From: the human T2T-CHM13v2.0 reference genome, Homo sapiens
Length of the DNA: 64,000 nucleotides
Strand: one strand, 5' to 3'
NCBI RefSeq assembly: GCF_009914755.1
Contig: NC_060928.1
Positions 1 to 64,000 of the stretch are shown here, in pieces. Both the position numbers and the translations under genes were made by a program. Under the pieces are notes generated by a model. It ran no database searches. It was not told the origin of the DNA and saw nothing but the letters and a program-made list of their open reading frames with translations. Within the stretch, counting starts at the first letter, position 1; every line of letters starts with the position of its first letter.

Positions 1-1129
1 AAATGACAGGGACATTAAAAGGTAAGTTAAGTTGGATTATTTATCTTAGAGGTATTGGAAGGTAATCTTTTAAGACTATGAAATACTCAGCAATATCTTA
101 TCATTTTACTATGAACTGTTGCAAATACATTTTGTCTTCGTTATGGAGATAGACTTGCATGAGAAAAAAGAAGCTATGGAAAAAAAGAATGTTAAGTTTT
201 CAAAGTAAAATGTCAACATTTTATTCAATCTTTTCATTATGAATATTGCACTTGTTTCCCAACGGTCACTCATTACTTTTCCATTCATGTAACTAATCAG
301 TCAGTGTGAGAAATTGAAGAGATACATTTAAACTTTTCTTCACATGTGAAGAGAGCTGACAGTAGCAGTAATATTAAATAAAATCATGGGATTTAGAATA
401 AATGTTTCATTGCTTTAAAGATGGCAGAGAGGTCCTGATTGTGCTCTGCCAAGTGAAAAATACAAGTAAAATTTCTACTCTTGAGAGCAGATTTATCTTG
501 TGCAAGGCCTATACAAATCTGGAGGAATTTTATTTTTGCCTATTTCTGATAAGCTCAGTGCTGCAGTTTTGAAATTTGGTGACTGAGTTTTATTAGTGAA
601 GATGTGTTGCACTGGCATCCTGTGAGAATTTTCTGTATACATACATATGCAGCACAGCATGATAAGGTTTATCCTGTACACAGGGGATGGCTCTTTTAGA
701 TTGGGACACTGGGTGTATCCTCCCGATGACTACAATCTTACTCTGGTAGTCAGCATTTAATACCAGGTGGTTTCCTAAGACACCTTTGGAAGAATCGCTA
801 ACTCTTTGCAAAATGGGGAGTGAGAATTGTTGAGTTGAGATTGTTTTCTCCAGGAATCTAAACTCCCATCTACCATGCCTAGCCCCTTAGGCAGGATAAA
901 GCTTGTATTATAAAATGATTTTTTGTAAACTATGAGTTGGACACTGTACCATCCCAAGGTAGCATTTGGGGATTCCTTTCCCTATAGCCTTCTCAAGGGG
1001 TGGCTGTTTTCCCACTCACAATCCTCCCCGAACTGTTCCTAAAGGTAGGACAGGTACCATACTGCTTTTCCTTGCCACTTCCAGGCCACTCTTTCCCTCC
1101 TCTCCCAAACTCCCAGCACTGAGTATCTT

Positions 1130-2405
1130 GTCATTAGATTTTGCAATCTACTGTCCTAATTATGACTGCCATCTACTGATCCCAGGTTATTTTGCATTAT
1201 TTTATACACTTTTAATTTCTGGATCATTGTCATTCTTTCCAGTACAACTTCAGGCTTAATTCTGGGTGACTTTGAAATACATGTAGAAGATTTTTCCAAC
1301 CACCTTGCTGGTCAGTCTTTTCAATGCCTCTTCTCCAACTGTCCTTGTCTTGTCTTCTTCAGTCATGCATTCCTATGATCATATAGTAGACCTATGTCAT
1401 TACTAATAACTGCAATCTGTTCACGGTCTAAATTTTATCCCTCCTCCTAAGTTTTCAATTTATTCCCTCTGTTATTCTGATCCTGATAATATTTTTACTC
1501 CAGTAAGACCTCTAATTCATTGGTTCTACAAGTTTTCTATTGTTCTTCAGCCCCTTCATGTTCTCTCTTCTTACTGAGCATACATCCCATGGGTAATAAA
1601 TCTAACCACTCCCTTGCATTCTCCCGCAAGCCCATCGTCTTGTCTTACTCAACTGGCAAAACCACAGTCCTTGGCTACTCTGTGGCATCACTCATGTTGC
1701 TGATGGTGGCTGAAGAAAAACATGCAGATAAGTTGGGTATTCCCACTGTGAGACCCAAATGAGCTATGAATGCTGCCTGGCAGTCATAAGCCATTTCCCT
1801 AGGTTGTTGTTTTCTTTCCTAGATTGATATTTTCTACCTTCTGCCCTGACTTCAGACTCGAGTTCTCCTTCCTTTTATTTTCTCTCAACTGATTACTTTC
1901 TTCACATTTTCACTGAGAAAATTAAAGCAATGAGAAAAGAACTTACACAGATTGCCACCATCACACCTATTACTTCATAGCACCTGCAACCAGACGATCT
2001 GCTTCCATGCCTGGGATTGAAATGAATGGTTCCTATTGCCATCTAACACGGACTTTTCCAACTGTGGCAGTTTTTCTTTCTCTCTTTACTCACTTCTGTT
2101 GTTGTGCAAATATCGCCTTTGAAATAATACCTACAGAAATGGTGCTCTTTAAAACTCCAAATTGCCTCCCCATGCTGGCAACTGATCTTATTGGCTCTAT
2201 TTTCATAGTATTTGTCACCTTCTAACACACTATGTAACTCACTCATTTATTATAATTATTTTTATAAAATATGTTCTCTTGCTAGAAAGCAAGCTCTCTT
2301 GAAGGCAGGGTATTTTATGTTTTATTCATTATTACATCTCAAATGTCTAGAACTGTGCCTGCAGGAGGTAGGCAGTAAATACTTTCCACTGAGTCAATAA
2401 AGTAT
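1130..2405 (+). mobile_element. L2 LINE, degraded fragments including the 3' end
   Basis: Pyrimidine-rich L2-like body (ctgggtgactttgaaatacatg...gacctatgtcattac) and L2a-type 3' end (aagctctcttgaaggcaggg...tctagaactgtgcctg...gtaggcagtaaatac). Boundaries approximate. Confidence 0.6.
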
Positions 2406-2544
2406 GGTTCAAAATGATGTGAGCCATTCAAGATGGGAATCATTGTAATATAAGAACATATTGGTCATGTTGCTGATTTTTAAAAAAATCCTTCCTATCT
2501 TGCAGTTTTTCACCTAGTTTGGAAAATTTTTTAAAGTTAGATTT

Positions 2545-2702
2545 TTATCTTTTGGGGGGTTATAAACAGGGTCTTGCTATATTTCTGGCTGTATATATTC
2601 TATGTAGTAGGCCTGCCTTGAACTCCTGGCCTCAGGTGATACTCCTGCCGTTGCCTCCCAAAGTGCTGAGATTACAAGTGTAAGCCAAGACTATTTCCAG
2701 CC
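2545..2702 (-). mobile_element. FLAM / Alu left monomer
   Basis: cagggtcttgctat...ttgaactcctggcctcaggtgat...cctcccaaagtgctgagattacaagtgtaagcc; degenerate flanking duplication aaagttagattt/aaaattggattt. Confidence 0.75.
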
Positions 2703-3256
2703 AAAATTGGATTTCTTATGCATCCACTTTATATATAAAACACATAATCTACACTTATAAAAATTATTTGGTCAGAGACCTCTCCTATGACACACTTAAA
2801 GCATCCTTCAACAACCACCTAAGAGCAAACCACTTAAGAGCACCTGCATCCTTTGCTCCTGTACTTGACTCCCTCCATATTTTCTTTTCTTTTAGAATGT
2901 ACTGTGTTTTAGAATAGTCTCACTATGTACTGGTCAGCATTTTATCCTTATCTATGTTATTCCAGGTTATTTGATGCAGAAATTGATGAGATATTCTAGG
3001 CTGACATGAGATTGTGTTTTATATACACCTAGATGATATACTAGACTGCTTACTCCAGTACTCCAGTACTTGGACACTAGAAAAACTGCTAGACTTCCCA
3101 AAGCTGTGATGTCCCCTTCACTCATTCAAAATTTATGATTCAACATCACTGAGGCTAGTGATGCTTTTTTCTTCTTGAACTATGTGACTAAATTTAGGGG
3201 AAATTTTATCCTTCTCACCATTTCCTTGAGTTTATAAAAACCAAAAATATTTTAAA

Positions 3257-5505
3257 AACCACATCATTATCTTGCCTGACACAGAAAAGCCTTTGATAAA
3301 ATTTAACAATGCTTCATGTTAAAAACTCTCAATAAACTAGGTAATGATGGAACATACCTCAATATAATAAGAGCAATTTATGACAAATCCACAGCCAATA
3401 TCATACTGAATGGGCAAAAGCTGGAAGAATTCCCTTTGAAAACCAGCACAAGACAAGGATTCCCTCTGTCACCACTCCTATTCAACACAGTATTGGAAGT
3501 TCTGGCCAGAGCAATCAGGCAAGAAAAAGATATAAAAGGTATTCAAATAGGAAGAGAGGAAGTCAAGTTGTCTCTGTTTGCCAATGACATGATTCTATAT
3601 CTAGAAAACCCCACTACATCAGCCCAACAGCTTCTTAAGCTGATAAGCAACTTCAGCAAAGTCTCAGGATACAAAACCAATGTGAAAAAAATCACAAGCA
3701 TTCCTATTCACCAACAATAGACAAGCAGAGAGCTAAATCATCAATGAACTCCCATTCACAATTGCTACAAAGAAAATAAAATACCTAGGGATACAGCTAA
3801 GAAGAGAAGTGAAGGACCTCTTTAAGGAGAACTACAAACCACATCTCAAGGAAATCAGAGGACACAAACAAATGGAAAAACATTTCATGCTCATGGATAG
3901 GAAGAATCAACATTGTGAAAATGGCCATACTGCCCAAAGTAATTAATGGATTCAATGGTATTCCCATTAAACTATCATTTATATCCTTCACAGAATTAGA
4001 AAAAAAAAACTACTTTAAAATTCATATGGAAGCAAGAAAGAGCCCGTAAAGCCAAGACAATCCTAAGCAAAAAAGAACAAAGCTGGAGGTATCATGCTAC
4101 CTGACTTTAAACTATACTACAAGGCTACAATAGGCAAAATAGCATGGTACTGGTACAAAAACAGACACACAGAGCAATGGAGCAGAACAGAGACCTCAGA
4201 AAAAAGACCACACATCTACAACCATCTGATCTTCAACCAATCTGACAAAAACAATCAATGGGGAAAGGATTATCTATGTAATAAATGGTGCTGGGAGAAC
4301 TGGCTAGCCATATTCAGAAAATTGAAACTAGACCATTTCTTTACACCTTGTACAAAAATTACCTCAAGATGAATTAAAGACTTAAATGTAAAATCCAAAA
4401 CTATAAAAAGCCTAGAAGAAAATCTAGGCAATGCCATTCAGGACATAGGCATGGGGCAAAGATTTCATGACAGAAACATTAAAAACAATTGCAACAAAAG
4501 CAAAAATTGACAAATGGTATCTAATTAAAATAAAGAGCTTCTGCACAGCAAAATAAACTGTCATCAGAGTGAACAAACTACAGAATGTGAGAAAATTTTT
4601 TTTGCAATCTAGACATCTGATAAATGTCTAATATCCACAATCTACAAGGAACTTCAACAAATTTACAAGAAAAAAAAGAACCCCATTAAAAAGTGGGCAA
4701 AGGACATGAACAGACACTTCTGAAAAGAAGACATTTATGTGGCCAACAAACATATGAAAAAAAGCTCAACATCACTAATCATTAGATAAATGCAAATCAA
4801 AACCATAATGAGATACCATCTAATGCCAGTCAGAATGATTATTAAAAAGCTAAGAAACAACAGATGCTGGTGAGGCTGTGGAGAAATAGAATGCTCTTAC
4901 ACTGTTGGTGAGAGTGTAAATTAGTTCAACCATTGTGGAAGATGATGAGGCAATTCCTCAAAGACTTAGAATCAGAAATGACATTTGACCCAGCAATCCC
5001 ATCACTGGGTACATACCCAAAGGAATATAAATCATTCTTTTATAAAGATACCTGCATGTGTATGTTCATTGCAGCATTATTGAGCAAAGACATGGAATTA
5101 ACCCAAATGCCCATCAATGATAGACTGAATAAAGAAAATGTGGTACATACACACCATGGAATACTATGCATCCATAAAGGGGGATGAGATCATGTCCTTT
5201 GCAGGGACATGGATGGAGCTGGAAGCTATTATCCTCAGCAAACTAATGCAGAAACGGAAAACCAAACACTGCATGTTCTCACTTATAAGTGGGAGCTGAA
5301 CAATGAGAACACATGGACACAGGGAGGGGAACAACACACACTGGGGCCTGTCAGAGGGTAGGGTTGGGGGAGCTATCAGGAAGAATAGCTAATGGATGCT
5401 GGGCTTAATACCTAGGTGATGTGTTGGTAGGTACAGCAAAGCGCCATGGCGCATGTTTACCTATGTAACAAAACCATCCTTCATTATCCCAGAACTTAAA
5501 AATAA
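3257..5505 (+). mobile_element. 5'-truncated older primate L1 (roughly L1PA10-16), disrupted ORF2 RT/C-terminus plus 3'UTR
   Basis: ORF fragments 3316-3720 ([21 protein letters not shown]), 4094-4372 and 4933-5187 are L1 ORF2p. The L1PA 3'UTR ends at agaacttaaaaataa. Confidence 0.95.
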
Positions 5506-5569
5506 GTGTCTTAATAAAATAGAATAGGTCTGATAATTAAAAATATTTTTAAGTGTTGCCATCACTATC

Positions 5570-6009
5570 TTTTTAACTTTTAAGATTCAGGAAGTACATT
5601 TGCAGGTTTGTTATATGAATATATAGCATGACACTCAGATTTGGGGTATGATTGATCTCATCACCTAGGAAGTGGTGATAGCACCCAATAGGTAACTTCA
5701 ACACTTGTTCCCCTCCCTTTCTCCTCTTGTATTCTCCAGGGTCTGTTGTTCCATCATTATGTCCATGTGTGCCCAGTGTTTAGCTCTCACTTATAAGTAA
5801 AACATGTGGTACTTGGGTCTCCATTTCTGTTAGTTTGCTTAGGATAATGGCCTCCAACTGATTCCATGTTGCTGCAGATGACATGATTTCATTCTTTTTT
5901 ATAGCTGCATAGCATTATTCCATGGTGTCTACATACCACATTTTTTTTTTAGTCTACCCACCATTGATGGGCATTTGGGTTGATTCCATCTTTTTGTTAT
6001 TGTGAATAG
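5570..6009 (-). mobile_element. L1 3' end (L1PA15/16-like)
   Basis: gtacatttgcaggtttgttatatgaatatatagcatgacactcagatttggggtatgattgatc...cacttataagt...ttccatgttgctgca...ttattgtgaatag is the reverse complement of an L1PA 3'UTR and ORF2 end. Confidence 0.9.
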
Positions 6010-6578
6010 TCCCTTCACATTTTCTTTTAGGAGAAAAGAGTTGATCTTAAAAGGCAGATTTATTCTTTCATAGATAAAAATTGTGTGCTGTTAGCCATAT
6101 TCTTTAGATGAGCAATAACTTGTAGAATATATATTTTAAAATGTGTAGATGTTCTTGTTTTTAAACAAAGATTTGTTGATATACTTTAATTTCAGTCACT
6201 AAGTCCACGTTTTAGTTTAACCATAATTTTAAAAGGGCTATTTTATACTGCCATTTACAACACTTGCATATAACTTCTCTTATTCTTTCCTCATTCTCAG
6301 CTATGTAAAATGTTTTGCAGTTTTAAAAAGAGTGTCTTTAATAATATCCAGTATTACCTAATAAACACTTTATTATAATAATCAGAAAGATCATCTCTTA
6401 AAAAATATTCCTTAAGTCTATCATTTCATTCACTCAAATCAGTTCAAACTGTTGCCCCCCCACCATGGGTACATTTACTACCTAATAGTGTTTTCCAAAG
6501 TACTATTAATATTTTCTGATTATGCAGCAGAAATCTACAATGTCCCTGGAGTCACCAAAACTGCCTTAATTGATGTGT

Positions 6579-6990
6579 GCGCAAGGTAAGCTAAAATCAG
6601 ACACGCATTTATCACAGCTGAAGTATTTTCTTCTATTTTAGGCTGAAGTGTGCGGGAGAGGACAAGTGCCGCTCCAACTCCCTCACATTTGCAGGCAGTC
6701 TGCATGCGTGGGAGTCTCCATCACTCACAAGGTCACGGAATCAGGAGAAAAAGGGACCAGAGCCGTGTGTGCCCGCTCCAGCTTCCCTACCCTCGCTTCT
6801 CGTCAGTGTTCTTTCCTCTCTTCTGGTCACAGAGTGCCACCAACTGTCCCCCTGATGGCTTCCTGGATTTCTGTGAACTGATCTAAGCCTCACTTTCACT
6901 TTGTTCTACGGAGGGCTTTTTCAGTCGATCTCCTCTGATTCTTCCCTGCTCACCTCCTCACCAGAAAAAAACATAAGTGACGGGTGAGAG
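6579..6990. promoter_or_regulatory. CpG-enriched non-repeat patch; candidate promoter, first exon or enhancer
   Basis: About 13 CpGs in about 410 bp against a CpG-depleted background, with higher GC. Minus-strand donor-like sites at 6954 (GAG|GTGAGC) and 6729 (CTT|GTGAGT); plus-strand acceptor-like ttttcttctattttag at 6641. Confidence 0.35.
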
Positions 6991-8059
6991 AATGGTAATA
7001 AAATATTCTTTTCTGTCTTTTTCAAAGGCAAGGTAGTAGATTCACAAGGTCAGAGTTCTGCATTTTTTTCCTAAAGGACTTCGATTAAGTTCCTTGAGGT
7101 ATCTGCAGTGAAATAAGTATCAACTGAAAGCTTTATGGTTTTTGAAACTTTACATTACTTTTTCTCCTACAGCAGCTTCATTAAGCCCGCTTGCTATTTA
7201 CCTCTGACTTGCCACCCTGTAGGGCTGTGGAAAGGAATTAAATTAGACCTAATTAGATACTGGAAGCTGCTTCATATTCCATTAATAAAAGGCTTCCTAC
7301 TTGGAGAAAATGGGATTTAAAATGTGTGAAATAAGCATATTATAGAGCTGTTCACTCACTGGCTCAATGCCACATCAGCTTTTTAGTGCTACTGTTTCTA
7401 GATAGGAAATAGGGAACTGCACAAAAGTACAGGCAACTGCCTATATTGGTATAGTATGAAACATGTTCCAAACTTCTTTGTCTATAAATCTCTTTCCCAA
7501 GGACTCTAAAATTCTCTCCTTTCTTGATTTGCATGATTGAGACAGTGAAGTCAACTCTTAGACAATGATATTTGGGCACATTTAAAATACATAGGATCAG
7601 TCATTTAGCTTAAATGTGCTGATGAGAATAACCGGCCTCGAGGGAAAAAGACAAAATACTATAAATTTTATGAGATTAGACCAAGCATGGAATCAGAAAG
7701 TGTTAGTTTTGAAGAGACTCTGGAAAAGGGTAGCCTGGTAACAAAGAAGCTGACGACCTTGAATGTTTTTGAGAAGAGAATATTCAACATGAGTTGGAGA
7801 GGAAGCAGCTGCTACCGCTACATATTCCACTGGGCAGTTATTCAATCTAGTCATTTTCATGTGCATTTAAAAAGTATCTTTATGGTCAATTTTGTCTGAG
7901 TTTTTTTTGTTACCAATAATGGGGGTGAATTTGACACTGCTTCCAAAATTTGGTAAGTTACCAGGAGAGGAAACTGGAAGTTGTTTGAGGTCAGAAAAAG
8001 ATCAAGAAGGAAGAATAGAAACATTGATTAGCATCAGGCATTCAATGAAGGCTTGTTGA

Positions 8060-8221
8060 GGAAAAGACAGATGAAAGGCAGAAAAAGGAATGAAGGGAAG
8101 AAGGAAGGAAGAGAGGAAGGAAGGAAGGAAAGGAAGAAAAAAAGAAGGAAAGAAAGAAGAGAGAGAAGAGAAAAGAGGAGAAGAAAAGAGAAGAGAGAAG
8201 AAAGAAGAGAGAAGAGAAGGG
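8060..8221. repeat. GA-rich low-complexity tract, (GGAA)n/(GAAGA)n
   Basis: Near-pure purine run aaggaaggaagagaggaaggaaggaagg...gaagagaagg; source of spurious ORFs 8002-8238 and 8053-8313. Confidence 0.95.
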
Positions 8222-10526
8222 AAATAATTCAAACTCAAAGGGCAGTGTTAGTGGCCACAGCAGAAATGGAAATGAAGGTGAATTCAGCGAGAGTTAGAGG
8301 CCAGATCCTGTAAACCTAGTATAAAAAAGGCAAAGTAAGCCTTTTCTTTCCCAAATACAATCTGGCAGTAAACCGTCCAAAGTGAGGCTCAGCTGGTGGA
8401 GGCTGAGGGGCTGTGTGGGGGACCTGGAACTATGACTTACTGCGTTCTCCTTGACAGCTCCCTGAAGCAGAACTCCGAAATCCCAGAGCTCTGTGAGACT
8501 CCATTAAAACTCACTGAATAAGTTTTTTTTCCCTAAGATTATTTGAGACCAGTCTTGCTTTCCTTTAGGATTCAGTAAACACTTGTTTCTATGGCAAAGA
8601 GTGCTGTGTCTCAAGTTCATAAACATATTTCTATCACTATTTTAAAGGGTTAGATTCCTAAAAGAGGGATTGTGACGGCATATAATTAACATTAGTTTAT
8701 CCATAACTGTTAGCTTATATTTAGACAACTAAAATCCCAAAGCCTTTTTATATACTGTACTGCCAAATCAGCTCTCCCTCAGTTGGTGTTTGCATAATGA
8801 ATACTTTGATCATAAATGGAAGTTTTGCTACTAATGGAGCAACTGGACAATGTGGCTTGAGTATTTGAAAACAATAACCCTTCTAATAGTTTCCTCCAAA
8901 ATCAGGCATAGTGTTACCCCAAATCAGGTAATGTGGAAAACTACATGACTTTCTGGTTAGGGTGGCCCCACATCACTCCCTGCAGAGAGCAGAGGTGTAT
9001 ACATGTTCTCTGCAGGCACAGAAATCCTGAATGAAGAGCAACAAGATAAGAAGGGTCAGGGCTATAGATGCCTCATTCTTCCGTCAATTCCACCTGTCAG
9101 GTAAATCACTTCCTTTCCTTTCAGAACTGACTTAAGTGGAAAAGAGAGGCTGGAGTAGAATTCTGATGGGGTCTTTCCACATAGAGACATAATGCCATGA
9201 TAAAGGAAGTTCTCCCTGCTAGATTGATCTTGAATAGGAGCTCAGACATGAGGCTGGTGGTAGGGAGTGGAAGTGGAGTCAGCCCAGAGAAGGAGGCATT
9301 TTGTTACCTAAGGGGAGGAGAGACAGCACACTGACAAATATGAGGGTCTTTATTTAGGATTGTGTCACTCACGTACATCTCCAGAATAATATTCTACTAG
9401 CTGTAGTCTTACGTTAGGTCCCCATAGTTGCCCAACTGTGTCCTTATCTGGGCCTGGCTTTCTAGGTATTGCCAGTCCTGTAGTTATCCAATCTTGAGCA
9501 TAATGGATCTATTTATTTTGAAATACCCCCAAGGTTACGTACAATAACGTATTCCTGAGTGCTTCTAGGGATGCAGACTTCACAAATCTTTATTTTTGGA
9601 AGTTATCATACATGTTTTTTCCCTTGAAATTTTGACATTTCTGTTTTCCACTGTTGTTTCAGAGGCTGCTAAAGTATCACTTTCTTACTCCATACCCTAA
9701 ATGAAGTTGATATAGAATGGAACACTTAAATGCTTTTAAGGCTTAACTTCCATAACATTAATTGACTTTAATCTATATGGGCAATATTTACCTGTAATTA
9801 CTTTAAATCAAAATAATGTGAGCACTTGACAAAATATCCACTACTATATCATGAATGGCTTTTGATAAAAGGACCACTCTCCTGCTTTATACCTCCTAAT
9901 CTTCCCACTCCCCAGAAGCAACAACTTTTTATCATTTATGTTTTCAGCTTCTTTGTGGCTGCCTCCATAACTCTAGATAATGTTTACACCACTGTTTCTG
10001 AACTTAATCTCTTTAAACAGAATCCCATGCCTTAATGCCTTCCTACCTTGAAAGATGAAAATTTAGCTCATCTCTTCTTGGCCCACATTCTTCTCCATGT
10101 TCTTGCTACTTTTACTGTTGCTTTCGTTTCTAGTTTACTTATGTAACTGTAACTAGCTGTATTTCTTGTTCCCATCATTTTAATCAACAAGTGATGCCAT
10201 TTTATAGGAGATGATGACTTCCTTCCCTATTGCCTATTTCCTATTACTTTTTACATTGTTAGGGATGTTAACACTTTCTATAAATCTGTAATTCTTTGTA
10301 TTATGAGTTGACTATGAATGTTAAAAATCAATAGCTTTTATGTGATTTTTGCCTACACAAGATAATATCGTTCATATTTTCAATATCTTTGGCTTTTGTT
10401 TTATAATCATAGGTTTTTGTAAAGTTTTTCTTCTAGTTCATTTCATAAGCATATTTTTAACCTTTTAGTGTTTGTTCCCTGTTCTCTGCCTATTCCTTTT
10501 GATAGCATTTGATTCTTATTTTATGA

Positions 10527-10875
<349 letters not shown>

Positions 10876-12609
10876 CACTGATTAGATTTTTAAGCTTTTT
10901 CTTGAATTATCTCTACTTTCTCAGAAATTTTTAAAAAATGATTACTTATCTAGTTATTTCTTCTTCATGGTTTTTGTTCCATTTGTGTTCATCCTTGGTT
11001 ATTCACACATTTTGAAGAATGAAGGCTTGTGTAAACCACATACATTTGTTTACGTATCTCCTTGAGTATAATCCTTTATTAGCTAGGTCAGTTGGCTGTA
11101 AGAATTAATAGGTTGCTGGCTTCTAAAATGTAAGGATCAGTAGGATTTTGTCCCATTATTCCACCCGCCTCACAAGAAATCTTAGATCTTCTCAGCTTAT
11201 TTGTTCCGTTCCTTAGAGATGAGTCCTCCATGTCTTGCCTGTAGTTAAACCTCGCTGCTTGCATTTGAATTGGGAATAAGAAAGAGCAATGAAGTGTTCA
11301 CATACAAATCTTCTATTACGTCTCCTGTTTTAAGCTTTCCCTTTCCCTCCCAGCCTCCAGCATGCTCACTGAGTCTCAGCCCAGAGCTTCTCTGTAATCA
11401 AGGGGTGGGCTGCTCCTGCCTGGTCTGCTGCTCTCTCAACCTATGTGCTGTTCTGTGACTTCCTCAGGCCTGTTTCTTTTGGTCAGAGTTATCCCACCAC
11501 ATTCCTAGCTCTCAGCAATTTGTGAAACAGGCTTAACACTGATGGTGGGGACTTTGCCTCTCTCCTCTCTTTCATTCTTATTCCAAATTTATATTTTTTC
11601 CATCATCTCAATCACATTTGGGAAGGGGAAGAAGGGGGAAAATATGTGCTCATTCTGCCCTCTTGAAATGACTGTTAATTTGTTCTAAATGTTATAGGAA
11701 GCTTGGAAGCACAATCATTTTAAATGTGTGTGTGTGTGTTTAAATTCTCATTTTATTGTGGGTAAGTCTAGACATGTCTATTTCTGATATGGACAGTGGG
11801 AATTATTATTTATAGCTTGTTTTACTGACAACGTGTGCATTTGGAAGGTGGGAGGCAGGAGAAGTGTTTTTATCACAAATTACACTGTGGTTAAGCTTCT
11901 CTTATGGGGAGAACTTGCTTAAACCTCTTGGTTTACCAACTTGTCTGTACATCTCGTTCTCTAACCAGAGATGTTAGAAATATTATTTTCCCAGAGGTTA
12001 GTCATACCAGCCAAATTGAATCCTGGTTTAAATTAAACACAAGAAAGATCACCATTTTTATATTAAACCCAATAAAGATCACCATTTAAAAAAAACCTGG
12101 AACCAGTAACAAATTGCTCTCAGTTGTAGCAAGCTGTTAATGTGAGTCTGAGGGGTGCAAGGTGCATACCTATATCCATATGGGTATATTTCATATATAT
12201 TCATATTTCAGCCTGCCTGAAAGGGTACAGCTGATCTTCAAACATGAGAAGGTCCTAGTAGTGTTCATATTCCTGGTTCTAGTGGTTCTAGTTGTCTGTG
12301 AGGTTGATCTTCACCCACAGTATTCTTTCTATACTTTAGCTTCCTAGCCAAGAACATCTCCTCACTAAAGTAGTGATATGTTTCTGTCACATGTATCCAA
12401 AAGTTTTCTAATTTTAACTCACAGCCCCAACCACCATCTCAGTCTCTCAGAAACATGCAAACTGACTCAGATTATTTATTTATAAAGAATTTCAACTCTG
12501 CCTTACGTATCCACTCATTTAAGTCCTGGGTATAGAGGAAATTTCACGAAATCACTGAGTGGTCGTAGTCTTATGAGTTACATACAGGCATGGGAATATA
12601 TGGCTCTTC

Positions 12610-12916
12610 TTTATTTTATTTTATTTTGTTTTTTGGAGACAGAGTCTCACTCTGTCATCCAGGCTGAAGTGCAGTGGGGCTATCTTGGCTCACTACAATC
12701 TCCACCTCCCAGGTTCAAGCGATTCTACTGCCTCAGTCCCCTGAGTAGCTGAGATTACAGCCATGTGCCACCATGCCTGGCTAATTTTTATATTTTTAGT
12801 AGAGACAGGGTTTTGCCATATTGGCCAGGCTAGTCTCAAACACCTGGCTTCAGGTGATCCGCCTGCCTTGGCCTCCCAAAGTGCTGGGATTACAGGCATG
12901 AGTCACTGCTCCCAGC
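12610..12916 (-). mobile_element. AluS (Sx/Sz-like) SINE
   Basis: Poly-T tail then gagacagagtctcactctgtc...cctcccaaagtgctgggattacaggcatgagtcactgctcccagc. Confidence 0.95.
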
Positions 12917-13003
12917 TGTTTCTTCTCCTAAATTTTCTTTTTATTAAGGTGATAACAATTTTCAAGTTATTCAGAATAGTTGGGATGTAGTTACTAAAGA
13001 TGG

Positions 13004-13374
13004 TATATTGGTCTGTTCTCACGCTGCTAATAATGACATACCTGAGACTGGGTAATTTATAAAGAGAAAGAGGTTTAATGGACTCACAGTTCCACATGGC
13101 TGAGGAGGCCTCACAATCATGGCGGAAGACAAATGAGGAGCAAAGAGACTTCTCACACGGCAGCAAGGAAAAGAGAGAAGACTTATGCAGGGGAACTCCT
13201 CTTTATAAACCTATCAGATCTCATGAGACTTATTCACTATCACGAGAACAGCACCAGAAAGACCTGCCCCCTTGAACCAATTACCTCCCACCAGGTTTCT
13301 CCCACAACAGGTGAGAATTGTGGGAGCTACAATTGAAGGTGAGATTTGGGTAAGGATACAGCCGAATCATATCA
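13004..13374 (-). mobile_element. THE1 (MaLR) solo LTR with 5-bp TSD
   Basis: tatattggtctgttctcacgctgctaataa...gactcacagttccacatggctgaggaggcctcacaatcatggcggaag...gagatttggg...catatca; TSD GATGG at 12999-13003 and 13375-13379. Confidence 0.92.
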
Positions 13375-13589
13375 GATGGTAATTAGATAATAATTACAAA
13401 AAAAACCCCTATTCTTGCACATAGTTAATAGACTAGTATTTTCTGTGATTTTTCTGGACTTTTAATGGAGAAGGTAGTTGCAATTGTTTGCACTTTTCTT
13501 CAAAACTGAGCTACTCTGTTACATCTCGTCTAAAATAATGGAATCAATTATCTGGGTTGTTGAGCAGGTGTTTAGCCTGTATTCTCTAA

Positions 13590-13930
13590 AAATAAATTAT
13601 GTCAGGCTAATCTAAATTTTTTGATGAAGTAACTAATTTATGAAAAGGCATAATTTATCTTGATTTTTGCAATGCTTTTGATAAAGCGTCTTTCAAAAAG
13701 CTTGTGAATAAGTCCCAATATATTGGCATTAGCATAAGATTGCTAAAATAGATGAGTAACTGGCAAACTAGAGAAGGTAATAATACACAGACAATAATTC
13801 TTTAGGGCAGAGTTGACAAGCAGGGTTCCCAGGGGCTCAGAATTCAGGAATAGTTTAAATAAGATTTATATCACTAATTTAGCAATAGGCTTACAGTTCG
13901 CCAGCAATGCAATCTGCTGATGACTTCTAG
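13590..13930 (+). mobile_element. Ancient CR1/L3-clade LINE reverse-transcriptase fragment
   Basis: Manual translation from about 13650 gives IIYLDFCNAFDKASFKKLVNKSQYIGISIRLLK*MSNWQTR, then agcagggttccccagggg (SRVPQG) and gctgatgac (ADD). This matches the CR1 RT motifs YLDFSKAFD, SGVPQG and FADD. Confidence 0.8.
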
Positions 13931-14769
13931 ATAGTAGTTTGAGATTCAGAGAAACATGGGGAAACAGCCATGAGTAAACAAGAAGGTCCTCAAAACAAAA
14001 TCATAATCTGAATTTGGAGTTTCAGGCTAAAGGAGCAGCTCAGTGGTAATGATAGAACTGAGTCAGAGGCAGGTGGACTTTATGTAGTGTTTGATTAGCA
14101 TTTATGTCTCTGTTGTTTAATGGGTTGTGCTCTGCAACTGAAAACCCGAAGCCTGGGGATTTTTTCAGATGTTCTAATATTGGTTTGAGTACTCCTCATC
14201 CCATGACAAATTTTTGGACTTCCAACCCTATCAGGCATTTGCTAGAAAATTCTTATCTCCTCTTATTAAGCCCTCTAATAAAAAACTAGCATTCCCCAGT
14301 CTACTTTGAGATACACAGAAATAAACTCTTTGTGCTTGAAGGTAAGATAACATATGATAGGAAGAAGTCAATATTTCTGACAAATTAGGCCTCCTCAAAC
14401 AATACCCTATGTGCTCTTCCTAGTAACTGATCTTTTTGGTGGCTTCCCATATATGATTCTGCAAAGCTTCCCCTATCAAGGGATATTCTCAGTAGCAGTG
14501 GCAGCTTTTCTGTTGGCAGTGGCTTTGAAGATTATTTTTCTTTTTATTTTATTTTATTTTATTTTATTATATGTTAAGTTCTAGGGTACATGTGCACAAC
14601 GTGCAGGTTTGTTACATATGTATACATGTGCCATGTTGTTGTGCTGCACCCAGTAACTCGTCATTTACATTAGGTATATCTCCTAATACTATCTCTCCCC
14701 GCTCCTCCCACCCCATGACAGGCCCCCGTGTGTGATGTTCCCCACCCTGTGTCCAAGTGTTCTCATTGT

Positions 14770-17700
14770 TCAATTCCCACCTATGAGTGAGAACATGCGG
14801 TGTTTGGTTTTCTGTCCTTGCGAAAGTTTGCTGAGAATGATGATTTCCAGCTTCATCCATGTCCCTAAAAAGGACATGAACTCATCCTTTTTTATGGCTG
14901 CATAGTATTCCATGGTGTATATGTGCCACATTTTATTTATCCAGTCTGTCATTGATGGACATTTGGGTTGGTTCCAAGTCTTTGCTATTGTGAATAGTGC
15001 CACAATAAATATACGTGTGCATGTGTCTTTATAGTAGTATGATTTATATTCCTTTGGGTGTATACCCAGTAGTAGGATGGCTGGGTCAAATGGTATTTCT
15101 AGTTCTAGATCCTTGAGGAATTGCCACACTGTCTTCCACAATGGTTGAACTAGTTTACAGTCCCACCAACAGTGTACAAGTGTTCCTATTTCTCCACATC
15201 CTCTCCAGCACCTGTTGTTTCCTGATTTTTTAATGATCGCCATTCTAACTGGTGTGAGATGGTATCTCATTGTGGTTTTGATGTGCATTTCTCTGATGGC
15301 CAGTGATGATGAACATTTTTTCATGTGTCTGTTGGCTGAATAAATGTCTTCTTTTGGGAAGCGTCTGTTCATATCCTTTGTCCACTTTTTGATGGGGTTG
15401 TTTGATTTTTTCTTGTAAATTTGTTTAAGTTATTTGTAGACTCTGGATATTAGCCCTTTGTCAGATGGGTAGATTGTAAAAATGTTCTCCCATTCTGTAC
15501 GTTTACTGTTCATTTTGATGGTAGTTTCTTTTGCTGTGCAGAAGCTCTTCAGTTTAATTAGATCCCATTTGTCAATTTTGGCTTTTGTTGCCATTGCTTT
15601 TAGTGTTTTAGACATGAAGTCCTTGCGCATGCATATGTCCTGAATGGTATTGCCTAGGTTTTCTTCTAGGGTTTTTATGGTTTTAGGTCTAACATTTAAG
15701 TCTTTAATCCATCTTGAATTGATTTTTGTATAAGGTGTAAGGAAGGGATCCAGTTTCAGCTTTCTACATATGGCTAGCCAGTTTTCCCAGCACCATTTAT
15801 TAAATAGGGAATCCTTTCCCCATTTCTTGTTTTTGTCACGTTTGTCAAAGATCAGATGGTTGTAGATGTGTGGTATTATTTCTGCAGACTCTGTTCTGTT
15901 CCATTTATCTGTATCTCTGTTTTGGTACCAGTACCATGCTGTTTTGATTACTGTAGCCTTGTAGTATAGTTTGAAGTCAGGTAGCGTGATGCCTCCAGCT
16001 TTGTTCTTTTGGCTTAGGATTGTCTTGGCAATGCAGGCTCTTTTTTGGTTCCAGGTGAACTTTAAAGTAGTTTTTTCCAATTCTGTGAAGAAAGTCATTG
16101 GTAGCTTGATGGGGATGGCATTGCATCTATAAATTACCTGGCAGTATGGCCATTTTCATGATATTGATTCTTCCTATCCATGAGCATGGAATGTTCTTCC
16201 ATTTGTTTGTGTCTTCTTTTATTTCATTGAGCAGTGGTTTGTAGTTGTCCTTGAAGAGGTCCTTCACTTCCCTTGTAAGTTGGATTCCTAGGTATTTTAT
16301 TCTCTTTGAAGCAATTCTGAATGGGAGTTCACTCATTATTTGACTCTCTGTTTGTCTGTTATTTGTGTATAAGAATGCTTGTGATTTTTCCACATTGATT
16401 TTGTATCCTGAGACTTTGCTGAAGTTGCTTATCAGCTTAAGGAGATTTTGGGCTGAGGTGATGGGGTTTTTTACATGTACGGTAATGTCATCTGCAAACA
16501 GGGACAATTTGACTTCTTCTTTTCCTAATTGAATACGCTTTATTTCTTTCTTCTGCCTGATTGCCCTGGCAGAACTTCCAACACTATGTTGAATAGGAGT
16601 GGTGAGAGAGGGCATCCCTGTCTTGTGCCAGTTTTCAAAAGGAATGCTTCCGGTGTTTGCCCATTCAGTGTGATATTGTCTGTGGGTTTGTCATCAATAG
16701 CTCTTTTTATTTTGAGTTACGTCCCGTCAATACCCAGTTTATTGAGAGTTTTTAGCATGAAGGGCTGTTGAATTTTGTTGATGGCCTTTTCTGCATCTAT
16801 TGAGATAATCATGTGGTTTTTGTCTTTGGTTCTGTTTATATGATGGATTACATTAATTGATTTGCATATGTTGAACCAGCCATGCATCCCAGGGATGAAG
16901 ACCACTTGATCATGGTGGATAAGCTTTTTGATGTGCTGCTGGATTTGGTTTGCCAGTATTTTATTGAGTATTTTTGCATCGATGTTCATCAGGGATATTG
17001 GTCTAAAATTCTCTTTTTTTGTTGTGTCTCTGCCAGGCTTTGGTATCAGGATGATGCTGGCCTCATAAAATGAATTAGGGAGTATTCCTTCTTTTTCTAT
17101 TGATTGGAATAGTTTCAGAAGGAATGGTACCAGCTCCTCCTTGTACATCTTGTAGAATTCGGCTATGAATCCATCTGGTCCTGGACTTTTTTTGGTTAGT
17201 AGGCTATTAATTATTGCCTCAATTTCAGAACCTGTTATTGCTCTATTCAGGGATTCAACTTCTTCCTGGTTTAGTCTTGGGAGGGTGTATGTGTCCAGAA
17301 ATTTATCCATTTCTTCTAGATTTTCTAGTTTATTTGTGTAGAGGTGTTTACAGTATTCTCTGATGGTAGTTTGTGTTTCTGTGGGATCGGTGGTGATATC
17401 CCCTTGGTCATTTTTTGTTGTGTCTATTTGATTCTTCTCTCTTTTCTTCTTTATTATTCTTGCTAGCAGTCTATCAATTTTGTTGACCTTTTCAAAAAAC
17501 CAGCTCCTGGATTCATTGATTTTTTTTGAAGGGTTTTTTGTGTCTCTATCTCCTTCAGTTCTCCTCTGATCTTAGTTATTTCTCCTGTGATCTTAGTTAT
17601 TTCTTGCCTTCTGCTAGCTTTTGAGTGTGTTTGCTCTTGCTTCTCTAGTTCTTTTTGTTGTGATGTTAGGGTGTCAATTTTAGATCTTTCCTGCTTTCTC

Positions 17701-18613
17701 TTGTGTGCATTTAGTGCTATAAATTTCCCTCCACACACTGCTTTAAATGTGTCCCAGGGATTCTGGTATGTTGTGTCTTTGTTCTCATTGGTTTCAAAGA
17801 ACATGTTTATTTCTGCCTTCATTTTGTTATTTACCCAGCAATCATTCAGGAGCAAGTTGTTCGGTTTCCATGTAGTTGAGTGGTTTTGAGTGAGTTTCTT
17901 AATTCTGAGTTCTAGTTTGCTTGCACTGTGGTATGAGAGACAGTTTGTTATAATTTCTGTTGTTTTATATTTGCTGAGGAGTGCTTTACTTCCAACTATG
18001 TGGTCAGTTTTGGAAGAAGTGTGATGTGGTGCTGGAAAAATTTATATTCTGTTGATTTGGGATGGAGAGTTCTGTAGATGTCTATTAGGTCTGCTTGGTG
18101 GAGAGCTGAGTTCAATTCCTGGATATCCTTGTTAACTTTCTGTCTCGTTGATCTGTCTAATGTTGACAGTGGGGTGTTAAAGTCTCCCATTATTATTGTG
18201 TGGGAGTCTAAGTCTCTTTCTAGGTCTCTAACGACTTGCTTTATGAATCTGGGTGCTCCTGTATTGGGTGCATATATATTTAGAATAGTTAGCTCTTCTT
18301 GTTGAATTGATCCCTTTACCATTATGTAATGGCCTTCTTTGTCTCTTTTGATCTTTGTTGGTTTAAAGTCTGTTTTATCAGAGACTAGGATTGCAACCCC
18401 TGTTTTTTTTCTTTTCCATTTGCTTGGTAGATCTTCCTCCATCCCTTTATTTTGAGCCTGTGTGTGTCTCTGCATGTGAGATGGGTTTCCTGAATACAGC
18501 ACACTGATGGGTCTTGACTTTATCCAATTTAGCAGTCTGTGTCTTTTAATTAGAGCATTTAGCCCATTTACATTTAATCTTAATACTGTTATGCATGAAT
18601 TTGATCCTGTCAT
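14770..18613 (-). pseudogene. L1 ORF2 (EN-RT-C), disrupted
   Basis: Fragments 17996-18613 (MTGSNS...IIMGDFNTPL), 17463-17855, 16717-17310, 16127-16615 (LFADD), 15430-16098 and 14770-15372, separated by frameshifts and stops. Confidence 0.95.
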
Positions 18614-18676
18614 TATGGTGTTAACTGGTTATTTTGCCCATTAGTTGATGCAGTTTCTTCCTAGCATTGATGGTCT

Positions 18677-19702
18677 TTACAATTTGGCATATTTTTGCAG
18701 TGGCTGGTACTGGTTGTTCCTTCCCATGTTTAGTGCTTCCTTCAGGAGCTCTTGTAAGGCAGGCCACGTGATGACAAAATCTCTCAGCATTTGCTTGTCT
18801 GTAAAGGATTTTATTTCTCCTTCACTTATGAAGCTTGGTTTGGCTGGATATGAAATTCTGGGTTGAAAATTCTTTTCTTTAAGAATGTTGAATATGGGCC
18901 CCCACTCTCTTCTGGCTTGTAGAGTTTCTGCCAAGAGATCTGCTGTTAGTCTGATGGGCTTCCCTTTGTGGGTAACATGACATTTCTCTCTGGGTACCCT
19001 TAACATTTTTTCCTTTACTTCAACTTTGGTGAATCTGACATTATGTGTCTTGGAGTTGCTCTTCTCGAGGAGTATCTTTGTGGCATTCTCTGTATTTCCT
19101 GAATTTGAATGTTGGCCTTCCTTTCTAGGTTGGGGAAATTCTCCTGTATAATATCCTGCAGAGTGTTTTCCAACTTGGTTCCATTCTCCCCGTCACTTTC
19201 AGGTACACCAATCAGACGTAGATTTGGTCTTTTCACATAGTCCCATATTTCTTGGAGACTTTGTTCATTTCTTTTTACTCTTTTTTTTCTCTAAACTTCT
19301 CTTCTCACTTCATTTCATTCACTTGTTCTTTAATCACTGATACCCTTTCTTCTACTGATCAAATCGGCTACTGAAGCTTGTGCCTGTGTCACGTAGTTCT
19401 TGTGCCATGGTTTTCAGCTCCATCAGGTCATTTAAGGTCTTCTCTACACTGCTTATTCTAGTTAGCCATTCGTCTAATCTTTTTTCAGGGTTTTTAGCTT
19501 CTTTGCAATGGGTTCGAACATCCTCCTTTAGCTCGGAGGAGTTTGTTATTACTGATTGTCTGAAGCCTTCTTCTCTCAACTTGTCAAAGTCATTCTCCAC
19601 CCAGCTTTGTTCCATTGCTGGTGAGGAGCTGCATTCCTTTGGAGGAGAAGAGGCACTCTGATTTTTAGAATTTTCAGCTTTTCTGCTCTGGTTTGTCCCT
19701 AT
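18677..19702 (-). pseudogene. L1 ORF1, disrupted
   Basis: Fragments 19352-19615, 19015-19236 (KRPNLRLIGVPE) and 18677-19006 (PIRLTADL, YPAK). The start codon reads ATA at 19702-19700. Confidence 0.93.
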
Positions 19703-20967
19703 CTTTGTGGTTTTATCTACCTTTGGTCTTTAATGATGGTGACGTACAGAGGGGTTTTGGTGTGGATGTCCTTTCTGTTTGTTAGTTTTCCTTCTAACAG
19801 TCAGGACCCTCAGCTGCAGGTCTGTTGCAGTTTACTGGAGGTCCACTTCAGACCCTGTTTGCCGGGGTATCACCAGCAGAGGCTGCAGAACAGCAAATAT
19901 TGCAGAATGGTAAATGTTGCTGCCTGATCCTTTCTCTGGAAACTTCATCTCAGGGGGGCACCTGGCTGTATGTGGTGTCAGTCAGTCCCTACTGGGAGGT
20001 ATCTCCCAGTTAGGCTACTTGGGGGTAGGGACCCACTTGAGGAGGCATTCTGTCCATTCTCAGATCTCAAACTGCATGCTGGGAGAACCATCACTCCCTT
20101 CAAAGCTGTCAGATAGGGACATTTAAGTCTGCAGAAGTTTCTGCTGCCTTTTGTTCAGCTATGCCCTGCCCCCAGAGGTGGAGTCTACAGAGGCAGGCAG
20201 GTCTCCTTGGGCTGTGGTCTGCTCCACCTGTTTTGAGCTTCCAGGCCACTTTGTTTACCTACTCAAGTCTCAGCAATGGCGGACACCCCTCCCCCAGCTT
20301 TGCTGTTGCCTTGCTGTTCGATCTCAGACTGCTGTGCCAGCAGTGAGCGAGGCTCCCCGGGTGTAGGACCCTCCAAGCCAGGCGTGGGATATAATCTCCT
20401 GGTGTGTTGTTTGCTAAGACTGTTGGAAAAGTGTAGTATTAGGGTGGGAGTGTCCCAATTTTCCAGGCACCATCTGTTACGGCTTCCCTTGGCTAGGAAA
20501 GGGAATTCCCCGACCCCTTGCACTTCCTGGGTGAGGTGATGCCCTGCCTGCTCTGTAGGCTGCACCCACTGTCCGGCAAGCCCCAGTGAGACGAACCTGG
20601 TACCTCAGTTGGAAATGCAGAAATCACCCGTCTTCTGCGTCGCTCACGCTGGGAGCTGTACCTGTTTGGCCATCTTGGAACCTTGAAGATTATTTTTCAG
20701 TGGTGATTATTCTGTAACAAAAACCCAGTCAATTTTTTTCAATATCTCATTAGCATAATCTCTCATTGATTACATCAGATCTGAAAGGTTACTCACAACC
20801 CTTTATGGTCCAAGATCCTTCGGCTGTTAAATTGCTCAACATCAATTTTTCCATTGACTCATCTCCAAAGGTAACTTACAGTAACATCTGAAATTTACCT
20901 TCTAGATTCCATTTCATGAGATTTCACAGCTTTTTGAAAGAACTTAAGATTGTTCACAACGAGTCTT

Positions 20968-21410
<443 letters not shown>

Positions 21411-22336
21411 AGGCTTAGAGAGAAAACAGAACTTTGGTGGCACATAGTTAGGAATTGACAGAGCTTGTATGAATTTTGTTACAACTATTTTCCTCTACAT
21501 GATATTCTAAGGACATATGTACAATGAAACTCTAGGATGTTTCAGATGACTATGTTCTCTGAGTCTTAAAAATGCCTCCCCAAGTGGCATATCTAACAAC
21601 AGAAGGATGTGATTTTGCAGCCTAAGAAATACCCAGTAGGGAAGGGGAAACCTCTAGAAATCACAGCAGAGCAGTGTGGAAAGTCTTGCAGAATTGTCAC
21701 GATACCTGAGGGACACACCTAAGGTGATACAGTTTTGTATTAACAAAGATGAGGTTACTTGTCTATGTGAGTGTCATGAACTGCCCAACCCTCATTGCTA
21801 CGGTAATTGAATACATGCTGGCTGAACAAAATGTTCTTGTTTTTTAATGGTTGTTTTGTTTCCTTATGGTCACAGCCTGGAGATTTGGAAGGGCAAAAAT
21901 TTATAGAATGAAATCAAGGTATTTCTTCATGAACTTTGTTCTGAATCAAGGAAAATCATGCATCTGTTTTACAAATCTTCATAAGCAATACTGTATTTGG
22001 TTCTAAATATTGAGTGTAATTAAGGTGTTACAAATTGGTGAATGATGCTGAAAATGACTGTAAAATTTATTCAAAAATCAGAATAACTATTTTTGTAAGG
22101 AAGGATTCAAAAATGAATACATTTATGTCTATAAAATGCATTTTAAACAGGCTAAAGAGATATGACTGCACCTAACAATTATAAAAGGATAGTAAATAAA
22201 AACTGAATATAAAGAGGAAGGAAGAGCTATTGCGAAAACCTGAGCTGAGGAAAAGTACCAATTTCAACTGTTTAATTGTGTGGCTGGAGTAAAGCTGAGG
22301 TAAACATGGTCAGGTCCAAAATATAAACACGTAAAT

Positions 22337-22410
22337 TACATATGTAACTAACCTGCACAATGTGCACATGTACCCTAAAACTTAAAGTATAATAAAAAAA
22401 AAAAAGAAAA
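22337..22410 (+). mobile_element. Extremely 5'-truncated young L1 tail (L1PA2-like)
   Basis: tacatatgtaactaacctgcacaatgtgcacatgtaccctaaaacttaaagtataat followed by poly-A. Confidence 0.9.
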
Positions 22411-22441
22411 GTAGAAAAACCTTTAAAAAGTAATATGAGTC

Positions 22442-22898
22442 TCTCATCCTAAAAGGAAGAAGCTGAAGCATAAAATATGATTTAAAGAGTTTATCTGAGC
22501 CAAACTGAGGAGAGCTGCTCAGAAGACTCAGCCTAAGTCCCCTTGGATATGAGCTTTCTTTGACCTTTGTTACAGAGAGGTTTTTAAAGGCAAAAAAATG
22601 GGGCAAAGGGAATGGGCTGATACAAAGATTTTTGTCAGGGATTCTCACTGGTTCATAGAAATAACATTGATTACTAATTGGCTATACATTATTAAGCTAC
22701 ATTGTGTGGTTATGGTTTCAGTGCAGCATTATTTGGTTAATTATACCGACTTGTGACAATAGCCTGTAGTTTCAAAAGATGAAAACAGCTCAAAAAGGGG
22801 GAGGTATGCGGTGATTGCTGTCTTATTTTAATGACTTTCTGGGCCTGATAATTTGAAAGAGCTCATATTTCTCAGATAAAAGTTGTTTTCTTTCCTCA
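22442..22898 (-). mobile_element. ERV1 (MER4-group, LTR24/LTR56-like) solo LTR
   Basis: Minus strand begins tgaggaaagaaaacaacttttatctgagaaat; contains CCAAT-like tagccaat and a tttaaaaa TATA-like box; flanks agtc/agac resemble a 4-bp TSD. Confidence 0.7.
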
Positions 22899-23250
22899 AG
22901 ACCATACATAAATTCCTTAAGGAGCTGTCAATGTGAAAATTGCATCATTGGGTATTTCAAATTGTCCTAAATTTGCTATTGATCCATTCATAGTTTTCTT
23001 TACCCACCTATTTTTGTCTAGAGGTTTTCTCCTAAGGTAACTGCTCCACCAGAATTCTAGGATCTCTTTTTGCCTACCTCCTGTTAAAAATCTTTAATTT
23101 TCATTGTGTGGCATAACTCTTTTTCCCACTTACCTGTCCACTTTGAAAAAGTTCTCTAGTGTGTAAATTAATGTAGTAATTGGGTTCAGGACATGCTACC
23201 CTGATTTATAACTGCAGGAGACTAGAATATGCCACCTCAAAATATGTCTC

Positions 23251-26076
23251 TGTAACCAAAATGTAGGTTCAGTCATTCACCACTTACAGAGTCCAATTAA
23301 CGAGAGCAAAGTCTGGTATGAAGAAAATGACTTTGATTCCAAAGTTAGCTTAGGGGAAGGATTATGGGCTCCTGCCTTAAGGGTACTGCTTTAGTTTTGG
23401 AGCAGAAAGTAGGCACTTTAAAAAGGACACTCGGCATGAATGGCACACAGGGAGAAAAATTCAGGTGGGAGTCTGTGTGACACACTTCAGTGCTTTATCT
23501 CCTGGGCGGTAAAGGTGGCACCAATGTGGGCAGAACTATGTTATACTTTTGGTTGTAAACTGATTATCATCTCTTGAGGCAATCTCCTGGTAGGAGAGCA
23601 TTCTGCTCTGGAGCTTTTAAGTAAGCACACAGTTAGATAAGCTTGCCTTGTAGGGAGTGTCTCGTGAAGGGAAGGTAAAATGTTATAACTACATGTCTAA
23701 AGAGCTAATTAGGAAGTGGGGATCTGAGAAAGAGAAGATAAAAGAGAAAAAGGCTAAACTATTGCTTGGAAAATGGGGGTACTCGGTTATAATTCCCCAC
23801 TGTCAGGTTTTATGCCATTTCTACGAGATTTGGGTACCATATTTATTCTGGCTACTTCCTGCTGAAAGGGGCATAGTTATTGGATATCAGTATGAAACTG
23901 ATCTATTTGGAGTTGGAAATATTCATAAGTATGAGGACTTAAAAATGATATTTGTTGGACAATGATGGTATGAGGTCTGGAAAGTTTCTGGGAAAGCCTG
24001 TTTTGCATTCCCATATAGAGGGTGCAACAGCAGTAAAATCTACAGCAGAGAAATATGCCTGTTCTTGCAACCAGAGCCAAAGTTACAAGTAGCATTCACC
24101 ACCAGGATGATCCTGACCCAAACCAGGATTCTAATCATTGATCTAGTGACAATATGGGGTGAAGACAAAGCTTTGATTTGTTGGCATATGTCTCACAGGG
24201 GTATCAAGACATTTCCCAAATTACCTAGGAAGTATACATTGCAGTTAGTCTTAATTATCATGCAGGTTCCCCAATGCCAGTTGTAACTGGACCTCCTATG
24301 AAGATTTGATGACAGGTTGATTAAATATGTATTTAGTAGGTTACAGGAGGAGCTATGAATGTTCATGAAGGTGGTCATAACCTCTGTCCAGTTCTTGAGT
24401 ATGAATCAATAGCTGTTTCCAATCTAGGAGGTTGTGTTACAGACGGGGTGGGCCTCTGTATGTGATAAACATAAACAGATTTTTAATAAGACGTATTTTT
24501 ATGGAAATAGAAGAAAAACAAAGGTTAATGTTTGGCACAATTTATCCAAATGTTGGACTCAAAGCATCATTAGTGCTTTGAGGGAGGCAGTGGTAGTCTG
24601 ACATGTTTTTCTCACCTGTATTACAAGAAATAAGGTAGTAGTAATTTCATTGATTCCAAATTAGAAAAATGGAAGAAAGATTCAAATGCATTAGAGACTT
24701 GTAGCAAAGAAAGAATTAAAGATTTAGTCCAAATTGCAGAAAATAATAAAAATTTAAGTACAATGAACAAGACTAGAATCTAACAACAGGTATACTGTAG
24801 TATTTTTCAGAAACATAGGTTTTCTTTCTGTAGCCTGTTTTTACTAAAAACAACTCATAGTAGGACAAATTTATTTGCAAAATAAGTTTTAGTCTTATGA
24901 TGCTTGGCCTGATTATTTTCATGAAGTGCAGAAAAAAATAGTTATCTACCATATAGGATCCCTTTAAAATTGGCTTTGCTGGAATTCTTATTTATGAGGA
25001 ATTATGGATTAGACTTTTTAAAGCCTCAAGCCCAGCCATGAATTTATTTATGCCTACCAATACCTGTATGGATTAAGTGAATTCCTCTCCTCTCAAGGTC
25101 CCAAGATAACTTGTGGCTCCTAGGTTTGTTGGAAAGTGACATTCTTTACTTACTACAGGTCATGAACCCTGTATAGGGACTGTGTAGATAAGATATGAAG
25201 CCAGTTTTTCCAAGGGGCTTTTATTGACTCTAAAAGTTCATCTTGATCCCTTAGAGTAGTCTGTTTGTATCTGAAAGCATGCTATTCCAGTCAAAGCATT
25301 GGTAAAAAAAAATCCAGTGTTTCTAATTATGTCCTGTTATGAAAGAGAACAGATTAAATTAAGTATATTTACAAATAGCTTTCAAATTTTTGAGAAATCA
25401 GGTAGAAAGAAAGTAATATGCTTAAAATTTTGCTCACAGAAGTGTACTTTAGCCAACTGTTAAAAGCTGTAAATAGGTCAAAACAGAAAAGGTTTCTGGA
25501 CTCTGAAAAACAAAAAAATTAGCAATGCTAATTATAAAATGGTCTGATTGGCTTTGGGTTGCCCACCAGCCTCAGGAGAATGTCCTTGCAGTAAAATACA
25601 TGGTAAAAACATTATACTCTCTGGTCCCATGGTCTTCACCTCTTTTGAGAGGTGTAAATATGGGATCCTTAATTTGGGGAATCTGTTTCGCCTTTCAGCT
25701 ATACCTGCTTATTAGGCCCTAGAAACTGCATGCTTTCCTAGTTTTTTTCCTTAAAATTCTCCACCAGTAATTTAATGCCAGTAATTTAATTAACTTACAT
25801 CTTTAAGACAATCTACCTGTGTAAGAGTGTCTGCTTTTTCTGGCCATCTTAACTGAAATGTTATTCACACTATTTTTGCTTGGTTTGGGTAAAATATGAA
25901 TTCTCTATCTTGTTTCACCTAAGAGTTGGCCTTTTAGTAATAAAAATTTAGAGCTCCCTAGCTGACAATCAGGACAGAGAACAGGTAATTAAAAGACTGA
26001 TAATCGAAAATGAGAAAGAGAAACTTAAAAACTGACACATGAAAAATCTTAAAACTACCAAATCTGCTTTTGTTTG

Positions 26077-26122
<46 letters not shown>

Positions 26123-27931
26123 TATATATATACATATATATATATATAGTGCATGAGGTTTATATAAAAGAGCTCTAATTATTTGGCTTAAAAATAACAA
26201 GCATTTAAATCAAACATATTATCAGATAATTAGAAACTTTAAAGCCTTTAGCTCATGTGACACCAATAATCTTTGAAAAATAAAGGCAGTTAAAGATTAT
26301 CAGTAAAGTAAAATGAAAATACCATCTCCAAAATTCAGACATTTGGTCTAAATTAGGCAGGACTGATACTGTTTGCTAGATGCTTTAAGGTCATAAACTG
26401 CCTTTATGACTTATAATAATTATGTGACTTGTCTGTTTTACAGTCATTAGATTCTAGGTAAGTCCTAGTGACATATGAAGTTAGCCAGGTCCCCTGGGTA
26501 GGCTGGGAAGAGTCAGATATTGGTCTGCAGTTCTGTCTTTGTCCTGTGCTCTACAATCAGATACAGGTTAAAATTGCTTACTTACCAAGTTTTTCACCAA
26601 AAATAAAAGTTGCTGAGAGTTAACCTTGTAAATGTGTAATTGCTGAAAGATAACATTGTAAATGTATAATTATAAATGTGTAACATATGAAATATGTAAT
26701 TTAGTTAACATTGTAAATGTGTAATTGGTGTATAAGGAAAGTTGAGTGTGTTTTTGGTAAAAGGTTACGAGAAGATATGAAAATATCGTTTTTATTAAAG
26801 GCAATGCAATTTTGTCTAGTTCAGAGGTTTTTAAGGATTGTGATAAGCTAAAAGAATAATAAGACAAAATTAGCAGCATGCTTCCAAATTAGCAGCATGC
26901 TTCCAGTCAAGGGGCTGGGTGGAGTCCTGAATCCCCTGCCCCAGTTTCAAATGGCTCCATATACAGCTGAGTCTGAGCTGAGCAAAGCTCCTATAGTGCC
27001 ACACATACAAAAAATACAAATGCATAAAATGCTCAAATAGAGTTACTAGAGGCCAAGTCTAAATAGAGCAGGGCCCCAGTGACACCTGAAAAGAGGCATA
27101 GGGTGGTCAGATGCACTCCAACCTGTTTGTTCAGTACCAAAGCTTGCTGGCTTCTTCAGAGTTCACTTTATTTTTACCAGTGAAATGCTGGAGGTAGCAG
27201 ACATTGTGCCAGGAGGGGAAAAGGAGGTTCCCCAAAACAAAAGTGTTTTTGGAAGCTGCTTGGGAGTTCTCTAATGTTCATTTTATGGGTTCCACTAGCC
27301 ACTAGCAGCTGGTGCTCAGAGGTGACCCCATGACTCACCCAAAGTGAAAATTGGCTGTCAGGCTTGGATTCACCCAGAGTGGCCACCAAAACTGTGACCA
27401 TAATGCAGGTTCAGTTGCTCATCACTTGAAGAGTTCAACTAACAAGAGTGAGGTCTGGTCTAAAGAAAGTGATGTTTTATGTCAAAGTTAGCTTAGGGGA
27501 AGAAATATAGGCTCCTGCTTTAAGGGTATCTCTTTGCTTTTGGAGAGAAAGCAGGTGCTTTAAAAGAGGACTTGGCATGAATGGCATGCAGGGGAGGGAA
27601 ACACAGGTGGGAGTCCCTGTGACTTGCTTTGGTGCCTTATTTACCAGGTGGTTGAGTTGGCACCATTGCAGGCAGAACTAAGTTGTACTTTTGGTTGGAC
27701 ATTGACTATTGTCTCTTGAGGCAATCTCCTGAGAGAGAGTTCTGCTCTGAGGCTGTCAAGTAAGCACTTGGTTAGATAAGCTTGCCCTGTAGGGAGTGTC
27801 TAGTGAAGGGAAGGTAAAATGTTATAATTATATTTCTAAAAAGCTAAGCAGAAAGTGGGGAACAGGGAAAAAGGCAGAAAAAACAAGAGTGAAAAAAATA
27901 TATCTTACAAAAATGGGGGTACTCAGTTACA
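23251..27931 (-). mobile_element. Non-autonomous ERV1 provirus (MER101/LTR39-like LTRs, MER4-group internal region)
   Basis: Two homologous LTRs of about 540 bp (23251-23791 and 27393-27931; roughly 80% identical over the first 100 nt). On the minus strand a PBS-like tggtggccac follows the 5' LTR and a PPT-like gtggggaat precedes the 3' LTR. TSD tctc/tctt. No gag/pol ORF. Confidence 0.88.
26076..26148. repeat. (TG)n/(TA)n microsatellite
   Basis: tatatatgtgtgtgtgtg...gtatatatgtatatatatatacatatatatatatata. Confidence 0.95.
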
Positions 27932-28561
27932 TCTTTTTGGCATAAGGATTATTTTGAGCTATTTTGAGAGACTGCAATCCCAGGAGAAGTTTGAGAAGAA
28001 CAACAGTAGAAGTTACCATTTGGTAAGGGAAATTTACATCTATAAAGGAAATCACCACTTGTAAATGTCTCTCTCTCTCTCTCTTTCTGTACCAGGAAGA
28101 AAATAAGATTCTAAATCACTGGAACATCTTATTAATGGAGAAGGCACGGACTTAAATCTGCATAACAAACCTTACCTTTGTTTGTCCTTTTTCTGGTCAT
28201 CTCAACATCCTTTTTTTCTTTGCTTCAGTTGAAGATGGTATTTAGGCCTGAATTCAAAGCCATTACTTTCAGATTTATTCATTTTCCAATTATCTCCCAT
28301 ACATATATATGATATATGTGTTATTAAACTTGTTTTCTTTAATTTTGTTAATCTGTCTTTTGTTTCAAAGGCCTGTTCCAACTAAGAACTATAAAGGGTA
28401 GAGAGAAAATTATTTTTCCTCCCCTACAGTTTCTTCTCTCAGTCTAGTTTCAACTTTTCTCTTTCCTTACTGTTCTGATCACCTGCTGCTAGGCAGACCT
28501 AGAAAATTCATAAATTTTCTTAAAGCAAGATAAGAAGGGTCGGGGTGGAATAATAAAATAA

Positions 28562-28872
28562 ACTGGGCACGGTGGCTCATGCCTTTAATCCCAGCATTTT
28601 GGGGTGCCAAAGTGGGCAGATTGCCTGAGGTCAGGAGTTCAAGACCAGTCTGGCCAACATGGTGAAACCTTGTCTCTACTAAAAATACAAAAAAATAAAA
28701 TAAAATTAGCCGGGTGTGGTGGTGTGCACCTGTAATCCCAGCTACTCAGGAGGCCGAGGCAGGGGAATTGCTTGAACCAGGGAGGTGAGGATGCAGTGAG
28801 CCAAGATCATGTCACTGCACTTCTGCCTGGGCGACCGAATGAGACTCCATCTCAAAAAAAATAAATAAATAA
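28562..28872 (+). mobile_element. AluS (Sx-like) SINE
   Basis: ctgggcacggtggctcatgcc...cctgaggtcaggagttcaagaccag...gagactccatctcaaaaaaaataaataaata. Confidence 0.95.
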
Positions 28873-29141
28873 CACTTTTGGATCTTGTTGCAATGGTACT
28901 TTAATATAGTTATTTGTTTGTACTTCAGGTTTCCTTACTGGGCTCTTATTTCCTCAATAAGTTGGGTGGAATTCTGATTTCTATTTTCTCCACAGTCTAG
29001 CAGGGTATACAGATCATGGAAAGTGATTTTAATATTCTATTGAATGTATATATTTGGAGAAGAGGCTAGCATGTGATAATATAAAATTAAGGCCATGTTT
29101 AATATTGGCTGTCAGTCTTAGCAAAAGATATAAAAATGCTG

Positions 29142-29312
29142 TAGACTACAGCTTTCCAACCAGAAGCAAGGCTCAGGGACCAGCAGTTTCCATATCACCA
29201 AGCTCATTAGATGTGCAATCTCTGTCCTACCATAGACTGAACTAGAATCTAAATTTCAATAGAGAGCACATGGAATTGGTAAGCACATTAAACTTTGAAA
29301 AGCATTGTTCTA
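29142..29312. mobile_element. MER5-type hAT MITE, degraded
   Basis: gaccagcagtttccatatcacc...gcacattaaactttgaaaagcattgttcta. Confidence 0.5.
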
Positions 29313-31262
29313 AACTGATCAAACATAATTTCTCCTTTAGTCAACAACATAATTCTCAATGGGCCCATCATTTCACCAGTTCATATTTTCTTACAGCACT
29401 TTTATTACTACTCCTTAAGATTCTGTTGTACAAAATCTGCTGTAACATAGAACAAATGCCAATTGGACAATGAAAAAAATGAAAATTTGAGGATAAGTGG
29501 GAAAAATTTGAGGTACATAGATAGACTCATTAAGGATGAGAACTATATTTCCAATGAATCTCCAGTGCCTAGCAGTGAACTTGAAATCTGGAATGCAATT
29601 GGAACTCAGTAAACATTTATTTGTTAACTGAATGAATGGAGAAAGTCCATTGACTCATTATGGTGCTTTTCCTAAAAGAAGTGTGCAATTTTTTTTTAAG
29701 TTATTGCTTCCCAAATATTATTTATCTGTCATAATGGAGCTTCACTAATGATGGATAGTTGAGTGTCTTCTTTATATCCATTATATTTTGATGGTTTCCT
29801 CAATTACATTTATTAACATGCAGCAAATTGCTCTTGCTTCTTGACTAGAACTTAATGAATTATGTAGGTTCATATGATATTTACCTATTCACTATTCAAT
29901 AGCAGTGATCTTTTAGACAGAAGTGTACTTGCTTCTATAAACCAAAAATCATAAAGCTTTAGCTTTGTGTTCTAAATTTGGAAAAAACATTCTTTTTCAG
30001 GTTATCTGAGTTTGCCCTGCTACTTTCACTTGAGAATTTTGCCTTTGATACTAGAATGGGGTCTGATAATTGTGGACCCAAAATGGTAGGTGAAATATGA
30101 GGTAGAGCTAGGATGGGAGTGGTTAGTATAATACAGGAGGAGAGCTAGCAGGGACTCTCATTGCATTAATTACTATTCTGCTTGTTTGGAGGGGAAATTG
30201 TCTACAAGCAGGGGTTGGACATGCACAAATATGTGTTGCAGGCTGATTTTTAACTTTTAACTAGTTTAGTTTTTGCATACTCAGATCACTTATTGAAATG
30301 TCCTCATCATGTACCCGTCCTCCGATTTCTTCGTTTCAACACATGATTTATTTCTTCATATGGGTGTTGCCCAAACTAGCTTCAAGCTTAGAAAGTGTCT
30401 GATAGAGCTATTCATAATTCCACGCTAGGAGCTGTAAAGGCTTAACTGAAGCAAATAATTACCAGAAATGTTTACATTTTAATTGAGATAAGTTCTTAAT
30501 AATCCAAAGTCAAATATTCTTAATGAAGAAATTTGAATGTAGGGTCAGGGATGAGAGGAAATAAGATTTCTCTTAGAATTCAAAATGATCCCAGATGATG
30601 GACATCTGGTTGGAAGATGTAATGTGAATATGCTAATTAAACTATGTTTTAAACTTAATTCCTCAGTCCAAATATTAAAGAGTAACATTGGTTCAACGGA
30701 ACTTACCTCTAAATGACTGCTTACTTATAAAACACCATCTAGACAAATATTTCAAATATTAAGTTTTAAAATGAAAACGTAAGTTACGAAGTTTTGAAAG
30801 TTATGGGAGAGAAAGAAAACTCTAAAACATAATGATGCTTTCAACCTATAATGCTATCTTTCTTTGTGCCTTTAGTGTCCTCTCTCATTTTCTTTTTTAC
30901 ACTAAAACTTATACAAGTGGGATAGTTTATGGTATTAATATTATCTTCTTTCTTCAATTTGTAATAATAGCTCAATGCCATTCAAACACTTTGACTGTTA
31001 GCCTATGAATTTTGTGTTCTCAGATGGTGACTTTTTATTGATCTACAATAAGCCATTTATAACTTTATTAAGGCAAACTTGGATCATGTAGGAAGCTTCC
31101 TTTATAAAATGGTAGCCTCAAAGTACATCAACAGGCAAGCTACCAGTGAGAACGCAAAACAGGAAGTTCATATATAACATATATAGCCTGTGAGATCACA
31201 AAACAAGTTTATATATAACGTTGCTTGAATCACATAGTTTATTAAATATTAAAATTTCTTCA

Positions 31263-31808
31263 ACTGATGATTAATTTTGTGTGTCAACTTGAGTGGGCCA
31301 TAGGTGCCCAGATTAAGTGTTGCTTCTGGGTGTGTCTGTGAGGGTGTTTTGGAATAAGATTGGCAATTGAATCAATGGACTAAGTGAAGCAAATTGCCCA
31401 TTCCAATGTGGTTGGCATCATCCAATCGGTTGAGGATCTTAAGAGAATAAAAGGTCTGAAGAAAGGAGAACTTCAGCGTCACTTCCCTTCATTTTCTACT
31501 TCAGTATTGAATTGAGACATTTTATCTCATCTTCTTTTGCCCTTGGTCTAGGATTTACATCATCAGCATCCTTGGTTCTCAGGCCTTTCAACTTGGACTA
31601 AATTACATCACTGGCTTTCCTGAGTCTCTAGTGTCCAGACAGCAATTTATGGGACTTCTCAGCATATATATACACACATATATATACACACATACATAGA
31701 ACCAATAGAAAATTATATATATACATATATACGTATATATGTGTGTGTATATATGTATATATATAATTTTCTATTGGTTCCGTTTCTTTGGAGAACTGTG
31801 ACAGAACA
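31263..31808 (+). mobile_element. MLT2 (ERVL) solo LTR, MLT2D-like
   Basis: tgatgattaattttgtgtgtcaacttgagtgggccat...catcatccaatcggttgagg...ttctcaggcctt...ctattggttccgtttctttggagaac. Confidence 0.88.
31699..31780. repeat. Perfect 34-bp inverted repeat with 14-nt spacer
   Basis: gaaccaatagaaaattatatatatacatatatac (31699-31732) is the exact reverse complement of 31747-31780. Confidence 0.97.
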
Positions 31809-33182
31809 TAAACTTTTATACTATTTTAGTGCTTTTGTAACAAGAATGGAAATCATACAAAACGCTGAAAAAATAAAAGCAAGGAAAAAGAATTGGATAA
31901 TATAATACATATAGAATAGAGTGCAAGCTCGTAGAAAGCTGAATACTGGAGTATGCAATATTCACGTATCTCTGCTCCATCAGCCTTCTTTGCTGATGGT
32001 GTGGTTAGAAGAACTAGTGTAGACGTTGGAGCAAGTGAGTCCACATATGAAAAATGCCTTGGGCCAATGACCCACATTTGCTTATCAGAGAAAAGCAGAG
32101 GCATGAATGCTTGGCACAGCTTGGCCTGCCAATTAGCCTGCTGAACAGCCATGAGTTTTATTTATGGGTCTAGAGTAGGGCACACATACAACTGGAATGT
32201 GTCCCTGTTCAGAATAACTAATGTGTGCCTGTTTTAGAAGAAATTGTCCTCAGCCTAGAGGTCACGTGATCATAGCTCGGTCTTACCATTTCTTCCTGTA
32301 TGTTAACATTCTTCTTTGTTCCATTCTATCTTCTACTTATTCATCCTACCTTTAACATGTTTTATAGGTTACTAACTTACCATGCACATTTAACATATAT
32401 GTTGAATTTTGCCAGCTACTTTGTTACTCATTCTTTATATTTGACATATCCTATGAGCTTTATTTCTATTTAATAAGCTTCTAGCTTATTTACTATTTTT
32501 ACTATTTCTTATGAATTTTGTTTATCCCATTTCCTTTAATTCCTTAGCAGAAATACATTTTCTTTAAAAATCCAGCAAAGGAAACAATACAATTTGAATA
32601 TGGCATTTCATCATTAATAAACTATTTTTTTTAATCTTTGGAGGATATTTATTTAAGAAGACACTGCACAAACTTTTCTACAAAATTAATTATGTTAGTA
32701 AATAGTGTTAATGTTAACACAATGCTAGTGTTAATGGTATCAGTATTAACATAATATCAGTATTAATGTGAATGAAAACACCAAGAGAGTTAGGATTGAG
32801 AGTGCAAATGCTGTACTGGAATCCCAGTCATTGTTGGATGTGTGCTGAAGAACAGGAGAAACCATGAAAATCAACTCACACATGTTTCTCTTTTCACTAT
32901 GATAGTTTGTTTTAAAAACTTTTCTGTGATTACCAGGTTTTGTTTGTTACAAAAAATACCAAAACTTTAACAGGATAGTTAAAGGAATTTCAAGAAACAA
33001 CCATCTCGAGCATGTCAGTTGGGAAAACATTTTGGTGTCAAATACTTCCTTCATGCTGCCTGCTAAAATGCCTTCCTGAAACTGTATGTCTGTTCACAGA
33101 AACATTCACCATGCAAAAATTGGTTCACAAGTTTTCAACTCATCAAGCTAAAGATTGGTGATTAGGTCTACAACCCATACTC

Positions 33183-33420
33183 AGTGTAGTGTAGTGCTTG
33201 TGACTGAAGATGCTGGAGTCAAACATCGTCACTTCAAACCTCAGCTCTTCCTCTCACTGGTTGAGTCTACTTAATTCCTTCCTGGCTCAATTTCCTCACC
33301 ACAATGTCTTTCCAAGTAAGAATATAGGTTACATAGAGCAAGATTCAAAAGGGAATTATGAGGGCTAAATCAAATAATGCCTATCTTCATATAAATGTAT
33401 TTAATTGCTGAGGCTTCAGT
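33183..33420 (+). mobile_element. MIR SINE, degraded
   Basis: agtgtagtgtagtg...gctggagtcaaac...ttcaaacctcagctcttcctctcact...ctcaatttcctcacc. Confidence 0.55.
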
Positions 33421-34091
33421 AAACGACCCCTGCTGAAACCAAGGACTTTAAGACTTCATGTTGACATTTTCTTGGTCAGTATATATTATTTTATATATGT
33501 TAGAGGTAGAAATGAGAAGATAAGTTTTTTCTTTTCCTTAATCATTGAAAAATTCACTGAACATTTACATTTTCAGAACACCTCAGCTCCTAATACTTTC
33601 ATTTTCTTGATTTATGTAGCTAAATGAGGAAATAGAAGGATTTTGAGTCTATATTTTCTAGAATAATGAAAGATTCTTTTCAGGTCATTTTAAACTTTTT
33701 TACTTCATTTTAATTTTGTACTCTTGATATTAAAGTGTCCTTGTGACCATTCATTTAAATAATATTTCAGTCTTCTCTAATCAGTGTAATTATATCCTAA
33801 TGTTTTATATTACATTTTCCTAAGTATCATTTTTATGTTGCTATTAAAATTTTATTGGTATACTATGTCACTATATTTTTCATTTTCAACCTTATCTAAC
33901 CAGGTATCATAAAGAAATATTTTAAAACTATACTAATATTTAATTTTTTAACTGTGTAATATTTTTAAACTCTATCATTTGCTTACAGTAAACATTGCTA
34001 AAAGCAAGTTGATCAACTTACTGATCGCAATAAAACTTAATCATCTTTCTAAGTAAACAGCTCTCATCTACTGTTAGTTTATCTGATAAAG

Positions 34092-34260
34092 GGAGATATA
34101 CCTAATGTAAATGACGACGAGTTAATGGGTGCAGCACACCAACATGGCACATGTATACATATGTAACAAACTTGCACGTTGTGCATATGTACCCTAGAAC
34201 TTAAAGTATAATAAAAAAAAAAGTAAAAAAATAAATTAGGAGTCAGGTTAAAAAAAAAAA
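34092..34260 (+). mobile_element. Short L1PA5-like 3' end with two A-tracts
   Basis: ggagatatacctaatgtaaatgacgacgagttaatgggtgcagcacaccaacatggc...ccctagaacttaaagtataat, A-tract, ttaggagtcaggtt, second A-tract. Confidence 0.9.
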
Positions 34261-34294
34261 GAAAACTTTCTCCGCAGTATCAGGAATATTTCAT

Positions 34295-36470
<2,176 letters not shown>

Positions 36471-36474
36471 GAAC

Positions 36475-36875
36475 CTATCATATGATGCAACCAGTCATAG
36501 TACCCAAGAGAAGTTAAGGCACACATTGATACAAAGCTGTTTTGTGCAAATGTTCATAAGAGCTCTAATTGTGACAGCTAAATATCAGTAACAACCTAAA
36601 TATCTATTCCTTTGCCTGTGGTCAATATCCAGTTGCTTAGCCTCTAAAGTGATGGAAGAGATTCAGTAGTTTTCTGGAGACAAGGGTGGAGGAACAAGAG
36701 GGAGGATCACAAAGCAGCAAGAGCAAACATTTGGGATGATTAATATGTTCTTTATCTTGATAATGCTGATAGTTTTATGGGTATGCACATATGGTGAAAC
36801 TTATTAAATTGTATACTTTAAATATGTTTGGTGTATTGTATGCCAATTAAACTCATTGCAGTGTTTTTAAAGAGA
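36475..36875 (+). mobile_element. Old L1M (L1ME/MC-like) 3' end
   Basis: gcaaatgttcataagagctc...aacaacctaaatatct...aaacttattaaattgtatactttaaatatg...tgtatgccaatta. Confidence 0.6.
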
Positions 36876-37041
36876 AAATAAAGTGAAAGAACAAAGAAAT
36901 CTGAGCTCTTAGCTCTCAAATAAGAATATCACATGCTTGTTTTGAATTTAAATATTCTAACTTGAAATCTTGCTTGATATAAAACCTTAGCTTGAGGCCC
37001 ACCGAGATGTGTTTTCATTGACTGGCATTGAAACTCCTCCG

Positions 37042-37237
37042 TGTTTCATCCTTATAGTTACTCAAGTATCCATTGCTGGATGAATAATTCTACTCAGCCT
37101 TTCATCCACCTGTAATTTTTCACTCGTGGTAATTGGATGCAAATTGGCTAGTGTTAATCATCAGATGTCTCTAATTAAAAACAGAAACTGGAAATGTTGT
37201 TATGAATATTGGAAGAAATGAATAAAGCAGATCAGGA
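37042..37237 (+). repeat. Left arm of a 196-bp inverted repeat (apparently unique sequence)
   Basis: tgtttcatccttatagttactc...gaataaagcagatcagga aligns without gaps to the reverse complement of 40288-40483 with 10 mismatches. Confidence 0.97.
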
Positions 37238-40200
37238 AATACTTCTCTATAGGGCCTCATGACTTACTCCTGAGTGTCATTAAACTGTAGCAGGTGAAGG
37301 TGCCCTGCTTGTATTGATGGCAGAAAAGAGACAGAAATAACCTAGAAGTCACATATGAAGTCAGTGTTTTCTAAAAATTGGGAAAGTATTCCTATAACTC
37401 AAGCACTTTTTTAAATTGAATAAATTAAGAACTTTGAAAAAGAAATTTAATTAGTCAAAAATTGGATTGGTATAATGAAATGCAGGTCAAATGGACAGTT
37501 AAAGCCTTTTAAAAAACTTGATTTCTAAAATAAAATGAAAACATGATGGATTAAAAATTTAATGGATATTTTCTGGAACCAAAGTCTCAAATTTCACAGC
37601 TTTTGGGATATAATAGAAAGTACTTGGTAGATTGAATATGATTTCATGCTCTAGGAGGATAATTAATCATAAATATCTTTCTGATTTAATTAAAATTTTT
37701 ACTTTTTAGGTTGCCCTGTGATTGCTGTCATTGATTTGGGCTTCTTTATAAAGGCTTTTTATAAATAGTCTTTAAAAGAAAGGAAAGCAGTTCTTTTATT
37801 ACTAATCCAAATAAATAGCTATGTTATTAATGTGATTGATTGATGATACATTTATTTGTTATCAGCTAATCACTTTTAATTAAGATTATAATCTCTCAAT
37901 ATTTGAAAGTTATTTGACATAAGTACTTCATTTTTACTTGTACATTGTCTGCATTTAATGTTTCTATATGGAATATTTTGTGTTAGGATTAATATTTTTA
38001 AAGGTTTAAAGATAGTGGCTGGTTTATGTATGAACCGTTCTATAATGAGCAACAGCTTCATAAGAGCCTTTCTAGCCAGCATCCTGCAGCAACATCTTCC
38101 TTCTTCCTTGCTACATAGGACCTGCTACATAGGAGCAATATTTGGTTCCCATATGCACTTTGGTCCAAGATTTGTCTTGGGTAATATCTAAGTGAGAATG
38201 GGACATTCAAAGCAAAACTAGAGTCTTCTCGGTTGCTTTCTTCTTGTCTGCTATGCCTATCTTCCTTATGTTGCCTCTCTTTGCGCCCTATTCTCTTCTA
38301 TCTAACTTCCTAGTGAACTAACTTCTATCTATCTTCCTGGCTCTGTGGATCCCAGACTCATTTCCCACTTCTGTGAAGAGTTGTTCAGGGTATCTCGGGA
38401 GCTAGGGGGCTAAGTTCCTGAGTTAGCTTCCCTGGGTACCCCGGTTCTGTTTCTTGGGAAAACCTCCCTCTCCATTACGTTCCCATGGCCTCTGATTATG
38501 CTCTCTGGAAGTTTCTTCCTTGTGACTTTCTCACCATGGAAATACCTGGAATGGACATGAGAGGACTTCTTCAGTCTACTTTCTCCCTGAGAAGGTTTAG
38601 GGTCTGAGGAATTGTTTTGAAGTTTGAATAAACACAGGTTTTTGAAAATCACACTTGAGATGGTTTTGTCTGTACAATTTCTTCAAAAAAAACGTAGTGC
38701 CTTTCTGGTCTATTTATTTTGGGCACTTCCATATATGATAACATGGCCAAATTATTGGGAAAATGATTTTTAAACCTTAGGACTGGTCTCTTGATTATTG
38801 GTCGGTTCTCTTGTTATCCAGAGACTGAAACAATGGACTTCTATAGGAAGGCAACATACTTAAGAAAGTGCAAGCAACTATCACAGATGCTCCAGTGATT
38901 TTGAGATTTCCCTACTTGCTTATTTTTAGTCCACACTACTTGTTTTGTAGCTTGAAATGGGTGAAAGCACTTGAGTGAGAAAATGAGGCTGACTTTTAAA
39001 CAAAGCTTACTTAAATAGATATGACTACTTAAATGTCTCCACAAATTTGCCAAGAGTGTTTTTGCAGCCTTATGAATTATTGTAATGTACTAAAATGTAA
39101 TGAAATTACCCATTAGATATTAATTAATATGGTAAGCATATTCCTCAACTCAATATTTGGTTAATCATCTAAGAATGTTTTTGTTTTTGCCACTTCTGAG
39201 TTATAATCATGCTAGGAAAATAACTTTGGGTGCTAAAATGTTGTATTTTGGAAAGTTTGGATAGTCTGTGAGGGCAATCAAAGTACTGTCAACACATCTC
39301 AGCATATGTGGTATTTTTCCTATAATATATTATGCAACTAATACTAATGTTTTAAAAGCTAGTCATTGTTATAGAAATATTTTTTCTATCCTATGCAAAA
39401 TAGCTTCCCTTATTGTCTTGGTGAATCATCTGCACATTTGACAGCAAATATTACTCAGGGCAGTAGGAAGAATGTAAATATGATATGGCTGTCTAATAAC
39501 CTATGTTAAACATACTAGAAATTATGTTAGGGGTCAAAATCACTAGTATGGTCTAAGAAAATAAGTTACTGATAAGCAGATCAGAGAACATGCACAACAG
39601 AATCTTTTATTGATGATATGAATGCTAATAAAGCGAAAGTGAAATGGGAGCTAATGTCTTAATTTGTAGACTATCTGTGAGATGTCACACTGAGCTGAGT
39701 TTTATTCTAATGAAGCATTGACCCTTGGAATGTGTCTAGTACTGACAGTTGAATCATTCTATTAACAAGGAAACGGAATACAGGAGAACTGATAGTCATC
39801 CACTTCCTCATAAATAACTTAAAAATGCCTGAGCAGCGGGGAGTCTGCTTTAATTTGTTTTCACTTCTATCTTATAAAACTGGTATCTCATCACATTTGT
39901 ATATTAAGTTAGTGCTGCAAATTCTAGGCCAGAAGGGTACTTACTGAATGCAATGCAATGATGATATTTGTGTACTCATTAATGCTGGGGAGCAGTTAGA
40001 GCAGCTAGCTGCAGATTTGTGATCAAAACTGTAACAACAGCAGCAGGAGAGTACCCAGGTCATTACTGAATAATAGTTGTTTCTATTCTACAAGGGATCG
40101 TGAAGAAGACAGGTCCATTAGGACCTGATTTATTTTTTCTTATTATTTGTCAAGCGTACAAATCAAATAATTTCCATGTTATTGATGAAGGAATTTTTAA

Positions 40201-40287
40201 CCAAACAATTCTGTGGTCTTCATAATTATCAGAGATACTAATAACAATCCCACATTTTTCTCCTGTGTGTCTGAATGGCCTAGAGAA

Positions 40288-40483
40288 TCCTGATCTGCTT
40301 CATTCATTTCTTCCAATATTCATAACATCATTTACAGTTTCTGTTTTTAATTAGAGACATCTAATGATTAACACTAGCCAATTTGCCTCCAATTACCACC
40401 AGTGAAAAATTACAGGTGGATGAAAGGCTGAGTAGAATTACTCACTCAGCAATGGATACCTGAGTAACTATAAGGATGAAACA
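40288..40483 (-). repeat. Right arm of the 196-bp inverted repeat
   Basis: tcctgatctgcttcattc...gagtaactataaggatgaaaca; mirror coordinate = 77525 minus left-arm position. Confidence 0.97.
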
Positions 40484-41479
40484 TTGAGTAGCCTCCAGAA
40501 TCCAAGATAGTTTCTCTTTTTGCCAAAATGAGAGCTTTGTCTTGGAAAATGGCAAAGGATATATTATTTAAATAAAGTATCCCAAATTTCCTAGGTTGTT
40601 AATGATCTGATTTGGTTTTCCTGTTTTAGAAATGAATTTTTTCTGTTGTAATTGAATGTTACTTGAACTGTTTAGCCTCACAGTGCATCAGATTGTTGAA
40701 TTTCTCAGGACTGTCTCCCAGTTGAAGAAAGCCAACTATTATTAGATTTCACCTTGTTTACATTTCAAGAAAGATCAGGGGTATATGGCTATTATTAATG
40801 ACTTTTAAGTTTTCTTAGAGTGGTTTGATATTTTCAGTACTATTTACTTTACACCATAGTTACTAGCAATGAAAGTGTGTAGGAAAAAGACCACATGAGA
40901 TGCTAGGGAACATGGTATAAAGGAAGGATTTAAACTATTCTGTAGTAACTCTGGAATGAGAGAATCTTGGATTTTAGTATAGTTCTGAAAGCAAAGAAGG
41001 GAAGTGGAAAGGTTTGAAGTCCTTGGAAGAAAAACAAAAGATATGAGTTAAGAAACAGTTTTCTGTTCTAGAACTGATGGTAGGATATAAGGACCTACAG
41101 AAAGCCTTCACTGATTCTCAATCATAATTTGCTCTGAGGTTTTTTCCTCTTATATTTCCTCTTTCAATTTTTTCTTCCATAGGAATGATGCAAGATAGCA
41201 CTAGTTATTTTACAGGGAAGATTTTTTGAACAGCTTGAGTATTCTGGTAGATATTGTTTAGATATTCTTAGAAATTCAGCCATGAAAGTTATTGCTCTAT
41301 ATTTTACCTTTCTCTGTGTTACATAGGAGCATATATATAAAAGAAGGATTCAATACTATATAGAAAGGTTCCCCATATTCCTGTCTGGAGCTATAGAATA
41401 GCGCATCTTTAGGATTCTCTGTGCAAACCAGCTAGTTAAAAAACAAAACAAAGCAAAACACAATGCTCCTAAATATAGC

Positions 41480-41670
41480 CACAAATTTATGACCCGCTCT
41501 GTGCCAGACACAATACTATTTGATCCTTACAATAATACTATGAGGGAAGATATTATCCCTATCTTGAGGATGAAGATAAGATATCAGAAATTCAGAGATA
41601 TGAGTCAAAACTGTAACTGTTGGATCTACCTCTCAAGCATGTTCTTTTTCTATCACTTTGTACCACCTCT
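41480..41670 (-). mobile_element. MIR SINE
   Basis: ctctgtgccagacac...atttgatccttacaataatactatgaggg...attatccctatcttgaggatgaagat. Confidence 0.65.
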
Positions 41671-42267
41671 TACAAAATTCTCCCTCAGCATAGAAAAAAG
41701 AACGTATCTCGATCTTCTCTATGTTTTCTCACTGATGCTGTCTGTATGGTCACTGAATAATATTGGAGTAAATGTAGCTCTTTATCAAGTTCAAAGATTT
41801 ACCATCATATCATATGAAGTATATGTTTTTGAGCTGCCTGCAACTTGAGACAATAATTTTTTTTCCTGGCACACAGCTACAACACCTTCTTCTTTTCTTA
41901 ACAACAATGGGTTTGGCTTTAATTGCCTCTTAAATACAAAGTTTAATTATAGTTGCAAAACTATTTTAAGCCATCAAACTTTCTACTACATTATAGCAAA
42001 ATTATCTTAAAAGAAGAAAAAAAATTTAACTTTAGGGAAACTTTGATAGTGATAGTAATATGATAGCATCTGAAACATATACATTATATATAAACATATA
42101 TATATTACATTTAATATATGGTGATAACTGGCATTTAATAAAATATTTTAGGTATATCAAAAGATTGAACTACAGGACTAAAATCTATGATTAAAAACAA
42201 ACAACAGAGATACCCTAAAGATTAACCAGATACTAAAATTGACAAATACTTTAAAATTTATATGGTA

Positions 42268-42430
42268 AATTGGATTGTTCGTAACACAAAGGATAAATAC
42301 TTGAGGTGATGGATATCCCACTTACCCTGATATGATGATTATACATTGTATACCTGTACCAAAATATTTCATATACCTAATAAATATATATACCTACCAT
42401 GTACCCATAAACATTAAAAATTAAAACAAT
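42268..42430 (+). mobile_element. L1MA-type 3' end
   Basis: ggattgttcgtaacacaaaggataaatacttgaggtgatggatatccc...ccctgat...tacctaccatgtaccca. Confidence 0.8.
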
Positions 42431-43520
42431 AAAATGTTTATGCCAAGTATATTCAAAAATAGAGAAAAATATAGAAATATAGAAAATAGGTAAAAAACTT
42501 TTCACAAGAAAATTGGAAACTATAAAAAGTAGTAAACAGAAGTTCTAAATAAGAAAAACATAATAACTGAAATAACCATTTGAAAGCTGTACAGATGCAG
42601 CAGAAGAGGAGATCAGTGAATTGGAAAACAGGTCAATAGAAAAACTCCAAACAGAATTTCAGAGAGAACAACTTTGAAAACAGAGAAAATACAAAAGAGA
42701 TTTGTGAGGCACATTCAAAATGTTCAACATGTTTGCAATGGAAGTCAGGAAGGGAAGAGAGAATATGAAAGAAGCAATAATTGAAATAATAATGGCTGAT
42801 AATTTTCTAAAACTGAGAAAATACAACAACTCACAAGATTCAAGAAGCTATGTGAACCCCAATCAAGGTAAGCAGAAAGAGAATAATACCTAGACAGATC
42901 ATAATAAAAGCACTGGAAATTCAGGACAAAAAACTCTTGAAAGAAGCAAGGACTGGGGCTGGGAGAGGTTGGGTGGACATCATATCTTCAAAGGAGTAAC
43001 AGTAAAGAAAAAAGACTGACAATGGACCTTTCAATAAATATAATAAAAACTAGGTGGCAATGGAATGATGTATTTGAAGTGCTAGAAAGCATAGAGTTGC
43101 CAAAGTTGAATGCTATACCTAATGAGAACTTTCTTCAAAAATAGAAGGTGAAATGGAGGCATTTTCAGAAAAAAAATTAAAGAATATGTCACCAACTTAC
43201 ATGAATTGAAATAAAAATTAAAAGGTATAAGGAAAATGATTCCAGATGCAAAAAATTAGAAAATGCAGAAACAATGAAGGACAATAGAAATAATAAATAT
43301 ATAGTTAAATATCAATGAGCAGTGATTGCTCAGAACAACAATAATAATATTTGTGAGATTTAAATGTGAGATTTAAATGTATTTGAATGTATTACAAATG
43401 TAATTAAATGTGTTACATATGTATTACAATCCACAAAAGATGTGATTGGGGCTAATAAAGTTAAAATCTTCTAAAGCTGAAGAAATATTAGCAGTGTGTT
43501 TAAGATAATAATTTGCTGTT

Positions 43521-43801
43521 GGCTGGGTGTGGTGGTTCATACCTATAATCCCAGCACTTTGGGCAACCAAGGCTGTAGGGTTGCTTGAGGCCAGGAGCAT
43601 CAGACCATCCTGGGCAACTTAATGAGACCCTGCCTCTACAAAATTTAGCCAGGCATGGTGGTGCATACCTGTAGTTCCAGCTACTTGGTGGGGACGCTGA
43701 GGTGGAAGGATCACTTAAGCCTGGGATTTCAATGCTGCAGTAAGCTGTTATTGTGCCACTGCACTCCAGCCTGGGTAACAAAGTGAGACCCTGTCTCAAA
43801 A
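43521..43801 (+). mobile_element. AluJ SINE with 19-bp TSD
   Basis: Diverged dimer with gaccctgtctc ends; TSD aagataataatttgctgtt/aagataataatgtgctgtc. Confidence 0.93.
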
Positions 43802-44149
43802 AAGATAATAATGTGCTGTCTACTATAATAAACCAAGGATGTATGTTGTTATATCTTGGATAAAGTAATAGTAAACAAATGAATAACAAGTAATTTAAGA
43901 GTGCTAATTGGATTAACAAAAAATACATGACAAATCCAACATAAGTTTAGAAAGAAAATAAAAGAAATATAAATAGGTATATCAAATTGAAAACAAATAA
44001 CAATATAGTATATGTTACCAGAAATATATCAGTGATTATATAAAATGCAAATGCTGTAAAATCCACATGTAAAAGTCCAAAATTTCCAGACTGAATACAA
44101 CACCAAAATCCTACTTTATGCTGCTTAAGAGAGACATGATTTAAATAGT

Positions 44150-44870
44150 AATGGGATGGTCAAGGTAAGCCTCCTTGAGAAATTATATTTGAGCAAATAC
44201 TGATTGGATTGAGCAAGTGGATCTCAGGAGGAAGAATGTTTGGGCAGAAGTAACAACCAGAGCCATGACCCTAAGGAGAGAGTATGGCTGGAATGGATAA
44301 GGAACAGGAAAGAAGCCAGTGGAGAAGGAGAGTAGAGTGAAAGAGCCAAAGACCAGTTGCAGAGGCAATCAGAACAGTAAGAAGAGCCAGATGAGAAAGA
44401 GCCTGGTTGGCTAATGCAGAATTTTGGATTCTAAGTAAATTGGAGAATGGTTGTGGGATTTTGAGTAGGCAAGTGATACAATCCGAGTTAAAATTTACAA
44501 GCATCATTCTGACTGCTGTGGTGAGAAGTGGAAGCATGAAGATGTTTTTGGAAATTATTGCCACAACCCAGTAAGAGTTAAGGGTGGCTTGAACCAGGAT
44601 GGTAGCAATGAAGGTATTGAGAAGTGATTGGATTTTGGATATAGTTGAATCCCCAGTAAACTGGAAGCAGAGAGGTGCAACTACCTGTCATTAACTGCAG
44701 ATAGAAAACGTGTATGAACAGCCAACCTGATTTAGAAGACCTTCAAACAGAGACAAGATAGAACATTTAAGAAGTGAAATTTAGCTCATAGCTGACTGAA
44801 TGGTTATGTTAGTGGACATAAAAAGATCAGATGTGGAAAGTGAAGTGTCGGAGAGTCAAGGATAAACCAG
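44150..44870 (-). mobile_element. L2 LINE fragment
   Basis: Purine-rich antisense L2 (gaagaatgtttgggcagaag, gaagccagtgg, atcattctgactgctgtgg, ggcttgaaccaggatggtagcaatgaagg, gattttggatat). Confidence 0.7.
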
Positions 44871-47800
44871 TAAGACAGGAAGCAAAATGTCCACAAATGA
44901 GTAATGGTTGCACTTCTATTGCATTTGTTGAGCATCCTTCCTTTTGAAGCTAGGTTTTTAGTTGAAAGTCCTGCTGCAAGAAGCTAACATTTCAAGGGTG
45001 AACACATTATAAGTGAAATACATTTAAAAAAATAAGAAAAATAAAGAATGTTCTCTTTTCCCAAACTAATAGATTTGTAAATAAATATTAGTTCCCTCCC
45101 TCTCTGCTATACATCTTAGCAGCATATTGAGTGACTGTGTAAACATATTTTTAAAAATTATATGTATAATCAGTATCATCAATGATAAATTGGAAAAGAG
45201 CACTTAAAAACACATAAATTACTCTTTTTTCCCCAGGTACATCTGTAACCGAAGATAATTCCTTGTATAATACATAACAGGCTTTCTATTTTTTGGACAG
45301 CAATGATTTATACTTATTTTTTCCTTGTAAAGGGGAGTATCCGATTCTTGGGGACATCAATTAGTGAATCTGATGAGGAGGATTCAATGATACTATAAAG
45401 ATTAATGGTCCTGTGATTTCTGAGACAAGATGTATTTTAAAGTCTTATTGAGTGAATTGCTCTCAGCATCTTGTCAAGTGATGCAAATATCTACTGTAGG
45501 GTATTCTGCACTGGCAAAGGACTAGGATTATGCTTTTTCATTAGTAGATGATCATATACTCTCAGGGTACCCTAAGTAGTTTGCTTTATAAAAATTAATG
45601 CTCAATTATAAAATATAAATTTTAGAATCATATTTTATTTTAGGAATCTCAGATAAAACCATGAAGGAATGACAGGGCTAGCCAGTCTTCTTCATCTTGA
45701 TATCCAGGAGGCTTGTACATTGACAGGCTTATTAGTTGATGCTAATATCTCTTCATTGAATTCAAAATACAGAGTACTTGTCACCTTGTTAAAATGCAGA
45801 AAGCTTTTTCTTTCTTCTTGCATTTGTTTACGGAATATTATGAAATATGAGTTTAGAAACAAAAGCACTTCCAGATAGAAAGCTCCTGGTCCTTTCCAGT
45901 ATAACCATGAAGATGGATATTTTATAAAACTAGTAAGTTTGGAGCAATAGTTGTAAAACTCCTCATGTTATTGAGATTAAAGAGAAATTCACAGAGATCA
46001 AAACTTTGCATAAAACATTTGGAAAATAAATTAAGTAAAAATAATAGGCAATTTATAAATAATGAGAATTTTGAGAGAAGAAAGTAAAACTCTTTTTGTA
46101 TAGTAAGACTCTGATATTTAATGAAGCAAATCATACTGTTCTAAAAATGAGAGGATTTTTACTTGCCTAACTCCTTCCTAACAATTATGATTTTTAAAAT
46201 AGTTTAAAGGCAGTTTCTTTCTTTATAAAACAAATCTAAAATAAAGAAACTTATAAAAATTGCTTTTGTTAATTAATATCAAGTACATCATGCTGAGAAA
46301 ACTTGTTCTAAAATCATAGGTCATGAAAAACTTTGGTGTTTGAAATAAGATTTGGGAGAATGCAACATATCATTCTTGTCTGAAGGATCTGAGCCATGCG
46401 GGTCACTTTGACATAAAAAAGCAGCATCAATTTTCAATCCAGCTAAGCTTCAGATAAAGGTTTTTGGAGACAATATTCCACATAAATCGTAGCTTTGCCT
46501 TTTTCAAAGGTAATAAGACCCTGAGTACTCTTCTAGCCTGGGTGATAGATTATGATGTTCTTAATATGGTCTAAAAAGAAAAATCCTCAGAGCCCATGGC
46601 CCAAGTCATGTAAACAATGTTTTCCACATTGTTGAATTGACTTACAATTCGGATTACCATTTTCTTATCAACGATTTCTCAAGTTCCACTTTATTCTTTC
46701 TGTCTCCTGAAAAAAATTGCTGATGTACCCAGTTTTTAAATGATGGCCACATCCTGAGCTGGTCCCCTATTTCCCCTAGTCACTCCTTATGCTTCAGCAC
46801 CATCCATCCCCTTCAGCCTCCAAACTCCCTATTTCAGAAACATTCCAGGGTTCCTTTTGTGCCCACTCTCCCTTGCTGCAGCAAGTTAATAAACCATAAA
46901 CATGGCTTGGTTTGACTATAATGCGTTCCTGGCATTTCTTTTCTTACGCTGTTTTATGACAACTTTCACTGTCGCATCAAACTGAAAGACAGCAAAAATC
47001 ATATTCTTCTCTGAGAAATAAACTCAAGAACAGCAATCCTTTTAACTTTAGATATTTATATAAAAATATCATTGCAATCCTTGAAAAAAAAAGCTAGATA
47101 GTTCTGATGGGTCATTAATTCATCAGATTAATTGGTATTGTAATTTTCAAGGTAATATTTAGAACACACACTTATAGAACATCTAGGGTACATTTTTTTA
47201 GAAGCAATGGAGAGTGTAGAATAGGCCAGAAATGTGGATATGGGTTAATAATTAGATTTTCAGAGAAGAGAAAATAGGCTTGTTCTCAGAAGGAAATCTG
47301 GGGAAGTTGATGTTGATTATCATGTGTGTGTGAAGATGATGGGTCGATAGATTTTTGAACATCTACAAGAAAAGCTAAGCAGGTTCTCAAAAGACTACAC
47401 TAGAGAGTAGGATAAATGAATAAACCAGTAAGTTGGTTACTAGAAGTCCACAGAGCAGAACAAGGGGACAGACTCAATCCTGTTGTAGAAGTGTTTGTAT
47501 TAGTGCAGCATGCCAGGGTTTTGCTAGGGCTCCTGGCTCCTCTCTCATGACCAGCAGCCACGTGGAGAAGGGATGAGGCTGATCTCCAGGCACGGCACGG
47601 AAGGAGGAGATCTCTTCAGTGGTGGACATCCTCTGCTTACGTTCTGTGGGTGATAGAGCTGATCTTGAGACTCGTGTCTTCAGGTATTAATGAAAATAAA
47701 CAAGAAAAATTCCTAACCGTATAAAAGACTTAAAATCTTGATACATAATAAAGGCAAAATTATTCAAGTCACAGGCATTCACCTTTATTGGATACAAGAT

Positions 47801-48561
47801 GAACAAGTAAGGAAGACAAGATACAACTTTTAGTAGACGATAGTTTTTTGGGGGATATTTATTTCTCAACATAAATGTGCCCCAATTTCTTGCTACATTT
47901 TACTTGAGTGTTTTCATGCATGTGTGTACTTCAACGAGTTCTTTTATAAAGGGAAATTTAGAGCCCAGAGCTAGCTTCTCTGATGACCCTATGCAGTATT
48001 GAGTATAAGAATTAAATGGGAAGAAACAAAAAATTTAGACTGAAGTAAACATTTAAAGTGCCTTTTTGAGTCTTTTGACCTTGATTTTTATAATTTAGCC
48101 AAGAGTGTGCTTGCATGAGTCAAACTAACTCCCATCAGTCCCCTGTCTTTCTGTAACTAAAGTTCTTTTCATCTTTATTTTCTTTGCAGTCATTCATTTT
48201 CTTCTCTTCCATAGTTTTCTTTTTAAGTAATATTTGGTATTTTAAGATTAAATTCCCAGACACCTTTCCTCCAGGCGGAAAACACTGTGAAAGGGAATGC
48301 AAATTATTTCCAATAAAAATGGTGTAAGTGTGAAAACTTACAGAGAATGACATTTTCTACCTTTCATCAGGGGGAGTTTTAACTACATTTGATATTAAGG
48401 TGTTAAAAAACACATTTCCCCAGATTCTGTGACTTATCAAACCAAATGGCCTTGTTCTGGCCTAGTAGTAGGCAGCTTGCAGTTCCCACAGAAAAACTTG
48501 GTTGAGAGCAGGAAATGCAAACAAGTGAACAAACAAAACAAACCAAAGCCAAGAACAGCCA

Positions 48562-49090
48562 TGCTCATTTATTCAGCAAATATTCTTTTATATACTTACT
48601 GTGTGACAGACACTTTCCTACATTCTGGAGATTAAAAGAAAAAAAAGCTCAGCCCTGGCCCATGGACTCAGTTTACAGACATTGGGAGGATAGATATTAT
48701 AAACATGTTTTTTTTTTCTATGCTATTGTAGGCACACATGGTTGTATCACAGTGAGTTTTTATCTGAGTAGAAATGTGGGTCAAGGCTGCTTTCTGAGGT
48801 AAATTACATTTAGGATGAGAGGATCTAGAGATGAAGCAAACACCTTTTGAGTCCTTAGTAAATGACCAACATTGTGCTAAGTACTTTAGAGATATCATAT
48901 AATTGAATTATATCAAAATCTAAAGTGGGAAACAGCACAATCATCCCCTTTTTTCAGTGAGAAAATTGAGCCTTGCAGAAATTAAGTGACTTACCCAAGA
49001 TCACAGAGCCCATTCAGGGCCAACTTGGGTTTGAGTTCATGTCGATTTCGGTGAGGTGCCCAAAGCCACCTTCTTTTACCTTCTCACACA
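48562..49090 (-). mobile_element. L2 3' end followed by a MIR
   Basis: cattcagcaaatatt-like start (catttattcagcaaatatt)...tactgtgtgacagacac (L2); cagtgagaaaattgagccttgcagaaattaagtgacttacccaagatcacag (MIR core). Confidence 0.7.
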
Positions 49091-50186
49091 TTGTAGGCAG
49101 TATGCTGAATAAGTCTTAAAAAATACAGTTAATTTTTTTTCCTTCATGGCAGTTCTGGTGGATATGTTGATATAAATATCCTCTTATCTATAAAACTCTG
49201 AGGCTTATGTTCACAATGTGAATTTAATATTTAATTTAATATTTAAAAAGGCAAAATGTGAATCTTTGATACAGCAGGATAAATGCCTCTCCCAAGTTAC
49301 TCTTTATCTTAACATGTCTCAATACGCATAGATTAAAAAGTACTTTAAACTGAAAATTAAAGTTCTGAGTCTGTCCCACTCTATACATGGACAATGGGGA
49401 TATTCTGATTGTCCCAAATTAATTCCTGCAATGATATCCACCCACCATCAAAGCATCTGGCACTTTAGTCAGCAACAACATTAAAGATTAATGTTATAAG
49501 AAAGAATAAGGCCATTTACGGATAATCACATATGCAAACCAACTAGCTTTATTGACTAGGCAACTATCATTCAAATGAGTCTTTTTGATATTTTCAGCCT
49601 GGCGTCTTATGTCTTGTGCAGACTTCACACAGTCTTCCAGTACATTGGATTATCTGTTCTGACTTACACAATTTATTTACTTTGATTTTGTTATCTTGCT
49701 TCAGGTTTCACTCCTTTTTATTGCTTTAACTATTAGTATACCATGAAAGTTCTACTTGAGGCATTTGGCAAGAATGTCTGTACTTGAAGACAGCCTATCA
49801 TTTAGGATGCTTTCGACTTTAGGAAACAAGCAAACAAACAAAATCAACTCCAAATGGCACAGATAATAAGTAACATAATCTACAAACAGAAAGTTTTAAA
49901 GTAGAATAGATGAAGGCATCATTAATTCATTGGCTAAATAATATTATTAAGGATATGGGTTCCCCAGCCCACTTCTGTGCTATCTTCTGTGTCTTCACTA
50001 GCTTTCCAATGGTGCCAAGTTGTGTGTAGACTTTCTAGGCTCCATAGGCAGAATAACAGTGCTCCACAGAAGAAGAAGCCATCTCTTTCTGTGTGCCTCT
50101 TTTTTTTTTTGACAAAGAAAATATGTTGTAGAAGCTTCCTGGTAGACTTTCTTTCAGACTTTCGTTGGCCAGAAGAAGGTCACACA

Positions 50187-51030
50187 TGTCAACTCCAGGC
50201 TTACTTGCTCTCAGATTGATTCCTTAATTCTCCCTGACTCAACTCTACATTCCAGGAGGCCTCAGTTTCTGAAGGCTGTTTCTCTGACTCCTGGAACAAC
50301 TGGTTTCTGGGTGAATTTGGTCACAGGGTGGCACTGCTGGGAGATTAAAGGATAGGTAAGAGAGAGAAGCCAGGGTATTTCTTCTTCTTCCTCTCCCTCG
50401 GCTGCTACACCTCCAGCAGCTTCTGTCTTTTCTGTTTTCTAACATCTGCCAAGCTAGTGGACAGTGGGTCCAGATTCTGCAGATAATCCGGGGTTATGGT
50501 CTAAATGTGTGTGCCTCTCACAAATGTATGTGTTGAAATCCTAACTCCCAAAGTGACGGTTTAGAAGGTGGAGCCTTGGGGAAGTGATCAGGACATGGTG
50601 GGTGGAAGCCTTCATGATGGGATTAGTGTCTTTATAAAGGAGGCCTGGAGCGACCCCTTCACCCTTTCTGTCATGTGAGGATGGAATGAAAAGATGGCCA
50701 TCGATGCAGTGGGCCCTCACCAGATATCCAACCTATCAGGGCCTTGATCTTTGACTTCTCAGCTTCCAGAACTGTAAACAACAAATTTCTATTGTCTGTA
50801 AGTTCCCCAGTCTATGGTATGTTGTTATAACAGCACTAGTGGATCAAGACACCAGGCCAGTGGGCTTTGGTTCGACTTCCTGTTCGCTTTGCCTTTCCAG
50901 CTTATGAATGGTTGTGGCTTGGTATCCTTCCTCAACTATTTTATTGCTGTGTAAAAAAATTCCTTGCATTGAGTTCTCCTTGCTTCAAACACTTGTAGTG
51001 ATTATGTTTTCCTGATGAAATCCCAAATGA
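50187..51030 (+). mobile_element. LTR33-like ERVL LTR
   Basis: ggcactgctgggagatt...gagaagccagggtatttct... and 3' part ttgcttcaaacacttgtagtgattatgttttcctga. Confidence 0.55.
50492..50851 (+). mobile_element. MLT1A0-like MaLR LTR
   Basis: ttatggtctaaatg...tgttgaaatcctaactccc...gggattagtgtctttataaagga...ccttgatctttgacttctcagcttccagaactgt...aagaca. Confidence 0.85.
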
Positions 51031-51299
51031 GGTGTATGCCCACCAGTAAACCAGTTACTAGCAAGGAGAATGGGGTCTCCAGATTTTGTTTCTGTTGCAA
51101 GGTTGAAGGTAGGCAGTTTGTGTTATACAGATAATGGAGTCAGTCTTCTATTTTTCTCTTTAAGATTCTTTGTATGTAACGGAGGAAAAGAATACCTTAC
51201 ATATGCCTGGCAGCAGATTGGTGTAAAGATACACGAGGGGTAATTATTGCAAAGTAAGAGGTGATTTAAAAAGGAATTAAAAAGTATATATTTGGCCTC

Positions 51300-51708
51300 T
51301 GTATTATTTTTTCTTGGGCTGCTGTAATACAACACCATAGACCAGGTGGTTTAAAACACAGAAATTTATGTTCTAACAGTTTGGGAGGATGAGAGTCCAA
51401 GATCAAGGTTCTAACTAACCTGGTTCCAGTGAGGGCTCTGTTCCTGGCTTGCATCTGGCTGCTGTCTCCCTACATCCTCACATGACCTTTCCTCAGTGTG
51501 TGTGTGGAGAATGAGAAGGAGAGTGGAAGTCAGCACTCTGGTGTCTCTTCTTATAAAGACACTAATCTTACTGGATTGTGGCCCCACCTTTATGAATTCA
51601 TTAACCTTCATTACCCTGTTTTAGGCCTTATTTCAAAATACAATCACATTGGGATTTAAGGTCTCTACATGTTATTTTTGTTGGGGGAATACTATTCTGT
51701 CTATAGCA
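51300..51708 (-). mobile_element. MLT1A-like MaLR LTR
   Basis: tgtatt...gggctgctgtaatacaacaccatagacc...gtccaagatcaagg...gtctcttcttataaagacactaatc...ctatagca. Confidence 0.85.
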
Positions 51709-52139
51709 TTCCCAGTTGGTTTTGCCATATATGATGATACCTGGTAATTTTCTTTAATCACATTGCATGCCAGCTTTCTGTTCTCTGAAGTAGGGTTGTT
51801 GACACATCGGCATTGGGATGAAAGGGGCTGTGTAAGTGAAGAATTGTGTACCATTAGGCTTTACTGATATGGCTGATTAGATCTTATATACCTCGACTCT
51901 AGGAAAAAGGCATTTTCTTTTATTTTGTCTGGTTCTGTGTTTTGAAGGATGTGTTACCTATGTGAACATGCCTCCCATCTTGCTTTTGTTGTCTTCATTG
52001 TATTTGTTGCTTTGCAAAGACATAGTGAGGGTGAGTTTAAGATTTAAAATACAGGTGATTAAATAATACTTAATCTCTGGGATAAGGTTAGGGGAGGAGG
52101 GACACTACTTTTTCCTTTGTGACTAAATCAAAACATGAA

Positions 52140-53263
52140 TTTGATGTAAAACCCAAAACTATAAAAACTCTGAACATAGACATGGACAAAGATTTCATGA
52201 TGAAGACATTAAAAGCAATTGCCACAAAAGCAAACATTGACAAATGGGATCTAATTAAACTAAAGGGTTTCTGCACAAGAAAAGAAACTATTAACAGAAT
52301 AAACAGACAACCTACAGAACGGGGGGGGATATTTTACAAACTATGCATCCTACAAAGGTCTACTATCCAGCATCTATAAGGAACTTAAATTTACAAGAAA
52401 AAAACAAACAACTCCACTAAAAAGTGGGCAAAGGACATAAAAGGACACTTTTCAAGAGAAGACATACATGTGGCCAACAATAATTTGAACAAAAGTTCAT
52501 CACTTCTCATTAGAGAAATGCAGATCAAAACCACAGTGAGATACTATCTCACATCAGTCAGATACTATCTCATATCAGTCAGAATCGCTATTACTAAAAA
52601 GTAAAAAAAAAAAAAAATAGATGCTGGCAATGTTGCTGAGAAAAAGGAATGCTTATACACTGTTGGTGAGAGTGTAAATTAGTTCAACCGTTGTGGAAGA
52701 CAGTGTGGCAGTTCCTCAAAGAACTAAAGACAGAAATACCATTTGACCCAGCAATCCCATCACTGGGTATATACCCAAAGGAATATAAATCCTTCTGTTA
52801 TAAAGACACATGAATGCAAATGTTCATTGCAGCACTACTCACAGTAGCAAAGACATGGAATCAACCAAAATGCTCATCAATGATAGATTGGATAAAGAAA
52901 ATGTGGTACATGTACACCATGGAATACTATATAGCCATAAAAAATAACAAGATATTGTTCTTTCCAGGGACATGGACAGAGCTGGAGGCCATTATCATTA
53001 GCAAACTAATGCAGGAACAGAAAACAAAACACTACATATTCTCACTTATAACTCACTTATGGTGAAAACACATGAACACAGACTGGGGTCTGCTGGGGGG
53101 TAGAGGGTGGGAGGAGGGAGAGGAGCAGGAAAAATAACTAATGGGTACTAGACTTAATACCTGGGTGACTAAGTACTCTGTACAACAAACCCCAACAAAA
53201 GTTGACCTATGTAACAAACCTACACATATATCCCTCAACTTAAAATAAAAGTTAAAAAAAAAA
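52140..53263 (+). mobile_element. 5'-truncated L1 (L1PA13-15-like)
   Basis: ORF2 C-terminal fragments ([13 protein letters not shown]; [18 protein letters not shown]) and 3'UTR ggaaaaataactaatgggtactagacttaatacctgggtgac followed by poly-A. Confidence 0.92.
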
Positions 53264-56157
53264 CTGTAAAAAAGGTGGATTTGAGAGATTTAAAAATCAA
53301 ATTAATTAGTAAGAATAATTAACCCCTTTTTCCCACATGTGAATAATATTCTAATTCCTTAGTCCATGCTCCAGACCAAAAGTATCAGATGGAAAAGAGA
53401 GGTATATAAATACTGTCTATTTTTATTTTTTGATGTAAGTTAACGTTTATTAATAAAACAACTAGAGATATGAACATACAGACTCAATAAGAAGTAAAAG
53501 CAAGATGCAGAAATAAAAGTTAAATGTTCAGAAAGCAGCAGAATTTGATTGAGGGACCAGCATATGCGGGGGCAGTTGGAAATTAGAGTGTGTTCGTTAG
53601 AAGGTGTTGCTGAGAATTTTCCAGGAAGACAGAAAGAGATTTTAAAAGATGGAAAATCTTCAAGTTTCAGAAGATACGAAGAAAAAATTATGCTCAGCTT
53701 CATGTTCCAGGGATAATGTGTGTGAAGATGTGTGTGCCGGAACAAGATACATTTAAGAAAGTTCCTGAGGGGAGGTGTAGTGAAAGAGCCCTATCGGGAT
53801 TAAAGGCACATGCGTTGCTGTGATCTAGAAACAAGACTTTGTATCTGGAACTAAGCCAAAGAATGAGAATTGTCTCTAAGGAGAAAGCTAAGGGATTATG
53901 AATGGAGTTCACGAATGGAACACAAGAAACTATAAAAACACACAACATTGATAAGAGCAAATGTAACTAAGTTAATAGTGTTTGTATTTAATTATAATAT
54001 CTTTTACTAAAATAACATATTTTTTGCTAGAGTTTTGACCTAGAATATACAGCAGAGGGGGACTCTTGACTTTCCTATCCTCTAAAAGACAACAAAAACT
54101 CTGGGGTAGATATAGTCTTTTTTTTAAAGATGAGAAAATTACCAGGTAATTTATAGGACTCACTCAAAATCACATGATGTGAACTATGTAAGACTAGAAT
54201 TGAATTCTGCATTTTGGGGGCCTCCCCTCTTCCTTTTCCTAGTGGCAAAGGAACATCACAAGCAGTACATTGAGCCCCTGCAGTTAGACGCAAACAATGC
54301 TGATGCATACATACCACACATTGCTGTTGTTTCAGCCCACTGATAATGGGACAATTCCTTTCTTTGCCAATAAAATAAAAATGCGGAAAAGAGAAATCCC
54401 TTTCAGTGGTTTACTATATATAGAAACATCTCTATGTAGAAAATGTCTCAATGTAGAAAGACTGGGACAGCGTAAACATTTTTATTTTGTAGTAGGTTCA
54501 TATTTCTCAATCCATAAATCTTCAATATAGAAACAAAACCTAATTTCTTTGTTTTTTATGTCATCACAAACTCTCATTTAGTCAGACGCCAGAAAACTTA
54601 GGGAAGCCATGAGGAAGAGGGGCTCTCCTTTAGTCTTCTCACAGGCTCTAGCAGGTATTCTATCCCATTTGGTCCTTGGGCATGGACATTCTCCACGGGC
54701 TTTAACTGGGGCTTCTGTCTTTCCCTCTGTACTGTGGCCTCTTGGACCATGCTACTTTTCCCAGTGGCAGGGCCATTAGACACACTCTGAATTCTCTATC
54801 CTTTCTCTTTCTCTCTTTCCCTAATCTTTCTTGATGGACAGGGATGGTTTGGCTGCCACGACATACTTCTCTGGGCTGTGAGAACACTTGATGTGGCAAC
54901 CACGGGTTCTCTCTTTGTCAGTTAGCATTTATTTCCTACTGTCCCCTCCAAGCTCTGATGATGTGGGACATTTTCAAGTATTTCAGTGAAATCAGCACCA
55001 ACTACCTTCTACTTTTGTTTTTCAAATGTAACTGGGGGCCTTTTCTTACTGCCAACCATAGAATTAGTCTTGAGCAGTGAAGACTCAAGACTTCACCAGG
55101 ATGTATGGTGCTTTCAGGGGATTTTTATCTAGTCTGAAGCACAGGGAAGTTGGTACAGGGCAAGATAATTATGTCTATTCATTTCTTAAAATTCCAGAAT
55201 TTGATGCTTTTGTTCTCAGGATGCAGAATAGCTTCTCCCTTTAGGACAAGACCAGTATCATATATAGCACCCAAATATAGGAGAATCACAGAGATAAAAA
55301 GAGTTTAATCTCACTGCAATTATTTTTATTTCATTTTAAACAAAAACTTTACTTTTTCTCTATATTTCACAACACAGAGCTCTTCTGAGCTACACATTTT
55401 TGGGTAAATTTTTATAACATAGGGCAATGAGTGGCTGACCTTTATTTCATATCTTTGGGAATTTTTTTCCCCAATGTTGTCAATGACCACCTGCAATAAA
55501 AAATCATCTGGGATAGTTGTTTAAAATTAAAATGCAGGCCTAACCCAGATTTATTAAATAATGCCCTCTGGGGCTGAGCCTAGGTATCCACATGTTAACA
55601 GTTACACCTGAGGTATTCTTATGCTAATCAATTTTGAGAAACACTGATGCAGGATTAGATTAGGTTGAATTATTTCACTTGCTAGGACAGTTCAAACAGG
55701 AATATGTATAATTGGAGACGTTTCTTTAACAAAATAAGAAAAGATATCTAATATGTAATCATCTGATTAGAATGTCTTAATTGTGTGTCCTACATATTCC
55801 TAAAGAAAACTGTATTACTCCTAATGGTGATTTAATTTAAATGGAGAGTCCCCTAGATTTATATCACTTGAATCATGCTTAAGGGGATGAAATTTTGATT
55901 TGTGATAGTAACTACACAACAAAGTTGAGCATATTTTGGAAAAATTGTTGCTCATCTACGCTTGTGGAAGGACCATTTAAAATGCACACATACATGCATG
56001 TGCACACCCATAAATACACACACACCCCACATACGCACACCCCACACCACATGCACAACCTAAAATACTCATCTACTTTCTGTCAAGAAGAAGATTAGTA
56101 TGAGGGTCAAAACCTTTATTTTGTGCCTTGATTTTATGACTCCAAAGTGAAATATAC

Positions 56158-59010
<2,853 letters not shown>

Positions 59011-61759
59011 AACATTGTGGCCGTACTTCAATTTTTATATTTGTAAATTTCTTCAGAATGGTGGTGGATACCACTTTTATGCCTCCTCTCCTGGCTTGAG
59101 GCAGAATGCCTAATGAGGAACTAATGGCCCAAAAAAGAGAGCAAGTGGCAGAAGAAGGAGGAATTAGATAATCCTGTCTACAACCATAAGGGCTGCCTTT
59201 CATCTTTTTCCTAAACCTCTTTCAAAACTTGGCATCTGGGGAATGAAAATCTATTTCTTTAACTTAGAATGTGGAGTAAACTTAGCTTGAGCCTAGGGGA
59301 ATAAATTTTGTTCAGTTTGTGGAAATCCGCCTTATGATTTTAAATGAATTTTTTGCCTTCTTGCTTAATGAAGGCATCATGAGTGAATAACCATTCATAT
59401 GCCAGCCTGTAGGAGCCATTGCAATGTTGCATCTGTAGACTGCCTGTCACATCATTAACTTTAATCTTTTCTTAGTATTTAAAGGAGAAAGATGAAAGGG
59501 AAAGAAAAACTAATTAGTTTAAAAGATAGATGGTACATTCTTTTGAGTAGAATTTAATTTAAAATAAAAGTGTGAAATAGCTTTTATGAAAAAGGCCAGC
59601 ACAGGAGGAAAAGAAAAAGAAATGTGGAAGAAACGTAGATGAAGATCTTGAATGCTGGCTGGTGGTATTGGACATATTTTCCATACTTGAGCATCAGTTG
59701 TTAGTATGGGCTAAAGATTGATTAAAATGGTTTAATAACACACACATTCTAAAAAATCTGCCAGAAACATATTGTTCACCCTAAGAGTGTAATGACAAGA
59801 ATTTTAGGTCTTAAACTCTTAAATGATTTCTAAAGGGTCGTGTTGATTATTATGTCATGGGGTCCACAGTGAATATGTGTGGAAAAAACAGACTGAGCAA
59901 TCTAGAAAGCTAAATCTATAAGATCATGAGGCATGGCAAAGGACTTAACTTGCCTTGCTTTCAAGAAAAAACACACCACAACAGAGAGGAAGTAAATCAT
60001 GCATTTTTTCACTCTCTCTAGGTTTGAATATTCTTACTTTAATAGCTTTTGAACTCTAAAATTTGAGCTTTGATGTCTAACATTAGTGACCATGGTTAAA
60101 AAATTCATTGAAAGCTGCCTTATTAGTCTGGCCAGAGAAATGTAAAATTGCATACAACAGGTTAGATATTGAGAAAGACATATCTGGGATGTTTTGATAT
60201 CATTTTTAAGGGGTGTAGTCAAACCTCAATTTAGAAAAGTTTTGGTCTTTACATAAAAACATGATGCTAGAACAGTTTTTAAAGAGCTTCAATATCAAAG
60301 AAAAGGAAATCTGTACATGAGCTTTATACTTTAGAACAACACCTTAGAAGAATTATCTTGTGAAATATGGTATTACTTTTTAGGTGCAATATTGAGATAT
60401 TTTTAATCTCTAAGTATTAATTACAAATCTCTAAAATAGCTCCTGTATCTCCAAAATGCTTCCATTAGAATGAAGTGGCATTGTTAGAATTAGCACAACC
60501 TACAACTTGGCCCAAATTTTCTTTGTGTAGTTGTTTTCTATAGAAAGATGGAACCAAAAGCATCCTACCTCATTAGTTTGCATACAATTCTGAATTCTAC
60601 CCTGTAATTCGTATGAAAAGATTATGAAATTGAATTGAGTGACCTAAGAGGACAGTATCAACTTTATATCATTTATTATCTTTGTAGTTTCTGACTGAAC
60701 AAAAGTGCCATTTATAATTATCTCCTTCTAATTGTTATAGTTCAAAAACCAAAAATGGAAAATCTATATATGACAAATGAAAACTATCCTATAGGCATGA
60801 GTGTATCTAATAATTTATGTGTTCATTTTTCAATCATCTTTGCTGCCTCTTTACAAAAAAACATTCATACCTCCATAATGAATATTTCATCTTGAATATT
60901 TATCATGGAATGTGTTCTTTTAAGTTTTTAACATTACACTTTTTATTGGAGCTCTTAAATGTAGACGTAGTGTATCAAGTACTCCAGCAAAGCAATGTAG
61001 TGTTTTCTGTCCTTAATTTTCGTACATTATTACCTGAAAGACTGAATTATTTCATTAGTTTTGAATAATTTGAAAAAAATAGTTCATAGACGTCTAAAAT
61101 TTAAACTTTTTAATTTTTCATAAATAGTTTTCTCCAGGCAAGCATGTCTGATCAGAAACCTTAATCTGTAGGAAACCTGAGGAATGTTTCTTCCTCAAGA
61201 GAAGCATCATATCTTTTGGTCATCAAAATATAACAGTTTTGCAAAGAAATTTATGTAGGGGCAACAGAAAGAGAGCAAAACCCCATTTTGATAAGCGTAT
61301 AGTATGAAAACTATCATCAATATTCTAAATACCTCAGATTTGATGATATTATTGGTTAGATATTTTGAAATTGGTTTATTAGTTGAGATAGTATTGAACA
61401 ACTCTCTCAAGATATTCTTTCCTGTTTTCAGATCTCTTTAGCTCATGTGTTTTAAATGATTCTTTTTCTTTTTAACTCATGGTTAAAGTGACAACATCTG
61501 CAAAAAGAAAAAGAGAAAATTAGAATATGGAAAAAAAGCCATAAGTTCAAGGCAAAAAGATGGAGATGGTTCATTGAAGAAAAATGAATACTGTGAAGTT
61601 CCTTATTTCTTTCTTCATCTCCTGTGCTTTGTTTTTGCAAACCAATGCCAGTAATTCCAAATCAACAAATTGAGGTATGGTTCCTTACGGATGCAAACTG
61701 TCATATTTCACTTATCATTCTTAGATTTCACTTTGTCCCCAAACTCTTTCAGAGTAAGA

Positions 61760-62042
61760 GGCTGGGCATAGTGGCTTATACACTTTAGTAGGCTGAAGTG
61801 GGAGGATCACTTGAGGCCAGGAGTTTGAGACAACCCTTAGCAACATAACAAGACCCCATCTCTACTAAAAATTTAAACATTACCCGGGCATGGTGGCTTA
61901 TGCTTGTGGTTCCAGCAACTCAGGAGGCTGAGACAGGAGAGTCGCTTGAGCTCAGGAAGTCAAGGCTGCAGGGAACCCTGACTGTGCCACCACACTTCAG
62001 CCTAGGTGACAGAACAAGACCTGGTCTCTAAAAATAAATAGA
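61760..62042 (+). mobile_element. AluJ SINE
   Basis: ggctgggcatagtggc...ggaggatcacttgaggccaggagtttgagac...gtcaaggctgcag...ggtctctaaaaataaata. Confidence 0.92.
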
Positions 62043-63504
62043 TAAACTATAAAAGCTATAATAGATTGGGAAGGGTTGGTATTTTTGTTGGTATTTATAA
62101 ACAATGTATTCTATATTCTTATGCATCTGGTCACAGATTGGATTGTCTGGTATAGAAGCTATTTGGGTTTTTATTCACCAGTAGACTCCATTGAAACAAT
62201 AAAAACGTCCATTGTTTCTTAACTACAGTATTTTATTTACCTGTCTAAGATCATTAGTACAACGTACAGACAGGCTATTTTACCTAAATCCCAATCTCCA
62301 CAAATTATCTTGTGAATGATATCTCACTATTATTAGTACTCAAAGTCTCAGACTTAAACACTATTTCTTACCTTATCTAAGAGTCAACTTGCACTGGTGA
62401 TAAGTTTAGAAATACAATTACTTTATCCAGGAGATTGCCTACAATTAAAATGTCCCAAAGCATCTCTGACAGTGACCCATAGAACCTGGTGCCAAAGTGA
62501 TTATGCACAGTACTGAAATAAGCTAATGACCCTGGCTGTGGCTATGAAACTCTCTGTAGAAGAAATTAGCCCAACATGTTATGTAGATATATTAAGACAA
62601 GGAGAGCAACAGAGGCTTAAAACTTTGATCCTTCTGGGCAGACTGAAATTTTTGGCTGATGCGTTTAACCAAATGATTTGGGAAAGAGAAGGAGATGACA
62701 AGTCGTTAAGGCAGTACAATCACACGTCTTAAATGTTGGCTTCGTGGAGCATCTAATTCTCATTTCATTAACATACCAAGTAAGTTCCAGAGACACTAAA
62801 ACTCCAAATACGTTACATGTAAGTATGTGTACCGCAGAGTCATAAATGGGAGATTTTATCTGAAGGACTGAGATTTAATTGATATCATCGACTAAGGAGA
62901 GCTATGGTCTTTCATTGTAATCATGAAAAGCTAGTTATATTATCCTTAAGTCCCTTACCCATGTAAGAAAGATGGGTTGAGTCGATTGTAGAAATTAGTT
63001 CTGGAAGGGATTTTAGAGAGTGCAATGTTATATCTCTTATACAGGGGAGGAGAATGGAGGTATCTACCCTTTCTTCAAGCATAAGAGAAAGAAGCTTCAA
63101 TAGTATCATTTTTAAAGTTTGATGTGTATTACTTGAAGCTGAAGCAAACACAACAAACTTGTGTTTCATTCCTGCCTGAGAACCATGGAGCATAAGAGAA
63201 AAAGCCAGTTAGCTTCCTCTTGTAATGAGTGTGAAATGAAAGTTCCTGCTTTGGGACCATTGTGTATTTCCAGATTGGTCAGAACAAAGGATGCAGTGGT
63301 GTTTCTCATGCATGAGATATAGGCCACATATGTGGTACATTATAGGGCTCAAAATAAGTTATCTTTAACAGAGCCAGTAAGATGGCCCACAAAACCACAG
63401 CAGGTAAAAAATGGAAGTACGATTAAATCTCTTGGATCTAAAGTACCATTAGTTCTCATACAGAATTTAGGTGAACCTACTGGATGTTCTTGCCCTACTT
63501 AGGG

Positions 63505-63551
63505 AAACAACAACAATAACAACAACAACAACAACAAAAACAAACAAAACA
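63505..63551. repeat. (CAA)n microsatellite
   Basis: aaacaacaacaataacaacaacaacaacaacaaaaacaaacaaaac. Confidence 0.95.
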
Positions 63552-63642
63552 CTCCCAGTAACTGGGCAGAGCTTCAAAGAATTTATGAAAATATTCACAA
63601 GAGATCTGCCAGCCCCAAAAGCATTAAGCTGTGTTATAACAA

Positions 63643-64000
63643 TGATGCAGGGTGTTTTCTTGACCCCTTCACGGGACTCGTGACCAGGGTGCCTCATTTA
63701 CTCAGACTGCCCCACTCAACCCCTTGCAGGAGGGAGCATACTAGCAAATGAGTGCAGGTGCTGGCTGCCCTGGTGCTGGCAGGAGTGAATTCTGTGCGTG
63801 TCCCTCAGCACCGTCCAGTTGGGGGTACCTGCCACCCCCAAGGCCCCGGAGGGCATGTTACAATGCTGTCTTATTTCTGCCGTCTGCAGACAGCAGTGTG
63901 TTATCAGCTCAGTGGGCACTTCACCTCATTGTGTGGGGCAGCTGCCCTCTGCCAGTGAGGGCAAAGGGTCAGTTTGACACTCTTTTTGGGCACCCACAGC
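63643..64000 (-). mobile_element. LTR1-like ERV1 LTR, runs off the window end
   Basis: tgatgcagggtgttttcttgaccccttcacgggactcgtgaccagggtgcctcatttactcag...ggcaggagtgaattctgtgcg...gagggcatgttacaatgct; GC-rich. Confidence 0.7.

What the first reader, a model, noticed from the sequence alone, without database searches (positions are those of the whole stretch)
37042..40483. 196-bp ungapped, ~95%-identical inverted repeat of non-transposon sequence bracketing a 3.05-kb spacer
Seen: 37042-37237 matches the reverse complement of 40288-40483 at 186/196 positions with no indels; the longest perfect run is 40 bp. A degenerate inward extension follows (ttctctatagggcc at 37243-37256 vs ggcctagagaa at 40277-40287). 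I recognise no Alu, L1, LTR or MER sequence in the arms, and there is no TSD or transposase. For comparison, the paired LTRs at 23251 and 27393, identical at insertion, are only about 80% identical over the 100 nt compared. Inference: the arms are either a young inverted duplication or are kept similar by gene conversion, recurrent inversion or selection for pairing. Possible roles are a long-range dsRNA stem in a host pre-mRNA or lncRNA (ADAR substrate, loop-out, back-splicing), an invertible 3-kb segment, or a mirrored enhancer pair.
Basis: partly seen in the sequence, partly recalled or inferred. Interest (0 to 1): 0.85.

Follow-up and report, generated by a model that had tools for sequence, protein, structure and literature searches.

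The report
Small old inverted duplication, unique DNA
Two mirror-image copies of a roughly 200-base stretch of single-copy human DNA sit 3 kb apart in a gene desert on chromosome 4; they look like the neutral scar of one old rearrangement rather than a working element.

Summary
Window 37042-37237 matches the reverse complement of 40288-40483 at 186 of 196 positions with no indels. The longest perfect run is 40 and the spacer is 3,050 nt.

The arm has exactly two copies in the whole T2T human genome, both here. The spacer matches only itself. The same search finds 71-83% identical old repeats next door, so the arms are not a multi-copy transposon family.

There is no target-site duplication, no Pfam domain in 8 of 13 spacer ORFs and no Rfam family.

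Homology stops sharply at both ends. The only exception is a shared 7-mer displaced by 5 nt at the inner edge. The ten mismatches are scattered as chance predicts, so there is no sign of a gene-conversion tract.

A divergence of K = 0.053 suggests an age of tens of millions of years.

My best reading (0.7) is a one-off inverted duplication made during break repair or a replication template switch, possibly together with inversion of the 3-kb segment, and drifting neutrally since.

Nothing I could run supports a role as a dsRNA stem, an invertible switch or an enhancer pair. No outgroup genome, transcript data or population data were available. Interest is low.

The parts
37042..37237 (+). Arm A, core of the inverted repeat (196 nt)
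   Evidence: 186 of 196 identical to the reverse complement of arm B, no indels. One of only two genome-wide matches.
40288..40483 (-). Arm B, core of the inverted repeat (196 nt), the mirror image of arm A
   Evidence: It is the second of the two genome-wide matches, 94% identical over 204 nt.
37238..40287 (.). 3,050-nt spacer of single-copy, AT-rich (GC 0.344) non-coding DNA
   Evidence: Only a self-match in the whole genome, 1 candidate. No Pfam domain in 8 of the 13 stop-to-stop ORFs of 50 aa or more. No Rfam match above threshold. Only trivial tandem repeats. 13 CpG.
37034..37041 (+). Doubtful 8-nt outer extension of arm A (partner 40484-40491)
   Evidence: 5 of 8 match. P = 0.006 that this is the same 5% divergence as the core. 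Probably outside the duplicated unit, or imperfect junction homology.
37243..37249 (+). TTCTCTA, 5 nt beyond the inner end of arm A. The same 7-mer (as reverse complement) lies directly at the inner end of arm B, 40281-40287. It is a possible frayed inner edge or junction microhomology.
   Evidence: Rare in a post-hoc test: 589 of 200,000 shuffles. Not significant in the gapped anchored-extension test.

Best explanation
The two arms are the product of a single old rearrangement. It copied about 200 bp of single-copy intergenic DNA in inverted orientation to a site 3 kb away. The likely route is break repair or a replication template switch. Two versions fit equally well: (a) an inversion of the 3-kb segment in which one breakpoint was staggered or re-copied, so that the breakpoint sequence ended up at both ends in mirror image; or (b) a templated inverted insertion with the spacer left in place. 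I put these at roughly even odds. Since then both copies have drifted neutrally to about 5% divergence. That puts the event at tens of millions of years ago, most likely in an anthropoid or catarrhine ancestor. The structure has no demonstrated function. Its only predictable properties are physical. It would form a roughly 190-bp imperfect RNA duplex if one transcript ever spanned both arms, and it is a weak substrate for fold-back or inversion.

Shown here: the repeat, its copy number of two, the unique spacer, the sharp edges and the random placement of mismatches. Inferred: the mechanism, the age and the neutrality.
For: 1. Not a transposon family. The 204-nt arm finds exactly 2 places in the 3.1-Gb genome, 2 candidates with both scored. 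The spacer finds only itself.
2. The search is sensitive enough. For the 4.5-kb query, 39 of 42 listed matches (193 candidates, 40 scored) are 71-83% identical copies of an old repeat, all within window ~36663-36900 just upstream of arm A.
3. No hallmarks of transposition. There is no target-site duplication at the outer edges, no Pfam domain in 8 ORFs and no poly-A at either arm.
4. It is a discrete unit. Anchored extension into 150-nt flanks does not beat chance. The inner score of 0.5 is reached by 300 of 400 shuffles and 436 of 595 real pairs. The outer score of 5.0 is reached by 69 of 400 shuffles and 107 of 595 real pairs. So it is not the preserved core of a larger decayed duplication.
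5. There are no indels in 196 nt. The 10 mismatches (6 transitions, 4 transversions) are spread as random placement predicts: longest run 40 against a simulated mean of 52.
6. Age. K80 = 0.053 gives 26.5 Myr at 1e-9 per site per year and 53 Myr at 0.5e-9. The rates are recalled, not from a call.
7. Precedent for the mechanism. In Drosophila, 17 of 29 fixed inversions carry inverted duplications of non-repetitive breakpoint sequence. The median is 321 bp and the range is 46 bp to about 1.9 kb. In 12 cases only one breakpoint is duplicated, and identity is 88% +/- 5.4% (Ranz et al. 2007, PMC1885836, passages).
8. Base rate. Non-repetitive inverted repeats within 10 kb run at about 2 per Mb in the human genome, with loops around 2 kb (Andrews and Bass preprint, PMC11838218, sections 7 and 9).
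Against: No outgroup genome could be consulted. The single-copy ancestral state, the age and the neutrality are therefore all inferred from one haplotype.

The arms lie in a stretch of about 5.4 kb (~36900 to ~42276) with no detected interspersed repeat, in a gene desert. That is the kind of place where constrained regulatory DNA is found. If both arms were constrained, 95% identity could be much older than estimated.

Arm A carries an exact ATGCAAAT octamer at 37137-37144, which arm B lacks. The motif name is recalled, and one such hit is not significant.

On a minus-strand transcript, 5 of the 6 transition mismatches would be G-U wobbles, against 1 of 6 on the plus strand. This is a mild asymmetry in the direction expected for a selected stem, but at n = 6 my own binomial estimate is about 0.2 two-sided.
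Confidence: 0.7

Rival explanations
1. The duplication is much older, and the arms are kept alike by intrachromosomal gene conversion or by repeated NAHR inversion ('toggling') of the 3-kb segment.
For: Inverted repeats of at least 200 bp flank 132 of 183 sequence-resolved balanced human inversions (Porubsky et al. preprint, 10.1101/2021.12.20.472354, passages). This pair sits just at that length. The arms are close together (3 kb).
Against: There is no long identical tract. The longest run is 40, shorter than the simulated mean of 52. There is no decayed homology outside the arms, which an old larger duplication with a converted core would leave. Recurrent inversions mostly have flanking repeats of 10 kb or more, 23 of 32. 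No inversion is listed at T2T chr4:173.7-173.99 Mb in the supplements of PMC10150506, which has 31 chr4 mentions in T2T coordinates. Nor does any number starting 17388 appear in the held supplement of PMC12350169. Those files may be truncated, and their coordinate systems were only checked for the first. A 40-nt maximum of perfect identity is below the uninterrupted homology usually quoted for efficient mammalian recombination (recalled, no call).
Confidence: 0.08
2. The pair is under selection. It could be a long-range RNA stem in an unannotated transcript (ADAR or dsRNA-binding substrate, loop-out), or two mirrored copies of a constrained regulatory element.
For: The predicted duplex is very stable: -309 kcal/mol with 190 pairs on the plus strand and -327 kcal/mol with 194 pairs on the minus strand. 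On the minus strand 5 of 6 transition mismatches are G-U. The arms lie in a repeat-poor block in a gene desert. Arm A has an ATGCAAAT octamer and several TAAT cores, by direct reading with recalled motif names. Conserved non-repeat dsRNAs do exist in human: 1,502 with phastCons of 0.9 or more (PMC11838218, section 12).
Against: No gene is annotated in the window (hub note) and there is no Rfam family. With two sequences no compensatory change can be scored. The conserved dsRNAs in that survey are shorter, less paired and mostly inside genes, which is unlike this long, 95%-paired intergenic pair. Long, highly paired dsRNAs are mostly intergenic and unedited, which the authors read as poorly tolerated in genes (section 10). 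By my own rough count, TAAT cores in the arm are about what 65% A+T predicts. The octamer is broken in arm B at the 37138 mismatch.
Confidence: 0.07
3. The arms are terminal inverted repeats of an old, very low-copy DNA transposon, or two copies of an unrecognised rare repeat family.
For: The layout looks like terminal inverted repeats bracketing about 3 kb.
Against: Only two copies exist genome-wide. The internal 3 kb has no other copy. There is no target-site duplication and no transposase-like domain in 8 of 13 ORFs. Human DNA transposons are old (recalled), so their independently decaying ends should not be 95% alike. Dfam or RepeatMasker could not be run here.
Confidence: 0.03
4. The structure is an assembly artefact (fold-back or chimeric read) in the reference.
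For: None found.
Against: The arms differ at 10 of 196 positions and are separated by 3 kb of unique sequence. A fold-back artefact would give near-identical arms.
Confidence: 0.01

Closest known systems
Inversion-coupled inverted duplications of non-repetitive breakpoint sequence (staggered-break model; Ranz et al. 2007, PMC1885836, passages read)
   Same: The arms are ancestrally unique sequence in mirror orientation at the two ends of a segment. The arm length (about 200 bp) lies inside the reported range of 46 bp to 1.9 kb, median 321 bp. Duplication of only one breakpoint is the commoner case there (12 inversions). The duplicates decay neutrally (88% +/- 5.4% identity there).
   Different: Those are chromosomal inversions in Drosophila shown by outgroup comparison. 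Here the segment is only 3 kb, the species is human, and it is not shown that the spacer is inverted relative to the ancestor.
Human complex structural variants of the duplication-plus-inversion type (dupINV, dupINVdup) ascribed to replication-based template switching. The class is recalled. PMC6286558 was seen only as a search listing that holds the terms.
   Same: An inverted copy of flanking sequence joined to an inverted or adjacent segment, with junctions that may carry microhomology or small indels. The displaced 7-mer at the inner edge fits that.
   Different: The described cases are rare or pathogenic polymorphisms with kb-scale duplications. This one appears to be fixed, old and only about 200 bp. 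Its fixation is not tested.
Non-repetitive predicted dsRNAs of the human genome (dsRNAscan; Andrews and Bass preprint, PMC11838218, sections 7, 9, 10, 12 and 20 read)
   Same: Inverted repeat within a 10-kb span, not made of repeats, with a loop of a few kb. That class runs at about 2 per Mb.
   Different: It is longer and better paired than the median of that class (75-144 bp). It is shorter than their 300-bp 'MDA5-type' cut-off. There is no evidence here that it is transcribed. Whether it is already in their catalogue could not be looked up.
Inverted repeats that mediate polymorphic inversions by NAHR (Porubsky et al. preprint, 10.1101/2021.12.20.472354, passages)
   Same: Flanking inverted repeats of about 200 bp are the lower bound used there for 'NAHR-consistent' inversions.
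   Different: No inversion is listed here in the searchable callsets. Recurrent inversions mostly have repeats of 10 kb or more. The longest perfect identity here is 40 nt.
DNA transposon with terminal inverted repeats
   Same: Two inverted terminal arms around an internal segment.
   Different: No target-site duplication, no transposase, no other copy of arms or interior in the genome.

Membership tests
Interspersed repeat (transposable element) family | Many dispersed, diverged copies in the genome | tested here: not met
   The arm has 2 candidates and 2 matches, both at this locus. The spacer matches only itself. The same tool finds 71-83% identical copies of a neighbouring old repeat. Dfam or RepeatMasker was not available.
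DNA transposon with terminal inverted repeats | Target-site duplication directly outside the two arms | tested here: not met
   The 8 bases outside arm A and outside arm B on the plus strand share no direct repeat (direct reading).
DNA transposon with terminal inverted repeats | Transposase remnant inside, or related copies elsewhere | tested here: not met
   No Pfam family at E <= 0.1 apart from one 13-bit chance hit, in the 8 of 13 stop-to-stop ORFs of 50 aa or more that I submitted. No other genomic copy.
LTR retroelement | Two long terminal repeats in direct orientation | tested here: not met
   The arms are inverted.
Segmental duplication (usual definition of at least 1 kb and at least 90% identity, recalled) | Length of at least 1 kb | tested here: not met
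   Homology is 196-204 nt and does not extend into the flanks.
Rearrangement-coupled inverted duplication (staggered break or template switch) | Mirror-image copies of ancestrally unique sequence at the ends of a segment, with sharp edges | tested here: met
   The size lies within the range reported by Ranz et al..
Rearrangement-coupled inverted duplication (staggered break or template switch) | Outgroup species with a single copy (and, for the inversion version, the opposite spacer orientation) | not testable with these tools
   No vertebrate genome other than the window's own is held. The genome search states the genome 'has no relatives here'.
NAHR-mediated polymorphic inversion | Flanking inverted repeats of about 200 bp or more | tested here: met
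   196-204 nt at 94-95% identity. This is borderline against the 200-bp criterion.
NAHR-mediated polymorphic inversion | Both orientations seen among human haplotypes | tested here: inconclusive
   No entry at T2T chr4:173.7-173.99 Mb in the supplements of PMC10150506. No number starting 17388 in the held supplement of PMC12350169. The files may be cut, the coordinate system of the second was not verified, and no assemblies were inspected.
Long intramolecular dsRNA / ADAR substrate | Two complementary arms within one transcript's reach | tested here: met
   Predicted duplex of 190-194 pairs, -309 to -327 kcal/mol, loop 3,050 nt.
Long intramolecular dsRNA / ADAR substrate | Both arms transcribed on one RNA, with A-to-I editing or duplex reads | not testable with these tools
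   No gene is annotated in the window (hub note). No expression or editing data were available.
Described RNA family (Rfam 15) | Match reaching the family's gathering score | tested here: not met
   One match only in 36000-41500, sR11, at 23.8 bits against a gathering score of 39, E = 0.3.
Conserved non-coding element | Cross-species sequence conservation above the neutral level | not testable with these tools
   No alignments or outgroup genomes were available.

The most novel reading that the evidence does not exclude
The two arms are not a decaying scar but a selected pair. They would be an ancient (pre-primate) mirrored duplicate of a constrained element, or a 190-bp long-range stem in an unannotated gene-desert transcript. 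Their 95% identity would then reflect purifying selection on both copies or on their pairing. The 5-of-6 G-U bias on the minus strand, the repeat-free 5-kb setting and the homeodomain/POU-like motifs would then be meaningful rather than chance.
Probability: 0.07. Interest if true: 0.6.

Novelty: new member of a known kind. Interest (0 to 1): 0.15.

Why it matters
As it stands it matters little. It is one of the few thousand non-repeat inverted repeats expected in a human genome, at about 2 per Mb. It sits in unannotated intergenic DNA.

Its modest value is as a clean, datable example of a small inverted duplication of unique sequence. With ape and monkey assemblies it could show whether such scars in primates arise together with micro-inversions, as in Drosophila, or as templated insertions.

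If the arms proved conserved beyond primates or transcribed together, the case would become interesting as a long, nearly perfect, non-repeat duplex that the genome tolerates.

Tried and rejected
- **Decayed homology beyond the arms** (old large duplication with a preserved core). The anchored-extension test on 150-nt flanks was not above chance. A gapped local alignment added only low-identity AT-rich blocks: 13 of 16, 10 of 16, 15 of 27 and 7 of 14.
- **Other copies in the window.** None. Only unrelated old-repeat matches at 36057-36192.
- **RNA families.** None above threshold.
- **Coding or transposase remnants.** None. 5 of the 13 ORFs were not submitted.
- **Tandem arrays.** 7 trivial rows, all 2.9 copies or fewer.
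- **Gene-conversion tract.** Not indicated.
- **Converting the position to older assemblies through neighbouring gene names.** Passages in PMC9359180, PMC13023369 and PMC3544904 placed the locus only roughly, between AADAT and HSP90AA6P. This was too coarse, so I dropped it and searched supplements by T2T coordinates only.
- **Inversion callsets.** No entry found.
- **Ape-genome supplement (PMC12058530).** It may hold lineage-specific inversion tables that bear on the age and orientation claims.
- **A second, pattern-based copy-number check in the own genome.** It got no answer for technical reasons. Copy number therefore rests on the BLAST-type search alone.
- **PMC3176832 (Drosophila inverted duplicates).** Seen as an abstract only and not used as evidence.
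- **PMC10164571.** Seen only as the start of its abstract in a search listing.
Full report
**Observation**

The window is human T2T-CHM13 chr4:173,848,001-173,912,000 (hub note; confirmed). Reading both places and comparing them by script shows the following:
- 37042-37237 equals the reverse complement of 40288-40483 at 186 of 196 positions.
- There are no indels.
- The longest perfect run is 40.

The repeat finder lists it as the only inverted pair in 35000-43000. It gives 204 nt at 94% complementarity with 3,050 nt between the arms. blastn gives E = 2e-85. Among the 41 non-self HSP pairs of the whole window it is the most identical.

**What it is not**

It is not a multi-copy repeat:
- A search of the whole 3.1-Gb assembly with the 204-nt arm returned two candidates and two matches, namely the arms themselves.
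- The 3,050-nt spacer returned only itself.
- The tool is sensitive enough to see old repeats. With 36500-41000 as the query it raised 193 candidates, scored 40 and listed 42 matches. These were the self-match, the two arm cross-matches, and 39 copies at 71-83% identity. All 39 fall in query positions 164-401, which is window ~36663-36900, an old interspersed repeat about 140 nt upstream of arm A.
- To the right, the nearest detected repeats are at ~42276-42411 (one weak match) and an Alu-sized element at ~43518-43811 with 11,687 candidates.

The arms and spacer therefore sit in about 5.4 kb without detected repeats. The tool scores only the best candidates, so this is a lower bound on repeats.

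It also lacks the marks of a mobile element or a gene:
- The bases just outside the arms share no direct repeat, and there is no poly-A.
- The spacer has 13 stop-to-stop ORFs of 50 aa or more, the longest 94 aa. The 8 I submitted have no Pfam match apart from one 13-bit chance hit.
- Rfam gives one sub-threshold hit, E = 0.3.
- Tandem Repeats Finder gives 7 trivial rows.
- GC is 0.35 in the arms and 0.344 in the spacer. CpG counts are 2, 0 and 13.

**Edges**

An alignment anchored at each arm boundary and run into 150 nt of flank does not exceed chance:

| Flank | Score | Shuffles reaching it | Random real pairs reaching it |
|---|---|---|---|
| Inner | 0.5 | 300 of 400 | 436 of 595 |
| Outer | 5.0 | 69 of 400 | 107 of 595 |

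The 8 outer bases that the repeat finder adds match at 5 of 8. That has P = 0.006 at the core's divergence, so the unit starts at about 37042.

At the inner edge, arm A is followed by 5 extra bases and then TTCTCTA. Arm B is followed by TTCTCTA directly. A post-hoc test finds such a shared 7-mer within 20 nt in 589 of 200,000 shuffles and 663 of 200,000 random real pairs. I read this as either a frayed inner end (a small indel) or junction microhomology. It is suggestive only.

The repeat is therefore a discrete unit of about 200 bp. It is not the preserved core of a larger decayed duplication.

**Divergence**

The ten mismatches are 6 transitions and 4 transversions. Their placement is what random scatter gives. 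The longest identical run is 40 against a simulated mean of 52, and 82% of simulations reach 40. No conversion tract is visible.

K80 is 0.053. With recalled rates of 1e-9 and 0.5e-9 per site per year, that is 26.5 and 53 Myr. The extremes of the 95% intervals are 12.6 and 98 Myr. This is an inference from one haplotype and assumes neutrality.

**Pairing potential**

RNA duplex prediction gives -309 kcal/mol (190 pairs) for a plus-strand transcript and -327 kcal/mol (194 pairs) for a minus-strand one. On the minus strand 5 of the 6 transition mismatches become G-U, and on the plus strand 1 of 6 does. With six events this asymmetry is not significant (my own binomial estimate).

No gene is annotated in the window (hub note). 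I had no expression or editing data.

**Inversion polymorphism**

- The supplements of Porubsky et al. 2023 (PMC10150506) give inversions in T2T coordinates as chr, start, end. 'chr4' occurs 31 times, and none is at 173.7-173.99 Mb.
- The one held supplement of the HGSVC paper (PMC12350169) contains no number beginning 17388.
- Both negatives are limited. The files may be cut, and the coordinate system of the second was not checked.
- For context, 132 of 183 resolved balanced human inversions have flanking inverted repeats of 200 bp or more. However, 23 of 32 recurrent ones have repeats of 10 kb or more (preprint 10.1101/2021.12.20.472354, passages).

**Mechanism**

The anatomy matches what Ranz et al. 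described for Drosophila (PMC1885836, passages):
- Inverted duplications of non-repetitive breakpoint sequence lie at the ends of inverted segments in 17 of 29 inversions.
- The median is 321 bp, with a range of 46 bp to about 1.9 kb.
- In 12 inversions only one breakpoint is duplicated.
- Identity is 88% +/- 5.4%.
- The authors explain this by staggered breaks, fill-in and end joining.

Human complex variants of the duplication-plus-inversion type, ascribed to replication template switching, are a second precedent. That class is recalled, and PMC6286558 was seen only in a search listing.

I cannot tell from one genome whether the spacer was inverted in the event or whether one arm was simply inserted as a templated inverted copy. 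The two versions predict different outgroup orientations.

**Base rate**

Andrews and Bass (preprint PMC11838218; sections 7, 9, 10, 12 and 20 read) scanned the human genome for inverted repeats within 10 kb. They report:
- Non-repetitive ones occur at about 2 per Mb.
- Median lengths are 75-144 bp.
- Loops are around 2 kb.

This pair is a long, well-paired member of a class of thousands. It is probably already in such catalogues, but I could not look it up.

**Verdict**

It is a real, non-transposon, two-copy inverted repeat. It is best explained (0.7) as the neutral scar of one old rearrangement.

| Rival explanation | Confidence |
|---|---|
| Gene conversion or toggling | 0.08 |
| Selection on pairing or on a mirrored element | 0.07 |
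| Rare transposon | 0.03 |
| Assembly artefact | 0.01 |

The decisive test is comparison with ape, monkey and non-primate orthologues. It could not be run because no other vertebrate genome is held. The ape-genome supplement could not be opened because paper reading closed. Interest is low (0.15). It is a new member of a known kind.

Noticed in passing
window 36663-36900: Old interspersed repeat just upstream of arm A. There are 193 genome-wide candidates, and 39 scored copies at 71-83% identity. The family was not named because no repeat library was available.
   Followed up: partly
window 43518-43811 (and a weak match at 42276-42411): Alu-sized (~290 nt) high-copy repeat, with 11,687 candidates and scored copies mostly 76-79% identical. 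Between ~36900 and ~42276 no interspersed repeat was detected. This is a repeat-poor block of about 5.4 kb around the finding.
   Followed up: partly
window 14544-16921 and 56488-58867: A much larger inverted pair, 2,382 aligned positions at 92.3% identity with 6 gaps, about 40 kb apart. Both copies lie in stretches the hub lists as masked repeats. 3254-5472 is a third, 82% identical copy. This would be a stronger potential NAHR substrate than the finding itself.
   Followed up: no
These are direct repeats 4.14 kb apart, 78.3% identical over 548 aligned positions with 18 gaps. This is compatible with the two LTRs of one old element. The interior was not examined.
   Followed up: partly
window 31699-31780: An 82-nt near-palindrome, 90% self-complementary. 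It is a TA/TG-rich core bracketed by a 15-nt perfect inverted repeat.
   Followed up: no
window 37137-37144: Arm A carries an exact ATGCAAAT (octamer motif; the name is recalled). The mismatch at 37138 changes it to AGGCAAAT in arm B. A single motif hit is not significant on its own.
   Followed up: no
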